64,000 nucleotides of DNA from Spirochaetota bacterium (lineage in GTDB: Bacteria > Spirochaetota > Spirochaetia > DTKZ01). Location of the stretch: the NCBI GenBank assembly GCA_026418195.1, contig JAOABU010000095.1, forward strand, positions 17,964 to 81,963, written 5' to 3'. The notes below the pieces were generated by a model. That model had not been told where the DNA came from. It saw nothing but the letters and a program-made list of their open reading frames with translations, and ran no database searches. The translations under genes were made by a program, and so were the position numbers. Below, piece by piece: positions 1-64,000 of the stretch (position 1 is its first letter; every line of letters begins with the position of its first letter).

Positions 1-450
1 CGGGTAGGATCCAATAAAATTGAGAGCCTCAAGCTGGAAGACATCCTTTCTGGAAGTGAGACTAGTGTTATTACCTTCTTTGGGGAAAACCTCCCCCTGA
101 TACAGGCCTTTGGGTACATCAGTGGGAAACCTGATCTATATTTAGGAACGAAGAATGGTGTGTATGTGACGAACATTGAGACACCAAAGTCTACCGTTCC
201 TACTCTGATTGCGGGCACAAAGGGTCTCAATGTCACAAAGATCGTAGTGCAGGGGAGTGTGGAAGCGTTCCTCTCTGCCAATGAACTTGTCCTTCTGAAG
301 GCGAACAAGATCTATAAGATGCCCTTCCTTAAAAGCGTTGTAGGATCCTTATCCGATGTAGCCTGGCAGGGTACGAACTTGATCGTAGCGGGGGATAAGG
401 GAATCTGCAGTATCGATACTTTAAGTATTGGTGAGGGGGCAAATCAATAG
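1..450 (+). CDS. C-terminal fragment of a hypothetical protein; the frame is open from the window edge and the stop is at 448-450
   Basis: Frame 1 has no stop from nt 1 to the TAG at 448. The listed ORF at 160 is only an internal Met of this frame. No recognisable domain. Confidence 0.4.
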   Translation, partial: RVGSNKIESLKLEDILSGSETSVITFFGENLPLIQAFGYISGKPDLYLGTKNGVYVTNIETPKSTVPTLIAGTKGLNVTKIVVQGSVEAFLSANELVLLKANKIYKMPFLKSVVGSLSDVAWQGTNLIVAGDKGICSIDTLSIGEGANQ

Positions 451-484
451 GTGCCTTCAAAGTCGTTCCAAACAGGGGATTTGT

Positions 485-516
485 GCAGGTGCCTCAAAGG
501 GGCACCTGTTTTTTTT
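485..516 (+). terminator. Rho-independent terminator: hairpin caggtgcc-tcaaag-gggcacctg followed by T8
   Basis: GC-rich inverted repeat directly followed by TTTTTTTT, 35 nt after the stop at 450. Confidence 0.7.
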
Positions 517-620
517 GATTGTAGGGACTGATACTTCCTTTAAGTAGGTTTGACCGGTAGAGCCCCTTTGCTTTGGTATATACCAAGTTCAGCATTTTCT
601 ATCGATACACGTTTTAAGGC

Positions 621-642
621 AAAAAAGCTCCCCTCGGGGAGC
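621..642 (-). terminator. Rho-independent terminator for the minus-strand OMP gene: GCTCCCCGAGGGGAGC then T6 on the minus strand
   Basis: Perfect 6-bp stem with 4-nt loop. The A6 run at 621-626 on plus gives T6 on minus, about 85 nt downstream of the stop at 729. Confidence 0.65.
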
Positions 643-728
643 CTTTTCGTTCTGGGTTTGAAAATTTTGCCGTGCCTTGAAATTACCCGCACTCAGAAAG
701 CTGTAATGGCCTTGCTGAAAAGAATGAG

Positions 729-1700
729 CTAGAATCCAAACCTCAAGCTCAGTTCCGCTCCCCAACCTTTCGTGCTGGGGTTGTAGGTGCCGGTCGCACA
801 GAGTTGCAAGAGGAATAGATTGATGTCTAGCCCGCCGGCGAACATCACTGCCCAATCGTTGATGGTAACTTTTGCGGAGGGGCTGAAATTCTGAGGAGTC
901 GCTGTACCCAACTGAGCTTTAAGGCTTCCCTTTGTTTCGTACAGGGCGTTCTGATACCAGAGGGAGGTGCGTAGGAAGGGGGTGAGGATTAAAAGGGTGC
1001 GACTTATCCCTACATCGAATCCGAAGGAGTGAACCCGGGTATCGAGAGAAAGCCCCCCACTGATCTTTAGATCCTGACCCGAATAATCTTGGGTAAACTC
1101 CGTCAGGGTATACTTGAAATGAATGCCCGAATATACATACCCCACCCCTAGAGAAATAGTAGGAAACCAGCCTTTTTCTTTTAAAATGTCTTTCCGAACC
1201 CGGATACCGAAGTTCATCAGACTCGCTTCCAGATCATCGGTTGACACGATTCCACCGGGAACCCCAATACCGGTGAAGATAAAATCCAATCCAATAAGAC
1301 GAAGCCCAAGGGCAAGTTTCAGGGTCGGGAAGGGAAAGATTTCCTTAGATTTGTCGTAGAGATCCCGACCGATCCCGGAACTAGGAATGTTATCGTCCAG
1401 AAGTCCATAGACATCGAGGGTCGTGAACTCAGTATTGTTGCTATCCACGAACTTCAAAATTCCGTCGGATACTACCGCCCCTGCTGTCAAAGCCACATAG
1501 AAGAAATCTCCTTCCAGAGAAGCGACTCCGATTCCAGTTCCAGCTAAATCGTTCTGCTGAACGAAGGGCATCACTTCCCTACCTAGAAGAAGCATTAGTT
1601 TGGAAAAGTCGCTTTCCAGTTGCGCGAACTGAGCGAACACGCCCGTACTAGCCAATACCATGATCAGAGCGATTCCAATTACTAGTTTTTTCATCGTCAC
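729..1700 (-). CDS. Predicted outer-membrane beta-barrel protein (signal peptide, C-terminal ...LRFGF)
   Basis: N-terminal MTMKKLVIGIALIMVLASTGVFAQ signal peptide. The protein ends with an aromatic residue (Phe) after an alternating hydrophobic pattern typical of OMP C-terminal strands. No family recognised. Confidence 0.55.
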   Translation of the reverse strand: MTMKKLVIGIALIMVLASTGVFAQFAQLESDFSKLMLLLGREVMPFVQQNDLAGTGIGVASLEGDFFYVALTAGAVVSDGILKFVDSNNTEFTTLDVYGLLDDNIPSSGIGRDLYDKSKEIFPFPTLKLALGLRLIGLDFIFTGIGVPGGIVSTDDLEASLMNFGIRVRKDILKEKGWFPTISLGVGYVYSGIHFKYTLTEFTQDYSGQDLKISGGLSLDTRVHSFGFDVGISRTLLILTPFLRTSLWYQNALYETKGSLKAQLGTATPQNFSPSAKVTINDWAVMFAGGLDINLFLLQLCATGTYNPSTKGWGAELSLRFGF

Positions 1701-1800
1701 CTCCGAGGTATCACCATATAGTGTATAACAAAACCATAGAGACTTCCAGATGTAACCCTCTTTTCTTGCGTCTTTTCTATAAAATCATTACACTGATCCC

Positions 1801-2499
1801 ATGTTTGCTACCATTGTAAACTGCATCACCGTGTTCATCGGATCGATGCTGGGTTTGTTTCTCCATGCGAAGATCAGCGAGGAGTTCAAGGAAACGGTTT
1901 TCACAGGCGTTGGATTGTTTACTCTGATTGTAGGAATCGCGATGGCTTTGAAATCCGATCGGATGGTGTACCTAGCCTTGTCCATCGTTTCGGGGGGGCT
2001 TCTGGGGAACACGTTGGATATAGAGGGAAAGATCCTTGCCTTTGGGGAATGGCTGAAAAAGAGGTTTGCTCAAGGGAACAGTAAACATGATTTTGCCTAT
2101 GGGTTTCTCAATGCATCAGTCCTATTCTGCGTAGGAGCTATGACCCTCGTAGGGGCGTTCAAGGCAGGTGCCGAAGGAGAGTATACCCTCATTCTTACGA
2201 AATCGGTAATGGATGGATTCATGGCCATTCTTCTTACTGCAGCTCAAGGAATCGGAGTAGCCTTCTCCATCCTCACAATTTTAGTCTACCAAGGGGGGCT
2301 AACCCTCATAGCGGGTTTCGTGAAGCCCTTCGTGACCCCGCTAGTTCTTTCCGAACTTACCGGTGTAGGGGGCGCCCTGGTCATGATGATTGGATTCAAT
2401 CTATTGAGCCTTCGGAAGATCAAAACAGGGAACTTTCTCCCCGCATTGGTAATCATTCTGGTGTTGATTGCCCTTGAACCGTTCCTTCCGAAGCTTTGA
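1801..2499 (+). CDS. DUF554 (YqgA-like) family membrane protein
   Basis: N-terminus MFATIVNCITVFIGSMLGL and overall polytopic hydrophobic profile resemble YqgA/DUF554 proteins. Confidence 0.55.
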   Translation: MFATIVNCITVFIGSMLGLFLHAKISEEFKETVFTGVGLFTLIVGIAMALKSDRMVYLALSIVSGGLLGNTLDIEGKILAFGEWLKKRFAQGNSKHDFAYGFLNASVLFCVGAMTLVGAFKAGAEGEYTLILTKSVMDGFMAILLTAAQGIGVAFSILTILVYQGGLTLIAGFVKPFVTPLVLSELTGVGGALVMMIGFNLLSLRKIKTGNFLPALVIILVLIALEPFLPKL

Positions 2500-2508
2500 G
2501 GTGAATGC

Positions 2509-2970
2509 ATGCGAAGGAAAGATAAAGAAATTCAGGATCCTTCGGTTATCGAATCGATCCTCGCAACCAATCACGTAATCCGAGTTGCTTGGATAACGGA
2601 GGAAGGCCCCTACCTGCTTCCCTTGAACTATGGGTATCGGGAAGGGCGGTTATATATCCATTCCGCTCCCGAAGGAAGAAAAATCGAAGTTTCTAGAACG
2701 CACCCTAAAGTCTGTTTTGAAGTGAGCGATTCGATCCAGGTGTTACAATCGGATACTCCCTGTGGATTTACTACAAGGTATAGGTGCGTACTAGGAACAG
2801 GAACGATCCGCATCGTAACAGATCCAATCGAAAAAGAAGAGGGTCTTTCCATCATCATGCAGCAAATTACAGGTAAACCCGAATGGAAGTTCCCTTCTGA
2901 GATGATGAATAGATTGGTGATCCTTTGCATCGAGATAGAAACTTTGACGGGTAAGAAATCCAAGATCTAG
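2509..2970 (+). CDS. Pyridoxamine 5'-phosphate oxidase-like FMN-binding protein (PNPOx/NimA-like split-barrel)
   Basis: About 150 aa. The N-terminal region matches the PNPOx-like split-barrel pattern (ATNHVIRVAWITEEGPYLLPLNYGY). Confidence 0.55.
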   Translation: MRRKDKEIQDPSVIESILATNHVIRVAWITEEGPYLLPLNYGYREGRLYIHSAPEGRKIEVSRTHPKVCFEVSDSIQVLQSDTPCGFTTRYRCVLGTGTIRIVTDPIEKEEGLSIIMQQITGKPEWKFPSEMMNRLVILCIEIETLTGKKSKI

Positions 2971-2981
2971 GGGGAGTTAGG

Positions 2982-4430
2982 ATGGAAGCATGGATCGTGG
3001 GGCTTGTTTTCGTCCTTGTGTTTGGATTGATTCTCTATAGGAAGATACCCATTCACTATGTCTCTCTGGTAGGCGCTGCAATTCTTATCGTCACGGGCAT
3101 TATTCCTTTAGGAGTGGCGCTTGGAAACAGTGTCGAATGGGAAGTGTTGTTTATCTACTTTGGGTATGGAATGCTGAGTGTACTGCTTCAGGAAAGTATG
3201 CTTCCCCGTGCCTTAGCGGATGCGATCATTCCTCGAGTACGATCTGAAAACGAGCTTATTTTTTACCTAAGTGCAGTAGCCGCCTTACTTTCTAGTTTCA
3301 TGCCGAATCCTGTAGTTGTCCTTATGGTAGCTCCCCTTGCCCTGGATGTAGCGGATCGATTAAAACGATCCCCGTTTCCCTATCTTGTAAGTATCGCTAT
3401 AGCGTCCAATGTGGTTACAACCGTGACGATGGTAGCGGATCCTCCTTCTATAATATTGGCCATGACCACGAAGATGACTTTTCTAGACTTCTACTGGTAC
3501 CAAGGTAAACCTGGCTTAGGAACCCTGTCGGTAGCAGGCGTAATTGTAGCACTTTTTTCCTTATTGTTTTTAAACAGGAAAATGAACGCTCCCCTTCATG
3601 TCGACGTTGAAACATACCATGCCCCAAGAGCATCGGTGATGATCTTTATCCTAAGCTTCCTGATAGGGATCGGTTCGTTAATTTTGAAACGCTGGATCTC
3701 TCCACTTGCTTTACTGGCAGGATTGGGAGGGGTAGCTTCTTTCGTATTCATCCTGGATGGTAGAATAGCTTCCTTCTATCGAGGAACCCTTCCATCCTTT
3801 CAATTAGGTCCCACTTCTGTCTTTGTTTTAAGTATTTTTGCTTTGATCATCGCCCCTCAGGAATCTCCCCCTGGAATCGCTGCCTTTATCAGCTGGCAGG
3901 GATGGATCGGTTTAGGGCTTGGGTTGATCTGTATTGGTACCATGGGCAGGAAGGCAGCCAAAGAGGTTAAAGAGTACGATTGGGAGACTACTTTGTTTCT
4001 TCTTGGGATTTTCATCGTCGTGGATTCGGTGGACCGGGTAGGAATCCTCTCTGACTTCGTAAAGGTACTTATGCAGGCGGGATTCCGGGATCCTTTCTGG
4101 GTATTCATGCTCGTTACTTGGTTAAGTGTGGCTCTATCTGCCTTTATCGATAATGTTCCGTACACGGTCCTGATGATCCCTGTCTGTGGGTATTTCGCCA
4201 AAACTTTGGGAATTAATCCCCATTATCTCTACTATGGAATGCTTATTGGTACAGGAATCGGTGGGAACATTACTCCCGTGGGAGCTACAGCAAACGTCCT
4301 GGCTTGTGGGATGTTGGAAAAGCGAGGGATCAAGATCCACACACTTGAGTTTATGAAACTGAGTGTTCCATTTTCTATTTCTGCAGTAGTATCGGCCCAA
4401 ATATTGATTCATCTGTTCTGGTACCGATAA
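2982..4430 (+). CDS. ArsB/NhaD-superfamily (CitMHS/YbiR-like) anion permease
   Basis: 482 aa polytopic membrane protein with two-repeat architecture and motifs typical of the ArsB_NhaD permease superfamily. Confidence 0.6.
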   Translation: MEAWIVGLVFVLVFGLILYRKIPIHYVSLVGAAILIVTGIIPLGVALGNSVEWEVLFIYFGYGMLSVLLQESMLPRALADAIIPRVRSENELIFYLSAVAALLSSFMPNPVVVLMVAPLALDVADRLKRSPFPYLVSIAIASNVVTTVTMVADPPSIILAMTTKMTFLDFYWYQGKPGLGTLSVAGVIVALFSLLFLNRKMNAPLHVDVETYHAPRASVMIFILSFLIGIGSLILKRWISPLALLAGLGGVASFVFILDGRIASFYRGTLPSFQLGPTSVFVLSIFALIIAPQESPPGIAAFISWQGWIGLGLGLICIGTMGRKAAKEVKEYDWETTLFLLGIFIVVDSVDRVGILSDFVKVLMQAGFRDPFWVFMLVTWLSVALSAFIDNVPYTVLMIPVCGYFAKTLGINPHYLYYGMLIGTGIGGNITPVGATANVLACGMLEKRGIKIHTLEFMKLSVPFSISAVVSAQILIHLFWYR

Positions 4431-4500
4431 GGAATGAATCAGAGGTTGAGTTTCTATTGTATAAGCTGGTAGATAGAAGTATTATTGTGAGGAGGGGGGT

Positions 4501-5235
4501 ATGGCTATAAGCCAACCAATTGAAGAAAAGGTGAATGACCTAGAAACTGCCATTCGGGAACTTATCTACCTACAACACAAGAATGAAATGCAGATTCACC
4601 AGCTCACTGTGGAAATGAGAGAGTTTAAGGATGAGATGAAAGAGTTTAAAGACGAAATGAAAGAGTTTAAGGATGAAATGAAAGAGTTTAAGGACGAGAT
4701 GAAAGAGTTTAAGGACGAGATGAAAGGCTTCAAAGACGAAATTTTGGGTTTTAAAGAAGAGATATTGGACTTTAAAAACGAGATTAGGGAAGAGAACAGG
4801 CAGATGAATAAACGGTGGGGGGAATTGTCGAATAAGATGGGCACCATTGTAGAGGACCTTGTATATCCTTCCATTAATCCGTTACTTGCCCGTTATTTCA
4901 ACCTGGAACCAATCGATACGGCGGTTCGGATTAGAAGAAAGAAAGGATCTTTATCAGGTGAGTTTGATGCACTGGCAATTTGTGAGGATCGGGTATTCAT
5001 ATTCGAAGTAAAAGCTGGGCCTAGAAAGGAATACATAGAGGAGTTTGTAAACAGGCAGATACCTTTGTTTCGAAGCTTGTTCCCAGAACATGAGAACAAG
5101 ATGGTTATCCCTATTCTCGCGGCTCTACGGTTCGAAGAACCCCTTGTGAAAGAATGCACTTCTTGCGGGGTGTATGCTATGGCATATCGAGAGTGGGATT
5201 ACATGGATTTATTGAATTTCGAAGATTTAAAGTAA
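4501..5235 (+). CDS. Hypothetical protein with 9 heptad tandem repeats (EMKEFKD) and a C-terminal PD-(D/E)XK-like motif
   Basis: Strong RBS GAGGAGG upstream. The repeat is E-M-K-E-F-K-D x6 followed by degenerate copies. The C-terminus has D (EFDALAI) ... E-V-K (IFEVKAG), spaced like a restriction-endonuclease fold. Confidence 0.6.
   Translation: MAISQPIEEKVNDLETAIRELIYLQHKNEMQIHQLTVEMREFKDEMKEFKDEMKEFKDEMKEFKDEMKEFKDEMKGFKDEILGFKEEILDFKNEIREENRQMNKRWGELSNKMGTIVEDLVYPSINPLLARYFNLEPIDTAVRIRRKKGSLSGEFDALAICEDRVFIFEVKAGPRKEYIEEFVNRQIPLFRSLFPEHENKMVIPILAALRFEEPLVKECTSCGVYAMAYREWDYMDLLNFEDLK
4612..4800 (+). repeat. Tandem 21-bp repeat, 9 copies (6 near-identical at 4612-4737, then degenerate), in-frame inside the CDS
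   Basis: gaaatgaaagagtttaaggat-type units repeated head to tail. Variation is mostly at synonymous positions. Confidence 0.9.
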
Positions 5236-5278
5236 TATTTAAGAGATTAGATGAACCTTTTTCATCCCTTCCTTTTCT

Positions 5279-7846
5279 TCAAGCGCCGTTGGAAGGAGAT
5301 GGATTCTTTGCATCCTCCAACGTATCGATGGGGTTTTCACTCCTCTCGATGGGACAAGGTTTGATGTTCCATATTTCCTCTGCATACTGCAGGATGGTCC
5401 GATCCGAAGAAAACCGACCAGAGTGCGCTACATTGATGATGGCCTTCCGGTTCCATTCTTCCGGGTTCGCGTAGACCTGGGAGATTTTAGCCTGGGCTTC
5501 TGCATAGCTGGGTAAATCAGCTAAGTTCAAGTATCGATCATGATGTAGAAGCATCTCTTTTAAAGGGTCGAAAATGCCAGGCTCATTGATGTTGAAATAC
5601 CCAGAAAAGATTAAATCTAATGCCTCTTTGATCTCGGGATCCTTCGCGTAAAACTCCTCGCCATTGTAGTGTTTGGAGAGTTCCAAAGCTTCTTCAGCCC
5701 GCAGACCAAAAATGAAGATGTTCTCGAGACCTACTTCTTCAGCAATTTCTATATTTGCACCATCTAGTGTACCGATGGTAAGAGCTCCATTGCACATGAA
5801 TTTCATATTCCCTGTTCCAGATGCTTCTGTTCCGGCTAGGGAGATCTGCTCAGATACTTCTGCAGCAGGAAGAAGCTGCTCAGCCAAGGTAACTCGGTAA
5901 TTGGGAAGGAAGTAGACCTTTAACTTGTCCTCCATATCCGGATCGTTATTGATGACTTGGGAGAGGTTGTTGATAAACTTGATGATGAGTTTTGCCATTG
6001 CGTATCCAGGGGCCGATTTCCCTCCGAAGAAAAAGGTTCGAGGGATAAATCCTGCGGTGCCTTTCTGTTTCAGTGTATTGTACAGGTACACGATGTGCAG
6101 TGCGTTGAGGAGTTGTCGCTTGTATTCATGAATCCGTTTTACCTGAAAATCGAAGATCGTCTCGGGATCTACGATCCAACCATAGGCATCGGAGAGCTGA
6201 GCGGCAAACGTTTCTTTCGCTTTTCGTTTCACTTCTCTGAACTTTTCCCGGAAGCTCCCATCTTCTGCGAGGGGAAGCAGTTTTTTCAATTCATCCATGT
6301 CCAAGATCCATCCTGGACCGATGGCTTCGGTAATGAGGGAAGCTAGACCCGGGTTTGCTTTCAGAAGCCATCTTCGGTGGGTAATACCGTTCGTTTTGTT
6401 ATTGAACCGCTGGGGATAAATGGATGCAATGTCTGGCACCAGAGTACTTTTCAACAGTTTGGTATGGAGGGCTGCTACCCCATTCGTGGAATGGGACCCT
6501 ACAATACAGAGGAAGGCCATCCGGATTTGTTTGGGATCCCCTTCTTCGATGAGGCTTACCGTCCGGAGCTTCTCGGGATTCCCCCGAAATCGGATGGCGG
6601 CTTCTTTTAAAAATTGATTGTTGATCTCATAGATGATCTGCAGATGCCGGGGGAACAACTTTTCGAACATCGGGAGGGGCCATTTTTCCAGCGCCTCAGG
6701 CATGAGGGTATGGTTGGTGTACCCAAAGGTTCGCACCGTGATATCCCAAGCGGTTTTCCAATCGAGCCCTTCCTGATCAAGAAGAATTCTCATCAGCTCT
6801 GGAATTGCCATGGAAGGATGGGTATCGTTCAGTTGAATGGCTACGTATTTAGGAAAGTCTTTCCAAGGGTTTCCAGAGTTCTTGAATCTCCGAATGATGT
6901 CCCAGAGAGAACAGGCTACGAAAAAGTACTGCTGTCGAAGACGAAGCTCCTTCCCCAAATATTGGGTGTCGTTGGGATAGAGGACTTTCGTGAGGTTTTC
7001 GGCATTCACCTTTTCACTGACCGCTTCCACGTAGTCTCCTTCGTTAAACTCTTGTAAGTCGAACTCCTGAGGCGCTCGAGCAGCCCAGAGACGAAGGGTG
7101 TTGACTGTTTTTCCTCCATACCCAACGATGGGGATGTCATAGGCAATCCCATACACGATCTGTGTGTCTACCCAATGAGAAACCCATCGGCCGTTTTCTA
7201 GAAGCTTTTCTACCCTGCCCCCGTAATTCACTGGCACACAGAGATCAGGGCGTTCGATCTCCCAGGGATTTCCTCCTCGAAGCCAATCGTCTGGGTGTTC
7301 TACCTGCCATCCGTTCTCAATTTCCTGCCGAAAGATCCCATAATCGTACCGGAGGCCGTACCCAAAAGCGGGAAGTTCCATGGTGGCAAGGGAATCGCTA
7401 AAGCAAGCGGCTAGTCGACCCAATCCGCCATTCCCTAGTCCGGCATCTACCTCCTGTTCCTCTAACATTTCCCACTTGTATCCTAGGTTCTTTAAAGCTT
7501 CTTTGACAGGGCCTTCTATACCGAGATTGATCACATTCATTCCCATCAATCGTCCGATAAGCCATTCGAGGGACAGGTAGTACACTCGTTTCACGTTCTT
7601 GCTATGATGAGTCTGTTGGGTTTTGATCCACTGGTTAATCAACCGGTCACGAACTGCATATGCAAGGCTCATGAATCGATCATGGTTTGTAGCAGTGTAC
7701 TTATCTACCCCAAGGGTATACTTCAGATGCTCGGCAAAGCCCCAAGCGATGGATTCTGCATCGAGACCTTGCCGGGAGGTGATCTTTTTTGCCTCATGGC
7801 AAGGATCATCGTTCTTATCCAATCTTTGGGTATCCATCTGGCTCAA
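5279..7846 (-). CDS. glgP: Glycogen/alpha-glucan phosphorylase
   Basis: 855 aa with many phosphorylase motifs, including EASGTGNMKFMCNGALTIGTLDGANIE around the pyridoxal-phosphate lysine. Confidence 0.93.
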   Translation of the reverse strand: MSQMDTQRLDKNDDPCHEAKKITSRQGLDAESIAWGFAEHLKYTLGVDKYTATNHDRFMSLAYAVRDRLINQWIKTQQTHHSKNVKRVYYLSLEWLIGRLMGMNVINLGIEGPVKEALKNLGYKWEMLEEQEVDAGLGNGGLGRLAACFSDSLATMELPAFGYGLRYDYGIFRQEIENGWQVEHPDDWLRGGNPWEIERPDLCVPVNYGGRVEKLLENGRWVSHWVDTQIVYGIAYDIPIVGYGGKTVNTLRLWAARAPQEFDLQEFNEGDYVEAVSEKVNAENLTKVLYPNDTQYLGKELRLRQQYFFVACSLWDIIRRFKNSGNPWKDFPKYVAIQLNDTHPSMAIPELMRILLDQEGLDWKTAWDITVRTFGYTNHTLMPEALEKWPLPMFEKLFPRHLQIIYEINNQFLKEAAIRFRGNPEKLRTVSLIEEGDPKQIRMAFLCIVGSHSTNGVAALHTKLLKSTLVPDIASIYPQRFNNKTNGITHRRWLLKANPGLASLITEAIGPGWILDMDELKKLLPLAEDGSFREKFREVKRKAKETFAAQLSDAYGWIVDPETIFDFQVKRIHEYKRQLLNALHIVYLYNTLKQKGTAGFIPRTFFFGGKSAPGYAMAKLIIKFINNLSQVINNDPDMEDKLKVYFLPNYRVTLAEQLLPAAEVSEQISLAGTEASGTGNMKFMCNGALTIGTLDGANIEIAEEVGLENIFIFGLRAEEALELSKHYNGEEFYAKDPEIKEALDLIFSGYFNINEPGIFDPLKEMLLHHDRYLNLADLPSYAEAQAKISQVYANPEEWNRKAIINVAHSGRFSSDRTILQYAEEIWNIKPCPIERSENPIDTLEDAKNPSPSNGA

Positions 7847-7866
7847 CCCTCCTTCCCTAACGGGGC

Positions 7867-9201
7867 CTACAGATTTTCTTCGTGTTCATCGAGGATATGA
7901 ATACATACAGGATCCTCTCGAACTACATCGAGGGTTCGAATCTTTTCTAACGCTTTCCGGAGGTTCTTTTCTCTAGACTTGTGGGTAATGATGACTACTG
8001 GAGCAATGGAAGGTTTCGCTAAATCTTCGGGTATTTCCTTCTGGAGTACGGAAGCGATGCTAATGTTGTTCTTTCCCAACACAGACGCAATTTTAGCAAG
8101 AACTCCTACGGTATCGGTAACCATGAAACGGAGGTAGAAGCGGGAAACTAGTTCATCGGGGCTTACCTGTTTCGCTTTCGGAGTTCGGTCTGGCCATATA
8201 CGAAGAGTCTGAAAAAAAGCACGATGGATGCCCAGAGCTGCACTCACAATATCCGCGACTACCGCCGATGAGGTGGGAGACCCGCCTGCACCCCTACCGT
8301 AGTACATGGTGTGTCCTGTGGCATGACCATACACACTGATCGCATTGAAGGGACCTGATACCCATGCCAGAGGATGCTGTCGGGAGATGAAAGCGGGCCG
8401 TACACGCAGACACACCCCACCGTTCAAGCGGCTAGCCACTGCAAGAAGTTTCACGATATACCCGAGCTCATTCCCATACTGGATATCCAGGTTCTGCAAT
8501 GTGTCTATCCCTTCTACGGGAATAGCTTCCAGGGTGAACCGTTGCCCAAAGGCTAAAGAGGCTAAAATGGTAAGTTTATGAGCTGTATCCATTCCCGATA
8601 CGTCGAGGGTGGGGTCTGCCTCTGCCAATCCAGCTTGCTGAGCTTCTTTCAGAGCTTCCTTGTAACTGATTCCTTCCTGTGTCATTTGGGTGAGGATATA
8701 ATTACAGGTTCCATTCACGATACCGTACAGAGCGTCGATCCTGTTGGCAATGAGCCCATCATACAGAGCCCGGATAATGGGGATCCCCCCCCCGCAACTG
8801 GCTTCGAAACTGAGCGTAGCTCGATTTTTTCGAGCAATTTTCAGTAATTCCGGCCCTGTATGAGCAAGGAGAGCCTTGTTAGCGGTTACCACATGCTTCC
8901 CTGCATGCAAGGCCTTTAAAATGATATCTTTGGCAACTGTCGTTCCCCCGACCAATTCTACCACGATGGACACCTCTGGATCCGCTAACACCCTGTCTAG
9001 ATTTTTTTCGAAGAGAGAGGGGGGCAAACCCAGTGCTTCTGCTCTTCGGAAATCCATATCCACGATATATTTCAGTTGGAGATCAAGACCTGTGCGTTCC
9101 TGGAGAAGGGACTGATCCTGAGTGAGGCGAAGAGCTACTGCCCCGCCTACTGTTCCACATCCCACTATGGCAATTGATACGTTCGTTCGTTGTTTACCCA
9201 T
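7867..9201 (-). CDS. hom: Homoserine dehydrogenase
   Basis: N-terminal NAD-binding IAIVGCGTVGGAV, catalytic domain, and C-terminal ACT-like domain. 444 aa. Confidence 0.9.
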   Translation of the reverse strand: MGKQRTNVSIAIVGCGTVGGAVALRLTQDQSLLQERTGLDLQLKYIVDMDFRRAEALGLPPSLFEKNLDRVLADPEVSIVVELVGGTTVAKDIILKALHAGKHVVTANKALLAHTGPELLKIARKNRATLSFEASCGGGIPIIRALYDGLIANRIDALYGIVNGTCNYILTQMTQEGISYKEALKEAQQAGLAEADPTLDVSGMDTAHKLTILASLAFGQRFTLEAIPVEGIDTLQNLDIQYGNELGYIVKLLAVASRLNGGVCLRVRPAFISRQHPLAWVSGPFNAISVYGHATGHTMYYGRGAGGSPTSSAVVADIVSAALGIHRAFFQTLRIWPDRTPKAKQVSPDELVSRFYLRFMVTDTVGVLAKIASVLGKNNISIASVLQKEIPEDLAKPSIAPVVIITHKSREKNLRKALEKIRTLDVVREDPVCIHILDEHEENL

Positions 9202-9310
9202 GTATCCTCCTCCTTACCGAGGGTATCCTATTTCAGCCGGGTATGAGTGTCAACGGAGGAAGAGGCGTTATTTACACCCGAGTAGAATCCTACTATACTA
9301 TCCTTTCGCT

Positions 9311-9892
9311 ATGCGCATACGTTACAATGCCCCCATCACCTTAAACTTTACCCTTCTGGCCTTCATCGTCCTTCTATCGGATACTCTATTCCATACGGGA
9401 TTTATCGCGAATCTTTTCTCGGTTCCGGGAAGAGGAGTCTTTCAGTTTTCCAATCCTTTTCACTATATCCGGTTATTTACCCATGTAGTAGGGCACGTGA
9501 ACTGGGCCCATTTTTTAGGGAACTTTGCCCTTCTTCTTCTGTTAGGTCCTATTTTGGAAGAAAAGTATGGGTCGGCTGCACTCTTTTTCATGATGCTGGT
9601 GACGGCCTTCATAACAGGACTATTGAATGTCCTGTTTCTCCCTACCGGACTTCTTGGCGCAAGTGGAATTGTGTTCATGATGATTATTCTGGTGAGTTTT
9701 ACCAATATTCGGCAAGGGGAAATTCCTGTTACCTTTCTCTTGGTACTTACCATTTACCTGGCAGGAGAAGTGATTCGGTCTTTCCAGAATAATAGTATTT
9801 CTGAGTTTGCTCATATCGTGGGAGGAGCTTGTGGAAGTATCTTCGGGTTCGTAAAGCCTGCACGTTCGAAATCGACTAGTCCCAAGGGATAA
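9311..9892 (+). CDS. Rhomboid-family intramembrane serine protease
   Basis: GASGIVFMM (GxSG active-site serine) and a downstream AHIVGGACG histidine region. Start chosen at the internal ATG 9311 because the listed start at 9122 overlaps hom. Confidence 0.7.
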   Translation: MRIRYNAPITLNFTLLAFIVLLSDTLFHTGFIANLFSVPGRGVFQFSNPFHYIRLFTHVVGHVNWAHFLGNFALLLLLGPILEEKYGSAALFFMMLVTAFITGLLNVLFLPTGLLGASGIVFMMIILVSFTNIRQGEIPVTFLLVLTIYLAGEVIRSFQNNSISEFAHIVGGACGSIFGFVKPARSKSTSPKG

Positions 9893-9901
9893 GGAGTTGG
9901 T

Positions 9902-10972
9902 ATGTTCGATAAGTTGGAAGCCCTAGAGGCAAGGTATCGGGAACTAGAAATTATGATCAGCGATCCCGATCTTCCCAAGGACCGTAAGAGGTACAAAGAG
10001 GTACTCCAAGAGCATGCCCATCTTTCTAACATCATTCAGGTCTACGAAGAATACAAGAAAATGCGGAAGCGCTTGGAAGAAACTGAAGCTCTACTGGAAC
10101 AAGAGAAGGATCCTGAGCTCCGGATCCTAGCTAAGGAAGAGATGGACCAGATACGTCTTCGCCTGTCCGAGCAAGAGAAGGAGTTAAAGGAACTGTTGGT
10201 TCCTCGGGATCCCCGAGACGACAAGAACGTGATCATGGAGATTCGGGCAGGTACGGGGGGCGAGGAAGCCGCCCTTTTTGCAGCGGATCTGTTTCGAATG
10301 TATACCCGATACGCGGAAGCCAAAGGATGGAAAGTGGAACTGATGGAGGCGAATGAAACGGAATTGGGAGGATTCAAGGAAATCATCTTTTCCGTTTCCG
10401 GTCCAGGTGCCTATGGGGATCTTCGGTATGAAAGTGGCGTTCACCGGGTACAGCGAGTCCCAGTAACGGAAGCAGGGGGGCGGATCCATACGTCAGCTGT
10501 CACAGTCGCGGTTCTCCCTGAGGCGGAGGAGACAGAAGTGGAGATTCGACCAGAGGATCTCCGAATCGATGTGTTCCGCGCGTCTGGAGCAGGGGGGCAG
10601 CATGTGAATAAAACCGAATCTGCCGTACGGATCACCCATCTCCCTACAGGGATCGTGGTGACTTGTCAGGATGAAAAATCGCAGCACAAGAATAAAGCTC
10701 GGGCATTACGGGTTCTTCGAGCCCGGTTGTACGAAATGGAGGAACAGAAGAGGTTGCAGGAGGAATCAGCTATCCGACGGAGCATGGTAGGATCGGGTGA
10801 TCGGTCGGAACGCATCCGGACTTACAATTTCCCCCAGAATCGAGTGACGGATCATCGAATCAACCTTACTCTCTATAAGCTCGATTCAGTGCTGGAAGGG
10901 GATCTGGGGGAGATCATCGAAGGGCTGAAACTATCCGAGCGGGAGGAAGCATACAAGACCCAGCTGCAATGA
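9902..10972 (+). CDS. prfA: Peptide chain release factor 1
   Basis: GGQ motif ([26 protein letters not shown]) and the RF1-type recognition region. Followed by prmC as in the canonical arrangement. Confidence 0.93.
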
Positions 10973-11826
10973 CCATTCGACAAGCTTTGCTCAATGCCCG
11001 GGATCTGTTTCGTCATCAAGGATTGGAAACTCCCTTCCTTGACGCCGTAGTTCTTCTTTCCGCTTGCACAGGGATGGATAAGGCCAAAATCCTAGCAGCC
11101 TATGGAGAGGAACTTTCCAAAGAAGCGGAGGATTGTTTTCATGAAGCGGTGCATCGTAGACTCTCGGGGCTGCCTGTTTCCTACATTCTCCGACGGAAAG
11201 AGTTCTTTGGCCTGTCTTTCTATGTGGATGAACGAGTGCTAGTCCCCCGACCGGAAACTGAGGTTCTAGTAGAGGCAGCTTTACGTATTATCCGAGAGGA
11301 TTCATCCGTTCGACGGATCCATGATGCTTGTACAGGAACGGGTTGCATTCCCATTAGCTTGGCCGCTCATCTACCAAAAACAATCCCAAGTAGAGAAGTA
11401 GAGTTTTCTGCCTCGGACCTTTCGGAAGATTCTTTAGAGGTGTTCCGAATCAATTGCCTCCGTATCCTAGGGTATACTCTCCCCCATGTAAAGAGTGATC
11501 TGCTTACCAACGTGGAAGGTCCCTTCGATATGATCACGGCTAATCCGCCCTATATCGAGACTTCGGAGGTAAACCGAATGATAGCTTCGGGTTGGCCTGA
11601 ACCGCGACTTGCTTTGGACGGGGGGGAGGATGGGATGAGGTTGATAGAACCTCTAATCGAACAGGCTCTGGAAAGGTTACAAGAAAATGGTTATCTTTTA
11701 TTAGAAGGAGCGGATTCCCAGGCAGAGGCCATCCAGCAAAGGTTATTCTCCCAAGGATACAGTTCAGTTGAGATCCTCCATGATCTAGCAGGGCGTAGGC
11801 GGGTGGTAGTGGGACGCAAAGGATAG
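10969..11826 (+). CDS. prmC: Release-factor glutamine N5-methyltransferase (HemK/PrmC)
   Basis: NPPY motif (ITANPPYIE). Overlaps the prfA stop by 4 nt. Confidence 0.88.
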
Positions 11827-11830
11827 AACT

Positions 11831-13861
11831 ATGCACCGTATGGTGGCACGGGTAGAACAGTTTGAGCAGAAATTGACCTTCTACTCCGAAGAAGAGAGAC
11901 AGAAAATTCTAGAAGCAGCCCGATGGGCGATGGAGCTCCACAAAGGTCAGCTTCGGGCTAGTGGGGAACCCTTTTTTATTCATCCATTACAGGTAGCAGA
12001 AATCCTCGTGGATCTTCGGATGGATAGTGAATCGGTGATTGCCGCCTTGCTGCATGATGTATTGGAAGACACCGAAGTGCGAAGGGAAGAATTACGACAG
12101 CGGTTCGGGAAAGAAGTAGAGCAGTTGGTGAACGGTGTCACAAAGATATCCGTATTACGGGCCAAAAGTAAATCTATTCAGCAAGCTGAATCCATCCGAA
12201 AGATGTTGTTTGCCATGGTGAAGGATATTCGGGTCATTCTAATCAAGCTGGCAGACAAACTCCACAACATGCGAACCCTCGAATACCTACCGGAATCAAA
12301 ACGGAAAGAGATTGCCGAAGAGTGCCTCGATATCTATGCACCCTTGGCATCCCGATTGGGGATCGGATGGATCAAGATTGAATTGGAGGACCTATCCCTC
12401 AAGCATCTTCACCGGGATATCTACGATCAAATCAAAGCGTTTGTCGCTGCAAAGAAAGAGCAACGGGGAGAATACCTGCGAAGAATGCAGGATAGGATTA
12501 TCGAGGCCGCGAAGGCTGAAGGGATTCCCGTACAAGTAGAAAGTCGGGCAAAACATTTCTATTCCATCTTCACGAAAATGAAAAAGAGGGGCAAACAATT
12601 AGAAGAAATCTACGACCTCTTGGGGATCCGAATTCTTTGTGAGACACAGAGCGATTGTTATGTCCTGCTAGGAATCGTGCATCGGTTGTGGAAACCTATC
12701 GAAGGACGGTTCAAGGACTACATAGCAATGCCAAAGGCAAACAAGTACCAGAGTCTTCACACCACTGTTATGGGAGATGGGGGAAAATTGATCGAAATCC
12801 AGATCCGTACAGAAGATATGCACCAAACCGCAGAACATGGGATCGCGGCTCATTGGCTCTATAAGCGGGGCACCAGTTCTGAGGTGGTACGAGCCGAAGA
12901 TCTTCCCATCATCAACCGGTTGAAAAGCTGGAACGGTATCCGAATATCTTCTGGCGAGTTCCTCAATGAAATCAAGGGAGAAATTCTAAAGGATTCAATC
13001 TATGTCTTCACTCCTAAAGGAGACGTGATCGAATTACCCAAAGGAGCTACACCCATCGACTTTGCCTACCATATCCATACCGATATCGGTGACCATATCT
13101 ATGCGGCAAAAGCCGATGGGGTAATCATTCCCCTGAAAGCGGAATTGAAGAATACCCAGGTAGTGGAAATACTCACTAGCCCCCAAGCCCATCCCCATCT
13201 TGCCTGGTTACGATACGTAAAAACTGCCCGAGCCAGATCAAAAATCCGTGCGTGGCTTAAAAAAAATGATGCCAGTCTGATTATCGATCGGAATATCGTG
13301 GCTAAAAAGAAGCCCGATATGCCGACACATCCTCAACCCAGACAGAAACCGGAAAAACTCAAGGAAGAGGTAGACCGGAGAGAGGACATCAAGAAAATTG
13401 GGGTGCGGATTGGATCGGATCGTAACATGTTGATCAATCTAGCAGGCTGCTGCAACCCGGTAACTGGTGACGACATCGTGGGTTATGTTTCAAGGGGGCG
13501 AGGCATTATCGTACATAAGAGGGACTGCTCGAATTTAAAGTTTATTCCGGATTTCCAGGAGAGGGCTATTGAGGTGGAGTGGGAAACCGTCTCTCCCAAG
13601 GCAACCCGACAGTTCCAGGTTACTGCTCGACGAACACTGGACCTGTTCTCTGAAATCGAAGGAGCTGTACGAAAGTTCAAGGGGCATCTGATAGCGGGTC
13701 GAGTGGACGAAGATGGGCCTGATAGGTTGATCGCCCATTTTACGATGGAACTAGATCAGAAGGAGGACTTCGGGAAGGTGATCAAGAGTATCCGAACCAT
13801 CCCCTCTATCCTCACCATTCAGGATATGCCTTTAGAAGCACGGGCTGATGACACTGAGTGA
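11831..13861 (+). CDS. rel: Bifunctional (p)ppGpp synthetase/hydrolase, RelA/SpoT family
   Basis: HD hydrolase motif (HDVLEDT), synthetase domain, and TGS domain. 676 aa. Confidence 0.9.
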   Translation: MHRMVARVEQFEQKLTFYSEEERQKILEAARWAMELHKGQLRASGEPFFIHPLQVAEILVDLRMDSESVIAALLHDVLEDTEVRREELRQRFGKEVEQLVNGVTKISVLRAKSKSIQQAESIRKMLFAMVKDIRVILIKLADKLHNMRTLEYLPESKRKEIAEECLDIYAPLASRLGIGWIKIELEDLSLKHLHRDIYDQIKAFVAAKKEQRGEYLRRMQDRIIEAAKAEGIPVQVESRAKHFYSIFTKMKKRGKQLEEIYDLLGIRILCETQSDCYVLLGIVHRLWKPIEGRFKDYIAMPKANKYQSLHTTVMGDGGKLIEIQIRTEDMHQTAEHGIAAHWLYKRGTSSEVVRAEDLPIINRLKSWNGIRISSGEFLNEIKGEILKDSIYVFTPKGDVIELPKGATPIDFAYHIHTDIGDHIYAAKADGVIIPLKAELKNTQVVEILTSPQAHPHLAWLRYVKTARARSKIRAWLKKNDASLIIDRNIVAKKKPDMPTHPQPRQKPEKLKEEVDRREDIKKIGVRIGSDRNMLINLAGCCNPVTGDDIVGYVSRGRGIIVHKRDCSNLKFIPDFQERAIEVEWETVSPKATRQFQVTARRTLDLFSEIEGAVRKFKGHLIAGRVDEDGPDRLIAHFTMELDQKEDFGKVIKSIRTIPSILTIQDMPLEARADDTE

Positions 13862-13894
13862 AGGGTTAGGAGCGATTCTTTATTCCTTCTGAAA

Positions 13895-13907
13895 TGAAAC
13901 TGTTTCA
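13895..13907. promoter_or_regulatory. 13-bp perfect palindrome TGAAACtGTTTCA immediately upstream of the tpx -35 element; candidate operator
   Basis: Perfect 6-1-6 inverted repeat. The loop is too short for an RNA hairpin, so a protein-binding site is more likely. Confidence 0.4.
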
Positions 13908-13917
13908 CTCATAAAAT

Positions 13918-13946
13918 TTGACATTCGTTGGAAGCTTTTCTACATT
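13918..13946 (+). promoter_or_regulatory. Sigma70-type promoter TTGACA-17-TACATT for tpx
   Basis: Perfect -35 hexamer, 17-nt spacer, and 4/6 -10 match about 18 nt upstream of the RBS AGGAGG and the ATG at 13965. Confidence 0.55.
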
Positions 13947-13964
13947 TAAGGTCAGGAGGAAACG

Positions 13965-14465
13965 ATGGCAACCATTACATTGAAAGGAAATCCCATTCAT
14001 ACCTGTGGTCAACTCCCAAAGGTTGGATCAAAAGCCCCCGATTTTGTGCTGGTGAAGGCAGATCTATCCGATGTCACCTTGGCCAGTTTCAAAGGGAAAA
14101 AGAAGATACTGAATATCGTACCTAGCCTCGATACGGGTGTGTGTGCTGCTTCGGCAAAACGGTTCAACGATGAAGTGAAAAAGTTGAAGGATGTGGTGGT
14201 TCTTACCATCAGTATGGATCTTCCCTTTGCCCAAGATCGTTTTTGCAAGCAGGAGCATATCGAGAATGTGATCACCCTTTCCGATATGCGGAAGAAGGAT
14301 TTTGGTAAACGGTATGGTGTTGAGATTGTCGATGGTCCCTTAGCGGGTTTGTTAAGTAGAGCTATTGTGGTGTTGGACGAAAACGATACCGTGGTCTATA
14401 CACAACAGGTTCCCGAGATCGCGCAGGAGCCTGATTACGAGAAAGCTTTGGCAGCTGTACGATGA
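13965..14465 (+). CDS. tpx: Thiol peroxidase (Tpx, atypical 2-Cys peroxiredoxin)
   Basis: N-terminal MATITLKGNPIHTCGQLPKVGSKAPDFVLV and the peroxidatic Cys context (DTGVCA) are classic Tpx. Confidence 0.9.
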   Translation: MATITLKGNPIHTCGQLPKVGSKAPDFVLVKADLSDVTLASFKGKKKILNIVPSLDTGVCAASAKRFNDEVKKLKDVVVLTISMDLPFAQDRFCKQEHIENVITLSDMRKKDFGKRYGVEIVDGPLAGLLSRAIVVLDENDTVVYTQQVPEIAQEPDYEKALAAVR

Positions 14466-14499
14466 GTTCGGGTTGTAGAAGGATTGGTACGGACGGGAA

Positions 14500-14961
14500 T
14501 TGAATCTCCATATCGCCTTGTTAGAACCCGAAATTCCTCAGAATACAGGGAATATAGCCCGAACCTGTGCTGCTTTGGGGGCGGTCCTTCATCTTATCGA
14601 ACCGTTAGGGTTTTCTCTTTCGGATCGGTACCTGAAGCGGGCAGGGCTGGATTATTGGCCTTTTGTACAGATTCAAATACATTCCAACCTGGACGAGTTC
14701 TTAAGAGATTGTAGTGCGGAACATCTGTATTTAGCATCCCGTAGAGGAAAGCGACTCTATACAGAGTATCGTTATCCAGACCCATGTTATTTTCTTTTGG
14801 GGAAAGAATCCACGGGTTTGCCCCAGGAACTTCTGGATCGGTTCTCTGATCGAGTGGTGCGTATCCCTACGAAGGAAGGGGTTCGTTCTCTGAACCTATC
14901 CAGTGCGGCCGCGGTGCTAGCCTACGAGTACGCCCGACAGAAAGGGTTCCAAGGGTTCTAG
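14500..14961 (+). CDS. trmL: tRNA (cytidine/uridine-2'-O)-methyltransferase TrmL (SpoU family)
   Basis: LLEPEIPQNTGNIARTCAALGAVLHLIEP is the TrmL/YibK signature. 153 aa. Confidence 0.85.
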   Translation: MNLHIALLEPEIPQNTGNIARTCAALGAVLHLIEPLGFSLSDRYLKRAGLDYWPFVQIQIHSNLDEFLRDCSAEHLYLASRRGKRLYTEYRYPDPCYFLLGKESTGLPQELLDRFSDRVVRIPTKEGVRSLNLSSAAAVLAYEYARQKGFQGF

Positions 14962-15005
14962 ATAGCTCGATTGAGTGGTTTTCCTGTTTTCGATAGAATA
15001 CACCC

Positions 15006-15821
15006 ATGGAAAACATCGGAATTATTGGGTTTGGGAATATGGGGGAATCCTTCGTCGCAGGGCTTCGGACGAAGTTCCCAGAAATCACGTTTGCAGTAGT
15101 GGAGAAGCTGTCCTCGCGGGCCAAGGTAGCGATAGACCGGTATAGCGCTATGGATTGTACAGGAGATTGGGTACGATTCTTTTCCCATGTGGATATCGTA
15201 ATTCTTGCAGTGAAGCCTCAGGATGCTGAATCCCTATTGCGGGAGATTTCCCCATACTCTCAGGGGAAACGGTTCATTTCCATCATGGCGGGAAAACAGA
15301 TCTCCTTTCTGCAAAAATATCTCCAAACTTCCTACATTTCTCGATTCATGCCCAACCTTGCAGCCATGTATGGAAAGGCGGTGATCGGGGTATCCTTTCC
15401 AGAGGGATCTTCTGCCCCCTCTTCCGAGTTGGAATCCTTTAAGACAGCATGCTTGCAGATTGCAGAAGCTGTAGGAAAGCCGATTCCAATTCCAGAACGG
15501 TTGATGCCCATGATGACAGGACTTTCAGCGTCCGGGATCGCTTTTGTATTCCAATTCATTCATGCCATGGCGTTGGGTGGAGTGAAGACAGGGTTAGGAT
15601 ACCCATCCGCTGTGGAAGCGACCCTTCAAGTTGTGGAAGGAGCTGTCGAGGTGCTTCGGAAAACAGGGGAAATCCCTTCTGCATGGATTACTCGGGTAAC
15701 CTCCCCAGCAGGAACCACGATCGAGGGGTTGCAGGTGTTAGAGGAAACAGCCTTCACAGCGGCTGTCATGGGAGCGGTGGAAGCGGCCAGTAGAAGAGCC
15801 AAGGAGTTGGAAGGAGTATAA
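15006..15821 (+). CDS. proC: Pyrroline-5-carboxylate reductase
   Basis: N-terminal [10 protein letters not shown] Rossmann motif, correct length, and a ProC-type C-terminal dimerisation region. Confidence 0.8.
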
Positions 15822-15826
15822 CGAAG

Positions 15827-17104
15827 ATGGTGGATCTGAAATTCATAAAGGAAAACCTGGAAGCGGTGAAGGAGAATATTCGCCACCGCTATATGCAGGC
15901 GGATGCGGAACTGGTGGTTCGACTGTACGATGAACGCAACGCTCTCATTGCGCAAGTAGACTCCCTCAGAGCCCAACGGAACGAGAATGCTCAGAGGATG
16001 AAGGGAAAGCTATCCCCGGAAGAGCGAGCCAATTTGATTGAGGAGGGAAAGTCGTTAAAGACCAGAATCGCTGAGCTGGAAGAGAAACTGGCAGAGAAGG
16101 AGAAGGAACTCTATCGAGAAGCGGCAAAAATTCCGAACATGGCTCATCCGGACGCTCCTCGGGGCAAGGAGGACAAGGACAATCTAGAGATCCGCCGGGT
16201 GGGTACCATTCCTAAGTTCAACTTTAAACCGAAGGATCACGTAGAATTGGGAGAACTGTTGGATATTGTGGATTTCGATACTGCCACCCGGGTTGCAGGA
16301 ACGAAGTTTTACTATTTAAAGAACGAGGCGGTGTTCCTCGAACTAGGCTTGGTTCGGTACGCCTTCGATATTTTAATGAAGCACGGATTTCAACCTTTCA
16401 TCACTCCGGATATTGCTAAAGAGGAGATCGTGGAAGGCATCGGATTCAATCCCCGAGGCCCGGAGAGCAACATCTATACGATCGAAGGTACAGGTACGTG
16501 TTTGGTGGGAACGGCGGAGATCACCCTGGGAGGGTATTTTGCCGATACGATCCTGGATATCTCCCAATTACCCATCTGTATGGCCGGTCTTTCCCACTGT
16601 TTTCGCCGGGAGGCAGGAGCTGCAGGTCAGTTCTCCAAGGGACTGTATCGGGTTCATCAGTTTACCAAGGTTGAAATGTTCGTTTACTGTAAACCGGAAG
16701 AGTCGGATACCTGGCACCAGCGTTTATTGGCCATCGAGGAGGAAATCTTCTCGGGATTGGAGATCCCGTATCGGGTCGTAGATACTTGTACGGGGGATCT
16801 TGGAGCTCCGGCTTACCGAAAGTTTGACTTGGAGGCCTGGATGCCCGGACGTGGGGAAGGGGGAGAATGGGGAGAGGTGACTAGCACCTCCAACTGCACC
16901 GATTATCAGGCCCGTCGACTAGGGATCCGATACAAGGAAGAGGGAAAGAATCGGTTCGTGCATATGCTGAATGGCACAGCTATTGCGGTATCACGTGGCA
17001 TCATCGCGATTCTAGAGAATTTCCAAGAATCGGATGGCTCCATTCGGATTCCTAAACAGCTTGTGCCGTATACGGGGTTCGATCGGATTCGCCCCAAGAA
17101 GTAG
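15827..17104 (+). CDS. serS: Seryl-tRNA synthetase
   Basis: N-terminal coiled-coil arm plus class II aaRS motifs. 425 aa. Confidence 0.93.
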
Positions 17105-17105
17105 T

Positions 17106-18233
17106 ATGCAAAAACCGATTGTTCTAGCAGAAATTGGAACCTCCCATGGGGGAGATCTAGGAAAAGCAAGGGAACTGATCGCAGCTGCTTCTGAAGCGGG
17201 TGCAGATGCTGCGAAGTTTCAGCTAGTGTATGCAGAGGAAATCCTACATCCAAACAGTGGGTTTGTAGATCTTCCAGGTGGTCGAATTCCCCTTTTTGAA
17301 CGATTCAAAGCTTTAGAGCGCCCCCTGGAGTTCTATGCGGCTCTGAAAGAGGAAACCGAAGCGAGAGGGATGTGGTTCGTCTGCTCTCCCTTCGGAATCC
17401 GGAGTGCTGGAATCCTCCACCAGATGGGAACAAAAGTCTTCAAGATTGCTTCACCAGAGCTGAATCACTACCCACTATTGGAAGAGGTATCGAGTTACCA
17501 TGTGCCCGTGTTGATGTCTACCGGAGTATCTACCTTAGGGGATATAGAGCGAGCGATTGCTACCTTTCAAGACCATAAGCCGGGGATGGATGTAAAGAGT
17601 CCGTTAAAAACTCCCTTTTCACCCCTTACCCTCCTACACTGCATCACTGCCTACCCTGCGCCGGAGGAGGAGTACAACCTTTCCCTCTTGCCTAATCTCG
17701 AAGGAATCTTTGGCCTTCCCGTAGGGGTCTCAGATCATAGTAAGGATCCAGTCTTGGTTCCAGTGCTGGCAGTACTGCAAGGGGCGAAAGTGATCGAGAA
17801 GCATTTTACCCTGGATCCGAAGGGTTCTGGTTTGGACGATCCTATCGCTTTGGATCCAAAGACCTTCCAAACGATGGTGATGGAGGTACGCTCTGCGTTC
17901 TTGGAGATCAGGGCAGGAAGGAGAACCCATGTGATCGAGGCGTTGGAAGCTAAGTATGGAAAAGAGAAGGTTTGGAAAGTCCTGGGTGATGGGGTGAAGC
18001 GTCTAGCCCCGTCCGAGATGAATAACTATCGAACTACCAACCGCTCGATTCATGCAATTACGGATCTTCGTAGCGGAGAGTTGCTAACAGAAAAAAACTG
18101 CGCCCTCCTTCGCACAGAAAAGAATCTGAAACCAGGATTGAGCCCTGAGTTCTGGAGAGTGGTATTAGGGAAGCGCTTGGTGCGAGATGTAAACGCAGGG
18201 GAAGGAATCCAGTGGGAGGATTTGTTAACCTAA
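17106..18233 (+). CDS. NeuB/PseI/SpsE-family sialic-acid-type (nonulosonate) synthase homologue with C-terminal SAF domain
   Basis: IAEIGTSHGGDLGKARELIAAASEAGADAAKFQ is the NeuB TIM-barrel signature. The C-terminal SAF/antifreeze-like domain is present. Start moved to the ATG at 17106, just after the serS stop. Confidence 0.8.
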   Translation: MQKPIVLAEIGTSHGGDLGKARELIAAASEAGADAAKFQLVYAEEILHPNSGFVDLPGGRIPLFERFKALERPLEFYAALKEETEARGMWFVCSPFGIRSAGILHQMGTKVFKIASPELNHYPLLEEVSSYHVPVLMSTGVSTLGDIERAIATFQDHKPGMDVKSPLKTPFSPLTLLHCITAYPAPEEEYNLSLLPNLEGIFGLPVGVSDHSKDPVLVPVLAVLQGAKVIEKHFTLDPKGSGLDDPIALDPKTFQTMVMEVRSAFLEIRAGRRTHVIEALEAKYGKEKVWKVLGDGVKRLAPSEMNNYRTTNRSIHAITDLRSGELLTEKNCALLRTEKNLKPGLSPEFWRVVLGKRLVRDVNAGEGIQWEDLLT

Positions 18234-18271
18234 ATGAATGGTCCGTGGGATGTATTGAATTGATATGACTT

Positions 18272-18287
18272 TTGCAATAGAATTAGG
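18272..18287. promoter_or_regulatory. Inverted repeat ATTAGG-cgct-CCTAAT about 45 nt upstream of feoB; candidate metalloregulator operator
   Basis: Perfect 6-4-6 palindrome in an AT-rich leader. Confidence 0.3.
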
Positions 18288-18332
18288 CGCTCCTAATAAA
18301 AAATTATATTCCTAAGTAGAGGAGCTCCCAAG

Positions 18333-20645
18333 ATGGGTGAAAAGATTCTTAAGGGTTATGACTATATAGTTGCTATTGTGGGGAATCCCAACAGTGGGAA
18401 GACCACTCTGTTCAACCTGTTGACCGGTGCCAATCAGAGGGTTGGGAATTGGCCTGGAGTGACGGTGGAGAAGAAGGAGGGAACCTTTCCATGTGGGGAC
18501 AAACGGGTGAACCTGGTGGATCTACCGGGTATCTATTCGGTCTCTGCAACTTCTGAGGATGAACGAGTTGCAAGGGACTACCTCCTGTCCGGTGAAGCGG
18601 ACCTCGTGATCGATATCGTTGATGCATCGAATCTCGAACGCAACCTGTACCTCACGCTCCAGCTCATAGAGATGGGGCTTCCTGTACTCCTGGTATTGAA
18701 CATGATGGATATCGCCGAGGAATCAGGAATTCGGATTGATCTGGATCATCTTTCCAAGCATCTTCAACTTCCTATTGTCGGTGTGACGGGCACGAATCCT
18801 GAATCCCGGGATGTGATCCTCCAACAAATCATACCCTTATTGGAAAATCCCCCACGATCTTCCTTTCAAGTTTCCTATGGGAACGAACTGGAGGATGCAA
18901 TAGCGAGGTTGCAGCCTGCTCTGGAACCGTTGGGTCGAAAACTTCACGTTACCTCTCGATACGCTACGTTAAAATTAATCGAAGGGGATCCCTATTTGGA
19001 ATCCCTTGTGCTGGAAGAAGGGTTGGTAGACTGGAAAACTCTAGAAAAGGAAAAGGAACGAATTCGACTTGTCCTGAAGGATGAAGCGGATATTGTAATT
19101 GCCCATGCCCGGTATGGTGCCATCCATGGGATCGTGAAGGATGTTACACGAAAGATCAGACAAAAAGTAAGTCTTACAGAAAAGATCGACCGGATCGCTT
19201 TGCACAAAGTGTTCGGGATCCCTCTATTCCTCTTCGCTATGTACCTCGTCTTCTTGCTCACCATGAAAGTAGGCGGAGCCTTTATCGACTTTTTCGATAT
19301 TTTTTTCGGTGCTGTGTTTGTGGAAGGCGGCATGGCGATCCTTCAATGGGCAGGAGCTCCTCCTTGGGTAATTGCGGCTCTTGCGGGAGGGTTGGGTACG
19401 GGTATCCAGACGGTTGCTACTTTCATTCCTGTGATCTTTACCTTATTCTTTGCCCTCTCCATCCTGGAGGATTCTGGATACATGTCACGAGCCGCTTTCG
19501 TGATGGATCGATTCATGAAATCTATTGGCTTGCCAGGGAAAGCTTTTGTACCTTTACTGGTAGGATTTGGATGCACTGTACCCGCTATCCTGGGCACCCG
19601 TACCCTGGACAATCGGCGAGACCGATTGATGACCATATTCATGAGCCCCTTTATGTCCTGCGGTGCTCGGTTGCCTGTGTATGCTTTGTTTGCCGCTGCT
19701 TTCTTCTCCGAATCCGCAGGTGTAGTTGTATTTTCCCTGTACCTAATAGGGATTCTCTATGCCATCCTTACCGGCCTTTTATTAAAGGCCACTGTGTTCC
19801 ATGGTGAGCCAGCCCATTTCATTATGGAACTTCCTCCCTATCATCGGCCTAGACTGAGACATATTCTGATTCACACTTGGTTACGGTTAAAGATCTTTCT
19901 TTTTCGAGCGGGTAAGGTTATTCTAGGCATGGTGCTCGTACTCGGCTTGTTGAACTCCCTTGGATTCGGAGAAAAAGGGATCGGCTTCGGGTATGAACAC
20001 ACGGAGCAGTCCCTCCTCGCTCAAGTAGGGAAAAAAATTACCCCCGTCTTCGAACCCATGGGAGTGAGAAGAGAGAACTGGCCTGCCACAGTAGGGTTGT
20101 TCACTGGGATTCTAGCGAAAGAATCTGTGGTGGGAACCCTTAACAGTCTGTATGGGCAAACTCAGGTGGTGATGGACAAAGAGAAAAAAGAGTTCCATCT
20201 ATGGGGAAGAATCCGTGAAGCGTTTGAGTCCATTATTACGAACCTTGCTGCCATTGGAGAGGCAATCCTGGATCCCATCGGGTGGAAAACGGTGGAAGCA
20301 GCGGGTGATTCTGCCAAACAGGAAAAAGAGGGGGGGGCTGATGTTTTTACCCGGCTTCGGAGTTCATTTTCTCCCGTAGGTGCCTTTGCCTATCTCCTGT
20401 TTGTACTCCTGTATTTCCCCTGTGTCGCTGCTCAAGGAGCGGCCATTCGAGAATTAGGAAAGAGAGCAGGGATCGCCCTAGCCCTCTACATGACCCTTCT
20501 TGCCTGGGCAACGGCAGTATTGTACTATCAGGTTCTGGAAGGTGGGAATTGGGCTTGGATGAGTGTTGCACTAGGGATCGTTTTCCTTATCTGGGTGGTT
20601 TTTGCCCGTTTTGGGAAAAAACTTCTTTCCTTGCAGGGAGACTGA
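18333..20645 (+). CDS. feoB: Ferrous iron transporter FeoB
   Basis: N-terminal G-protein domain (GNPNSGKTTLFN) followed by a polytopic permease. 770 aa. Confidence 0.93.
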   Translation: MGEKILKGYDYIVAIVGNPNSGKTTLFNLLTGANQRVGNWPGVTVEKKEGTFPCGDKRVNLVDLPGIYSVSATSEDERVARDYLLSGEADLVIDIVDASNLERNLYLTLQLIEMGLPVLLVLNMMDIAEESGIRIDLDHLSKHLQLPIVGVTGTNPESRDVILQQIIPLLENPPRSSFQVSYGNELEDAIARLQPALEPLGRKLHVTSRYATLKLIEGDPYLESLVLEEGLVDWKTLEKEKERIRLVLKDEADIVIAHARYGAIHGIVKDVTRKIRQKVSLTEKIDRIALHKVFGIPLFLFAMYLVFLLTMKVGGAFIDFFDIFFGAVFVEGGMAILQWAGAPPWVIAALAGGLGTGIQTVATFIPVIFTLFFALSILEDSGYMSRAAFVMDRFMKSIGLPGKAFVPLLVGFGCTVPAILGTRTLDNRRDRLMTIFMSPFMSCGARLPVYALFAAAFFSESAGVVVFSLYLIGILYAILTGLLLKATVFHGEPAHFIMELPPYHRPRLRHILIHTWLRLKIFLFRAGKVILGMVLVLGLLNSLGFGEKGIGFGYEHTEQSLLAQVGKKITPVFEPMGVRRENWPATVGLFTGILAKESVVGTLNSLYGQTQVVMDKEKKEFHLWGRIREAFESIITNLAAIGEAILDPIGWKTVEAAGDSAKQEKEGGADVFTRLRSSFSPVGAFAYLLFVLLYFPCVAAQGAAIRELGKRAGIALALYMTLLAWATAVLYYQVLEGGNWAWMSVALGIVFLIWVVFARFGKKLLSLQGD

Positions 20646-20691
20646 AGCTCATACATCATTCGGAAGTCCTCAGAAGAATGGGAGGTAGAGT

Positions 20692-21450
20692 ATGGTTTCT
20701 ATTCATCAGTTGGAAGCATTAAAGCAGTTCGATGGGCCTACCATCTGTAATGCGCTGGAGTTTTTTTCTATCCGTCCAAAGACAACTGGATTTATGAAAC
20801 CCGAGATCAGGAAGATTTTTCCAACTGAAACAAGAGTTGTTGGGTTTGCCTGTACCGCGAAAATTTCAGCCCTGCATCCTCCAACCGAAGATCAAAAACG
20901 TCTTCAAGAAGCCTACTATAAGGCGGTCTGGGAGACACCTAAACCCACAATTACCGTGATTCAGGATATAGATCCGGAACCCATTGGTTCTTTTTGGGGG
21001 GAAGTGCAGGCAACCATACACCGATACCTGGGGTGCACTGCTGTAATTACTTCAGGAGGTGTACGGGATTTGGATGAAGTGTTTCCCATGGGGTTCGAGT
21101 ATTTTGCCCGTTGCGTCCTCGTGTCTCACGCGTACGTGCACCTGGAAGCGGTCCAATGTCCCGTTCATGTAGGGGGGATTACCGTGGAACCAGGAACCAT
21201 CGTATTCGCCGATAAGCACGGGGTAATACAAATCCCGTTCCAGGTAGTTCCATACCTGCCCGACGCATGTAGGGCAGCTCAAGAAGCGGAGTATCCGGTT
21301 CTTCAGAACTGCCGCAAGGTGATCGAATCTTCCGGAATCCCCATGCAAGGAAGTGGGACGGAGCGGCTTGATTCGCTGATGGCATGGAGGAGAGAGATGG
21401 TGAAACTTCGAGAAGAGGCTACGAAAAAGTTCACCTCTCTCCTACGGTAG
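20692..21450 (+). CDS. RraA-like protein (4-hydroxy-4-methyl-2-oxoglutarate aldolase / RraA family)
   Basis: AVITSGGVRDLDEV resembles the RraA-family G-x-V-R-D motif region. About 250 aa. Confidence 0.5.
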   Translation: MVSIHQLEALKQFDGPTICNALEFFSIRPKTTGFMKPEIRKIFPTETRVVGFACTAKISALHPPTEDQKRLQEAYYKAVWETPKPTITVIQDIDPEPIGSFWGEVQATIHRYLGCTAVITSGGVRDLDEVFPMGFEYFARCVLVSHAYVHLEAVQCPVHVGGITVEPGTIVFADKHGVIQIPFQVVPYLPDACRAAQEAEYPVLQNCRKVIESSGIPMQGSGTERLDSLMAWRREMVKLREEATKKFTSLLR

Positions 21451-21466
21451 ACTTGAATACGCTTCC

Positions 21467-22441
21467 TTACTTTGCTTTCAACTTGTCTTTATATTTCCCG
21501 ATTTGCTCTTTTTGCTTTGCTAAAAGAGTGATCCCTTCATCCCTACCCAGATAGAAGGGAACCTGATCGTATGCTTTTGCTATGTCCTGGGCATATTCCT
21601 GATTGGTAGTGCAGATATTCTTTACGGCAGTGCTCAGTTTCTCTACTATGGGGATTGGGGTGCCCTTGGGGAAGGCAAAAAAGTAGTAGATCTCGAGGGC
21701 CACATCGTACCCTTGCTCTTTGCAAGTAGGAATTTCTGGAAAACGGGGATGCCGTTTTTCGTTGGTTACTCCTAAGGCTCGAAAGTCACCGCTCTGAAGG
21801 AAGGGTTTTGTAGGTCCATACGGATTGGGTACTACATCGATCTGCCCTCCCTTCAGAGCTGCATTCCGAGCAGTGGAACTTCCCGCATCTACCACATTGA
21901 ACTTTGCACCTGCGTCCAAGAATTGCATTGCTAAAACGTAAGTTGTTCCTCCAATGTCAGCAGCAAACTTGATCTCACCTGGCCGTTTGATCGAATCGTC
22001 CACCAACTCTTTCAAGCTTTTCCAGGGAGATTTAGCATTTATTGCAATCACGTTCCCTGGGCTCATGGCAGCGATGCAACTTAATTCGAAATCCTCTACC
22101 CCATAGGGAACCATTTCGGTTACCTGGTTTACGATCATTGCCGTGTGGTAGAACAATACCGTGTATCCGTCGGGAGTAGCATCCTTTGCTTTCCGGCTAC
22201 CGAGAGTGCCCCCAACACCTGCGACATTCACTATTACCACAGGTTGTCCGAGTTCCTTTTCCAAATATTTTGCGTACGCACGGGCATTGAAATCCGTATC
22301 TCCGCCGGGATTGTAAGGTACGATTACCTGAATGGCTTTTTTGGGCCAATCGATACCGGTAGTTTCCTTTTTGCCTGCACAGAACAAGATTCCCGATGCT
22401 ACGAACAGACCAATGATAATAAGGAATGATCGTTTCACCAT
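21467..22441 (-). CDS. TctC/Bug-family tripartite tricarboxylate transporter substrate-binding protein
   Basis: Signal peptide, then IQVIVPYNPGGDTDFNARAYAKYLEKELGQPVVIVNVAGVGGTLG, the canonical TctC fold signature. Confidence 0.85.
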   Translation of the reverse strand: MVKRSFLIIIGLFVASGILFCAGKKETTGIDWPKKAIQVIVPYNPGGDTDFNARAYAKYLEKELGQPVVIVNVAGVGGTLGSRKAKDATPDGYTVLFYHTAMIVNQVTEMVPYGVEDFELSCIAAMSPGNVIAINAKSPWKSLKELVDDSIKRPGEIKFAADIGGTTYVLAMQFLDAGAKFNVVDAGSSTARNAALKGGQIDVVPNPYGPTKPFLQSGDFRALGVTNEKRHPRFPEIPTCKEQGYDVALEIYYFFAFPKGTPIPIVEKLSTAVKNICTTNQEYAQDIAKAYDQVPFYLGRDEGITLLAKQKEQIGKYKDKLKAK

Positions 22442-22481
22442 ATATCCTCCTTGACCGGATTCGTAATAATTAGTCTATGAT

Positions 22482-22495
22482 ACCTGATGTATCAG
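22482..22495. promoter_or_regulatory. Operator-like motif ACCTGATGTATCAG, copy 1 (contains inverted repeat CTGAT-gt-ATCAG)
   Basis: Identical 14-mer occurs twice, 40 nt apart, in the divergent intergenic region of the GntR-linked cluster. Confidence 0.5.
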
Positions 22496-22521
22496 ATAGC
22501 GTCAAGGTAAGATTGACAAGA

Positions 22522-22535
22522 ACCTGATGTATCAG
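22522..22535. promoter_or_regulatory. Operator-like motif ACCTGATGTATCAG, copy 2, directly downstream of a TTGACA -35-like hexamer (22513-22518)
   Basis: Second identical copy. It overlaps the spacer of a putative promoter for the DapA-like gene. Confidence 0.5.
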
Positions 22536-22617
22536 TCATACTGTATGAAAAGACGATTTGGCCATGCCCTGCCTAAGCTGGGAATAAACGAGAAAAAAAC
22601 AAGCAAGGAGAATAGCA

Positions 22618-23508
22618 ATGAACTTCGTACCTAAAGGCATCTTGCCTGCCATGATCACCCCACTTACCAAAGACGGGAAGGTGAATGAAAAGGCTCTGCG
22701 AAAATTGATTCGATATCTTCTGGACGGGGGAGTGCATGGGATCTTTGCCATTGGAACAACAGGAGAGTTTTACGCCCTATCGGAAGAAGAGTATCGAGAT
22801 GTGCTTACCATCACAAAGGATGAGGTGAAGGGGCGAGTGCCTGTGTATGCGGGGGCGAACCATATCACTACCAGAGGCAGTATTCGGCTTGCCCAGATTG
22901 CGGAAGAAGTAGGAGTGGATGCTCTATCAGTGCTAACCCCTATGTTCATCAGTCCTAGTCAGGACCAATTGGTGAAACATTTCACCGATATTGCCCGGAG
23001 TACTAAGCTACCAATCCTTCTGTACAACAATTTGCCTAAAACGGGAGTGACCATCACGGCAACAACGGCAGCCAAGCTGGCAGAGATCCCCAATATTGTA
23101 GGGATAAAGGATTCTACGGGTGACATGACCCTAACAGCGGAGTACATCAGGCTGACCCGGGGAAAGAATTTTCACGTAATGATTGGACGAGACACGCTGA
23201 TACACGCCTGCTTATGTTACGGCGGAACAGGGGCTGTGGCCGCATGTGCCAATGTGGCGCCTCGATTGGTAGCGGATATCTACGACAAGTTTATGGCCGG
23301 CGACCGGGCAGGATCGTTGGAAGCACAATTCAAGTTGGCTCCCTTACGAATCGCTTTCAACCTTGGGACTTTTCCTACAGTGATCAAGGAAGCGCTGGAA
23401 CTGATCGGTATCGAAGCAGGTCCCTGTTTTGATCCAGTTGGGCCAATGAGTGCAGAGGAACGGGAACAACTGAAGAAAATTCTGAAAGAGATGGGGCTTT
23501 TGTCATGA
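22618..23508 (+). CDS. DapA-family class I aldolase/lyase (dihydrodipicolinate synthase / N-acetylneuraminate lyase family)
   Basis: ILPAMITPLTKDGKVNEKALRKLIRYLLDGGVHGIFAIGTTGEFYALSEEE is the DapA-family N-terminus. 296 aa. Confidence 0.85.
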   Translation: MNFVPKGILPAMITPLTKDGKVNEKALRKLIRYLLDGGVHGIFAIGTTGEFYALSEEEYRDVLTITKDEVKGRVPVYAGANHITTRGSIRLAQIAEEVGVDALSVLTPMFISPSQDQLVKHFTDIARSTKLPILLYNNLPKTGVTITATTAAKLAEIPNIVGIKDSTGDMTLTAEYIRLTRGKNFHVMIGRDTLIHACLCYGGTGAVAACANVAPRLVADIYDKFMAGDRAGSLEAQFKLAPLRIAFNLGTFPTVIKEALELIGIEAGPCFDPVGPMSAEEREQLKKILKEMGLLS

Positions 23509-24584
23509 AGAGCGATCAGAATAGAGAATCTGTGCGGGTCCCTGTGGAAAGACTGAAGGGGGCAGTATCCCACGTGTTACAAGCCGCAGGGGTGCCGAAA
23601 CCACAAGCGGATATTGTAGCGAAGGTTCTTCTCTTTGCCGATCAGCGGGGAATAGAGTCCCATGGAGTCTCCAAGCTACCCATCTATGTGAAACGAATCC
23701 AGGATGGGGGGATAGATCCTACTGCAATTCCTCATGTTATTGGAGGAAAGGGAGCAACAGTACGTATCGATGGAAAGAACGCGTTGGGGCCTGTGGCAGG
23801 AGTTTTTGGGATGGAACAAGCCATAGAAGCTGCCCGAAGATACGGGATCGGGGTAGCATCTGTGAAGAACAGTAATCACTTTGGGGTCACTGCTTACTAT
23901 TCCATGATGGCTATTCCCGAAGGGATGATCGGATTTGCGTTTAGTAACGCGAATCCTACCGTAGCTCCCTGGGGTGGGAAGCAGGCAATGGTAGGCACTA
24001 GTCCTTTATCTGTGGCGATCCCATCCGCATCAGGACTGCCTTTTGTGATCGATATGGCTACTACTACTGTTGCTCGGGGGAAGATCATCCTCTATGCTCG
24101 AAACAGGAAGCCCCTTCCCCCTGGTTGGGCACTGGACTCCGAGGGGAGAGAGACTACGGATCCGGAGGTAGCATTGAAAGGGTTGCTTACCCCTCTCGGA
24201 GGCGCAAAAGGATCGGGATTAGCCTTAACCATCGACATTCTCTGTGGGATGGTATCAGGTGCCAAGTACCTGACCGAGGTAGGCCATCTGTATTCCGGGA
24301 CAGATCGACCCCAAGGGATCGGACATCTATTTCTCGCTCTAGAGATCGACGCTTTTCTCCCCAGAAACCAGTTTCTGGAAGAGATGGATCGATATATAGA
24401 CAACATCCATTCCTGTCCGAAGGCCGAAGGAGTGGAACGGATCTATGTTCCAGGAGAACTAGAGTATGAATCCATGAAAAAAACAGAGAAGGAAGGTGTG
24501 GAAGTTTCTACGATTACTCGGGACGAGCTTGTCCAAACCGCAAAAGCTGTGGGAGTAGATCCTGCCATATTCGCCTTTTCCTGA
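23505..24584 (+). CDS. Ldh_2-family (malate/L-lactate/ureidoglycolate-type) dehydrogenase
   Basis: N-terminal region with RGIESHGVSKLPIYVKRIQDGGIDP is typical of the Ldh_2 family. 4-nt overlap with the upstream gene. Confidence 0.8.
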   Translation: MKSDQNRESVRVPVERLKGAVSHVLQAAGVPKPQADIVAKVLLFADQRGIESHGVSKLPIYVKRIQDGGIDPTAIPHVIGGKGATVRIDGKNALGPVAGVFGMEQAIEAARRYGIGVASVKNSNHFGVTAYYSMMAIPEGMIGFAFSNANPTVAPWGGKQAMVGTSPLSVAIPSASGLPFVIDMATTTVARGKIILYARNRKPLPPGWALDSEGRETTDPEVALKGLLTPLGGAKGSGLALTIDILCGMVSGAKYLTEVGHLYSGTDRPQGIGHLFLALEIDAFLPRNQFLEEMDRYIDNIHSCPKAEGVERIYVPGELEYESMKKTEKEGVEVSTITRDELVQTAKAVGVDPAIFAFS

Positions 24585-24602
24585 GACGGGAGAACAAGGG
24601 TA

Positions 24603-25274
24603 ATGGGGAAACGATCGACCCTTCAACTTTCGAAAGAAGAGATACGGTCCCTCACCGAAACCACCTATGAAAAGATCAAACAGGCGATTCTAAAGGGAGT
24701 GTTGGAACCTGGTTCTCGGATCAGTGAGAGGGAGTTGGCTCAGGAAATGGGAGTAAGTACGACTACGGTGAAGCGAGCGTTAGGATTGCTGGCTGTCGAA
24801 GGATTACTGGACATCCGGGCTAGAAGGGGAACGTATGTAGCCTTTCAACCTTCCGGTAACCCACGGGAAACCATGATGATTCGCGCCTCTTTAGAAGGTT
24901 TAGCTGCCCGATTTGCAGCGGAGAAAGCATTGTACGAGGATATAGAAGCGTTGGAGCAGCAATTAAAGGTAATGGAATACCGGACAGAGAAAGGTCCTGT
25001 GAGTGCGCTCGTGGAAGCGAACACCGAGTTCCATTACCTTGTCCATCGAATTGGAAAGAATCCCTATATCATCCGACTCATAGAGATCCTTAAGTCCTTT
25101 GACCTGAACTTTCGCAGAAAGGCGCTTTCCCATAAGGAAGAAGCTCAACGAGGATTGGCAGAACATCGGTCTGTATTCGAAGCGATCCGTGCCCATGACG
25201 GGGAATTAGCAGAACACCGAATGAAAGCTCACATTATCCGCACCTATGATCAGGTGACGATTGGAAACCGGTGA
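24603..25274 (+). CDS. GntR-family transcriptional regulator (FadR/FCD subfamily)
   Basis: N-terminal wHTH (SERELAQEMGVSTTTVKRAL) and a C-terminal FCD-like helical domain. Confidence 0.85.
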   Translation: MGKRSTLQLSKEEIRSLTETTYEKIKQAILKGVLEPGSRISERELAQEMGVSTTTVKRALGLLAVEGLLDIRARRGTYVAFQPSGNPRETMMIRASLEGLAARFAAEKALYEDIEALEQQLKVMEYRTEKGPVSALVEANTEFHYLVHRIGKNPYIIRLIEILKSFDLNFRRKALSHKEEAQRGLAEHRSVFEAIRAHDGELAEHRMKAHIIRTYDQVTIGNR

Positions 25275-25343
25275 ACATACGCTTCTGGTGGTGCAGTGGA
25301 GGAAAGCGCAATGTTGAGAGTATTCGTGACGCTTTAAGTACCC

Positions 25344-25823
25344 TCAAGCTTGTGGGTTGGAGTGAATCTTCTTCATTAAATCTGCCATTTCGATGGCAGA
25401 AAGGGCCGCATCCCATCCCTTGTTGCCTGCTTTGGTACCCGCCCGTTCCACGGCTTGCTCAATGGATTCTGTGGTCAGCACTCCAAAGATCACAGGTATA
25501 GAAGAGGAGAGGGCCGCCTGGGCTATTCCTTTCGCCGCTTCGGAAGCCACGTAATCAAAATGGGGTGTGGCACCCCGGATAATAGCTCCTAAACAAATCA
25601 CTGCGTCGTACTTCCCACTCTTTGCCAGGCTACTGGCGACAAGAGGAATTTCGAAGGATCCAGGGACCCGAACGATGGTGATCCGGTCTGGGCTTCCTTT
25701 GTGCCGGATGATGCAGTCTAACGCTCCCTCTAAAAGGCGCTCAGAGATAAGGGAATTGAACCTGCTTACTATGATGGCGAACTCTTTCCCCTCCGCAGTT
25801 AAATGACCAGCTATTTCGCGCAT
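25344..25823 (-). CDS. ribH: 6,7-dimethyl-8-ribityllumazine synthase
   Basis: [34 protein letters not shown] matches the RibH N-terminus. The start at the listed 25889 would add 22 atypical residues and overlap ribB by 79 nt, so 25823 was chosen (13-nt overlap). Confidence 0.85.
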
Positions 25824-26497
25824 AAGGCACCTCCTCTGTTGGTTATCGTAGAAAAATATTTTTTTTGTGAACTCCGAGTGTTGATCCAATTCAGGATCCG
25901 TTCTACCGTTATGATCTTCAGTCCATACTGTTCAGCCAGTTTCATTAGTTTTGGGAGTCGTGCCATATTCCCATCCTCGTCCAAGATTTCACAGAGAATT
26001 CCAGAGGGATATAAACCAGCAATTCGACAAAGGTCTACAGTAGCCTCGGTATGACCCTTTCGAGCCAACACCCCACCTTCTCGAGCGATAAGGGGGAAAA
26101 TGTGTCCAGGTCTTAGAAGGTCTTCTGGACGGGTTTGGGGATCGATCAAAGTCCGGATCGTAGTTGCTCGGTCGAAGGCGGAGATCCCGGTGGTAGTTCC
26201 CTCTTTCGCATCTACGCTGACCGTGAAGGCAGTGGTATGGACCGAAGTATTGTCGTTTACCATGAAAGGAAGGGATAGTTCCCATGCCCGCTCTAAGGTT
26301 ATGGCCTGGCACAATAGGCCTCTTCCCACCGTGATGATGAAGTTTACCGCCTCGGGAGTTACCTTTTCCGCTGCCATGACAAAATCTCCCTCGTTCTCTC
26401 GGTCCTCGTTATCCGTCACGATGAGAATCCGGCCGGACCGCAACTCTTCCACAGCTTCCTCCACATCGATCAGGACTTTGTATTTCTGCTCTATCAT
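25811..26497 (-). CDS. ribB: 3,4-dihydroxy-2-butanone 4-phosphate synthase (RibB domain only; no GTP cyclohydrolase II domain)
   Basis: [16 protein letters not shown] ... [19 protein letters not shown]-synthase motifs. Start set at the ATG 26497, preceded by AGGAGG. The C-terminus ends after about 20 extra residues with no RibA domain. Confidence 0.85.
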
Positions 26498-26516
26498 ATG
26501 CTTACCTCCTAAAAGG

Positions 26517-27191
26517 TTATTCTTCAGAATTCGTAGCACTAGAAAACCCATTCCATCCGCGGAAGGATTCCCAGGTAAGGGCATCCCTGCTTTGATGCGT
26601 TTTTAATCCTAAGAACTTTTCCACATAGCGGCCAATGATATCCGTTTCCACGTTCACAAAGTCACCTTCTCTCTTGTATTTCCAGGTGGTCCGTTCTAAG
26701 GTGACAGGAATCAGGTTCACGGAGATAGTGCTTTCCTGGATAGAAGCGATGGTAAGACTGATTCCATCCAGGGCGATGGATCCTTCGGGAACACAGTAGT
26801 GTAGAAGGGAAGGCGACAGAGAAAAGGTGAAATACACGTTGTTCTTCTCCCGTTGGATGGTTTGGATCCGGGCAACTCCACTTACATGACCTTGCACAAA
26901 ATGGCCATCCATCCTTCCATCGAACCGCAGCGCTCGTTCTAAGTTCACCTTAGACCCACTCCGTAGGAATCCCAAAGTTGTTTTTTTAAGACTTTCCGCT
27001 AGGGTGTCTACGATAAAGGAATGGGAGCCGATGTGTTTGATGGTTTGACAAACACCATCGATGGCAATGGAATCCCCTATTTTAGTCCCTGGAAGGATGA
27101 TTTTTGCTTCCACCTCGATCTGTGCCCATCCGCTTCCCAATCGTTCAATGGACCTTACAGTTCCTACTTCTTCGACAATACCGGTAAACAT
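26517..27191 (-). CDS. ribE: Riboflavin synthase alpha subunit
   Basis: MFTGIVEEVGTV N-terminus and two lumazine-binding repeats. Confidence 0.88.
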   Translation of the reverse strand: MFTGIVEEVGTVRSIERLGSGWAQIEVEAKIILPGTKIGDSIAIDGVCQTIKHIGSHSFIVDTLAESLKKTTLGFLRSGSKVNLERALRFDGRMDGHFVQGHVSGVARIQTIQREKNNVYFTFSLSPSLLHYCVPEGSIALDGISLTIASIQESTISVNLIPVTLERTTWKYKREGDFVNVETDIIGRYVEKFLGLKTHQSRDALTWESFRGWNGFSSATNSEE

Positions 27192-27193
27192 GG

Positions 27194-28501
27194 CTACCTC
27201 CGTGAACCGAGGGGGATAGAAATTACCTGATCCATTTCCGGTAGCCTAATTGTCCTTCCTGAAGAGGCGAGAAAAATGGGTGCACCATTCTGCTTGATAG
27301 TAGATAGGCTAGAAGGTACCGCTACCTGAAAGAGTTTTTCATAAAACCCTGGTCTATATCCCTCGATCATAATTTGGTTCCCTATACGACGGAAACGTAT
27401 CCGGTCTAAGCGCAGGTGATCGGAAATTCTTCGAATCCCTAGATCGCCGATTCCCTCGATCCCTTTTCCAATCACCATCGGTGCTAGGAAAAAGCTGATC
27501 CGATCGAATAGGGTTTCCTGTAAAAAGGAGGTGAACACGGAAGCTCCCCCTTCCACCAGGATCGAACGAATTCCAAGGTCTCCCAAGCGGGAAAGCACAA
27601 CCGAAAGAGAAGGACGATGGGAGGTTGCAGGGACCAGGATAACCCGTACACCCAGCTCTTCTAAAGCCTTCCGCTTTTCTTCTATAGGGCCTTTTTCGAT
27701 GGAAGTCTGTTTGGGTGAGACCGATGGGGTAGCAGCAATCACAATGGTGCGGTCTGGATCTTTCGTATGAAAAATCCTCGAAGAGAGGGGGAGTTTCAGA
27801 TGAGTGTCCAGAACGACTCGATAGGGATTCCTACCCGGTACTAGTCTCACGGTTAGCTCCGGATCATCTACCTGAACCGTGTTCTTCCCTACGAGTACTG
27901 CGTCGTAAGTAGATCGAAGTATATGAACCCTTCGACGAGCTCTCTCGTCGGTGATCCATCGAGAATCCCCCTCTAAGGCGGCAATTCGGCCATCGATACT
28001 CTGGGCGATCTTCAGGTGTACGAAGGGTCTATTCATGATTTGATAGGTGAAGAATCCTTCGTTCAAACGAAGGGCTTCCGAAGATAGGATCCCTACGTTC
28101 ACCTCTACACCCGCATCCCGAAGGATCTGGATTCCTTTGCCCCGTACTTGAGGGTTGGGGTCCAGGGTACACACAAAGACTCTAGCGATCCTGTTTCGAA
28201 GAATTAGATCCGTACAAGGAGGTTGGTGCTTCTCGGGCCCTGTGAAACAACAGGGTTCCAAAGTGCAGTAGAGGTCCGCTCCTTCTACCGAATACCCCTT
28301 TTTTTTAGCATCTTCGAAGGCCCAAGCTTCTGCATGCTTTTCCCCGTACTTCCGATGAAACCCTTCCCCGATAATGTTCCCATCTTTCACAAGAACCGCG
28401 CCTACCAACGGATTGGGCGAAACGAATCCATGCCCTTTCCATGCTAATTGTAGAGCTCGTCGGAGAAACTGGGTGGCTTTGTGCGATTCTTTTCCTTCCA
28501 T
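27194..28501 (-). CDS. ribD: Bifunctional diaminohydroxyphosphoribosylaminopyrimidine deaminase / 5-amino-6-(5-phosphoribosylamino)uracil reductase
   Basis: CMP/dCMP-type deaminase zinc motif (HAE...CTLEPC) plus a reductase domain. Start set at the second ATG (28501), 6 nt after AAGGAG. Confidence 0.88.
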   Translation of the reverse strand: MEGKESHKATQFLRRALQLAWKGHGFVSPNPLVGAVLVKDGNIIGEGFHRKYGEKHAEAWAFEDAKKKGYSVEGADLYCTLEPCCFTGPEKHQPPCTDLILRNRIARVFVCTLDPNPQVRGKGIQILRDAGVEVNVGILSSEALRLNEGFFTYQIMNRPFVHLKIAQSIDGRIAALEGDSRWITDERARRRVHILRSTYDAVLVGKNTVQVDDPELTVRLVPGRNPYRVVLDTHLKLPLSSRIFHTKDPDRTIVIAATPSVSPKQTSIEKGPIEEKRKALEELGVRVILVPATSHRPSLSVVLSRLGDLGIRSILVEGGASVFTSFLQETLFDRISFFLAPMVIGKGIEGIGDLGIRRISDHLRLDRIRFRRIGNQIMIEGYRPGFYEKLFQVAVPSSLSTIKQNGAPIFLASSGRTIRLPEMDQVISIPLGSRR

Positions 28502-28559
28502 ACCACACTCCTTCATCAGGGAGTCCGGGTGGAAGGCACCTATAAGGTAGGTTTAGGTC

Positions 28560-28594
28560 AAATAAAAAGCCCTGAAGACCGAAGTCTTCAGGGC
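28560..28594 (-). terminator. Intrinsic terminator/attenuator of the FMN riboswitch expression platform (GCCCTGAAGAC-ttcg-GTCTTCAGGGC + TTTTTATTT on minus)
   Basis: 11-bp perfect stem followed by a U-run, located between the aptamer and the ribD RBS. Confidence 0.75.
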
Positions 28595-28610
28595 GGAATC
28601 GACCTACAAA

Positions 28611-28735
28611 CCGATTTTCTTCCATCCGGACTATACCGTCGGCACCGGAGTTTCACCGGTTCAGTCTTCCAAAAGGAAGAGTCGCGGGCTTTAACCGCCG
28701 GTGGGGACTTGCTGCCCTTTTGGGTAATCGATGGA
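28611..28735 (-). promoter_or_regulatory. FMN riboswitch (RFN element) aptamer
   Basis: Minus strand reads ...GGGCAGCAAGTCCCCACCGGCGGTTAAAGCCCGCGAC...GAACCGGTGAAACTCCGGTGCCGACGGTATAGTCCGGATGGAAGAAAATCGG. This matches the conserved RFN cores (CCGGCGGT-AAAGCCCGCGA, CCGGTG-AA-TCCGG-GCCGACAGTATAGTCTGGATG-GAGAAG). Confidence 0.9.
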
Positions 28736-28779
28736 CAACCCAAATCGCAATGCTCACCCCGCCCTGAAAATCTGAACAC

Positions 28780-28808
28780 ACTGTATAGGGACTTGTGGGT
28801 TGTGTCAA
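28780..28808 (-). promoter_or_regulatory. Sigma70-type promoter TTGACA-17-TACAGT driving the riboswitch-rib operon
   Basis: Perfect -35, 17-nt spacer, 4/6 -10 on the minus strand, about 35 nt upstream of the riboswitch P1. Confidence 0.55.
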
Positions 28809-28823
28809 GATCCAATTCCTATT

Positions 28824-30782
28824 TCAGGTACGGTCCGCTAGAGTAGAATCCGGATTGGGGAGAGGGAAGCGGATCGAGGCGGTAAGTCCACGAGGCACGG
28901 AGGGATAGAAATCCATAGAACCCTTCAACTGCTGTTCGATGAAATTGTATAGGGTGAGAAAACCAATAGTTTCTGCTTTCCGTGGATCGAATCCGGGTGG
29001 GAACCCGTTCCCCGAATCAGCAACCTCAAGCAAAGCTTCATGGTGTGGAAGGGACCGCATGGTCACCTGAATGGTCCCCCCCTTACCTACGGGGAACGCG
29101 TGTTTCACCGCATTGATGACCAGTTCGTTCACCACAAGCCCGATCACTACGGCAATTTTCGGTGGAACAAGGATCGATTCTATCATGGAGGAAAGAACGA
29201 TTCCCTGTGTATCCAGGTGGAATCCTTCGTTCGCAAGAGCCAGAACCTGTTCAAGATAGGGTTTCAGATTCACCGATTCGATCTGCTCTGTTGTTGCGCA
29301 CAACATCTGGTGAACAGTAGCAATAGAAGCGATTCTATTCTGCAGTTCTCTTACCGTAGTACGGACTTTGGCATCCTCTGAGTTCCCTAAATAGAGGGAC
29401 AGGAGGGAACTAACCAATTGAAGGTTATTCTTGGTCCGATGCACAAGTTCCCTCATTAGGGCTTCCTTTTCTTTGAGAGAGTTAGTTAACGCTTCGATGT
29501 ACCGAAGCCGTTGGGAAATATCCCGAACGCTAGCGATTACCTTTGTCTCTTCCCCAAAGGTAACCGATCGAAATGTAACTTCCACTGGAATTGAGTGACC
29601 TTTTCGATGCCGAGCTTCCCAATCGATTTGTTGAGGTCCTTCCTCTATGGATTTACGAATCATTTCGAGAGCTTTTTCCTCCGAATACGGAAGGGCTTCG
29701 TTACAGAACACCTTCAATGGAAGAGGAAGGAATTTTGAAAGGGGAAATGCAATCAATCGTTCAAAACTTCGATTACAGTTCAGTACTGTTCCATCGACAT
29801 CAAAGAGGAGAATCCCTTCCCCAATGGAGTTGAACAAGGAGGAAACGTACTCCTTTTCTTTTTCAAGTTCCCAGGTTCTTCGTTTTACCGCTCGTTTGAG
29901 GGTAACGATCCAAAGGAAGAGAAGAAGTATTACAAGAAGCACTCCTGCGAGGATTTTCCATAGAAGGGTTACATCGATTGGGGCTCGAAGGGACCTACCG
30001 TACCACTTTTCTTCCAACCGTTCGTATACCCCGGAAGGAATTCGTTTAAAGCCTCCCTCCACATGGGCGAGAAGGGCGAGATTCCCCTTACGAACAGCTC
30101 GATGGAATGCCCCGGTGTATAGGGGGAGGGTACTCCGAAACTCATCCAGGAGATCGTACTTGTGAAGAAAATAGAGGGCTGGGGGTTTGTCTATGGAAAA
30201 GACTCGAATGGTCCCCAATTTCGCGGCCATGGCAATGGATTCGTAATTCAAGAACTCCTTTAAGTTGAACACTCCCTGTTCCTGGAGAATTCCGATTACC
30301 GCGTCTCCTTTCTTTACACCAACCACGAATCCCTGCAAATCTCTTGCTGATGCGATTCCCGAGATGTCCCGGTGAAAGAAGATGGGAACTTCGATGCTCT
30401 TGTAGGGAGAAGAAAAATCGAGGTAACCTTCTCGTTCGGGAGTCTTGAAAATCGTATCGATCACATCAAACCTCCCTGCGCGCATCTGTTCTAGCGCTAT
30501 GCCCCAATCCATTCCACTTAGGGTGACTTTGGTTCCTGTAATCTTAGACCAATGTTCCCAGAGGTCTACCAGTAGACCTTGAAGGCGCCCTTCAGGACTC
30601 CGAAAGGAAAAGGGAGGATAGTTGTCGTCTATACCTACGGTGATTTCTGTTGGGGGGGTAAATGGAGGTATCTCTTGGGCAGCGACCTGTACAGCGAAGA
30701 AGGAAGGAATCGAGCAAAGGAGAGTAATTAGCTGGAACCATACGGGAAGCTGCCGGGTCTGTATGTTCATAATTCTGAACAT
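28824..30782 (-). CDS. Sensor histidine kinase with two periplasmic solute-binding (SBP_bac_3-like) domains, a PAS-like region and a HisKA_2/HWE-type kinase core
   Basis: Signal/TM at N-terminus, a second TM (LLVILLLFLWIV), H-box HRTKNNLQLVSSLLSL typical of HisKA_2/HWE kinases, and an ATPase region (ADSGNGFPPGF). Confidence 0.75.
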   Translation of the reverse strand: MFRIMNIQTRQLPVWFQLITLLCSIPSFFAVQVAAQEIPPFTPPTEITVGIDDNYPPFSFRSPEGRLQGLLVDLWEHWSKITGTKVTLSGMDWGIALEQMRAGRFDVIDTIFKTPEREGYLDFSSPYKSIEVPIFFHRDISGIASARDLQGFVVGVKKGDAVIGILQEQGVFNLKEFLNYESIAMAAKLGTIRVFSIDKPPALYFLHKYDLLDEFRSTLPLYTGAFHRAVRKGNLALLAHVEGGFKRIPSGVYERLEEKWYGRSLRAPIDVTLLWKILAGVLLVILLLFLWIVTLKRAVKRRTWELEKEKEYVSSLFNSIGEGILLFDVDGTVLNCNRSFERLIAFPLSKFLPLPLKVFCNEALPYSEEKALEMIRKSIEEGPQQIDWEARHRKGHSIPVEVTFRSVTFGEETKVIASVRDISQRLRYIEALTNSLKEKEALMRELVHRTKNNLQLVSSLLSLYLGNSEDAKVRTTVRELQNRIASIATVHQMLCATTEQIESVNLKPYLEQVLALANEGFHLDTQGIVLSSMIESILVPPKIAVVIGLVVNELVINAVKHAFPVGKGGTIQVTMRSLPHHEALLEVADSGNGFPPGFDPRKAETIGFLTLYNFIEQQLKGSMDFYPSVPRGLTASIRFPLPNPDSTLADRT

Positions 30783-30838
30783 CTTTTAATATTTTAAAAT
30801 AGGATTTTGAATTGTGCAAGGAAATTGGATATTTTGCA

Positions 30839-30844
30839 TATAAT
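30839..30844 (+). promoter_or_regulatory. Perfect TATAAT -10 hexamer in the AT-rich divergent region upstream of the phosphorylase gene
   Basis: TATAAT about 70 nt upstream of the ATG at 30916. No good -35 identified. Confidence 0.3.
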
Positions 30845-30915
30845 TTTCTTTATTTTGTACCAAAGAGTGCACAGAAGTAGCCCGTAGAAACTTCGCGAAC
30901 AGGAAAGAGTATGGT

Positions 30916-32259
30916 ATGCTATGGAGCATGCGTGCGGTAGATATCATTCGGAAAAAACGGGATGGAGGGGAACTGAATGCGGAAGAAATCCGGTTCCTCA
31001 TCCGAGGATGTTTGGATGGTTCTGTTCCCGACTACCAAGTGGCAGCCTGGCTCATGGCAGTATACTTTCGAGGAATGAGTGACCAAGAAATGGGTGATTT
31101 AACAAAGGAAATGATCGAGAGTGGGGATCGGATAGACCTGTCCGGGATTCCGGGTCCCTTTGTGGATAAACACTCAACCGGTGGTGTTGGGGACAAAGTC
31201 TCGTTGATCTTGGCTCCACTGGTGGCCTGTTTTGGGATCAAGGTTCCCATGATGAGTGGGCGATCGTTGGGGCATACAGGAGGAACACTGGATAAACTGG
31301 AAGCTATTCCGGGGTACCGGATCGCCCGAGATCCCGAAGAGTTCCGACGTGTTCTCCTGCAAACCGGGTACGCCATGACCGGACAGAGTGAGCGAATCGT
31401 TCCTGCTGATCGGGTACTGTATGCCCTACGGGATGTCACTGCAACGGTAGAATCCATCCCCCTCATCACTGCTAGCATCCTTTCCAAGAAGTTTGCCGAA
31501 GGAGCGGAAAGTCTCGTGTTTGATGTGAAGTGCGGAGACGGAGCTTTCATGAAAACTCTTGCGGATGCGGAGGAACTGGCAAAGTCCTTAGCTCGGACAG
31601 GGAAGAAACTGGGACGTAAAATTGTTGCGGTCATTACGGACATGAATGAACCCCTGGGAAGGATGGTAGGGAACTTTCTGGAAGCGGAAGAATCAGCCTT
31701 ATGTTTGAGGGGAGAAACTAGGGGAAGGGAAGATTTGATGGAAGTTACGTTGAGACTGTCCGCTTGGATGTTAGTGGCGGGCGGAATGGCGAAAACACCT
31801 GAAGAAGGGATGGAGCGTTGCCAAAAGATGATGGAAAGTGGAAAACCGTACCAACGGTTCCTGGCGAATATCGAAGCTCAGGGTGGTGATCCAAAAGCCT
31901 TCGAACAGGGGATCGGCACCCTTCGCGCTCCCATTCGCAGAACCTTGAAAGCTTCGAAGGATGGTAGGATCCAGAGGATTGAAGCATATAAAACAGGCTT
32001 AGCTACCGTAGTATTGGGTGCGGGGCGGAACAAGACAACGGATTCGGTGTATCCCTACGTAGGCATTCACTTTTTTAGGAAAAAGGGAGAATCCGTACAA
32101 GAGGGAGAACCCATCCTGGAATTGTATGGAGAGACGGATCCGTCTGCCAATGAAGCACTCTCTATTCTGCGGCAGGCCGTGCATATAGCCTCTAACTCTG
32201 AGGAAACAAGTCCTTTACATCCTAGATCTCTCGTGTTGAAGGAGATTGTCGCTTTATGA
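30916..32259 (+). CDS. Thymidine / pyrimidine-nucleoside phosphorylase
   Basis: VDKHSTGGVGDKVSLILAPLVA phosphate-binding motif and overall family similarity. The start could be the downstream ATG (MRAVD). Confidence 0.88.
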   Translation: MLWSMRAVDIIRKKRDGGELNAEEIRFLIRGCLDGSVPDYQVAAWLMAVYFRGMSDQEMGDLTKEMIESGDRIDLSGIPGPFVDKHSTGGVGDKVSLILAPLVACFGIKVPMMSGRSLGHTGGTLDKLEAIPGYRIARDPEEFRRVLLQTGYAMTGQSERIVPADRVLYALRDVTATVESIPLITASILSKKFAEGAESLVFDVKCGDGAFMKTLADAEELAKSLARTGKKLGRKIVAVITDMNEPLGRMVGNFLEAEESALCLRGETRGREDLMEVTLRLSAWMLVAGGMAKTPEEGMERCQKMMESGKPYQRFLANIEAQGGDPKAFEQGIGTLRAPIRRTLKASKDGRIQRIEAYKTGLATVVLGAGRNKTTDSVYPYVGIHFFRKKGESVQEGEPILELYGETDPSANEALSILRQAVHIASNSEETSPLHPRSLVLKEIVAL

Positions 32260-34373
32260 AATGGGAAAAAGCTCCGTTGGATGTAGAGAAGGCGAAGGAG
32301 CTATCGGATCGATTTGGAGTGAGCCTTTTAGTGGCTTCCATTTTGGTTCGAAGAGGGATACTAGATCCCGAAGAGCTTATGTTCTTCTTCGAAGAGGATA
32401 TACGGTACCTCCATAACCCCTTTCTTTTCGTAGAGATGGAGGATGTGGTTGATCGGATCCTAGCAGCAAAGGAGGAACAGGAAAAGGTACTTGTGTTCGG
32501 GGATCGGGATGTGGATGGTATCACTGCTACTGCACTCCTGGTGAAGACTTTGAGTCGAATGGGTATCCCTGTGACGTGGAAACTTCCCATGGGAGATGAT
32601 CCCTATGGGTTGACCAAAGAAGTGGTGGAAGAGTTCGCCAAGGAAGGGGGAAGTCTTATCATCACGGTGGACTGCGGAATTTCAAACTCTAGGGAAGTGG
32701 AGTATGCAACCCAGTTGGGTGTGGACACCATCATCCTGGACCATCATACCCCCCAAGAGAGGGTTCCCCCTGCCTTAGCTATCGTGAATCCTAAGATGGA
32801 AGATGCTGGTTACCCGTTCCGAGACCTTGCAGGGTGTGGAGTGGTAGCAAAAGTTATCTGGGCATTAGCCTTTGGAGAAACGGAACTGTACAAGGAATCC
32901 TTTACCCTTCTCAATTTGCGTCCCGGGAACGATTCCGTTATCCTTGAAGCGGCCATTCTGAAGAACATGCTGGTAGAAGATCGGATTACCGAAGTGCTTG
33001 TTCCTGGTATGGTGCACATGGATCAGACGAGGCTCCTGAAGTTCTTTGGAAAGCGCATCCTTGTCTACGACGCAAAAACCCAGGAGAGGATGCTCCGAAG
33101 GATCTTTGGGCAGGATGCAGAGATCTACCTAGAAGATCTAGCGCCTGATCTAACTGCTCACTTTCCCGGTTTACAAGGGAAGAGCCTTCTGCGATTACGG
33201 GAGCTATCCCGGGGAGGACGGTATCGACAGGAACCTTTCACAGAATTAGATGTGTTGATCAATCTGTTCTCTTCCTGGGTGTTAAAGAAGTTTCCTAGCC
33301 TTTCCTCCCAGTATCGGAGTATCCTGGATCTAGTGGCGATTGGTACACTAACGGATATGATGCCTATCCGAAACGAGAATCGTCTTCTAGTGAAGACTGG
33401 ACTAAAGTTGTTAAACGAGGGAGCTCGAGAAGGAATACGAGAGTTGTTGCGTCAACAGAACCTAACGGGAAAACCGTTGTCAAGTCGAGACATTGCTTGG
33501 CAACTTGGTCCTGCTCTCAATGCTACAGGTAGGATGGGGGAACCGGACAAGGCTGCCCGATTGCTGTTGAGCGAGGTAGCAGAAGAACGTGAAGCTCTGG
33601 CAACGGGGGTGATGGAACTGAACAAGATGCGGAGAAAGATTGGGGATGATCTATGGGAACAGATCCTCCCCAGTGCTCGAGCAAGTTTTGAAGAGTATGG
33701 AAACAAGTTTGTCGTAGTTTCGGATGCTCGGATCCATAGAGGAATCACTGGAATCCTCGCTGCCCGGCTTTCGAACTTTTTCAAGGTTCCTGCCATTGCT
33801 TGCGCGGTTTTGGAGGATAAGGTTGTAGGCTCTCTACGGAGCAACCGAGGATACGGTGTGAAGCATTTTCTCGAGCGGTGTTCGGATCTGTTTCAGGATG
33901 CAGGGGGACATGAGTTCGCTGCAGGATTTAACCTTAAACCGGAGGATCTACCTAGATTGATGGATCGATTAAAGGGGATTCTGCCCGAAGTATCGCTAAA
34001 TGGGGATGAGGGAAGCGTTTTAAAAATAGATGCTGAAATTCCTCCTGCCTACATGAATCCAAAGGATCTAGAGTTTGCGTTAGAGTTCTTTTCACCGTTT
34101 GGAGAAGAAAACCCTCCCCTTGTTTTTCGAACTACAGGCGCACAGATCCAGAGCATCGATTTCATGGGCAGAAAAGAACAATCTCATACCCGTCTTCTCA
34201 TTCGTACCGGTGCCTATGCCTTTCCTGCCGTCTTTTGGAACTCGGCAGAACGGGTGGGAAGAGACTTTTCCGTGAACGATACAGTCTCCATTATCTATGA
34301 AATACAGAAAAATACGTTTCAGAATCAAGAAACTCTGCAGTTAATGATCCTCGACATCGAAAAGGAACCATAA
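32256..34373 (+). CDS. recJ: Single-stranded-DNA-specific exonuclease RecJ
   Basis: DHH motifs (VLVFGDRDVDGITA; ILDHHTP) and a DHHA1 region. 705 aa. ATGA overlap with the upstream gene. Confidence 0.88.
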   Translation: MKWEKAPLDVEKAKELSDRFGVSLLVASILVRRGILDPEELMFFFEEDIRYLHNPFLFVEMEDVVDRILAAKEEQEKVLVFGDRDVDGITATALLVKTLSRMGIPVTWKLPMGDDPYGLTKEVVEEFAKEGGSLIITVDCGISNSREVEYATQLGVDTIILDHHTPQERVPPALAIVNPKMEDAGYPFRDLAGCGVVAKVIWALAFGETELYKESFTLLNLRPGNDSVILEAAILKNMLVEDRITEVLVPGMVHMDQTRLLKFFGKRILVYDAKTQERMLRRIFGQDAEIYLEDLAPDLTAHFPGLQGKSLLRLRELSRGGRYRQEPFTELDVLINLFSSWVLKKFPSLSSQYRSILDLVAIGTLTDMMPIRNENRLLVKTGLKLLNEGAREGIRELLRQQNLTGKPLSSRDIAWQLGPALNATGRMGEPDKAARLLLSEVAEEREALATGVMELNKMRRKIGDDLWEQILPSARASFEEYGNKFVVVSDARIHRGITGILAARLSNFFKVPAIACAVLEDKVVGSLRSNRGYGVKHFLERCSDLFQDAGGHEFAAGFNLKPEDLPRLMDRLKGILPEVSLNGDEGSVLKIDAEIPPAYMNPKDLEFALEFFSPFGEENPPLVFRTTGAQIQSIDFMGRKEQSHTRLLIRTGAYAFPAVFWNSAERVGRDFSVNDTVSIIYEIQKNTFQNQETLQLMILDIEKEP

Positions 34374-34376
34374 TCT

Positions 34377-35327
34377 ATGGGAAAGAGAACAATCCTCACC
34401 CTAACCCTTTTATTCTGCCTATTCCTTGTCCCAGCGTCGAGTGAAGCACTGGTGTATACCCCACAGGAGGTATTTCTTGGGGATCCTTTACCGATTCGTA
34501 TTTATACGAACCCTAGGGTGCAGGAGGTAACGATTCAGATATGGGATGATGAAGTCAAGAAAACTCTCCTAATAGAGGGAAAAGCTTTCAGAATACGGGA
34601 AGAAGAGGAGGCTACCCTGTGGGTAGGTCTTGTAGGGATCCCTACGGTTACCCGGCCTGGGTCGTATCGAATCGAAATACGTATGGGAGAAGGGGCCCAA
34701 GTAGTGCCCTTGAGTGTATTGGGTAAACCTTTCATTCACGAAGAGATAGCGCTGAATCGAGAGATGACTAAACTGCGTACGGAAGAAGATGCTAGAAAAG
34801 TGAAAGAAATGAAGGAACTCTTGGAACGGGTTTCGCAGTTCAATGTTCAATCCATCCATCAGTTAAAACCTTTTCGAATGCCTGTGGAAGGATTCAGACG
34901 AACTTCCCTCTTTGGGGACCGTAGAAAGTATCGGTATGCGGATGGAAACATGGATCAGTCTATTCACACGGGTATAGACTTCGCTACTCCTCGGGGAACA
35001 CCTGTTGGTGCTTCTGCTGCTGGGCGGGTGGCGTTCGCAGGGCCTAGAATCCTTACTGGAAACACTGTAGTACTGGAACATCTGCCGGGGGTGTACACCC
35101 TGTACTATCACCTGGACAGGATCGATGTGAAAGAGGGGAATCAAGTGAAGGAAGGGGAACGCATAGGAACCTCAGGTGCCACAGGATTGATTACAGGGCC
35201 CCATTTGCATTGGGAGGTGCGGGTAGGAGGAATTCCGGTGAATCCTGATGCCTTTCTTCAAACAGGTCCTCTTGACAAATTCTTCCAACTGTTGGAAACT
35301 GCGGTAGAATTAAAAGAGGGGAGGTGA
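34377..35327 (+). CDS. M23-family metallopeptidase (secreted)
   Basis: Signal peptide. [14 protein letters not shown] ... GPHLHWEV are the M23 HxxxD / HxH zinc motifs. Confidence 0.85.
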
Positions 35328-35542
35328 TTTTCATAGCCTTTATAAGAGTAGACGAGGGTGAAGCACTGGAAAAAGCCATCAAACGGTTCAAACGAATGGT
35401 GGAGAAAGAAGGTATCATCCGCGAATGGAAAAAACGGGAATTTTACGAAAAACCTTCGGCCATCAAACATCGAAAAGAAAAATCCCTCGAACGAAAGCTG
35501 ATGAAGAAGGTACGAAAACTTCAGGCCATGAAATCTTACTAG
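35324..35542 (+). CDS. rpsU: 30S ribosomal protein S21 (GTG start)
   Basis: [45 protein letters not shown] matches the S21 consensus (V..NE..D.AL.RFKR..EK.G...E.RRRE.YEKP). GTG start overlaps the upstream TGA (GTGA). Confidence 0.85.
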
Positions 35543-35546
35543 TGCC

Positions 35547-36308
35547 ATGAAGGGTAAAAACGCCTTCCAAGCCGTCCCTCTATTCAAAGGGGCGGCTTTT
35601 TTCTTTAGGATTGCTCTTTTATTAGTATCGATTCTACTTTTTTCCTGCAGCGGTAGGTATCCTAGAATCCATGACGTTCGGTATAGAATCATAATTCTTC
35701 AAGGACCGAACGATACCACTCCACAGGAAACTCTTTCCCTTGCTCTCGATATAACGGATGAAGATGGTATCGAAGATCTGGAAGCTGTTGCATTGGTGCA
35801 GGACGCAGAAGAACTCTATTGGAAGATCCGGCGGGACCAGTGGGAATGGAAACCTTTTGCAGGAGGAAAATGGTTGGTGTGTTCAGGACTGCTGTCCCAA
35901 CCCGGGAGACCCTTTCCCCGAGGAGGATACCGAGTAGTGGTAACGGACTTGGCAGGTTACCGAGCTGAACGAGAGTTTTCCCTTAGTGCTGAACCCTTCA
36001 GGGGTACCTTTCCATCGATTCAAAAAAAGGGTGGTATGCTGGTACTGTATCCAGGTTCTGGATCTACCCTTCTAGTGCTTACCTCTTCCACAGGTTCCAC
36101 ATTGGGTAGTTTTCCTCTGAAGCGAGGGGAAAACTCCTTGCAACCGATCCTAGCATCCCCCGCGATTCGTACTCAAGTGAAAGAATTCTTCTTATACTCA
36201 AAAACTTCTGATGGGGATGGCCCGATCTGGGTAAAAGGCCCGTATGAGGGATCAAAATTTTTCTTTTCCCGTGAGGAAACTAAAGATCCGGTACAAGAAG
36301 TCCAGTAG
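35547..36308 (+). CDS. Hypothetical lipoprotein
   Basis: Signal peptide with lipobox-like LLFSCSG. No recognised domain. Confidence 0.5.
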   Translation: MKGKNAFQAVPLFKGAAFFFRIALLLVSILLFSCSGRYPRIHDVRYRIIILQGPNDTTPQETLSLALDITDEDGIEDLEAVALVQDAEELYWKIRRDQWEWKPFAGGKWLVCSGLLSQPGRPFPRGGYRVVVTDLAGYRAEREFSLSAEPFRGTFPSIQKKGGMLVLYPGSGSTLLVLTSSTGSTLGSFPLKRGENSLQPILASPAIRTQVKEFFLYSKTSDGDGPIWVKGPYEGSKFFFSREETKDPVQEVQ

Positions 36309-37208
36309 TTGCGCTTTCCATCCCTGACCATATCGAATACTGAAATCCTCCACCGCTTTGGAGACTGGATAGTTCTGTCCATACTTCTGTTTCAACGCAT
36401 CCCAGTGTCGAGAGATCCAAACGTACATATCCGCAGGTGTTCGACCAGGAAATCGTGACAGAACTCCCCCCTGTTTCACCAAATCTATGATTGGCTTGAA
36501 CACGTTGTCATGCCAGGAAATCATCGCTTCCTGAAACGAAATTTCCTTATCCGAGTTCTGGTTGATGAAATATTTATGCACCAGAATATGTTCTAGAATT
36601 TCATCGTATCGGCCCGTAGCAGTGAATACTAACTCTTCGGGAGGAAAAAATTTGTCGTATCCTGTCTTTTCGAAAAATTGTTTTTGTTCCCACTGAATCA
36701 CTTTCTCTTTCAAGGTGTCTCGGGTAACGTCTGGATCCAGTTGAATTTCTGAGTTGAGGGAGACTACCTCTGCATCGATTGCCTCTACTCCCTGCATACG
36801 AGCAACGGAAACCCGATGATTCCCATCTCGAACGAAGTAGAGGCCACCGATCTCATAGAGTTTTATGGGGGGGAGGATGATATTTTGTAAATGGGCCAGA
36901 TCGATGTTCATCCATCGTTGTCGAAGGTATTCATACCGAGGAAGGTATTTTTTATCGAAATCTCTGTACCGCCCTTCACTTCCTACGATTCGGTCGATAG
37001 GTACTGTCTGCATCCCCTTATATGTCTCGCTCTTGGGTTTCAGAATCTCTTTAATCTCGTCCAGACTCAATAGATCTGCTCGACCCGGTTGCCAAATAGA
37101 AAGAATTCGGTTAATCGTCTCTTTCCAACGGGCTCGGTTGAAATCCTGTTGAGCCTGTTCCTTCAAATGGCCACTCATACGTCCTTCACCTCTATCTCTA
37201 TGACACAA
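36252..37208 (-). CDS. ParB/sulfiredoxin-fold nuclease-like domain protein
   Basis: LYEIGGLYFVRDGNHRVSVARMQGVEAIDAEVV contains the ParB-type DGNHR-like motif. The rest is unrecognised. The true start may be the downstream ATG (MSGHLKEQ). Confidence 0.55.
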   Translation of the reverse strand: MCHRDRGEGRMSGHLKEQAQQDFNRARWKETINRILSIWQPGRADLLSLDEIKEILKPKSETYKGMQTVPIDRIVGSEGRYRDFDKKYLPRYEYLRQRWMNIDLAHLQNIILPPIKLYEIGGLYFVRDGNHRVSVARMQGVEAIDAEVVSLNSEIQLDPDVTRDTLKEKVIQWEQKQFFEKTGYDKFFPPEELVFTATGRYDEILEHILVHKYFINQNSDKEISFQEAMISWHDNVFKPIIDLVKQGGVLSRFPGRTPADMYVWISRHWDALKQKYGQNYPVSKAVEDFSIRYGQGWKAQLLDFLYRIFSFLTGKEKF

Positions 37209-37855
37209 TGATCATACGCATTTATCACTTCTGTTTGATAGTACCGTTCTACTCTTTTCGTGTTTATATCATACAGATGAATATGCCCATGAATCAAATA
37301 CTTTGGCTTGAATACCCGCATGAACCAGAGAAAAGCTTTGAATCCTCGGTGACACTGATCCGGTTGATCATGAATCCCAAGGGGTGCGGCATGAGTCAGA
37401 AGGATATCCAAGTACCGGCCATACCAGAGCTTGTTCCATAAAAGTCCGGGAATAAGTTTCAGAATTCTCAGGTACATCTGGAAATCGGTGTACTGGTTTT
37501 CTCCCTCGTTGTATCGCATACTTCCCCCAAGACCTGCGATGAGGAGCCCTTTGATACGAGTTATTTTCCATCCTGTGTGAGTAGCCCCAAAGGTATTCTG
37601 TAACTCTGGGTCGTATTGTTCGATGGAAGAGTAGAGGGACATTTTCTTGTTGAAGAGGGTGAGACTTTTCAGATTATGGTTGCCAAACACGAATACGATG
37701 GGACGGTTTAAGGTAGCTGAGAGAAACCCAAGATATTCCATTGGAAGATCCCCCGCAGAGAGTACCAAATCTATATCCTTGAACCGTTCTTTTACCGTAG
37801 GACTATATACCAGGGGATCGATATGGTCTGCTACACATAGGATCTTGAGTCGCAT
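37175..37855 (-). CDS. Calcineurin-like metallophosphoesterase (YfcE/MJ0936-like)
   Basis: KILCVADHID...LSAGDL...VFVFGNHN...GHIH motifs (D-x-H, GD, GNH, GH). Confidence 0.8.
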   Translation of the reverse strand: MRLKILCVADHIDPLVYSPTVKERFKDIDLVLSAGDLPMEYLGFLSATLNRPIVFVFGNHNLKSLTLFNKKMSLYSSIEQYDPELQNTFGATHTGWKITRIKGLLIAGLGGSMRYNEGENQYTDFQMYLRILKLIPGLLWNKLWYGRYLDILLTHAAPLGIHDQPDQCHRGFKAFLWFMRVFKPKYLIHGHIHLYDINTKRVERYYQTEVINAYDHCVIEIEVKDV

Positions 37856-39234
37856 TAGTTCCGGCGATTCAGTTCTCTTGGAATAGACTTCAATAGTTCC
37901 AGGAGCTTTTCCTTTCCCCAGAGTTCAATAGGACGGGATTCAGCGAACTCCGAGGCCAGCCTGCTGAAGGAGGAACTGGTGAGAATGATTCCTCGGGTGA
38001 CATTCAACTGTTTCATCTGTTCGTGGAGGGATCGAACGGCAGACTCGTCCACGGGATCAGTCGTACGGAGAAACCAGAGGAGCTTGGGAATCTTTCGCGC
38101 GTTTCTCCACTTGGATTGGGCCTCTACTCCCAATATTTGGCATCCATTATGAATTTCTGTCACATCCTGAACACTCAATCCTATGGTGGAAGCCATATTT
38201 TTACACTGGGTAAGGAACTCATCCCTTCCGACGGTGAGAAAATCTTTTACCCGGTCGTCCTGCCGCAAGTCTTGGTACTGGTTGAGCTTCTCTGCGACGT
38301 CCTTAAAATTGGGTTTCTTTATGTAGATAGCTTCCCAGTGTTCAATGGCTCGTTCTAATTCTCGAAGTTTTTCGTAGCAGTAGGCCAAAAAATAGTGAGC
38401 ATAGAGCAGCTCGTTCTCCTCCCCCTCTTTGATGGTTTTCACCGCTCGTTCCAATTCCGAGGCAGCTTTCTCGAAATTGTTCATACTCATGAAACAGGTT
38501 CCTCGTTCGATCAACGCCTTCGTCTTGTAGATAGGATCTTTTTGAGCCTTCTCGAAGGCTGCAAGGGCAGGGGTATAGTCATGGTTCTCTTTCAGGAGTC
38601 GACCCAAGTAAAAGTAGGCTGCAAAGTTTTCTGGGTTTAGCTTCAAAGAAGCTTCCAACGCTTCCTTGCTTTCGATGATTTTTTTTGTCCGATACAGGAC
38701 CATACCAAGGTGAAAATGCGCTTTCCAGTTTTTCGGGTCCAATTCGATGGTCTTTTGATAGAACTCTATAGCTTTGGCCCCTTTGCCCCGTTCTTCGAAT
38801 AGTTGTCCGATGAGAAAATAGTACTCGGGCTGGTTGGGATCCTTTTTCACCAATAGGAGGTATTCCTTTAGCGCTTCCTCTGGTTGATTGAATTTGGTGT
38901 ATAGTTCTGCTATCTTTCTTCTGAAGGGGACTTCTCTACAGAATTCTGTGAACTGACCAAGGGAGTTCACTGTTTTGAGTTCCATTAGGGCTAGTTCTGG
39001 TTTGTTCTCTGCTAGGTACGCTAGTCCGAGGAAATAATGAGCATCCACATTGCGGGGATCTTTTGCGATCATTTTACGGGCTAATCGGATGGCTGCTGCT
39101 GTCTTATTCTGTTTGACTAGGGTTTCCAGAGTAGCGATCTTTTGAGGGATGATGATGGAGCGGATCAAGAAAAAGGCAAGGAAACCGATCCCCACTCCGA
39201 GGATTATTATAGCTATGATCATCAAGGGCATCAT
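37855..39234 (-). CDS. Membrane-anchored TPR-repeat protein with C-terminal Mrr_cat-like restriction-endonuclease-fold domain
   Basis: N-terminal TM helix, about 8 TPR units, then a C-terminal segment (ILGVEAQSKW ... GIILTSSSFSRLASEFAE ... ELWGKEKLLELL) resembling the Mrr catalytic domain. Confidence 0.6.
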   Translation of the reverse strand: MMPLMIIAIIILGVGIGFLAFFLIRSIIIPQKIATLETLVKQNKTAAAIRLARKMIAKDPRNVDAHYFLGLAYLAENKPELALMELKTVNSLGQFTEFCREVPFRRKIAELYTKFNQPEEALKEYLLLVKKDPNQPEYYFLIGQLFEERGKGAKAIEFYQKTIELDPKNWKAHFHLGMVLYRTKKIIESKEALEASLKLNPENFAAYFYLGRLLKENHDYTPALAAFEKAQKDPIYKTKALIERGTCFMSMNNFEKAASELERAVKTIKEGEENELLYAHYFLAYCYEKLRELERAIEHWEAIYIKKPNFKDVAEKLNQYQDLRQDDRVKDFLTVGRDEFLTQCKNMASTIGLSVQDVTEIHNGCQILGVEAQSKWRNARKIPKLLWFLRTTDPVDESAVRSLHEQMKQLNVTRGIILTSSSFSRLASEFAESRPIELWGKEKLLELLKSIPRELNRRN

Positions 39235-39313
39235 GATCCTTCCGCTCCGATTCCGTAAGAGTAAAGTTTTTCCATTTCTCTGTCAAACCATTCTTAATAG
39301 ATCTCTTCCTCCA

Positions 39314-40090
39314 ATGATAGGACTCTGGAGGGTTCTCCTCTTCCTTTTATTCTTCTTAGGGCCGGGAGTCATTGCACAAACTCAAACAGCCTTTCAGGAA
39401 GGGGAAAGATTCTTCCTGAACAACAATCCTCGTTCGGCCATCCCCTTGTTGGAGCAAGCAACCATACAGGAACCAAGAAACGAACGAATCTACCTCTATT
39501 TAGGAATTGCATACGAACAAATAGGAAATTATGACCAGGCCATTCGAGCGATGAAACGTGGCTTAGAGTTTGCTTTGCAATACAAGGATCTATTCTATTT
39601 CAATCTGGGGAACAATCATCTAGCGAAAGGCGAGACAGAGACCGCCATTGAAATGTACACTAAAGCCCTTGAAACGAACGGGTCGCTGGCAGATGCGTTC
39701 TTGAATCGCGCGAATCTGGAAGTGAAACTGGATCGATTATCCGATGCATGGAAAGACTATTCTGCGTACCTGAACCTTGTTCCGGATTCTCCCCAGCGCC
39801 CACAAATCGAACGAATGATGGCCCTCATCCAATCTATCCTGCAAGATCGGGAAGCGAAACGGATCGCAGAGGAAAAGAGAAGGAAAGAGGAAGAGGAGGC
39901 GAGACGGATTGCTGAGGAACGGCGGCGGCAAGAGGAAGAACGGCGAAGGCAAGAGGAGGAGGCCAGACAGAAAGCTCTGTTGGAGGCTGTACTGAGTTCC
40001 TTGAAAGCCTCTACCGAAGGGGTAGGGAACCTTTCAGCAGAAAAAGAAGACATCCGGGAAAAGCGGATAGAAACGGATATTGAAGAATGA
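39314..40090 (+). CDS. Secreted TPR-repeat protein with highly charged R/E/K-rich C-terminal low-complexity tail
   Basis: Signal peptide MIGLWRVLLFLLFFLGPGVIAQ (internal start chosen; the listed start overlaps the divergent gene). TPR repeats. C-terminal RIAEEKRRKEEEEARRIAEERRRQEEERRRQEEEARQ. Confidence 0.6.
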   Translation: MIGLWRVLLFLLFFLGPGVIAQTQTAFQEGERFFLNNNPRSAIPLLEQATIQEPRNERIYLYLGIAYEQIGNYDQAIRAMKRGLEFALQYKDLFYFNLGNNHLAKGETETAIEMYTKALETNGSLADAFLNRANLEVKLDRLSDAWKDYSAYLNLVPDSPQRPQIERMMALIQSILQDREAKRIAEEKRRKEEEEARRIAEERRRQEEERRRQEEEARQKALLEAVLSSLKASTEGVGNLSAEKEDIREKRIETDIEE

Positions 40091-40107
40091 GGGAGGGATC
40101 TTAGACA

Positions 40108-42015
40108 ATGATGGATCGAAAAGTGTGGATTGGGGTAGGAATCCTAGCCCTGATCCTTTTGGCAGGAATCGGGTATGTAGTATTCGGACCCAAGGGGGGG
40201 GCGGTACAATCGGCCCGTAAAAATACCCTTCTTTTAGCAGAGGATTACAGTAAAAGCGGAGAGTATCAACGAGCTTTGGACCTGTTGGATCGGATTCTGA
40301 TCGAGAATGCCAACGATCAAGAGGCGAGGGCGTTGAAAGAAAGGATCCTTGCCGCTAAAAAGCAGGCAGAGGAGGAAGCGAAGAATCGGGAGCTCCAAAC
40401 CTTACAAGCCCAGAAAGAGGCTCTGGAGAAATCCCTTGAACGGTTGGCTAGGACAGCACGACCCACGTCTAGTGAGGACGCAGTGACGAAAATGCTGGAA
40501 GCTCAGCGTCTTCAAGCAGAACAAGAACGAAAGGTGCGAGAGGAGCAAGCTCGGAAGGAGGAAGAAGCGCGATTGGCTAAAATGAATGCCGAGCAGAGAG
40601 CGAGAGAGGAGAAGTTGAAGGCCTTACTCAAGCAAGGGGATGAGGCCCTCCAGATCCCGAACTATCTTCAAGCAAGGAACCTCTATGAAGAGGTGATCCA
40701 GCTAGAGAAGGACTCTTCCCGATCCCCCTATGCTGCAAAGGCGTACGCACGGACGGCAGAAGCTTACTTTCGAGCGAATCCAGAGAGTTCTGAAAATCGC
40801 CAGAAGGCTTTAGAGGCTGCAAATGAAGCGATTAAGCGAGATCCAAACCTATGGGAGCCCTATTTTACTCTAGGGAAGGTGTATGCAGCAGCCCGTAACA
40901 ATGATGCTGCCATTAAAGCTCTTACCGATGCTGCCCGGTTGAATCCTCAGAATGCGGAGATCTTTTTCGAACTAGGAAAGGCACAGTTTAGGGCAGGTTT
41001 ATTCAGAGAGGCTCGGCAGAGTTTCGAAACTTGTGTTCGGTTCGATCCCAATCATTCGGTAGCATACTTTAACCTAGGTGCTACCCTATTGCGTCTCAAA
41101 GAACAGGATAGAGCCTACGAGGCCTTTCTGAAGGCTACGAAGGTAAAGCCGGATTATGGGCGGGCCTATTTTGAAATGGGGGAAATCCTCCGAGGGAAAA
41201 ACGATTTCGCCGATGCAGCCTCCGCGTATGCTCAAGCTTTGAAGTACGAACCACAGGAAGCGAGGAATGCAAGGGGGTTGGCTACCGCTTTGTACAGGAT
41301 GGGAAAACTGGAAGAAGCGGAATCCTGGTTCCAAAAAGCGGTAGAACTGGAACCGGAAAGCGATGTGAACAATTACAACATGGCTTTGATCAAACTGGAG
41401 TTGAAAAAGGCGCAGGAGGGTCTTCCCTATATCACCAAGGCAGTGAAACTTAACCCTCAATCCGCAGAGTATGCGTTCACTATGGGGCAGATCAGTGAAG
41501 CGTTGGGAAGTAAGGAAGGAGCGATTGCTTCCCATCAAAGGGCAATTCAACTGGACAGGAACTACATTAAACCTCGCATCGAGTTAGGTCGGCTGTACGA
41601 TGAGGGGGGACAATATGACAAGGCATTGGAGCATCTACTCAGTGCCTATCGCATCGATCCAGAGTCTGTGGAAGTGAATAACAATTTAGGAAGTGTATAC
41701 CTTCACAAGGAACTGTACCAGGATAGTATCAAGCATTATCTTCGGGCTATTTCCAAGCAACCGAACGTACCCCTCATGCGGTACAACCTAGGGCTAGCGT
41801 ACGTAGGGGCGGGGAATTACACCGAAGCGCGAGACACTTTTCGTCAGTTGCTCAAGATGGATCCTTCCTATTGGGATGCCTATTTTGATCTGGGCAAGGT
41901 ACTGATCACCTTACAGGATAAAGCAGGAGCAAAGGCGATCCTACAGGAACTATTGTCCAAACAACCCAACTATCCAAAACGGAAGGATGTAGAAAGGATT
42001 TTGGGGAGCCTCTAA
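40108..42015 (+). CDS. Membrane-anchored coiled-coil + multi-TPR protein (Lmp1-like architecture)
   Basis: N-terminal TM, then a 150-aa E/K/R/Q-rich coiled coil, then about 12 TPR units. Lies next to mutL, as lmp1 does in Borrelia. Confidence 0.6.
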   Translation: MMDRKVWIGVGILALILLAGIGYVVFGPKGGAVQSARKNTLLLAEDYSKSGEYQRALDLLDRILIENANDQEARALKERILAAKKQAEEEAKNRELQTLQAQKEALEKSLERLARTARPTSSEDAVTKMLEAQRLQAEQERKVREEQARKEEEARLAKMNAEQRAREEKLKALLKQGDEALQIPNYLQARNLYEEVIQLEKDSSRSPYAAKAYARTAEAYFRANPESSENRQKALEAANEAIKRDPNLWEPYFTLGKVYAAARNNDAAIKALTDAARLNPQNAEIFFELGKAQFRAGLFREARQSFETCVRFDPNHSVAYFNLGATLLRLKEQDRAYEAFLKATKVKPDYGRAYFEMGEILRGKNDFADAASAYAQALKYEPQEARNARGLATALYRMGKLEEAESWFQKAVELEPESDVNNYNMALIKLELKKAQEGLPYITKAVKLNPQSAEYAFTMGQISEALGSKEGAIASHQRAIQLDRNYIKPRIELGRLYDEGGQYDKALEHLLSAYRIDPESVEVNNNLGSVYLHKELYQDSIKHYLRAISKQPNVPLMRYNLGLAYVGAGNYTEARDTFRQLLKMDPSYWDAYFDLGKVLITLQDKAGAKAILQELLSKQPNYPKRKDVERILGSL

Positions 42016-42038
42016 AACCGGGTGAAGCAGAAGTAGCC

Positions 42039-43811
42039 CTATAGAATTCGGCCTACTCCTCGTAAGAGTTCCTCCCGAGAAATCTGCACCCATAGGGGTC
42101 GTCCATGGGGACATCGGGGATTATCTAGGGAAAACACGTAACGCAAGATTTCGTAAGCAGGGAGAGGGCTAATCCCTTCTCCATCCTTGATAGCTTTCTT
42201 ACAGGCAATCTGGGCAAAGAGTTCCTGTTTTATCCTTTCCAAAGTCCCTGTCTGAGTTTTAACCAAGGTTATCACTTCTTCTTCTGCACCCCGAAACGCT
42301 GAGGGAAGAGCTGTCAAAGCCCAGTTCCCGGAGCGGAGTTTTTCCAGTTGCACCCCTAAGGGTCTTACCTTTGAAGCGTTTTCTAAAAGCCGTGCCTCCT
42401 CTTCTGGATCTACCGATACCTCCAGCGGGATCAATAGAGGCTGAGGAGCGTTGTCCCTACTCAGCTCATCATAGATGAATCGTTCATGGGCAGCATGCTG
42501 ATCCACCAGAAATACAGTATCGTTCCATTCTACCAGCAAGAACAACCCAAATACCTGCCCTTTGTACAGGAAGGGTGCATCGGGAAGGATTGGCGGTTGA
42601 TCTGAGGCTGCTTGTTTCAGGATAGAATCAGCAGACTCATTGAATGCAAGTCCTTGCTTTCCTCCAAAGGAATGAGGAAGTCCCCTTGGAATTGTTGGCG
42701 GTCTAGTTTCCGATCCTTCCCCGACCCAGAGGGAAGCTTGATCCCCTACGGGACTATAACCAGAAAGCTGAAGGTTTCGCAGGGAAGCTCGACCTTGGGA
42801 GAGAAGGTATGAGGAAAGTACCTCCAAGATCCGACTTCGCAGATCCTCCGTGTTTCGGATCCGAGCTTCTTTCTTGGCGGGGTGAATGTTGAAATCGACC
42901 CATTCCGGGTCGATTTCTAGAAACAGGTAACAGATGGGAAAGGTCCCACCAGGCAAGTAGGAAGAGAATGCATACTCAACCCCTTGCAGGAGGGAGAAAT
43001 CCCAGATTCGTCGACGATTCACATAGAGCTGCAGGTGTTTTCGATCCTTCCGGTAGGCTTCGGGAGATCCGGTAACGATCCGGAATCGGAACCCGGTTCC
43101 AGAACCAGATAGTTCATGGAGGGAGCTTTGACGGGTCTCTTCTGGATAGACCTGGGCAATTCGTTCTGTAAGGTGTGAGATAGGAAGAAAATGGGTCAGC
43201 TTACCTTCGATGAATAGTTTGAACTCCCGGTCAGGAAAGGGGAGAGCTTTTTCCAAAAACATGCTCCGGCAGAGGTTCGTTTCCGTGGAGGGGCGTTTCA
43301 GAAACTTCCTTCGGGCTGGAATGGCAAAGAAGAGATCTGAAACGGTGACTACAGTTCCTGGTTTAGCTGCTTGAGGAGTCAGACTGATCAATTGCCCCCC
43401 ATGAACAATCAATCGATGTCCTATTTCTTCTTCGATGGGTTTACTGAGGATCTCCAGCCGAGACACATTGGCTAAAGAAGAGAGAGCTTCCCCTCGGAAT
43501 CCTAGAGTATGGATTCGGAGAAGGTCCTCCTCAGATTCGATCTTCGAGGTTGCATGGGGAAGCCAACAGAGGCGTAAATCCTCCTCCGACATGCCCCAAC
43601 CATTGTCTACTACACGGATAGATTCAATTCCTCCACCTGTAATATGGAGGGAGATCTCCGTGCTTCCTGCATCGAGAGAATTGTCTAAGAGTTCCCGAAC
43701 AGCCGAAGCGGGTCGGTCTATCACTTCACCTGCTGCGATTTTACGGGCAACGGAATCCCGAAGGACCCGTATAGGGGCCCTTCGGATTATAGGTTCAGAG
43801 GACACAGACAA
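42039..43811 (-). CDS. mutL: DNA mismatch repair protein MutL
   Basis: GHKL ATPase N-terminus (ELLDNSLDAGSTEISLHITGGGIESIRVVDNGWGM) and a C-terminal dimerisation/endonuclease region. Confidence 0.9.
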   Translation of the reverse strand: MSVSSEPIIRRAPIRVLRDSVARKIAAGEVIDRPASAVRELLDNSLDAGSTEISLHITGGGIESIRVVDNGWGMSEEDLRLCWLPHATSKIESEEDLLRIHTLGFRGEALSSLANVSRLEILSKPIEEEIGHRLIVHGGQLISLTPQAAKPGTVVTVSDLFFAIPARRKFLKRPSTETNLCRSMFLEKALPFPDREFKLFIEGKLTHFLPISHLTERIAQVYPEETRQSSLHELSGSGTGFRFRIVTGSPEAYRKDRKHLQLYVNRRRIWDFSLLQGVEYAFSSYLPGGTFPICYLFLEIDPEWVDFNIHPAKKEARIRNTEDLRSRILEVLSSYLLSQGRASLRNLQLSGYSPVGDQASLWVGEGSETRPPTIPRGLPHSFGGKQGLAFNESADSILKQAASDQPPILPDAPFLYKGQVFGLFLLVEWNDTVFLVDQHAAHERFIYDELSRDNAPQPLLIPLEVSVDPEEEARLLENASKVRPLGVQLEKLRSGNWALTALPSAFRGAEEEVITLVKTQTGTLERIKQELFAQIACKKAIKDGEGISPLPAYEILRYVFSLDNPRCPHGRPLWVQISREELLRGVGRIL

Positions 43812-43816
43812 AGGTA

Positions 43817-46018
43817 CTAGAAATGGATCCGGGTTTCAATCCCAATGGAGGTGGATCGTTTAGGTTTCCCATCCGTATCGTACAGGATCGCACCGCTGGA
43901 GTCCCGATCCACCGTGGTGGTGAATGAAACGGCCAGATCCAGGGTTGGGGCAATAGGATACACCAGTTCTCCTTTGACTACTGTATTGGCATCGAACAGT
44001 TCTAGGTTCTTGCTTTTCCCATGGAGCAGGGTGGGCACAAATTGAGTTCTTCGATAGAGGAAACTGAATCTCATGCCGCTAAAAGGAGGCACGGGAATCA
44101 AGCCTTTCTCGAGGAGTAGGTATGCATCCAGTTGATCGTTGTCGGAAGTACGAATCGTGCTTCCTTCCATCTCCCAAGGCCAGAAATAGCCTACCTTGAA
44201 GGTGAGTTTCTTGAATAAAGTGAATCCACCGTCCCCATACACTCCCAAGGTGATCGTATCGTATGCCGGGTCCGAGGGGTTGGCCAGGTAATCGAGGATC
44301 TTTTTAGCCTCTAAGGGTCTAGATCGATCGTACAGACTGTCAAAGTATCCTATCCGGAAAACTCCATGGTACTGTCGGTACTCGAGTCGCCAGTTGAAAA
44401 GGGAGATATTCCCCAATGCGCCAGCCATCAGCCCATAGTTCCTTACCTTCAGCTTGCCATCTTCCTGGTGGAAGAGAGCCTTCGTAATGAACCCTTGGGT
44501 TCCCCATACGCTAGCTGGGAAATCCCTTCGCAGATAGGGAATCAATCCCGCGGCGTCGGCAAACAAAACAAAGGTTAATAGATCCCCTTGGAGAATAGGA
44601 AGATCTAGATCTACTGCAAGAGTTACAGGCATGGGGTCCACGTTCCGGATGAGAGGGGATACGGGTGTACTCCCAATCGTGGAAGGTAAATCCCCGGAAG
44701 GATCAGAATCCAGCGCAGCAGAAAAACCCAGTGCCAGTTTCCAGGGATAGAAGGGTCTTAGGTAGATGCGACCAGCAAAGATTTCTGGTTCTGCTAAATC
44801 TGCTGTGAGGGCCTCTAAGCCTATCGGACCTGCATCTATGCCGAGGTTGACACCAACCCTTCGCACAGCAGGAAAATCGGTATCGTTGGCATAGTCTCGA
44901 ACGAGGGAGCCATGACCCACCGTAACGTTATGGATATTCCCAACTTTGAAGAAGAAAGGATCCCGCTGGGAGCCATACTCGATGTATTGAATCTTCAATG
45001 CCAGATCCCGGAATAAGTCCTTCACCCCTTCTTCCGGTTCCTTGTTCCAATTCTTATCGGAGCCGAAGGACCACTCATTGTTTCCCTTGGGGCGATAGTA
45101 ATCGTTCGGGTTGAACAGATCTCCCGAGTAGATGATGGGTAGGTAGAACGCTGCACGTAGTTTGCCTATCGAAAGGGTGGGCTGTAGGATCAACCGCGAA
45201 TAGGTCTGCTCGTTGATGGTAACCGATCCGATTTCCATTGCCAAGCGGTCTTTCAAGAAGTCAAAGGGACCTGGTTTTGGAGAGGGGGGTGGAGATTCCT
45301 GTTTAGGTGGTGCCGGAGGAGGGGTTTCAGCTTTTGGAGGAGGTATGTCCCGGGGCACCTTGGCAGGATCGAGTTTTTCAAAAGTCACATCTTTGAATAA
45401 CTCGTCTATCTGTGCAGGCGTCAACGGGATGGGCTGGAACACAGGGGCAAACACATCCGCTGCGTGTCCTGCGGTTACGGAAATTCGTTCTCCAGTTTTT
45501 CTCGCAAACTCTACCACTCCCTCTCGCACCGCCACCCCTTCCCGGACCCCTTCCATCACTTCCATACCAAAATCGGTTCCCCGCACTCCGCAAACGGCTG
45601 AGGGGGTTCGAACCTCGTAAGCAGTTCCGATTTTCTTGGCCGCTATGGTTCTGAGCTTGCCAGAAGCGAGAGAGAAAACATTGGTATCAGGACTTTTACC
45701 GCCACTGAACGATTCGATTCGAAATTCGGTGTTGCGAGAGAGCTTGAGGATACTCCCGTTGGGGGATAGACGGAGTTCTGCCGTAGAAGCAGTGGTACGG
45801 ATGCGGTCTCCTTCTGAGAGTTGCATTCCCACGTACACTTCCACTACTTTGAAACCATCCGAATCCAGGATCTCGATACCGTTAGGATTGTCGAAGTATT
45901 CTAGAATAGCTACAGGTTTCCCTTGAGCCAATAAGGAAAGGTTGAAACCGATGAGAATCGCCATGAGTAATAGGGCGAATTGCCAAACCTTGATAGCACT
46001 GCTCTGGGTAGTCTTCAT
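43817..46018 (-). CDS. Secreted FecR-domain protein with proline-rich linker and C-terminal predicted beta-barrel/OMP-like domain
   Basis: Signal peptide. FecR-like N-terminal domain (GDRIRTTASTAELRLSPNGSILKLSRNTEFRIE). PPPKAETPPPAPPKQESPPPSPKPGP linker. Ends ...IETRIHF. Confidence 0.55.
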   Translation of the reverse strand: MKTTQSSAIKVWQFALLLMAILIGFNLSLLAQGKPVAILEYFDNPNGIEILDSDGFKVVEVYVGMQLSEGDRIRTTASTAELRLSPNGSILKLSRNTEFRIESFSGGKSPDTNVFSLASGKLRTIAAKKIGTAYEVRTPSAVCGVRGTDFGMEVMEGVREGVAVREGVVEFARKTGERISVTAGHAADVFAPVFQPIPLTPAQIDELFKDVTFEKLDPAKVPRDIPPPKAETPPPAPPKQESPPPSPKPGPFDFLKDRLAMEIGSVTINEQTYSRLILQPTLSIGKLRAAFYLPIIYSGDLFNPNDYYRPKGNNEWSFGSDKNWNKEPEEGVKDLFRDLALKIQYIEYGSQRDPFFFKVGNIHNVTVGHGSLVRDYANDTDFPAVRRVGVNLGIDAGPIGLEALTADLAEPEIFAGRIYLRPFYPWKLALGFSAALDSDPSGDLPSTIGSTPVSPLIRNVDPMPVTLAVDLDLPILQGDLLTFVLFADAAGLIPYLRRDFPASVWGTQGFITKALFHQEDGKLKVRNYGLMAGALGNISLFNWRLEYRQYHGVFRIGYFDSLYDRSRPLEAKKILDYLANPSDPAYDTITLGVYGDGGFTLFKKLTFKVGYFWPWEMEGSTIRTSDNDQLDAYLLLEKGLIPVPPFSGMRFSFLYRRTQFVPTLLHGKSKNLELFDANTVVKGELVYPIAPTLDLAVSFTTTVDRDSSGAILYDTDGKPKRSTSIGIETRIHF

Positions 46019-46031
46019 ACGGATACCTCCA

Positions 46032-47405
46032 TCAGTAGAGGGAAATGGTACTGGAGAGGCCCGAGGTTACGATCCACTTGTTGTCCCCCGGAGCCGAGGG
46101 GTCGTACCGCAAATGATACACTAGGGAAATCACAGCAGGACCGGTTCGATAGTTGATCCGGGCTCGGATCAGGGCATCTTCTCTCCATCTCTGAAAATCC
46201 TTCCAGTCGTCCATATTCTGTTTTTCGTACAGGGCATCGAAGGAGAATCCAGGAACAATTCCTTCCTTCAGAACGAGGATCGCTCTCCAGGTGAAATAGT
46301 TCCCTTCGATTTCTCCCAAGGGCCCTTCTGCATTGGTGGTGAAACTGAGCTTGTCCTGAAGGGCTGAAAATCCCAAAGAAGCAAACCAACCCATTCCTCC
46401 TTTCTTTTCCACTGTACCGTCGTACACTAGGTATTGTAGGGGTCGGAATAGGTCGTAGGAAGCTCCAAAGTAGGTAGGAATAAACTGGTCCTGTAGGTAA
46501 CGCAATTGGGCTCCATATGTCAGGAAGCGAAGCATTCGACCCCCTGTACCTAACATTGCGCCCCATCCTTCTTTCTGGGCAACCCCATCTCCAAACAACG
46601 AAAGGTTGAATAGATCCCCTTTTACGAGCGGAAGTCTGAAATCAATCCCATAAATGAGGACAGTGGCATCCGAAGGGGGAAGCAGGGCAGTAGGGTAGTT
46701 GGAATCTTTCTTTGCAAAATAACCAGGGTCCTGATCCGTAGCGAAAGTCGCTCCGATCTGCAGATCCTTCAGAAGGGGTAACGGTGACCCTACCCATGGT
46801 CGGGTATATAGCCGTGCAGCCACAAGATCAAAGGCAGCAAGATTGGACACAAAGGTTTCTATCCCGATGTAGGGTACTGATACGATACTTCCATCTAGGT
46901 CGAAGCTAAGACCAAAGATTCGAGTTTCGGGTAGGTAAAGAGCGTTGGAGTAGTTCCCTACAATGAACCCATTCCCCAACGTGGCATCTTCAATGGTCCC
47001 CATCTTGATATAGAGGGGATCCCCCTTAATACCGTAGCGGAGGTAACTAATCTTGGGTAGATAGGTTTCCAAGAACTCCTTGAAAGTTCCTACTTCCCAA
47101 TCTTCCCGTCTAACCTCAAATTCATTCCCCGAACTGCCCCCAGTAAACCGGTAATTCAGGATAAAGGAAAATCCAATGGCGAATTTTCCCCATCCGAACT
47201 CAGGGCTCAAGGCCAGGCTTTGGTATGTAATGAACTCAGGCTCGGTGCCTATTCCAGTATATTTTGGATTGGGAAAGTTCTGAACCCCTACCCCTAATCC
47301 TAAGCCAAAGGAAAATCCTGCCTCTGATCCTTCTTTGGATTCTGCATATATCCCGAAGGAACAGAGGAGAAGAACTGTTACCCATAGGATGCGATGGCCT
47401 TTCAT
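46032..47405 (-). CDS. Predicted outer-membrane beta-barrel protein (signal peptide, C-terminal ...ISLY)
   Basis: Signal peptide MKGHRILWVTVLLLCSFGIYAES, a Gly/aromatic-rich alternating pattern, and an aromatic C-terminal residue. Confidence 0.5.
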   Translation of the reverse strand: MKGHRILWVTVLLLCSFGIYAESKEGSEAGFSFGLGLGVGVQNFPNPKYTGIGTEPEFITYQSLALSPEFGWGKFAIGFSFILNYRFTGGSSGNEFEVRREDWEVGTFKEFLETYLPKISYLRYGIKGDPLYIKMGTIEDATLGNGFIVGNYSNALYLPETRIFGLSFDLDGSIVSVPYIGIETFVSNLAAFDLVAARLYTRPWVGSPLPLLKDLQIGATFATDQDPGYFAKKDSNYPTALLPPSDATVLIYGIDFRLPLVKGDLFNLSLFGDGVAQKEGWGAMLGTGGRMLRFLTYGAQLRYLQDQFIPTYFGASYDLFRPLQYLVYDGTVEKKGGMGWFASLGFSALQDKLSFTTNAEGPLGEIEGNYFTWRAILVLKEGIVPGFSFDALYEKQNMDDWKDFQRWREDALIRARINYRTGPAVISLVYHLRYDPSAPGDNKWIVTSGLSSTISLY

Positions 47406-47488
47406 TGAGTCCTCCTTCCAATCATATACGTAATAATATACCGCATTCGCAGAGAACTATTCTAAAGTATACCAGAAGGCAACAGTCA

Positions 47489-50400
47489 TTAAAAGGTAAA
47501 ATGGGCGGAAATCCCTCCCGAAAGCCCTATAAGGATTCGGTATCCAGGTGGAAGCCCTGAGTAATCTTCCTCGAATCCTAGCCCGAGACGGATCTCGGCT
47601 TTAATATAGCCGTATTTAGGGAAGGTGAGGGCTGTTTCGTGCCCAAGTACTAGATACTGCTTCCAGCCTTCCTTGTCTTCGTATCGGTATTCGATCTTTT
47701 CTGTGTGCAGATAGAAGGCTCCCAAGTCTTTAGCTCTACGAAGGGAGGTAGTTCCAAAATCCCTCAGGATCAGACCCTTCCAGGTATACCCTAGAGTTAA
47801 AGATCCCCAGTAAGAAAACCGATCGGTTTCCTCGAGGTAAAGAAAATGCTCCAGCGTAGCTTTCTCGTCTTTTTCACCGAAAAGGGTAACCTTCTGTTGG
47901 GAAGAAATCTTCCACTGCCAGGTAGCTTCCTCTTCTTTGTAAAGGATGGACAGAGTATGCTTATGCTGGTACTCGTCCGTGTACCACCATGCAGAAAAAG
48001 GATACGCTCCGGCCAACCCAAATAGGTTCAACGCAGAGTACAATAGGGAAAGGTCAAACTGGTTGGTGCTAGTAAGAGTATCTTTGGAACGAGAGATGAT
48101 TTTCTTATAAGAACCCTCTCCTTGAGCGGGAACTACGAGGTCCTGCCAGTAAGATCCGTATGAACGAGAGAAAGACACCCCGATTTGGGAAACATACTCG
48201 GCAGAAGTAAGGCCTATGGTGTCAGTGGCAAAGGATGACCATCTGCCGGGGATGATCAGTTCGTAAAATGGATATGAACGGTAGAAATAGGCTTGGTCAT
48301 AGATGGATTCTTTTACTGTAGAGAAATCCGATGGAAAGTCTCCATCCTGAGGTACGGAACGGGTGTTCGTTCCTTGTCTGAGATATGAGACGGTGAATGA
48401 ATTGCCAATCTTCCTATCATGATCTCGGGATCGGAGGGGAACCTCAATCAAGAGTTTTTCCACGGTACGTTGGAGGCCATCTTTTTCACCTGTATTTACA
48501 TAGGATACTTCGGGAGTGATTCGTACTCCCCAAATCTCACTTTCGAGTTGTGTTTCCCAGCGAAAAAGGCCTTCCCGCTGGATGTTCACTCCTGATGTGT
48601 AGGGAAAAACTAACCGGTAGGAATGGATCCAGGAACTTGTATAAGGTTCTCGTCCGAAGGTATACCCTTCTGCGATATGGGAAAGTTTACCCCCAAACCG
48701 AAGAGAAAAAGCCGATATGGGAGTGCTAGATAGTGTTGTATCCCAAGATTGCGTTAATGTTTGGGTTATAAAGGTCGACTCAGCGCCTAGGGAGAGGGCA
48801 AAAGGAGGGCCGATGTTTACCTCTATCCGATTCATTCGACTGAGGAAGGCGTCTTCGGTATGGTAACTCCGTTTGAACTGATCCCGTACAGTTACTAGCC
48901 CGCCTTCTGCAGGAAACTGTAGACGGTGACCTGCTTCATATTGGATTCGATCGGATAGGCGATCGAAGGCAAAGGAACCCTCTGTCCGGAAGAGTCCCAG
49001 AAGGTCTATGGATCCTTCTGTGGAAGAACTTAAAAGGCTAGGGGTTTCTTCTGGGAGCCTGCCCTGGAAAGCTTGGGTGCGAGCGGAAAGCTTTTGTGCA
49101 ACACTTACGTTCCTCAATAGGGGCATGTCACCGATGGTAACTACCGTTCCAGGGATCGAGAAGGATCCTTCCAAAGATCCAGCAAAACCCCATCCTGCTT
49201 GAGGTCTAGACAGGTGAAGCTCGTCTAAGTACACTACTCCATCTTTAGCTCCCGATCCTTCCCATAGGAAACGGGTGAGTTTCCCGAAATTGGTATCCAC
49301 GCGAACATTCGAGAGCTCCCTTCCCCCAAGGTATGCTTTCTTGCGAACAAGATCCACTGTAAACTTTTCCCATCGATTCTCTGCCAAAGCGGGAATCTCA
49401 ACGTAGACTCCCTTTCCTTCCGGATCCGTGTACTGGAAGATGTACCTTGCTTCTGAACTAGTACCTCCTAGAGAGGCTGTGCGAATGTACAGGTTCACCT
49501 CCCGATACTGTTCAGGTGGTATTTCCCGGGTAGGGCTATATAGTACCCATTTATCGCCACTGCCAAGGTTTTTCCACTTTACCTCAAGTACCTTCTGGTC
49601 CGTACCCCCGGAATGGAAAGTTTTAATCCGGTCAGGATCAACCTTTTCTAATTCGATGGAAGGGGGAATATCAGCCAGGGATTCGTAGATCTCCCGAACT
49701 TCCATTTCCCCTCTGCCCACCACCTGATGAGGAAGAGTCGTGCCTTCAAATACGATCGGTCCGATCAGGATTTTCCCTTCTACGGTTCCGGTACCTTCCT
49801 TGCGGATGATGAATCGGACGGAACGAACCGATTTCAACCGGCTCCGTTCCGTGTAGGGGATACGGATCAGGGCGGTTTTCCAGTCTCCCCTCGAGGATGC
49901 ATCTATCAGCAAGCTACCTTCTGAAGAACCAGGGCTTGGAAAAATTAGGTATGGATTCTCTATTTCTAGTATCCCGTTTCGGTTAGCGTCCTCTGAATCC
50001 CGCTGATCGTTTCCCAATCCTTCCTGTCCTGCTCCCACATACAGAGTCAACGTTCCCTGATTGAAGGGAAACCCTCGAGAACTAGCACCCACTTCTTCAT
50101 CCAGTATCCCGTCTCCATCTAAATCTTCACCTATTGCTCCCACCTGGAAATTAAGAGAAGCTTGGGATCCTGTATGGGCGACTACCTTGTATGCGAATCG
50201 GATAGCTGTTACCTCAGAAAGATCTAGGGAAGAGCTGAAACCGGTGCTTAAATTCATCTGAGCCCCCACCCACTCCTCAGAACTGTTGATTTGGTAATCC
50301 AGTACCAGCACCCGATTGAATCCCTCCGAAGAGGCAGATGCAGTGTAAGGGCCGGATAAGGATCCGTTTTCATAGGGGAAGATGGCCCCCGCAGGAGGAT

Positions 50401-52327
50401 TCCATGTGTAGGGATTCAGTACAGTCCCTCCTAAAAGATCTACTGTCTCGTAATTCTTAAAGAAAAGTTTACCCCTGTTGTCTCGATTCAGATTTCCACC
50501 ATAAAAGGCAGGGTCTGGAATGGAAGAGGGAAAGGCGTTATTCTTCGAGATTTCCAGAGTTAAATCGTATCCCTCCATCCCCAGTAGACGTAGGAGCCCG
50601 GAAGTGTCCGGATTGTAGTACACGATAGCTCCATCGGTGGTGAACTTCAGATTTTCCTTTTTATAAGAGACTTGCGTAGAGAGGCCCACGATCCCCGTAT
50701 GATCGGTAGGTTCCGTACTGTAACTCCCTTTCAACACATTCCATCGTACCCCTAAGGCAAACTTGCTTTCCCATGCATCACTCCATCGTACGGAACTTCC
50801 CATCCCAAACAGAATGTCTCCCCCCGCTCCCTGTCCCGATGCCGTGCGATAGTAGATTTCGATCCGGTCTGAGGAGGATGGTTCGTAGGGAAGGCTCACG
50901 GTGCCTTTCTCGTAATCTACACCGAACAATTTTTCCTCTCTTCCATTTCGAAACACCCGGACAGAACCAGGAATTACATCGGTAGATACACTATAGGATT
51001 GAATGGGGGTATACGTTTGAATTAGGATTTCAAAGTCTACTGTGCTCCCAAGCTTTCGGGAATCGGGGCCATATAGGAGGGGAGCTTCCTCGGCGAAGGG
51101 GAAGCGGGCTTGAAAGGAGCGGCGACTTCCCTCGGAGAGGGCCATGCGGATAATGGATTCACTAGGTGAGTATGTAGGTTGGATTGGATAATGGAGGGGA
51201 AGGGTGGTGTCGGATCCTCGTTTTACTACCCGAATTCGGAGATTCGATCCAGTAGAAAGTGAGGTGCTTTGGGTCGCGTACGCTCCATAATCCTGAAAAG
51301 GAGAAAAGGTCCCGGGATCATATAGAAGGAGGGAGGGTTTTCCCCCGATAGTCACTTTGAACCGATCGATAGGAGCATCTAAATAAGGGCTTCTTGACCA
51401 GGAAAAATCTTCTCCTTCTCCAAGGGGATCTATTTGCCAGGGTGCATTGGCATCCGGCTTTACGAAGGGGGGAAGGGCTTTCTTACCTAAAGAGGAGGAA
51501 CCAACGGGTAGGCCTCCCTTCTCATAGTACACTACGACCCTCCCTACCGACGATTTCTGCAAACTCACCAATCCTTCAGAGCGGGATAGGGAAACATCGA
51601 ACTCGGTCGCCCGACGATACCTGCGACCATCGCTACCCAGAAATGATCCTTTATAGTCTTCGAGGTATACTTCGACTGATTCGACTTCAGTGTCGGGTAG
51701 GAGGAAAAACCTTCCTTGGACATAGGCAGAAGGATCGATCCGGAGTTCTTCCACCGAATTTTTCCCAATATAGGTTTTTTTTACTGGTTGAGAGGGGTCG
51801 TATCGGAGGAGAAATTCATGCTGGGTGTGTTCTGTCTGTAGCCGAGCAGCAATTCCGGGCGAACTTCTACTGCCTCCAGGAAAATCCATGTAGGGATATG
51901 GAGAGATCTCGATCCCTTTGTTTCCCGCTCGAATGGATTGAAGCACTTCTCCTTCCTTGCCCTGGTATCCGACAACATAACTATTCAACTGTCGTTTTTC
52001 CTGTAAGGTAGTTTCGAAGAAGTATCGATCCATCAACCAAAGAGCTAAGGTGAGGTTCGGCTTTTGCTCGTAAATCAGGCCATCGGTGAATCCAGGGAAT
52101 ACCGAAGGGTACTGGATTCCTTTTCCAGGAACCACCGCTAACCCAATGGATCCACTTAAAGACGCATCCCAAAACCCGTCCAATCGTAAGTCCACATCCG
52201 CATCTCCTAGTTTCGTCTGAAACACTGTTTCCGGAGCTTCTTTCTCGGGATTTTTAGGGAGTGTCTGGGCAGATAGGAGGTGGGTAAGGAAACAGACAAG
52301 TACAACCTGGAGAATCACTCGTTCCAC
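47489..52327 (-). CDS. Giant (1612 aa) secreted/outer-membrane protein with Ca-binding-like DxDGDG motif and OMP-type C-terminus (...HFTF)
   Basis: Signal peptide MERVILQVVLVCFLTHLLSAQ. DLDGDGILDEE motif. Long uninterrupted ORF. C-terminal aromatic residue after alternating hydrophobics. Confidence 0.6.
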   Translation of the reverse strand: MERVILQVVLVCFLTHLLSAQTLPKNPEKEAPETVFQTKLGDADVDLRLDGFWDASLSGSIGLAVVPGKGIQYPSVFPGFTDGLIYEQKPNLTLALWLMDRYFFETTLQEKRQLNSYVVGYQGKEGEVLQSIRAGNKGIEISPYPYMDFPGGSRSSPGIAARLQTEHTQHEFLLRYDPSQPVKKTYIGKNSVEELRIDPSAYVQGRFFLLPDTEVESVEVYLEDYKGSFLGSDGRRYRRATEFDVSLSRSEGLVSLQKSSVGRVVVYYEKGGLPVGSSSLGKKALPPFVKPDANAPWQIDPLGEGEDFSWSRSPYLDAPIDRFKVTIGGKPSLLLYDPGTFSPFQDYGAYATQSTSLSTGSNLRIRVVKRGSDTTLPLHYPIQPTYSPSESIIRMALSEGSRRSFQARFPFAEEAPLLYGPDSRKLGSTVDFEILIQTYTPIQSYSVSTDVIPGSVRVFRNGREEKLFGVDYEKGTVSLPYEPSSSDRIEIYYRTASGQGAGGDILFGMGSSVRWSDAWESKFALGVRWNVLKGSYSTEPTDHTGIVGLSTQVSYKKENLKFTTDGAIVYYNPDTSGLLRLLGMEGYDLTLEISKNNAFPSSIPDPAFYGGNLNRDNRGKLFFKNYETVDLLGGTVLNPYTWNPPAGAIFPYENGSLSGPYTASASSEGFNRVLVLDYQINSSEEWVGAQMNLSTGFSSSLDLSEVTAIRFAYKVVAHTGSQASLNFQVGAIGEDLDGDGILDEEVGASSRGFPFNQGTLTLYVGAGQEGLGNDQRDSEDANRNGILEIENPYLIFPSPGSSEGSLLIDASSRGDWKTALIRIPYTERSRLKSVRSVRFIIRKEGTGTVEGKILIGPIVFEGTTLPHQVVGRGEMEVREIYESLADIPPSIELEKVDPDRIKTFHSGGTDQKVLEVKWKNLGSGDKWVLYSPTREIPPEQYREVNLYIRTASLGGTSSEARYIFQYTDPEGKGVYVEIPALAENRWEKFTVDLVRKKAYLGGRELSNVRVDTNFGKLTRFLWEGSGAKDGVVYLDELHLSRPQAGWGFAGSLEGSFSIPGTVVTIGDMPLLRNVSVAQKLSARTQAFQGRLPEETPSLLSSSTEGSIDLLGLFRTEGSFAFDRLSDRIQYEAGHRLQFPAEGGLVTVRDQFKRSYHTEDAFLSRMNRIEVNIGPPFALSLGAESTFITQTLTQSWDTTLSSTPISAFSLRFGGKLSHIAEGYTFGREPYTSSWIHSYRLVFPYTSGVNIQREGLFRWETQLESEIWGVRITPEVSYVNTGEKDGLQRTVEKLLIEVPLRSRDHDRKIGNSFTVSYLRQGTNTRSVPQDGDFPSDFSTVKESIYDQAYFYRSYPFYELIIPGRWSSFATDTIGLTSAEYVSQIGVSFSRSYGSYWQDLVVPAQGEGSYKKIISRSKDTLTSTNQFDLSLLYSALNLFGLAGAYPFSAWWYTDEYQHKHTLSILYKEEEATWQWKISSQQKVTLFGEKDEKATLEHFLYLEETDRFSYWGSLTLGYTWKGLILRDFGTTSLRRAKDLGAFYLHTEKIEYRYEDKEGWKQYLVLGHETALTFPKYGYIKAEIRLGLGFEEDYSGLPPGYRILIGLSGGISAHFTF

Positions 52328-52357
52328 GCTCTATATAGTATGCCCTAGTTCCCCCTT

Positions 52358-53320
52358 GTGCAAATTAAAAATAATGAGAATACTTTGTCTATGACACCGG
52401 AAGTCGACAAAGCGAAGCTGTTTCTAGAGAGACTTCTGTCCAATCCGATGTTGCAAGGATACACCCCCCTTCAACGGGAAGAACAGATCCTACAACTGTT
52501 TTCCACTCATGCTTCTCAACTGGCTCCTCTATTGACTTCGGCCGAGTTTTTTCCGGGGAAGAGCTGGACTACCCTTCTTCCTATTCTGATCCAGGCTCTT
52601 TTCGAACTTACCGATCGTGATCTGTGGGTCACTTTTGAACCTTTTCTTCAGTCCGATCTATCCCTTTCTTTTCTCTCTTTCCTCACAAAGCAAGCGGTTC
52701 CTGAAGCTCAAATAAGGGCTCAGCTCATTGCGCTTCTAAAGGATATTCTCCAATCCCCAGAAGGTAGAAGGGTGTCTACCGGGCCATTGACTGCCATCCA
52801 ACAGGGCGGATGCTTCCGATACATTGACGAGATCTTTGAGCGTAAATCTTACATTCACTTTGAAATCACCAAGGTGCAGCGGTTACGGATGAGTAAAGAA
52901 GAAATAAAAGGAATCTTGGCTTTAACTCTTTTATTGAAAAGTGCGTATGTTCTTTATAGTTCAGAGGGGATGCACACATACACGGATCGAATTGCTGGAG
53001 TGATCCAAGGCCCGTTTGCTGAAAAAGTGATTCGAGCCTTGCAGAAACGGATTTCCCTTTTACCTATTGCCATGATAGAGAGCGCCATCCATTCCAACAT
53101 GTCCTTTGGAGAAAACCGCTTCATTGAAGCTACGGCTCGCCTAGCCAGTATTTTCGCTTCCCGGTATCGGACTTTTCGAGCTGGATTGAAGGTAGACCGT
53201 GGCGCGGATTCTCCAGATAAGAGTTGGTTCAGTGTGGCGCGGAAGAACCATAAGTTCTATGGTTTCGATTTAAAGATGCTGGACGAACTGTATATGATTG
53301 CTGCAGAGATGGGGTGGTAG
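52358..53320 (+). CDS. Hypothetical cytoplasmic protein (GTG start)
   Basis: Long ORF with no recognisable motif. Confidence 0.45.
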   Translation: MQIKNNENTLSMTPEVDKAKLFLERLLSNPMLQGYTPLQREEQILQLFSTHASQLAPLLTSAEFFPGKSWTTLLPILIQALFELTDRDLWVTFEPFLQSDLSLSFLSFLTKQAVPEAQIRAQLIALLKDILQSPEGRRVSTGPLTAIQQGGCFRYIDEIFERKSYIHFEITKVQRLRMSKEEIKGILALTLLLKSAYVLYSSEGMHTYTDRIAGVIQGPFAEKVIRALQKRISLLPIAMIESAIHSNMSFGENRFIEATARLASIFASRYRTFRAGLKVDRGADSPDKSWFSVARKNHKFYGFDLKMLDELYMIAAEMGW

Positions 53321-53323
53321 GGT

Positions 53324-54436
53324 ATGAAAAGATCCTTCTGGGAAAACCTAGTTGTAGGAGCCATCATCCTTGTTCTCTTCCAGACAGTGGTTGACGATGT
53401 GGCATCTTTAGCTGAATGGCCTTGGAGTATACGAAGGATACTCCTGTACCTTGGATTTCTCTTCGACCTATTCTTCACCATAGAGTTCCTGGTTCGTTTG
53501 TACCTGGCCTATGTGAATGGGGAGGCGAAGGAGTACTTTTTCCGTGGGTATGGATGGATAGATTTGATCGCATCCATACCGCTTCTCCTGTTCAGTTCCG
53601 GTCCTGTGATTTACGGGCTTTTGGCAGGGGGAGTCCCCGTGTTTGGGCTGGGCAGATCCCTCAATCTGTTGAAAACTGTCAAGATTGTCCGGGTTACCCG
53701 AATCCTCAGGGTGCTTCGCTTACTGAAGGTGGTTAGACAACTGAAACAAACCAATTCGGTGATGGCCCAGCGGCATGTGGGAAAGATAGCGACCTCTGTC
53801 TTAACAACGTGTATCCTAGTGTTTTCAGTGGGATCCTTCTTGCTCCAAAGCATATCTGGAACATCCTTTGAACAGATGTATTGGGATTCGGTAGATTCTA
53901 CTTCGGATGCTCTAAGTAAAACCTCCCCTACCGACCTAATATCTACGGTTCAGACGGTTGCTCGAGTTCTTCCCTCTCTCCTCAAGGTAAAGGTAGAGGG
54001 GAAGGACATCTTCCTTCGGTACGATTCTTATTATCTAGCTACACGATTTGGCCCTTACGACTATTTTTACGATCAACGAGGTTCTATAGAACTGTATTTC
54101 GACTATCGACCTTTAACCCGACTTCAGGCAGAGCAGAGTCTGCTTGTCTTCCTGATCGTGGTAAGCGTACTCTTGGTTCTCCTTCTCTATTATGCCCCTC
54201 ATTTTGCCATTACGGTGACTGACCCCCTGTATGTGATGCTGAAAGGATTCAAAGAACCTTCGTACAATCTGGAAGTAAAGATACCTCCACACCTAAAGGA
54301 AGATGAAGTATTCCGGTTGGCAGAACAGTATAATGAAGAGTACCTTCCACTCAAACAGAGGAACTTGAGCATGGGTGAAGGAGAAACCTCCGACCTAAAG
54401 TGGGAGGCGGTTTCCGAACTGTTCAAGAAAGGGTAA
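53324..54436 (+). CDS. Ion-transport (voltage-sensor-containing) channel-family membrane protein with C-terminal soluble domain
   Basis: S4-like arginine ladder KIVRVTRILRVLRLLKVVRQLK. Multiple TM helices. Confidence 0.65.
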   Translation: MKRSFWENLVVGAIILVLFQTVVDDVASLAEWPWSIRRILLYLGFLFDLFFTIEFLVRLYLAYVNGEAKEYFFRGYGWIDLIASIPLLLFSSGPVIYGLLAGGVPVFGLGRSLNLLKTVKIVRVTRILRVLRLLKVVRQLKQTNSVMAQRHVGKIATSVLTTCILVFSVGSFLLQSISGTSFEQMYWDSVDSTSDALSKTSPTDLISTVQTVARVLPSLLKVKVEGKDIFLRYDSYYLATRFGPYDYFYDQRGSIELYFDYRPLTRLQAEQSLLVFLIVVSVLLVLLLYYAPHFAITVTDPLYVMLKGFKEPSYNLEVKIPPHLKEDEVFRLAEQYNEEYLPLKQRNLSMGEGETSDLKWEAVSELFKKG

Positions 54437-54440
54437 CTGT

Positions 54441-54728
54441 ATGGTGATCTCCATGATTCAAATGATCATTGAGTTGCCGGACATTGGATCCATCAAGGAA
54501 AAGAGACGAATTGTAAATTCCCTCCGGGAAAAATTGCGAGTCCGATTCAAGATTTCCGTTGCAGAGGTAGACCTCCAGGATTCCCTTCGTTTTTCCCAGA
54601 TCGGGGGAGCGGTAGTGTCCAACTCTAAACAGTATGGTGAACAAGTGATGATGAAAGTCCTCAATTTTGTGGAGAACGAGGTCCCTGGCCGGATTCAGGA
54701 TGTTCAGATTCGTTCGGAAATCTACTGA
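54441..54728 (+). CDS. DUF503-family protein
   Basis: IELPDIGSIKEKRRIVNSLREKLRVRFKISVAEVDLQD matches the DUF503 consensus (L.LP...SLKEKR.VV.SL..RLR..FNVSVAEVD.QD). Confidence 0.7.
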   Translation: MVISMIQMIIELPDIGSIKEKRRIVNSLREKLRVRFKISVAEVDLQDSLRFSQIGGAVVSNSKQYGEQVMMKVLNFVENEVPGRIQDVQIRSEIY

Positions 54729-54734
54729 GTCTGG

Positions 54735-55421
54735 TTATTTAGGGATAAGGAATAGTTCCGGAAGTTTATGGTCAGGATTCTTCCATGGAATAGCTTCCAT
54801 TTCCTCTTCTGCTACTAACTCGATTTTAAAGTAGTGATGAAAGGGTTCGAATCGATCATCCTGAACTCGGATTTCTAATTCGAAGGTACGCTGTTCTCCA
54901 GGTTTTGTCGCAGGTATGGGACTGGGAAGAAATAGGAATGTTCCTTCTAGTTTTGCATCGAGATAAAAGGGGTTCTGCCATCGGTTATCGATCATGGGGA
55001 GAAGGTCGTCTTCCCAGCGTAACTCTATGGAGACTCCTTGAATGGGTTCAAAGTTTGTGCAGTTCAGGAGTTTTCCCTTGATGGTAGGGAGAATGAACAC
55101 TGGACCTTCGATCAATCTGGATTTTAAGGGAGTATCATAGTATGGCCTTCTTACGGTCTCGATCCGTTTGAGACCCTCGTGGATGAGAGTGACGATATCC
55201 ACCCGAAGCTGAGGGTTTTCTTTTAGGGTCCGTTCCGTGTGGGCCATCCCTCGACCCGAGGTAACATAGTATTGAGGTATTCGGTTCAATACAAAACAGA
55301 CCAAATCCATTCTGCATTGAGGGCTCATTAGATACTCCTTCTCCTTCTGTTTTGATTCCTCCTGCAGAACCTCATCCACCATCCGGAAAACGATGTCTTC
55401 CATTAAGTTATGTATCTCCAT
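54735..55421 (-). CDS. ComFB-domain protein with about 120-aa C-terminal extension
   Basis: N-terminal HNLMEDIVFRMVDEVL...CRMDLVCFVLNRIPQYYVTS resembles late-competence ComFB (LNxLPPKYVT, conserved Cys). Confidence 0.55.
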   Translation of the reverse strand: MEIHNLMEDIVFRMVDEVLQEESKQKEKEYLMSPQCRMDLVCFVLNRIPQYYVTSGRGMAHTERTLKENPQLRVDIVTLIHEGLKRIETVRRPYYDTPLKSRLIEGPVFILPTIKGKLLNCTNFEPIQGVSIELRWEDDLLPMIDNRWQNPFYLDAKLEGTFLFLPSPIPATKPGEQRTFELEIRVQDDRFEPFHHYFKIELVAEEEMEAIPWKNPDHKLPELFLIPK

Positions 55422-55866
55422 GAGAGTCTCCCTTGCGATATTCGCTCTTGATTTCTGTCAATTCCCGAATCTCCATTACAGCTGCTTTGAAATCCTTTAA
55501 AGTCTCTTTCAGAGAGTAGTAATTCAAGCCTGCATAGTAGATTTTGGAGAAAATCGAAAGGGATGTTTCGTGTTTGGTGAATTGTATATTCATGTAGCAC
55601 CCGTACTCGTAACAGGTGCGAAAGATATCCCCTATCCTGGAGCGAAGGTATTCCTGCAAGGTATTGGAGAAAATAATGGTATATACGATTTCTAGGAATT
55701 TAGAATCCTCATCGATGAAGAAACTCCCCTGGTACCCTTCTTCGTTTTGAAAGGATGCAGTATAGGCTCCATCGCTCTCCTCAGGGTCGATAAGCTCATA
55801 ACCCAATTCTTTGAAAAGAATCTGAGTGCGCTGGATTCGTTCTTTCATTAGCTTGGAGTATTTCAT
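55408..55866 (-). CDS. YbjN-like (putative sensory-transduction regulator fold) hypothetical protein
   Basis: About 150 aa. Weak resemblance to YbjN-domain proteins. 14-nt overlap with the downstream gene. Confidence 0.4.
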   Translation of the reverse strand: MKYSKLMKERIQRTQILFKELGYELIDPEESDGAYTASFQNEEGYQGSFFIDEDSKFLEIVYTIIFSNTLQEYLRSRIGDIFRTCYEYGCYMNIQFTKHETSLSIFSKIYYAGLNYYSLKETLKDFKAAVMEIRELTEIKSEYRKGDSHGDT

Positions 55867-55897
55867 ACGTTAAACATATTCCAGAATCCTAATCTGA

Positions 55898-57181
55898 TCA
55901 AGTTCGTAGGAACTCCTTCAGCAGAGTAGACACCTGAGGAATGGCTTCCAGTACTTCGGGAATCACTGCTACCCGAAGAACCCGGAGGGTTTTCACGAAT
56001 CCTTCTACCACAGGAGGTGAGAATACGGACCCTGCATCTGCGTATTCGACCAGGTTCCCCTCCGGAAGCAGGATAGGGATGTCTATTTCGAAGGAGATCT
56101 GTTCGGGAATGTCGATCACTACATCCTCTGGCTCGATGGGTTTGCCCATCTTTTTAGATAGAATGCGAGCGATTTCCTCCTCTTTTGAGCTTCGATACTC
56201 CAAATCTAGAAGTTTTTTCATCTGTGGAAAGGATGGATCAAAGGGGGCTTCCCAAACGGATTTCAATAACCTTCGGGAGGCAACCCTTCGAATGAGCGAA
56301 AAGGGGCGATAGGATTGCTCTACTGTGGTATGGAAGAACTCTTCGTCGTCCAGTCCATAGAGATCATCAGGACTAAGCATCCCATCCCGAAGTCCAAGGA
56401 ACACGGCTTTTTTGATCATAGCAGTAGCGATCCGAACCGTACGGTGCCAATAGACTGCTCGATACATGAGGTATTTGGAGAACAGTACGTTTTCCGCTGC
56501 GGGCAAGCCGGTTAGGTCTAACGAAATACCCCGTTGGGGATGTGGGTGGATCCTCCCAATCACGAAGTCAGTGTCCTGAATACCGTAGGGGACACCACAG
56601 AAGTACGCATCTCTATTCAGATAGTCCAACTTGTCTGGATCCAGTACTCCCGATAACAGATTTCGGAAGAAAGGTATTTCAGCAGACCCCTCATCATCCA
56701 AATGATGATCCACAATCGCTGCAACCATCCAGGGTTCAGTTCCTATCTGATGTTTTAATAGATGTTCCAATGGGGGAGTATAGATCAAGTCGGCCGTAAG
56801 GGATTCGTGTTCTCGTAGAGGTAATTCCTTTAGAGAATGGGTAAAGGGGAAGTGCCCGATATCATGGAGCAAGGCTGCACAGAGGAAGGCTTTCACACCC
56901 TCGAGACTCAATGGAGGAGCATGTTCAGAAGCAAGCAACCCCCGAAGGATCCGTTTGGAAAGATGGAATACCCCAAGGCTGTGAACGAATCGGGTGTGAG
57001 TGGCTCCAGGATACACTAGGTGAGTGATCCCCAGCTGCTTGATCCGATAGAGCTTCTGGAAAGGTTCGGAAGCCACAATGGTCATCATCTGGGGAGAGAG
57101 GTAGATGTGTTTCCAAAGAGGATCGCGAATGGGCTCGGTGTAGTCCTGATCGAGGTGCTGGATAATTTGATTCCCCTGCAT
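55898..57181 (-). CDS. HD-domain phosphohydrolase (dNTP triphosphohydrolase-like)
   Basis: HTRFVHSLGV ... LLHDIGHFPFTH HD motif pair. 427 aa. Confidence 0.8.
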   Translation of the reverse strand: MQGNQIIQHLDQDYTEPIRDPLWKHIYLSPQMMTIVASEPFQKLYRIKQLGITHLVYPGATHTRFVHSLGVFHLSKRILRGLLASEHAPPLSLEGVKAFLCAALLHDIGHFPFTHSLKELPLREHESLTADLIYTPPLEHLLKHQIGTEPWMVAAIVDHHLDDEGSAEIPFFRNLLSGVLDPDKLDYLNRDAYFCGVPYGIQDTDFVIGRIHPHPQRGISLDLTGLPAAENVLFSKYLMYRAVYWHRTVRIATAMIKKAVFLGLRDGMLSPDDLYGLDDEEFFHTTVEQSYRPFSLIRRVASRRLLKSVWEAPFDPSFPQMKKLLDLEYRSSKEEEIARILSKKMGKPIEPEDVVIDIPEQISFEIDIPILLPEGNLVEYADAGSVFSPPVVEGFVKTLRVLRVAVIPEVLEAIPQVSTLLKEFLRT

Positions 57182-57260
57182 ATTCCTGAAGTGTACCTTG
57201 AGCTTATTCCCTCTGCAAGAGGCTTTGATTTTTCATGGGAACATGAGTACCATACAGAGG

Positions 57261-57908
57261 ATGAGGATTCATAGAAGGATGTTGGGGGTTCTTGGATGCA
57301 TCCTCTTTGTTTGGGCAGGGTGCTCAGGGAAGAGTTCCCAGAGTAGCCATCCTTCCCCCCCACCTGTCCCTGCATCTACACCCGAAGCCACAAAGGAACC
57401 GAGGGTTCCTATGGTTGGCAAGAAAGATACTGTTAAAAAACCTTCTCCTCCCTCATTGACCGAAGAAAAACCCATTTCTCTGGACCCCCTTTTCGGGGTA
57501 CCAACTCAGAGGATCTATCCCAGGGATTTTGAGTTAGGGGAACTAAAACCTATGGATCCTGTTGTGCAGGATGTGCTGGTGATAGCAGAAGAGTTTTTTA
57601 CCCGAATACAACAGGGCAGATCCTTGATAGAACTACTTCATCCTGAATATCGGTGGTTTCTAGAAGAGGAGTTGAAACCATGGCAGGGAAAATCGATTCC
57701 TTTGCAAGATATTAGGGTTGGAAAGGTGAGTGAATCTTCTTCGGGTGTGATGGAGATTCCATTCCGAGTTCTCCACGAAGGAAATAGGTTTACAGGATCT
57801 ATGCTATTGGAGAAGAAAGAAACTCAATGGTATGTGGCTGATTTTTCACTAGATTGGAGTGTAATTGACTCGAAAGAAAAAGAACGTTTCGATCCCTTCA
57901 AAGAATGA
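57261..57908 (+). CDS. Hypothetical lipoprotein
   Basis: Signal peptide MRIHRRMLGVLGCILFVWAGCSG with a lipobox. Internal start chosen over the listed 57198. Confidence 0.5.
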   Translation: MRIHRRMLGVLGCILFVWAGCSGKSSQSSHPSPPPVPASTPEATKEPRVPMVGKKDTVKKPSPPSLTEEKPISLDPLFGVPTQRIYPRDFELGELKPMDPVVQDVLVIAEEFFTRIQQGRSLIELLHPEYRWFLEEELKPWQGKSIPLQDIRVGKVSESSSGVMEIPFRVLHEGNRFTGSMLLEKKETQWYVADFSLDWSVIDSKEKERFDPFKE

Positions 57909-57923
57909 TTTTTTTTTGGATCT

Positions 57924-59183
57924 TTGCTATTATTTAAGACGATGAGCACAGCAGTATCCCGCATCGAGAAAGAGTTCATACTCAAATCTCTGTCAGAAAA
58001 AGCAGCACCGATGGAAATGCGGTATAGGAACCATTGGATTTCTTGCGTCTTAAAAGAAGTGAATCCATCGGATATCGTTCTGAAATACGTGGATATTCCC
58101 AAAGAACCTTTGAGAATTGGGGAGAAGGTAGATCTGTTCTTTAAATTCCGAGGAGCTCGAATGACCTTTCGTTCCCATCTCATCGCTTTCGATCAGGAGG
58201 AAGTGAGGGTAGCCTTTCCAAAGGGGATCTATCGAGATCTATCCCGAGGGTACGAGAGGGTTACCCCACCGGGGGATGTGGGTATTTCCTTTCTCATTCA
58301 GGGTGAGAAGGTAGAACTGAATTTCCCCAAATCGGAAAGCTACGACGTGCCGGAAGAACCCGCAGCTACTGCGAACTTCGATGCCTCGAAGATCACGAAT
58401 CTGCTCCAAGCTTTCAGGGAAAAGGCAAGGGAACTATCCTCAGAACATAAGATCGTAATGTTCCGGGAACGGAAACCAGAAACCTTCGAAGAACAACTCG
58501 TTGCTCATACGGGCAAAATCTTCCTCTATCCCCAGAGTATCAATCCCAATATTCCAGAGAAGGATCTAGTCCTCTCTGCCAAGATCCTGACCCAGGAAGA
58601 GGTGATCCTTTCGGAAACAAACCGAGGGAAAGAACTGTTCGATGTACTCCAAACTATTGCTACGTTAAATAAAGAAAAAGAACGAAAAGGGATCCTGCAG
58701 GAACTGTATTGTCCCATCCTCTTTCATCAGTACGTAGTTGGGTACCTCTACCTGGTGATGTTCAAAGAAGGGGGAGGACGGTATACCCAAAAAGTGGTGG
58801 AGTTCGTAAGCCAGTTCGCGCGGTTGTTAGCGTATAGTCTCATGGTGAACGGGTATTTCAAGGGAGAACCGGTCAAAGAGAAAGTCGATACTGCCGAGAT
58901 CGTCGATATAAGTGCTTCTGGGATCCTGTTTGCCCTTCCACGGGAACCGTACGAGTCCCTATTCCAGCTATTCATGGATCTGGAGTTTTCTCTATCTATT
59001 GGGGGACGAAACCTCAAGATCGGAGGTCGAGTGATGCGGAAGTTCACCGACCAGACTCATTTATACATTGGGATCATGTTCCTCGATATCCAAGAGGCTG
59101 ATCGGCTCTTCCTTATGGAGTACTTGTACGGAACGACGGAAGTTCCCGATTTCTATCCTTCATCGGAGGAATGGGATCTGTAG
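57924..59183 (+). CDS. PilZ-domain protein (c-di-GMP receptor-like), 419 aa with extended N-terminal region
   Basis: C-terminal PilZ motifs: RVMRKF-type RxxxR region and DISASGILFAL (DxSxxG). Confidence 0.65.
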   Translation: MLLFKTMSTAVSRIEKEFILKSLSEKAAPMEMRYRNHWISCVLKEVNPSDIVLKYVDIPKEPLRIGEKVDLFFKFRGARMTFRSHLIAFDQEEVRVAFPKGIYRDLSRGYERVTPPGDVGISFLIQGEKVELNFPKSESYDVPEEPAATANFDASKITNLLQAFREKARELSSEHKIVMFRERKPETFEEQLVAHTGKIFLYPQSINPNIPEKDLVLSAKILTQEEVILSETNRGKELFDVLQTIATLNKEKERKGILQELYCPILFHQYVVGYLYLVMFKEGGGRYTQKVVEFVSQFARLLAYSLMVNGYFKGEPVKEKVDTAEIVDISASGILFALPREPYESLFQLFMDLEFSLSIGGRNLKIGGRVMRKFTDQTHLYIGIMFLDIQEADRLFLMEYLYGTTEVPDFYPSSEEWDL

Positions 59184-59506
59184 AGGGAAAGCAGGATGTC
59201 GTAAGCTCCCTTCTTTCCTTCTTCGAAATGGGATAGCTTCGCTCCGATACTGGTGAATACAGGATCCGTGCGAATCCACCGAATCTCGATCTCTGCTGTG
59301 AATGGCTCGAATCCTGCATCCCCTTCTGGAAGGATCTTCACAGTGCAAATATCCTGGGGATTCACACAGGGTTCGAAAGGAACCGGAACATCGATCCGCA
59401 TACCCTGCTCGCTAATATCCCGGATATAGGCAGGTACATCGTTGGCTAGGAATATCAACTTCCCATAGCAGGGTTCTCTCTTTTCCCTTCGTTTATTGTT
59501 GCTCAT
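59153..59506 (-). CDS. Small single-domain PilZ protein
   Basis: NKRREKREP (RxxxR-like) then YIRDISEQGMRIDV (DxSxxG). Start placed at the internal ATG 59506. Overlaps the upstream HATPase gene by 14 nt and the convergent PilZ gene by 31 nt. Confidence 0.55.
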   Translation of the reverse strand: MSNNKRREKREPCYGKLIFLANDVPAYIRDISEQGMRIDVPVPFEPCVNPQDICTVKILPEGDAGFEPFTAEIEIRWIRTDPVFTSIGAKLSHFEEGKKGAYDILLSLYRSHSSDEG

Positions 59507-60071
59507 AGGTTCCTGCCTCACGCTCTGAGATAGTACCCGTATCACAAGGTCTGAAATCTGCAAGGACGTGTGTTCCCACAATGGAAGGATCCCCCCAAGG
59601 GCGTGGTCGTCCTTCCAGATCTACGAATTGAAGGGTAAAACGATGAAAAACCTTTTTCGCTATGATCAAACCCATACCAAACCGTTTGTTTTCATGGATC
59701 CTACGATACTGCAGGAATGGATCGGTGTTTAAGTTTTCTGGGATGTTCGTATCAAATAGATTGTAGGGTAGTTTATGGGGGTCGAAGCCACCCCCTTTGT
59801 CCTTTACCTCGATTCGAAGGTTCGAACTGCCTGCTTGAAGTCTGACTAAAATGGGATCCTTTATGCCCTTTTCCCGATGGGCGCGCAAGGAATTATTGAT
59901 GAGTTCTAGGAGGGCATAGGAGATATGGTCTTTCTTTGTAAAGGATGGGTAAAACGAAATGGCATTCAGAACCGGTACGATTTGATGGATTCTGCAATGG
60001 GGAAGAATATGGAAGCGAAGCTCGCGCAAGCGTTTTTTCCTAAACAGGATGGAGCAGCTCTGAGTCGCCAT
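59493..60071 (-). CDS. Stand-alone HATPase_c (GHKL) domain protein, anti-sigma-factor/Ser-kinase-like
   Basis: LLELINNSLRAH (N-box) ... IEVKDKGGGFD (G1) ... GMGLIIAKKV (G2). No HisKA/DHp domain. Confidence 0.7.
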   Translation of the reverse strand: MATQSCSILFRKKRLRELRFHILPHCRIHQIVPVLNAISFYPSFTKKDHISYALLELINNSLRAHREKGIKDPILVRLQAGSSNLRIEVKDKGGGFDPHKLPYNLFDTNIPENLNTDPFLQYRRIHENKRFGMGLIIAKKVFHRFTLQFVDLEGRPRPWGDPSIVGTHVLADFRPCDTGTISEREAGTYEQQ

Positions 60072-60196
60072 CGAACCCTATTATACAGTAGTTGATGGAG
60101 TTTTGCGAGGAGGAATTCTTGCATTCTTGGAGGGATTACTAGATCCATCAACGTTGTGTAGATCAACGAAGGTCTCCGGATCTAGTGCATACTAGT

Positions 60197-60595
60197 TCAT
60201 GTTGAAGGTTTCAATTCTTTCAAAGCGAATTCTGGAGGAAGGGGAGTGGGCTTCCCTTCCCTATTCACACAGAACCAACTTACTTCAGCTGTGGCAAGGA
60301 GGGATTTCTCCCTAAAAACCTCTTGCCGGAATACACCGAAAGCTCCTCGAAAGCGTACGGGCTCGGTAACGATGGTGAGATGATCTCCATATAGGGCGGG
60401 CAATTTGTAGGTGATGCAAACTCGCGCAACTACCAGTCCGAGGCCCGCCTTTCGAAAGGCCGCATAATCGAACCCGAGAGCGTTTAAAAACTCCATTCGC
60501 GCATATTCCAGGTACTGAAGGTATACTGCATTGTTCACATGGCCGTAGCTATCGCATTCGTAACTCCGTACTGTTAATGTACATGTATGTTTCAT
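60197..60595 (-). CDS. Acyl-CoA thioesterase, hotdog fold (YbgC/4HBT family)
   Basis: TVRSYECDSYGHVNNAVYLQYLEYAR is the 4HBT active-site region. Confidence 0.85.
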   Translation of the reverse strand: MKHTCTLTVRSYECDSYGHVNNAVYLQYLEYARMEFLNALGFDYAAFRKAGLGLVVARVCITYKLPALYGDHLTIVTEPVRFRGAFGVFRQEVFREKSLLATAEVSWFCVNREGKPTPLPPEFALKELKPST

Positions 60596-60613
60596 TTGTG
60601 CAACCTCAAACTC

Positions 60614-60643
60614 TTGACAGAGATTTAGCCCTGTTGGTATAGT
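60614..60643 (+). promoter_or_regulatory. Near-consensus sigma70 promoter TTGACA-18-TATAGT for the tRNA gene
   Basis: Perfect -35 and 5/6 -10, ending about 17 nt before the tRNA 5' end. Confidence 0.65.
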
Positions 60644-60659
60644 TCCTATGCTTTTCTAC

Positions 60660-60732
60660 GGTGGCGTAGCTCAGTCGGTAGAGCAAGCGGCTCATATCCG
60701 CTTGGTCAGGGGTTCAAGTCCCTTCGCCACTA
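60660..60732 (+). tRNA. tRNA-Met(CAU) (elongator-type or lysidine-modified tRNA-Ile2). CCA not encoded. G1·U72 closing pair.
   Basis: Hand-folded cloverleaf: acceptor GGTGGCG/CGCCACT, D-arm GCTC-AGTCGGTA-GAGC, anticodon arm AGCGG-CTCATAT-CCGCT (anticodon CAT), variable loop TGGTC, T-arm AGGGG-TTCAAGT-CCCTT. Lacks the initiator-specific features (C1·A72, 3 G-C pairs in the anticodon stem). Confidence 0.8.
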
Positions 60733-60742
60733 AAACGAACCA

Positions 60743-61453
60743 TTATAGGTTGGGCGGATTCCCCAAAGTTTCACCTCGGATTCGACAGGGAACTCCTTTT
60801 TGTTGAAACTGATCCTTCACCTCCTGCAGGAAAGAATAGGGATAGGGGGTTACCCTGCGCCCATAGTCGGGATCGAGGACATGATGCACTCGTACTCCTG
60901 TAAGAACTACTTGCATGGCTCCCTTTAAATGGGTTGCCCATTCTCTAGCATCGGAAAGGTCAAAGATTTCCGGCGCTACGGTAATGCGAAACTCGTGAGG
61001 TAGCCCTAAACGAATGAGAAGGCGGGCCGATTCCCGTACTATCGTGCCTGTTTCTTTCCTCCCTCCCACCAGAGAATATTTCTCGGGAGCGGTTTTTATA
61101 TCCATGGCAATGTAATCCGGGCGAAGCGTTTCGAAGACCTCCGGCTTGGTTCCGTTGGTATCTACCTTTACCCTATACCCTATCGCTTGGATATCCTTGA
61201 TTAAATCTTGCAATCCGGGAACTAGGAGGGGTTCTCCACCAGAAATACAGACCCCCTGTAGGATGGATCTCCTCTTCTCGAGGAACCTAAGGATTGCTTC
61301 CCAACTCTCCATCCCTTCTGGTTCCGGGCCTTCCACCAGTTCTGGATTGTGGCAGTAGGGACATCGTAGATTGCATCCCCGTGCAAAGAGCACAGCGGAT
61401 ACGAATCCCGGATAATCGATGAGACTCGTCTTTTCTAATGCGAATCGGACCAT
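60743..61453 (-). CDS. nrdG: Anaerobic ribonucleoside-triphosphate reductase activating protein (radical SAM)
   Basis: CNLRCPYCHNPE radical-SAM cluster motif near the N-terminus. About 235 aa. Confidence 0.85.
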   Translation of the reverse strand: MVRFALEKTSLIDYPGFVSAVLFARGCNLRCPYCHNPELVEGPEPEGMESWEAILRFLEKRRSILQGVCISGGEPLLVPGLQDLIKDIQAIGYRVKVDTNGTKPEVFETLRPDYIAMDIKTAPEKYSLVGGRKETGTIVRESARLLIRLGLPHEFRITVAPEIFDLSDAREWATHLKGAMQVVLTGVRVHHVLDPDYGRRVTPYPYSFLQEVKDQFQQKGVPCRIRGETLGNPPNL

Positions 61454-61914
61454 TGGATCGATAGTCGAGGTCGGAGATCCTCTAGTTGATCCACCGTATG
61501 GGCCTCAATAATGGGCCGACCATTCCTGTCGAAGAAGAGTACTGTAGGAGTCGAAAGGATCTGATACGTTTTTGCTTCCGACAGTCCCTCCTCCGTATCC
61601 ACGTCCACTTGTTTCCCAGAAATGGGAAGTTGAGAAACATACTCTTTCACGGGCGGACAGTTAGGACATGTCTTCCGATAGAAGTACCGGTATTCGGCAA
61701 CTTCTCGAGGAGCTTGCATTTCTGGATTTTTCTCCTTCGGAGGATCAAACGTTACTCGCAATCTGTATTCTTCTTTTTTCCCTTTGTTCCAGTTTCTTAG
61801 GGAACGGTAGTAGCCCACAATACGGGTGTACACTTCGCATTCCGTTCCTTGTACCGATTCCATTTGAGCTCGCAGTAGGGCGAGTTCTGCTTCTATTTCC
61901 TGTAGGGTTCTCAT
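61435..61914 (-). CDS. Glycyl-radical module of class III RNR (YTRIVGYY...WNKGKKEE) fused to a thioredoxin-fold CPNC domain; separate ORF in-frame with nrdD
   Basis: Residues about 25-55 match the NrdD C-terminal glycyl-radical signature (R-x-x-G-Y-x7-(F/W)N-x-GK-x-EE). The C-terminal half has CPNC, a cis-Pro TP, and VLFFD. Own RBS GGAGGAG 7 nt upstream of the ATG. Confidence 0.7.
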   Translation of the reverse strand: MRTLQEIEAELALLRAQMESVQGTECEVYTRIVGYYRSLRNWNKGKKEEYRLRVTFDPPKEKNPEMQAPREVAEYRYFYRKTCPNCPPVKEYVSQLPISGKQVDVDTEEGLSEAKTYQILSTPTVLFFDRNGRPIIEAHTVDQLEDLRPRLSIQWSDSH

Positions 61915-61932
61915 GCTTGTACTCCTCCACGT

Positions 61933-63960
61933 TTATTTAGCGTTGATCAAAATCAATTCCCGTTCTTTCTCTAAGTCCCTGATCTTCCGTTGCAGGGCTT
62001 CCTTTAATTCCGTTTCGCACTTGGGGCAGGTCATGTGTTCTCCTGAAAGGTACCCATGAACAGGGCAGATAGAGAAGGTTGGGGTGATGGTGAAATACGG
62101 GATACGGTAGTTTTCCGCTATCGCCCGTACCAGATTCCTGCATGCTCGCCAATCCTCGATAGCTTCCCCAATGAAGGCGTGGAATACAGTTCCTCCCGTA
62201 TATTTTGTCTGGATTTCTTCCTGATGATCCAGAGCATCGAAGATGTCCATACGGTAGGTTACCGGAATTTGGGTAGAGTTGGTGTAGTAGGGTTCCCGTT
62301 CACCTGCGGTGATGATGTCGGCAAATTTCTCTTTATCATGTTTTGCCAGTCGGTACGAAGTGCTTTCGGCAGGAGTAGCCTCCAGGTTGAAAAGGTCTCC
62401 TGTATCGGTTTGATAGAGTACTAATCGCTCCCTCATATGATCCAGAATCTCAAGGGTGAACTGTTTTCCTTCAGGCGAAACGATGTCTTTACCTAGGAAG
62501 TTCAGCAAGCACTCGTTCATCCCGCAAATCCCAATAGTAGAGAAATGGTTGTTGAGGGTTTTCAAGTACCTCCTTGTGTAGGGGAAGAGCCCTGCTTCCA
62601 GGAGCCGACTGATCACTTTTCGTTTGATCGTGAGGGATTCGGCAGCTAAATCCATCAGATGATCCAACCTCTGGAAAAAGTCCCTTCGAGAGTCCGCTAA
62701 ATACCCGATTCGGGGTAAATTGATGGTTACCACACCGATGGATCCGGTGAGCTCATCTGACCCAAAGAGCCCTCCTCCCCGTTTCCGCAACTCTCGTTTA
62801 TCCAGTTGCAACCGACAGCACATGGACCGGACGTCACCGGGCCGAAGGTCTGAATTGATGAAATTCTGGAAATAGGGAGTTCCATACTTGGCAGTCATTT
62901 CGAAAAGTAAACGAGCATTCTCGCTTTCCCAATCAAAGGTGCGGGTGATGTTGTAGGTTGGGATGGGGTATTGGAATCCCCGTCCATTGGCATCTCCTTG
63001 GAGCATCAGTTTGATAAAAGCCCGGTTGATCATGTCCATCTCTTTTTGGCAATCACCATAGGTAAACGTAGCAGGTTTTCCCCCTACGATGGCGGGCTTA
63101 TCCTGTAGATCTTCTGGTACTGTCCAGTCCAGTGTGATGTTGGTGAAGGGAGCTTGGCTTCCCCATCGGGATGGGGTATTTACCCCAAAAACGAAGCTTT
63201 GGATGCATTGGGTCACTTCCTCCTCATCCAATCCATCCGCCCTCACGAACGGGGCGAGGTAGGTGTCGAAGCTGGAGAACGCCTGTGCCCCTGCCCATTC
63301 GTTCTGCATGATGCCCAGGAAGTTCACGATCTGCTGAATCAACGTGGAAAGGTGACGCGCCGGTCTTGAGGTGATTTTGTCAGGCACTCCTCCCAGTCCT
63401 TCCTCTATGAGCTGACGCAACGACCAGCCGGCACAGTACCCAGAGAACATGGAGAGATCGTGGATGTGAAAATCTGCGTTTCGATGAGCTTCCGCAATGG
63501 GTTCGGGATAGATGTTCTTCAGCCAATAATTCGCTGTGATGGTACCTGAGTTGTGGAGAATGAGACCTCCCAGTGAAAAATTAACATTCGCATTCTCATT
63601 CACCCTCCAGTCCGTCTGGTTCAGGTATCCATCCATCGTACTGTTGATGTCCAGCATCAATTTCTGCGTATCCCGCATCACCTCATGCCGTGCCCGATAC
63701 AGGATGTACGCTTTGGCGATATCTACCTGTTTTGCTTCGATCAGGACGGTCTCCACTAGATCCTGTATTTCTTCTATGGCGGGGGCAGAGTTTGGATGTC
63801 TGCCCTTCATGAAATCCACCAGTTTCTTCTCTACTTGCCGGGTTAATCCTTCCGCTAGGTCCGTATCTTCCTGGTTCCGCACTGCTCGAATGGCCTTGTG
63901 GATAGCGTTGAAAATCTTCTCCCGGTTGTACTTTTCCAGAGTCCCGTTTCGTTTTACCAC
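61933..63960 (-). CDS. nrdD: Anaerobic (class III) ribonucleoside-triphosphate reductase catalytic subunit, ending after the Zn-ribbon and lacking the glycyl-radical motif
   Basis: N-terminal ATP-cone (VKRNGTLEKYNREKIFNAI), catalytic core, and C-terminal CPVH...CPKC Zn-ribbon. No R-x-x-G-Y motif about 16 residues after the last Cys. Stop TAA at 61933-61935. Confidence 0.85.
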   Translation of the reverse strand: MVKRNGTLEKYNREKIFNAIHKAIRAVRNQEDTDLAEGLTRQVEKKLVDFMKGRHPNSAPAIEEIQDLVETVLIEAKQVDIAKAYILYRARHEVMRDTQKLMLDINSTMDGYLNQTDWRVNENANVNFSLGGLILHNSGTITANYWLKNIYPEPIAEAHRNADFHIHDLSMFSGYCAGWSLRQLIEEGLGGVPDKITSRPARHLSTLIQQIVNFLGIMQNEWAGAQAFSSFDTYLAPFVRADGLDEEEVTQCIQSFVFGVNTPSRWGSQAPFTNITLDWTVPEDLQDKPAIVGGKPATFTYGDCQKEMDMINRAFIKLMLQGDANGRGFQYPIPTYNITRTFDWESENARLLFEMTAKYGTPYFQNFINSDLRPGDVRSMCCRLQLDKRELRKRGGGLFGSDELTGSIGVVTINLPRIGYLADSRRDFFQRLDHLMDLAAESLTIKRKVISRLLEAGLFPYTRRYLKTLNNHFSTIGICGMNECLLNFLGKDIVSPEGKQFTLEILDHMRERLVLYQTDTGDLFNLEATPAESTSYRLAKHDKEKFADIITAGEREPYYTNSTQIPVTYRMDIFDALDHQEEIQTKYTGGTVFHAFIGEAIEDWRACRNLVRAIAENYRIPYFTITPTFSICPVHGYLSGEHMTCPKCETELKEALQRKIRDLEKERELILINAK

Positions 63961-64000
63961 GAATCGGACACCTACAGATGGGGCCTCCTCTCGAATACCG

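Follow-up and report, generated by a model that had tools for sequence, protein, structure and literature searches.

A class III RNR divided between two genes in Spirochaetota, with the glycyl-radical loop and a thioredoxin-like domain on a small subunit

Glycyl-radical enzymes are seen as single chains, the radical domain of which must swing out to the activase, and to our knowledge only PFL accepts a radical domain in trans. The window analyzed here, a stretch of 64,000 nt from a Spirochaetota bacterium, raises the question of how a class III RNR operates when its glycyl-radical loop is encoded on a separate small protein together with a thioredoxin (Trx)-like domain. We consider it rather probable that this protein serves as small subunit to a class III RNR that is naturally made of two pieces, and that it offers the radical loop in trans and carries a tethered redoxin that would reduce the active-site disulfide. 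The combination of a split NrdD and a small subunit joining glycyl-radical and Trx domains is conserved across Spirochaetota and apparently undescribed: in the full-text literature searched we could find no description of either a split cellular NrdD or such a two-domain protein.

The two polypeptides and their domains

The small subunit gene (61435..61914; all features described here lie on the (-) strand) encodes 159 aa from an ATG start preceded by a predicted ribosome-binding site, GGAGGAG, at 61922-61928, and comprises a helix, a Gly loop, a linker and a Trx-like domain. The glycyl-radical module at residues 24-56 (61747..61845; EVYTRIVG34YYRSLRNWNKGKKEEYRLR, with the Gly34 codon at 61813-61815) corresponds to positions 531-562, the last 32, of the Pfam model NRDD (E 5.9e-8; 32.3 bits, cut-off 26.2), and it is this model, not the PFL-type Gly_radical model of Pfam, that the small ORF matches. 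Likewise, the NCBIfam model PRK08270 is distributed over both genes, with positions 6-658 on the large ORF and positions 648-682 on the small ORF. Across 115 small-subunit sequences R31, I32, V33, G34, Y35, N41, W42, N43, G45, K46, E49 and R53 are invariant, and the Gly motif and a CxxC motif are both present in 120 of 120 homologues and in 143 of 147 representatives. Between the two domains lies a variable, flexible linker (residues 57-73; 61696..61746; AF2 pLDDT 57-72), and the distance from Gly motif to CxxC ranges from 25 to 231 residues among 228 family members (median 65); the linker is a tether of highly variable length. The family comprises 1396 clusters at 90% identity and 158 clusters at 50% identity (E<=1e-30), every one of the latter 125-345 aa long. 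No full-length NrdD with a Trx domain occurred among the best 150 cluster matches, and a search of the plasmid collection returned no match.

The second domain, a Trx-fold redoxin at residues 74-150 (61465..61695), had been proposed from the sequence alone as a Trx/Grx fold in the C-terminal ~100 aa, a proposal borne out by the family profile, AF2, Foldseek and phrog_22. Single-sequence Pfam matches to residues 77-142 all remained sub-threshold (Thioredoxin_2 E 0.0017, Glutaredoxin 0.0079, Thioredoxin_3 0.0088, Thioredoxin 0.024), and the curated redoxin thresholds were not reached, neither by the best Pfam match, Thioredoxin_2 (19.1 bits vs cut-off 27), nor by TIGR02196 (18.6 vs 88.55); among 115 members, Glutaredoxin was matched at E<1e-3 by 41, Thioredoxin_3 by 24 and Thioredoxin_2 by 23. 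The 115-member family profile matched solved small redoxins, with PfPDO 1A8L (E 1.1e-5) followed by 1J08, 7C10, 3ZIJ and MJ0307 1FO5, and the PHROG family phrog_22, 'thioredoxin domain', matches the small subunit with an E of 1.1e-6. In the AF2 model built on the family alignment, residues 74-150 form a strand-helix-strand-helix-strand-strand-helix order with pLDDT >90, and the top 50 Foldseek matches to this model in the PDB were all thioredoxins (prob 1.00, best E 3.6e-5). Every fold element named in the sequence-only reading is present in the model: a strand at 74-79 (YRYFYR), C83-P-N-C86 (61657-61668) opening a helix at 86-94, a strand at 99-104, the cis-Pro motif T122-P123-T124 (Pro123 codon 61546-61548) preceding a strand at 124-128, and a last beta/alpha unit with a strand at 134-138 and a helix at 141-150. 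C83-P-N-C86 aligns with the CGPC of thioredoxin and T122-P123-T124 with its I75-P76-T77, and none of the 115 aligned homologues deviates at C83, C86 or P123; with both cysteines invariant, we reject the idea that the domain is Trx-like in a purely structural sense.

Judged by its profile matches, the redoxin domain is a divergent member of the Trx superfamily, outside any single named family. It resembles the small redoxins of archaea and thermophiles of the MJ0307 and PfPDO type as well as NrdH in its size of ~80 aa, its order of strands and helices, a CPxC-type site and the cis-Pro, whereas all of these are free-standing proteins. NrdH-redoxins are marked by a CVQC active site and a WSGFRP motif; here CPNC is present, neither CVQC nor a WSGFRP-like motif is found and the NCBIfam matches include no NrdH model, so that an identity as NrdH-redoxin is rejected.

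The partner gene, nrdD-large (61933..63960; 675 aa), encodes a class III RNR catalytic subunit with ATP-cone and barrel, and its true start probably lies past 64000: the frame is open through 63958-63999, up to the window end, and the homologue P0122 has 22 extra N-terminal residues. The large ORF covers positions 1-530 of the 562 in Pfam NRDD (E 9e-182), scores 1096 bits with PRK08270 (cut-off 548) and has its ATP-cone at residues 2-93 (63682..63957; PF03477, E 3.1e-20). The ten-stranded NRDD barrel core, a four-ligand Zn-site motif in the sequence and an adjacent NrdG all identify it as NrdD, the family of PF13597, TIGR02487 and PRK08270. The putative Zn-site motif, C632-x2-H635...C645-x2-C648 (62017..62067), is invariant in 71 of 71 sequences and lines up with the final part of the Zn ribbon in Thermotoga maritima, with His replacing the second Cys, and is the last large-subunit element in common with unsplit NrdD. 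An RxxGY glycyl-radical loop is absent from the large polypeptide, where model coverage stops at NRDD position 530, and 77 of 80 related loci likewise have the loop on a separate small ORF. NrdD is cut exactly at this position, after the Zn site, so that the enzyme is genuinely split. The fusion of a redoxin to the radical module, which the sequence-only reading had put forward, is thus confirmed and extended, with NrdD itself split across a large Spirochaetota clade.

On either side of the break an amphipathic helix has been added. The C-terminal tail helix of the large subunit (residues 649-675; 61936..62016; helix at 646-673 in AF2) has conserved positions L656, I/L660, L663, E666, R/K667 and L670 and is absent from unsplit NrdD models, the PRK08270 match stopping at large-subunit residue 660, while the N-terminal helix of the small subunit (residues 4-20; 61855..61905; AF2 pLDDT ~87-91) places hydrophobics at 4, 7, 11, 14, 18 and 21. 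Both show a conserved 3-4 hydrophobic spacing, heptad-like, over 70 paired loci, and the distance from the last Zn-site Cys to the radical Gly is ~60 residues here vs 12 in T. maritima (CPVC end 608-609, Gly621). We propose that the tail helix is the docking helix for the small subunit and the N-terminal helix its partner, and that the two would pair antiparallel, holding the Gly loop inside the large-subunit barrel. With net charges of about +0.4 and -3.2, the two added helices are not clearly complementary, and an AF2 model of an artificial large-small fusion, aligned with large-subunit homologues only, was uninformative on docking (mean pLDDT 65; residues 697-834 <50). With NrdD naturally split where the radical loop begins, activation and the docking of the radical domain could be studied on separable parts.

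The reductant question

The sequence-only reading had connected the fused redoxin with the thioredoxin/redoxin-dependent rather than the formate-dependent subclass of class III RNRs, and alignment of the large subunit agrees: a formate-only (NrdD1) site is not found, and Cys176, S-M-C381-C382-R and Glu527 make up an NrdD2 signature, each invariant in 71 of 71 sequences. Cys176 (63433..63435; aligned to 4COI) is the universally conserved strand-A Cys, T. maritima Cys125, with the role described in PMC4493059. The finger loop M380-C381-C382-R383 (62812..62823) aligns with T. maritima SCCR 328-331 and is of the double-Cys type with Met retained, and Glu527, within FNLEATPAE (62380..62382), is the equivalent of T. 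maritima Glu495. The NrdD2 signature of Wei et al., as summarized in PMC4493059, consists of a third Cys in the finger loop and an active-site Glu, and both are present here, the former as C381-C382 in SMCCRL and the latter as Glu527; according to PMC9669993 and PMC4493059, Glu495 is the proposed proton source of the thiol-dependent NrdD2 enzymes.

Because the large subunit bears this thiol-type signature, the tethered redoxin most likely serves the enzyme as a disulfide reductant of its own. In the mechanism we favor, NrdG, translationally coupled downstream, would generate the radical at small-subunit Gly34, from where it would move to a finger-loop Cys; NrdD2-type thiol chemistry would then reduce the nucleotide and leave a Cys176-Cys381/382 disulfide, which the tethered redoxin would reduce at high local concentration. 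The redoxin would in turn be recharged by a general cellular reductase, because the operon encodes none: neither a thioredoxin reductase nor a ferredoxin:disulfide reductase is found in the operon or conserved nearby, which counts against the redoxin as reductant, and no TrxR or further Trx motif is found elsewhere in the window. A second point against it comes from class I and II RNRs, in which the active site does not admit a redoxin and a shuttle Cys pair is needed (PMC4390871), and a third from access, as the route by which a folded 80-aa domain would reach Cys176 and Cys381-382 for direct reduction is hard to see.

On the other side stand two precedents. In Facklamia ignava, a Grx that is fused to NrdB works as reductant of the RNR (PMC6187632), and as here the redoxin is attached covalently to the radical-carrying subunit, there demonstrably as the enzyme's own reductant, although that enzyme is of class I and the Grx stands at the N-terminus of a ferritin-like subunit; the same paper lists one grx::nrdD fusion bioinformatically. 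In the split class II enzyme NrdJa + NrdJb of the Pseudomonas aeruginosa type, too, the catalytic chain of the RNR is spread over a pair of neighboring genes, one of which encodes the redox-active C-terminal module (PMC5704485), but the enzyme is B12-dependent, and what has been split off is a Cys-rich Zn-finger domain instead of a radical loop with a Trx fold. The closest single-chain counterparts are the NrdD2 enzymes of Neisseria bacilliformis and T. maritima, which share the barrel, the strand-A Cys, the double-Cys finger loop, the Glu, a proposed protein dithiol reductant and an adjacent NrdG. Theirs, however, are single chains with their own glycyl-radical domain and a free thioredoxin, whereas here a second polypeptide has both loop and redoxin; moreover, SCCR there contrasts with MCCR here, where the Zn site is C-H-C-C.

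According to PMC9669993, the finger-loop Met serves formate chemistry, and because the finger loop keeps this residue, Met380 may leave formate use possible. A live rival to the turnover role, though in our view an unlikely one, follows from this: formate would drive turnover by way of the retained Met-Cys chemistry, and the redoxin would serve activation and maintenance, keeping the Zn-site and finger-loop cysteines reduced for NrdG, e.g., after oxygen. The position of the Zn site, which adjoins the proposed helix junction, is in its favor, yet Glu527, tied to formate-independent reduction, is invariant along with the third Cys, and the fused redoxin of the class I RNR is a turnover reductant (PMC6187632). 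The built-in redoxin of the spirochaete enzyme can be mutated, which would put the disputed question of the reductant in double-Cys/Met class III RNRs to a direct test.

A separately encoded radical piece and its relatives

A close functional parallel to the small subunit is GrcA/YfiD, also a small stand-alone protein with a glycyl-radical loop (RIVG34YY in the 159-aa protein here); in both, the matching radical-SAM activase presumably generates the radical, and the loop would then take its place in a large barrel subunit. Unlike the small subunit, GrcA shares homology with the C-terminus of PFL and not with NrdD, has neither a redoxin domain nor a docking helix and backs up an enzyme with its own loop, which the large subunit here does not have. 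According to a 2026 review, spare-part radical proteins are known solely for formate-lyases (PMC13450708).

On the strength of this PFL precedent (PMC13450708), the small subunit might be understood as an obligatory GrcA-like radical cartridge that can receive its radical away from the enzyme and be exchanged once oxygen has cleaved it, with the Trx domain protecting or repairing it, a reading that we regard as somewhat less likely again than the activation role, and that is compatible with the tethered reductant and does not exclude it. Several observations favor it. NrdR-box-like palindromes with TTGACA occur between the large and small genes in 12 of 70 loci and never <=400 nt upstream of the large gene in these 70, and from their occurrence only before the small gene it follows that the small gene and nrdG can be expressed separately. 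Additionally, orphan small genes without nrdD or nrdG are found in three loci (L012, L016 and L030), the viral contig L083 carries only the gene that joins glycyl-radical and Trx domains, and 53 viral loci contain stand-alone NrdD-type mini glycyl-radical ORFs. Against it, the large subunit has no loop of its own, which makes the small protein the only radical carrier and not a spare, and the invariance of both redoxin cysteines across the cellular family is left unexplained.

Within the preferred reading, that of a two-piece enzyme with a tethered reductant, a side benefit of the split would be that the oxygen-labile radical piece is cheap and separately replaceable, a possible explanation of how oral and gut treponemes, as oxygen-exposed anaerobes, could cheaply renew an oxygen-labile enzyme. 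We give slightly less than even weight to the full picture of a Spirochaetota class III RNR made of two polypeptides, in which the radical loop would be separately encoded, separately regulated and exchangeable, held by helices and carrying its own reductant. If true, it would mean, together with the phage mini ORFs, that in-trans or 'spare-part' radical domains exist for RNR as well as PFL, and that phages can supply radical domains to a host enzyme.

The phage relatives also bear on the split itself. The RNR gene most often split in phage genomes is nrdD, with 6 cases (PMC3653736), and in the viral contig L094 nrdD is broken at the same point as in the spirochaetes. The phage cases, however, are ascribed to mobile intervening sequences (introns, inteins, homing endonucleases), whereas in the spirochaetes no such element separates the two parts, the split is ancient and conserved, and docking helices and a redoxin have been added. 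The split needs no Trx domain, since the phage split enzyme of L094 and the 53 viral mini glycyl-radical ORFs are all without one.

Gene order and conservation in Spirochaetota

The large ORF ends with TAA and is followed by an 18-nt spacer (61915..61932) that holds the GGAGGAG Shine-Dalgarno of the small gene, and downstream the radical-SAM activase nrdG (60743..61453; TIGR02495 NrdG2, E 6e-49) starts with an ATG at 61453, with the small-ORF stop ending at 61435. The sequence-only reading, which placed the nrdG start 19 nt inside the small ORF and took the three genes as one tightly coupled operon, is correct on this overlap. The order nrdD-large, small gene, nrdG is retained in 77 of 80 related species loci, nrdG being adjacent in 76 of the 80, and no conserved neighbors were found beyond nrdG apart from nrdR in some loci. 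The split arrangement includes the cultured strains Brucepastera parasyntrophica, Treponema pectinovorum ATCC 33768 and T. socranskii ATCC 35535. Across a large Spirochaetota clade the two-gene nrdD is the rule and no one-off.

The idea that an ordinary nrdD has merely been broken by a nonsense mutation, a sequencing error or programmed read-through, which the window itself might suggest with its two ORFs in frame, TAA + 18 nt apart, as likewise in the closest relatives L002 and L003, deserves next to no credence, and pseudogene and read-through are ruled out because the large-small frame relation is random over 77 related loci (27/19/31), the gaps in these span -4 to 346 nt and a separate ribosome-binding site precedes the small gene, of GGGAGG type in related loci, while the flanking helices are conserved and complete genomes of cultured strains show the split as well.

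The small genes are at present named 'thiol reductase thioredoxin', 'hypothetical protein' or 'anaerobic ribonucleoside-triphosphate reductase', and the present analysis corrects the annotation of these misnamed radical-loop/redoxin genes. Surveys that want near-full-length RNR matches miss such genes: proteins with only a glycyl-radical domain lay beyond the reach of the Grx-fusion survey because it required at least 90% RNR profile coverage (PMC6187632).

Division of NrdD between two genes

The small gene at 61435..61914 (minus strand) encodes a protein of 159 aa behind a GGAGGAG ribosome-binding site and, as the sequence-only reading had described, carries a glycyl-radical module in front of a thioredoxin (Trx)-like domain. 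Residues 24-56 (EVYTRIVGYYRSLRNWNKGKKEEYRLR) score above the curated cut-off against Pfam NRDD, covering its final 32 positions (531-562), and align as well with the C-terminal ends of three NCBIfam NrdD models. The preceding gene, nrdD-large (61933..63960, minus strand; 675 aa), encodes an ATP-cone and then NRDD positions 1-530, and ends just past the Zn-site motif (62017-62067, minus strand; C-x2-H...C-x2-C, with His replacing the second Cys), which is invariant in 71 out of 71 large subunits. Thus NrdD is divided exactly between the Zn site and the glycyl-radical loop, the loop being located in the small ORF and not in the large one. The activase gene nrdG (60743..61453, minus strand) lies downstream and, as the ORF coordinates confirm, overlaps the small ORF by the 19 nt noticed earlier. 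We consider an architecture of a two-subunit class III ribonucleotide reductase (RNR) with a tethered redoxin highly probable; conserved as it is, this is a larger finding than the fusion behind a radical module originally described.

In the window both ORFs share a frame, with TAA and 18 nt between them, an arrangement that would suggest a nonsense mutation or read-through; this is ruled out by random frames, variable gaps and the small gene's own ribosome-binding site in related loci. When one genome per species was scanned, at least 567 genomes proved to contain relatives; the best 80, all Spirochaetota-type loci, were analysed. The order nrdD-large, small gene, nrdG is kept in 77 of these 80, the small gene lies in frame 0, 1 or 2 relative to the large one in 27, 19 and 31 loci, respectively, the gap ranges from a 4-nt overlap up to 346 nt, and the small gene follows a ribosome-binding site of GGGAGG type. 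The same arrangement is found in cultured organisms whose genomes are complete or of high quality, namely Brucepastera parasyntrophica, Treponema pectinovorum ATCC 33768 and T. socranskii ATCC 35535. The small-subunit family comprises 1396 clusters at 90% identity, and its 158 clusters at 50% identity (E<=1e-30) are 125-345 aa long throughout, with no full-length NrdD carrying a Trx domain among the best 150 of the family search. On this evidence the split is ancient and selected, and the two-gene NrdD is the normal state of this Spirochaetota clade. Some phage nrdD genes are also split, which has been attributed to introns, inteins or homing endonucleases (PMC3653736). In full-text searches of a literature that includes few subscription journals, we found neither a cellular two-gene NrdD nor a stand-alone NrdD-type glycyl-radical protein or a GRD-redoxin fusion; earlier mention of them elsewhere, e.g., in RNRdb annotations, is possible.

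The nrdD-large frame remains open as far as the window end (63958-64000, minus strand), close homologues have approximately 22 extra N-terminal residues, and in the related locus L002 an NrdR-like gene (L002:1413-1892) lies just upstream of nrdD-large, placing the operon start outside the window. In B. parasyntrophica (CP084606; L001:3355-5964) the large subunit has 869 aa and bears, N-terminal to its ATP-cone, an additional NrdR-type Zn-ribbon (PF22811). Two loci labelled Paratractidigestivibacter sp. (L027) and uncultured Prevotella sp. (L034) contain a spirochaete-type nrdD-large/small/nrdG operon with 71-72% large-subunit identity; these are probably mis-binned contigs and not a spread to other phyla. 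At the other end of the operon, a tRNA-Met (CAT) gene (60660-60732, plus strand) converges on the end of nrdG, and a near-consensus sigma-70-like promoter (60614-60643, plus strand; TTGACA, 18-nt spacer, TATAGT with TG extension) lies ahead of the tRNA gene.

The redoxin domain and the active site

As a single sequence, residues 77-142 of the small subunit remain below threshold against four Pfam Trx-type families (E 0.002-0.02), and the domain is a member of no curated family. It nevertheless matches the PHROG family phrog_22 'thioredoxin domain' (E 1.1e-6), and a profile of 115 homologues matches solved small redoxins, best P. furiosus PDO (1A8L, E 1.1e-5), followed by 1J08, the glutaredoxin (Grx) 7C10, the 78-aa thioredoxins 3ZIJ/3ZIT and MJ0307 (1FO5). 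AlphaFold2 (AF2), supplied with the 115-homologue alignment, predicts strand-helix-strand-helix-strand-strand-helix for residues 74-150 (pLDDT above 90), for which thioredoxins take all top 50 places in a Foldseek search against the PDB. Pairwise alignment places C83-P-N-C86 on the thioredoxin CGPC and T122-P123-T124 on the cis-Pro motif, with C83, C86 and P123 invariant across the 115 homologues. These lines of evidence show that the domain is real despite its sub-threshold Pfam scores, bearing out the Trx fold with CPNC and cis-Pro that had been read from the sequence. The Gly motif and CxxC occur together in 120 of 120 homologues and in 143 of 147 distant representatives, and hits of family members are scattered among the Glutaredoxin, Thioredoxin_3 and Thioredoxin_2 models. 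Within the superfamily the domain is a divergent member, in size and topology closest to small Grx-like redoxins.

The active site of the large subunit was assigned by alignment to the T. maritima structure and 70 related large subunits, the subclass check proposed in the earlier reading. Invariant are Cys176, equivalent to T. maritima Cys125, a cysteine conserved in all RNRs (PMC4493059), the finger-loop motif S-M-C381-C382-R, which aligns with SCCR 328-331 of T. maritima, and Glu527, equivalent to T. maritima Glu495. Burnim et al. tied the active-site Glu to formate-independent, thioredoxin-dependent reduction. Judged by these residues, the large subunit carries the signature of a thiol-type active site, with which formate use may coexist.

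Subunit junction and proposed turnover

About 60 residues separate the radical glycine from the last Zn ligand in the split enzyme, compared with 12 in T. maritima NrdD (from CPVC ending at 608-609, by alignment, to Gly621; PMC4493059), indicating that each new terminus gained one helix. Beyond its last Zn-site cysteine, C648, the large subunit continues for 27 residues, most of them without counterpart in the PRK08270 model of unsplit enzymes, that keep hydrophobic positions at 3-4 spacing (L656, I/L660, L663, L670) as well as E666-R/K667. The N-terminal helix of the small subunit, predicted by AF2 with pLDDT about 90, has the same length and is hydrophobic at 4, 7, 11, 14, 18 and 21. For topological reasons this helix must end close to where the large-subunit helix begins, which is most naturally read as an antiparallel pair that would zip the radical loop onto the large subunit. 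AF2 of an artificial large-small fusion gave two helices, 646-673 and 676-697 (pLDDT 62-83), and no confident placement beyond residue 697.

In the mechanism we consider most likely, Gly34 of the small subunit would receive its radical from NrdG, and the helix pair, together with the radical module's conserved C-terminal segment (NWNKGK..E..R), would keep the loop in the barrel. Nucleotide reduction would then oxidise Cys176 together with Cys381 or Cys382, and the redoxin, tethered by a linker of about 25 to >200 residues across the family, would restore the reduced state of this disulfide before being recharged by a general cellular reductase; the conserved neighbours at related loci include no reductase gene, and none is visible in the window. 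Tethered reductant and split each have a precedent: a Grx fused to NrdB is a working RNR reductant (PMC6187632), and in the class II RNR NrdJa+b the redox-active C-terminal domain is encoded by a separate gene (PMC5704485). One grx::nrdD fusion has also been listed (PMC6187632). The suggestion of a built-in reductant withstood both in silico tests, of the fold and of the active-site type, and we lean slightly towards the redoxin being the turnover reductant of the split RNR.

Separate promoters, orphan genes and viral radical modules

A further, non-exclusive reading is that the split turns the oxygen-labile radical piece into a cheap, exchangeable cartridge. Between the large and small genes, 12 of 70 loci (L022, L026, L040, L043, L053, L054, L056, L057, L063, L064, L069, L077) have NrdR-box-like 16-bp palindromes (ACACTATATATAGTGT, allowing at most 3 mismatches), in many cases accompanied by TTGACA, and none was found in the 400 nt upstream of the large gene in these 70 loci, which suggests a separate promoter, putatively under NrdR control, that serves the small gene and nrdG. 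In three genomes the small gene is an orphan (L012:3995-4441; L016:~3995-4424; L030:3989-4522), neither nrdD nor nrdG occurring within 4 kb, and is flanked by genes for a type IV secretion coupling protein or for uncharacterised proteins: that of L012 lies between a 1238-aa Big_2 protein and the coupling protein, and that of L030 adjoins a DUF6361 protein. The small-subunit type of L012 and L016 (P0064) has 176 member sequences.

Relatives of the NrdD-type radical module were found at 66 loci on IMG/VR viral contigs, six of which are ordinary full-length NrdD. A 44.9-kb contig encodes a complete GRD-Trx protein of 166 aa with CPNC (L083:5001-5501) and no nrdD-large or nrdG within 5 kb. Another (L094:1916-5189) has the same split point: its 1022-aa large subunit stops at NRDD position 532 and matches NRDD in two stretches around an insertion of roughly 300 aa, which could be an intein, and is followed by an ORF of 64 aa that comprises helix plus Gly loop and lacks a Trx domain. 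At 53 of the 66 loci, stand-alone frames of <=130 codons with RxxGY, and no NrdD-large similarity within 5 kb, encode proteins of about 46-98 aa containing little beyond the glycyl-radical loop (e.g., L099:1099-1245, L086:4992-5183 and L137:4989-5153, from the range L084-L147). Six of them (48-71 aa) matched NRDD 526/531-562 at 34-45 bits (cut-off 26.2), and PHROGs holds no family of their own. The viral mini ORFs may be phage-encoded 'spare-part' radical domains for a host class III RNR.
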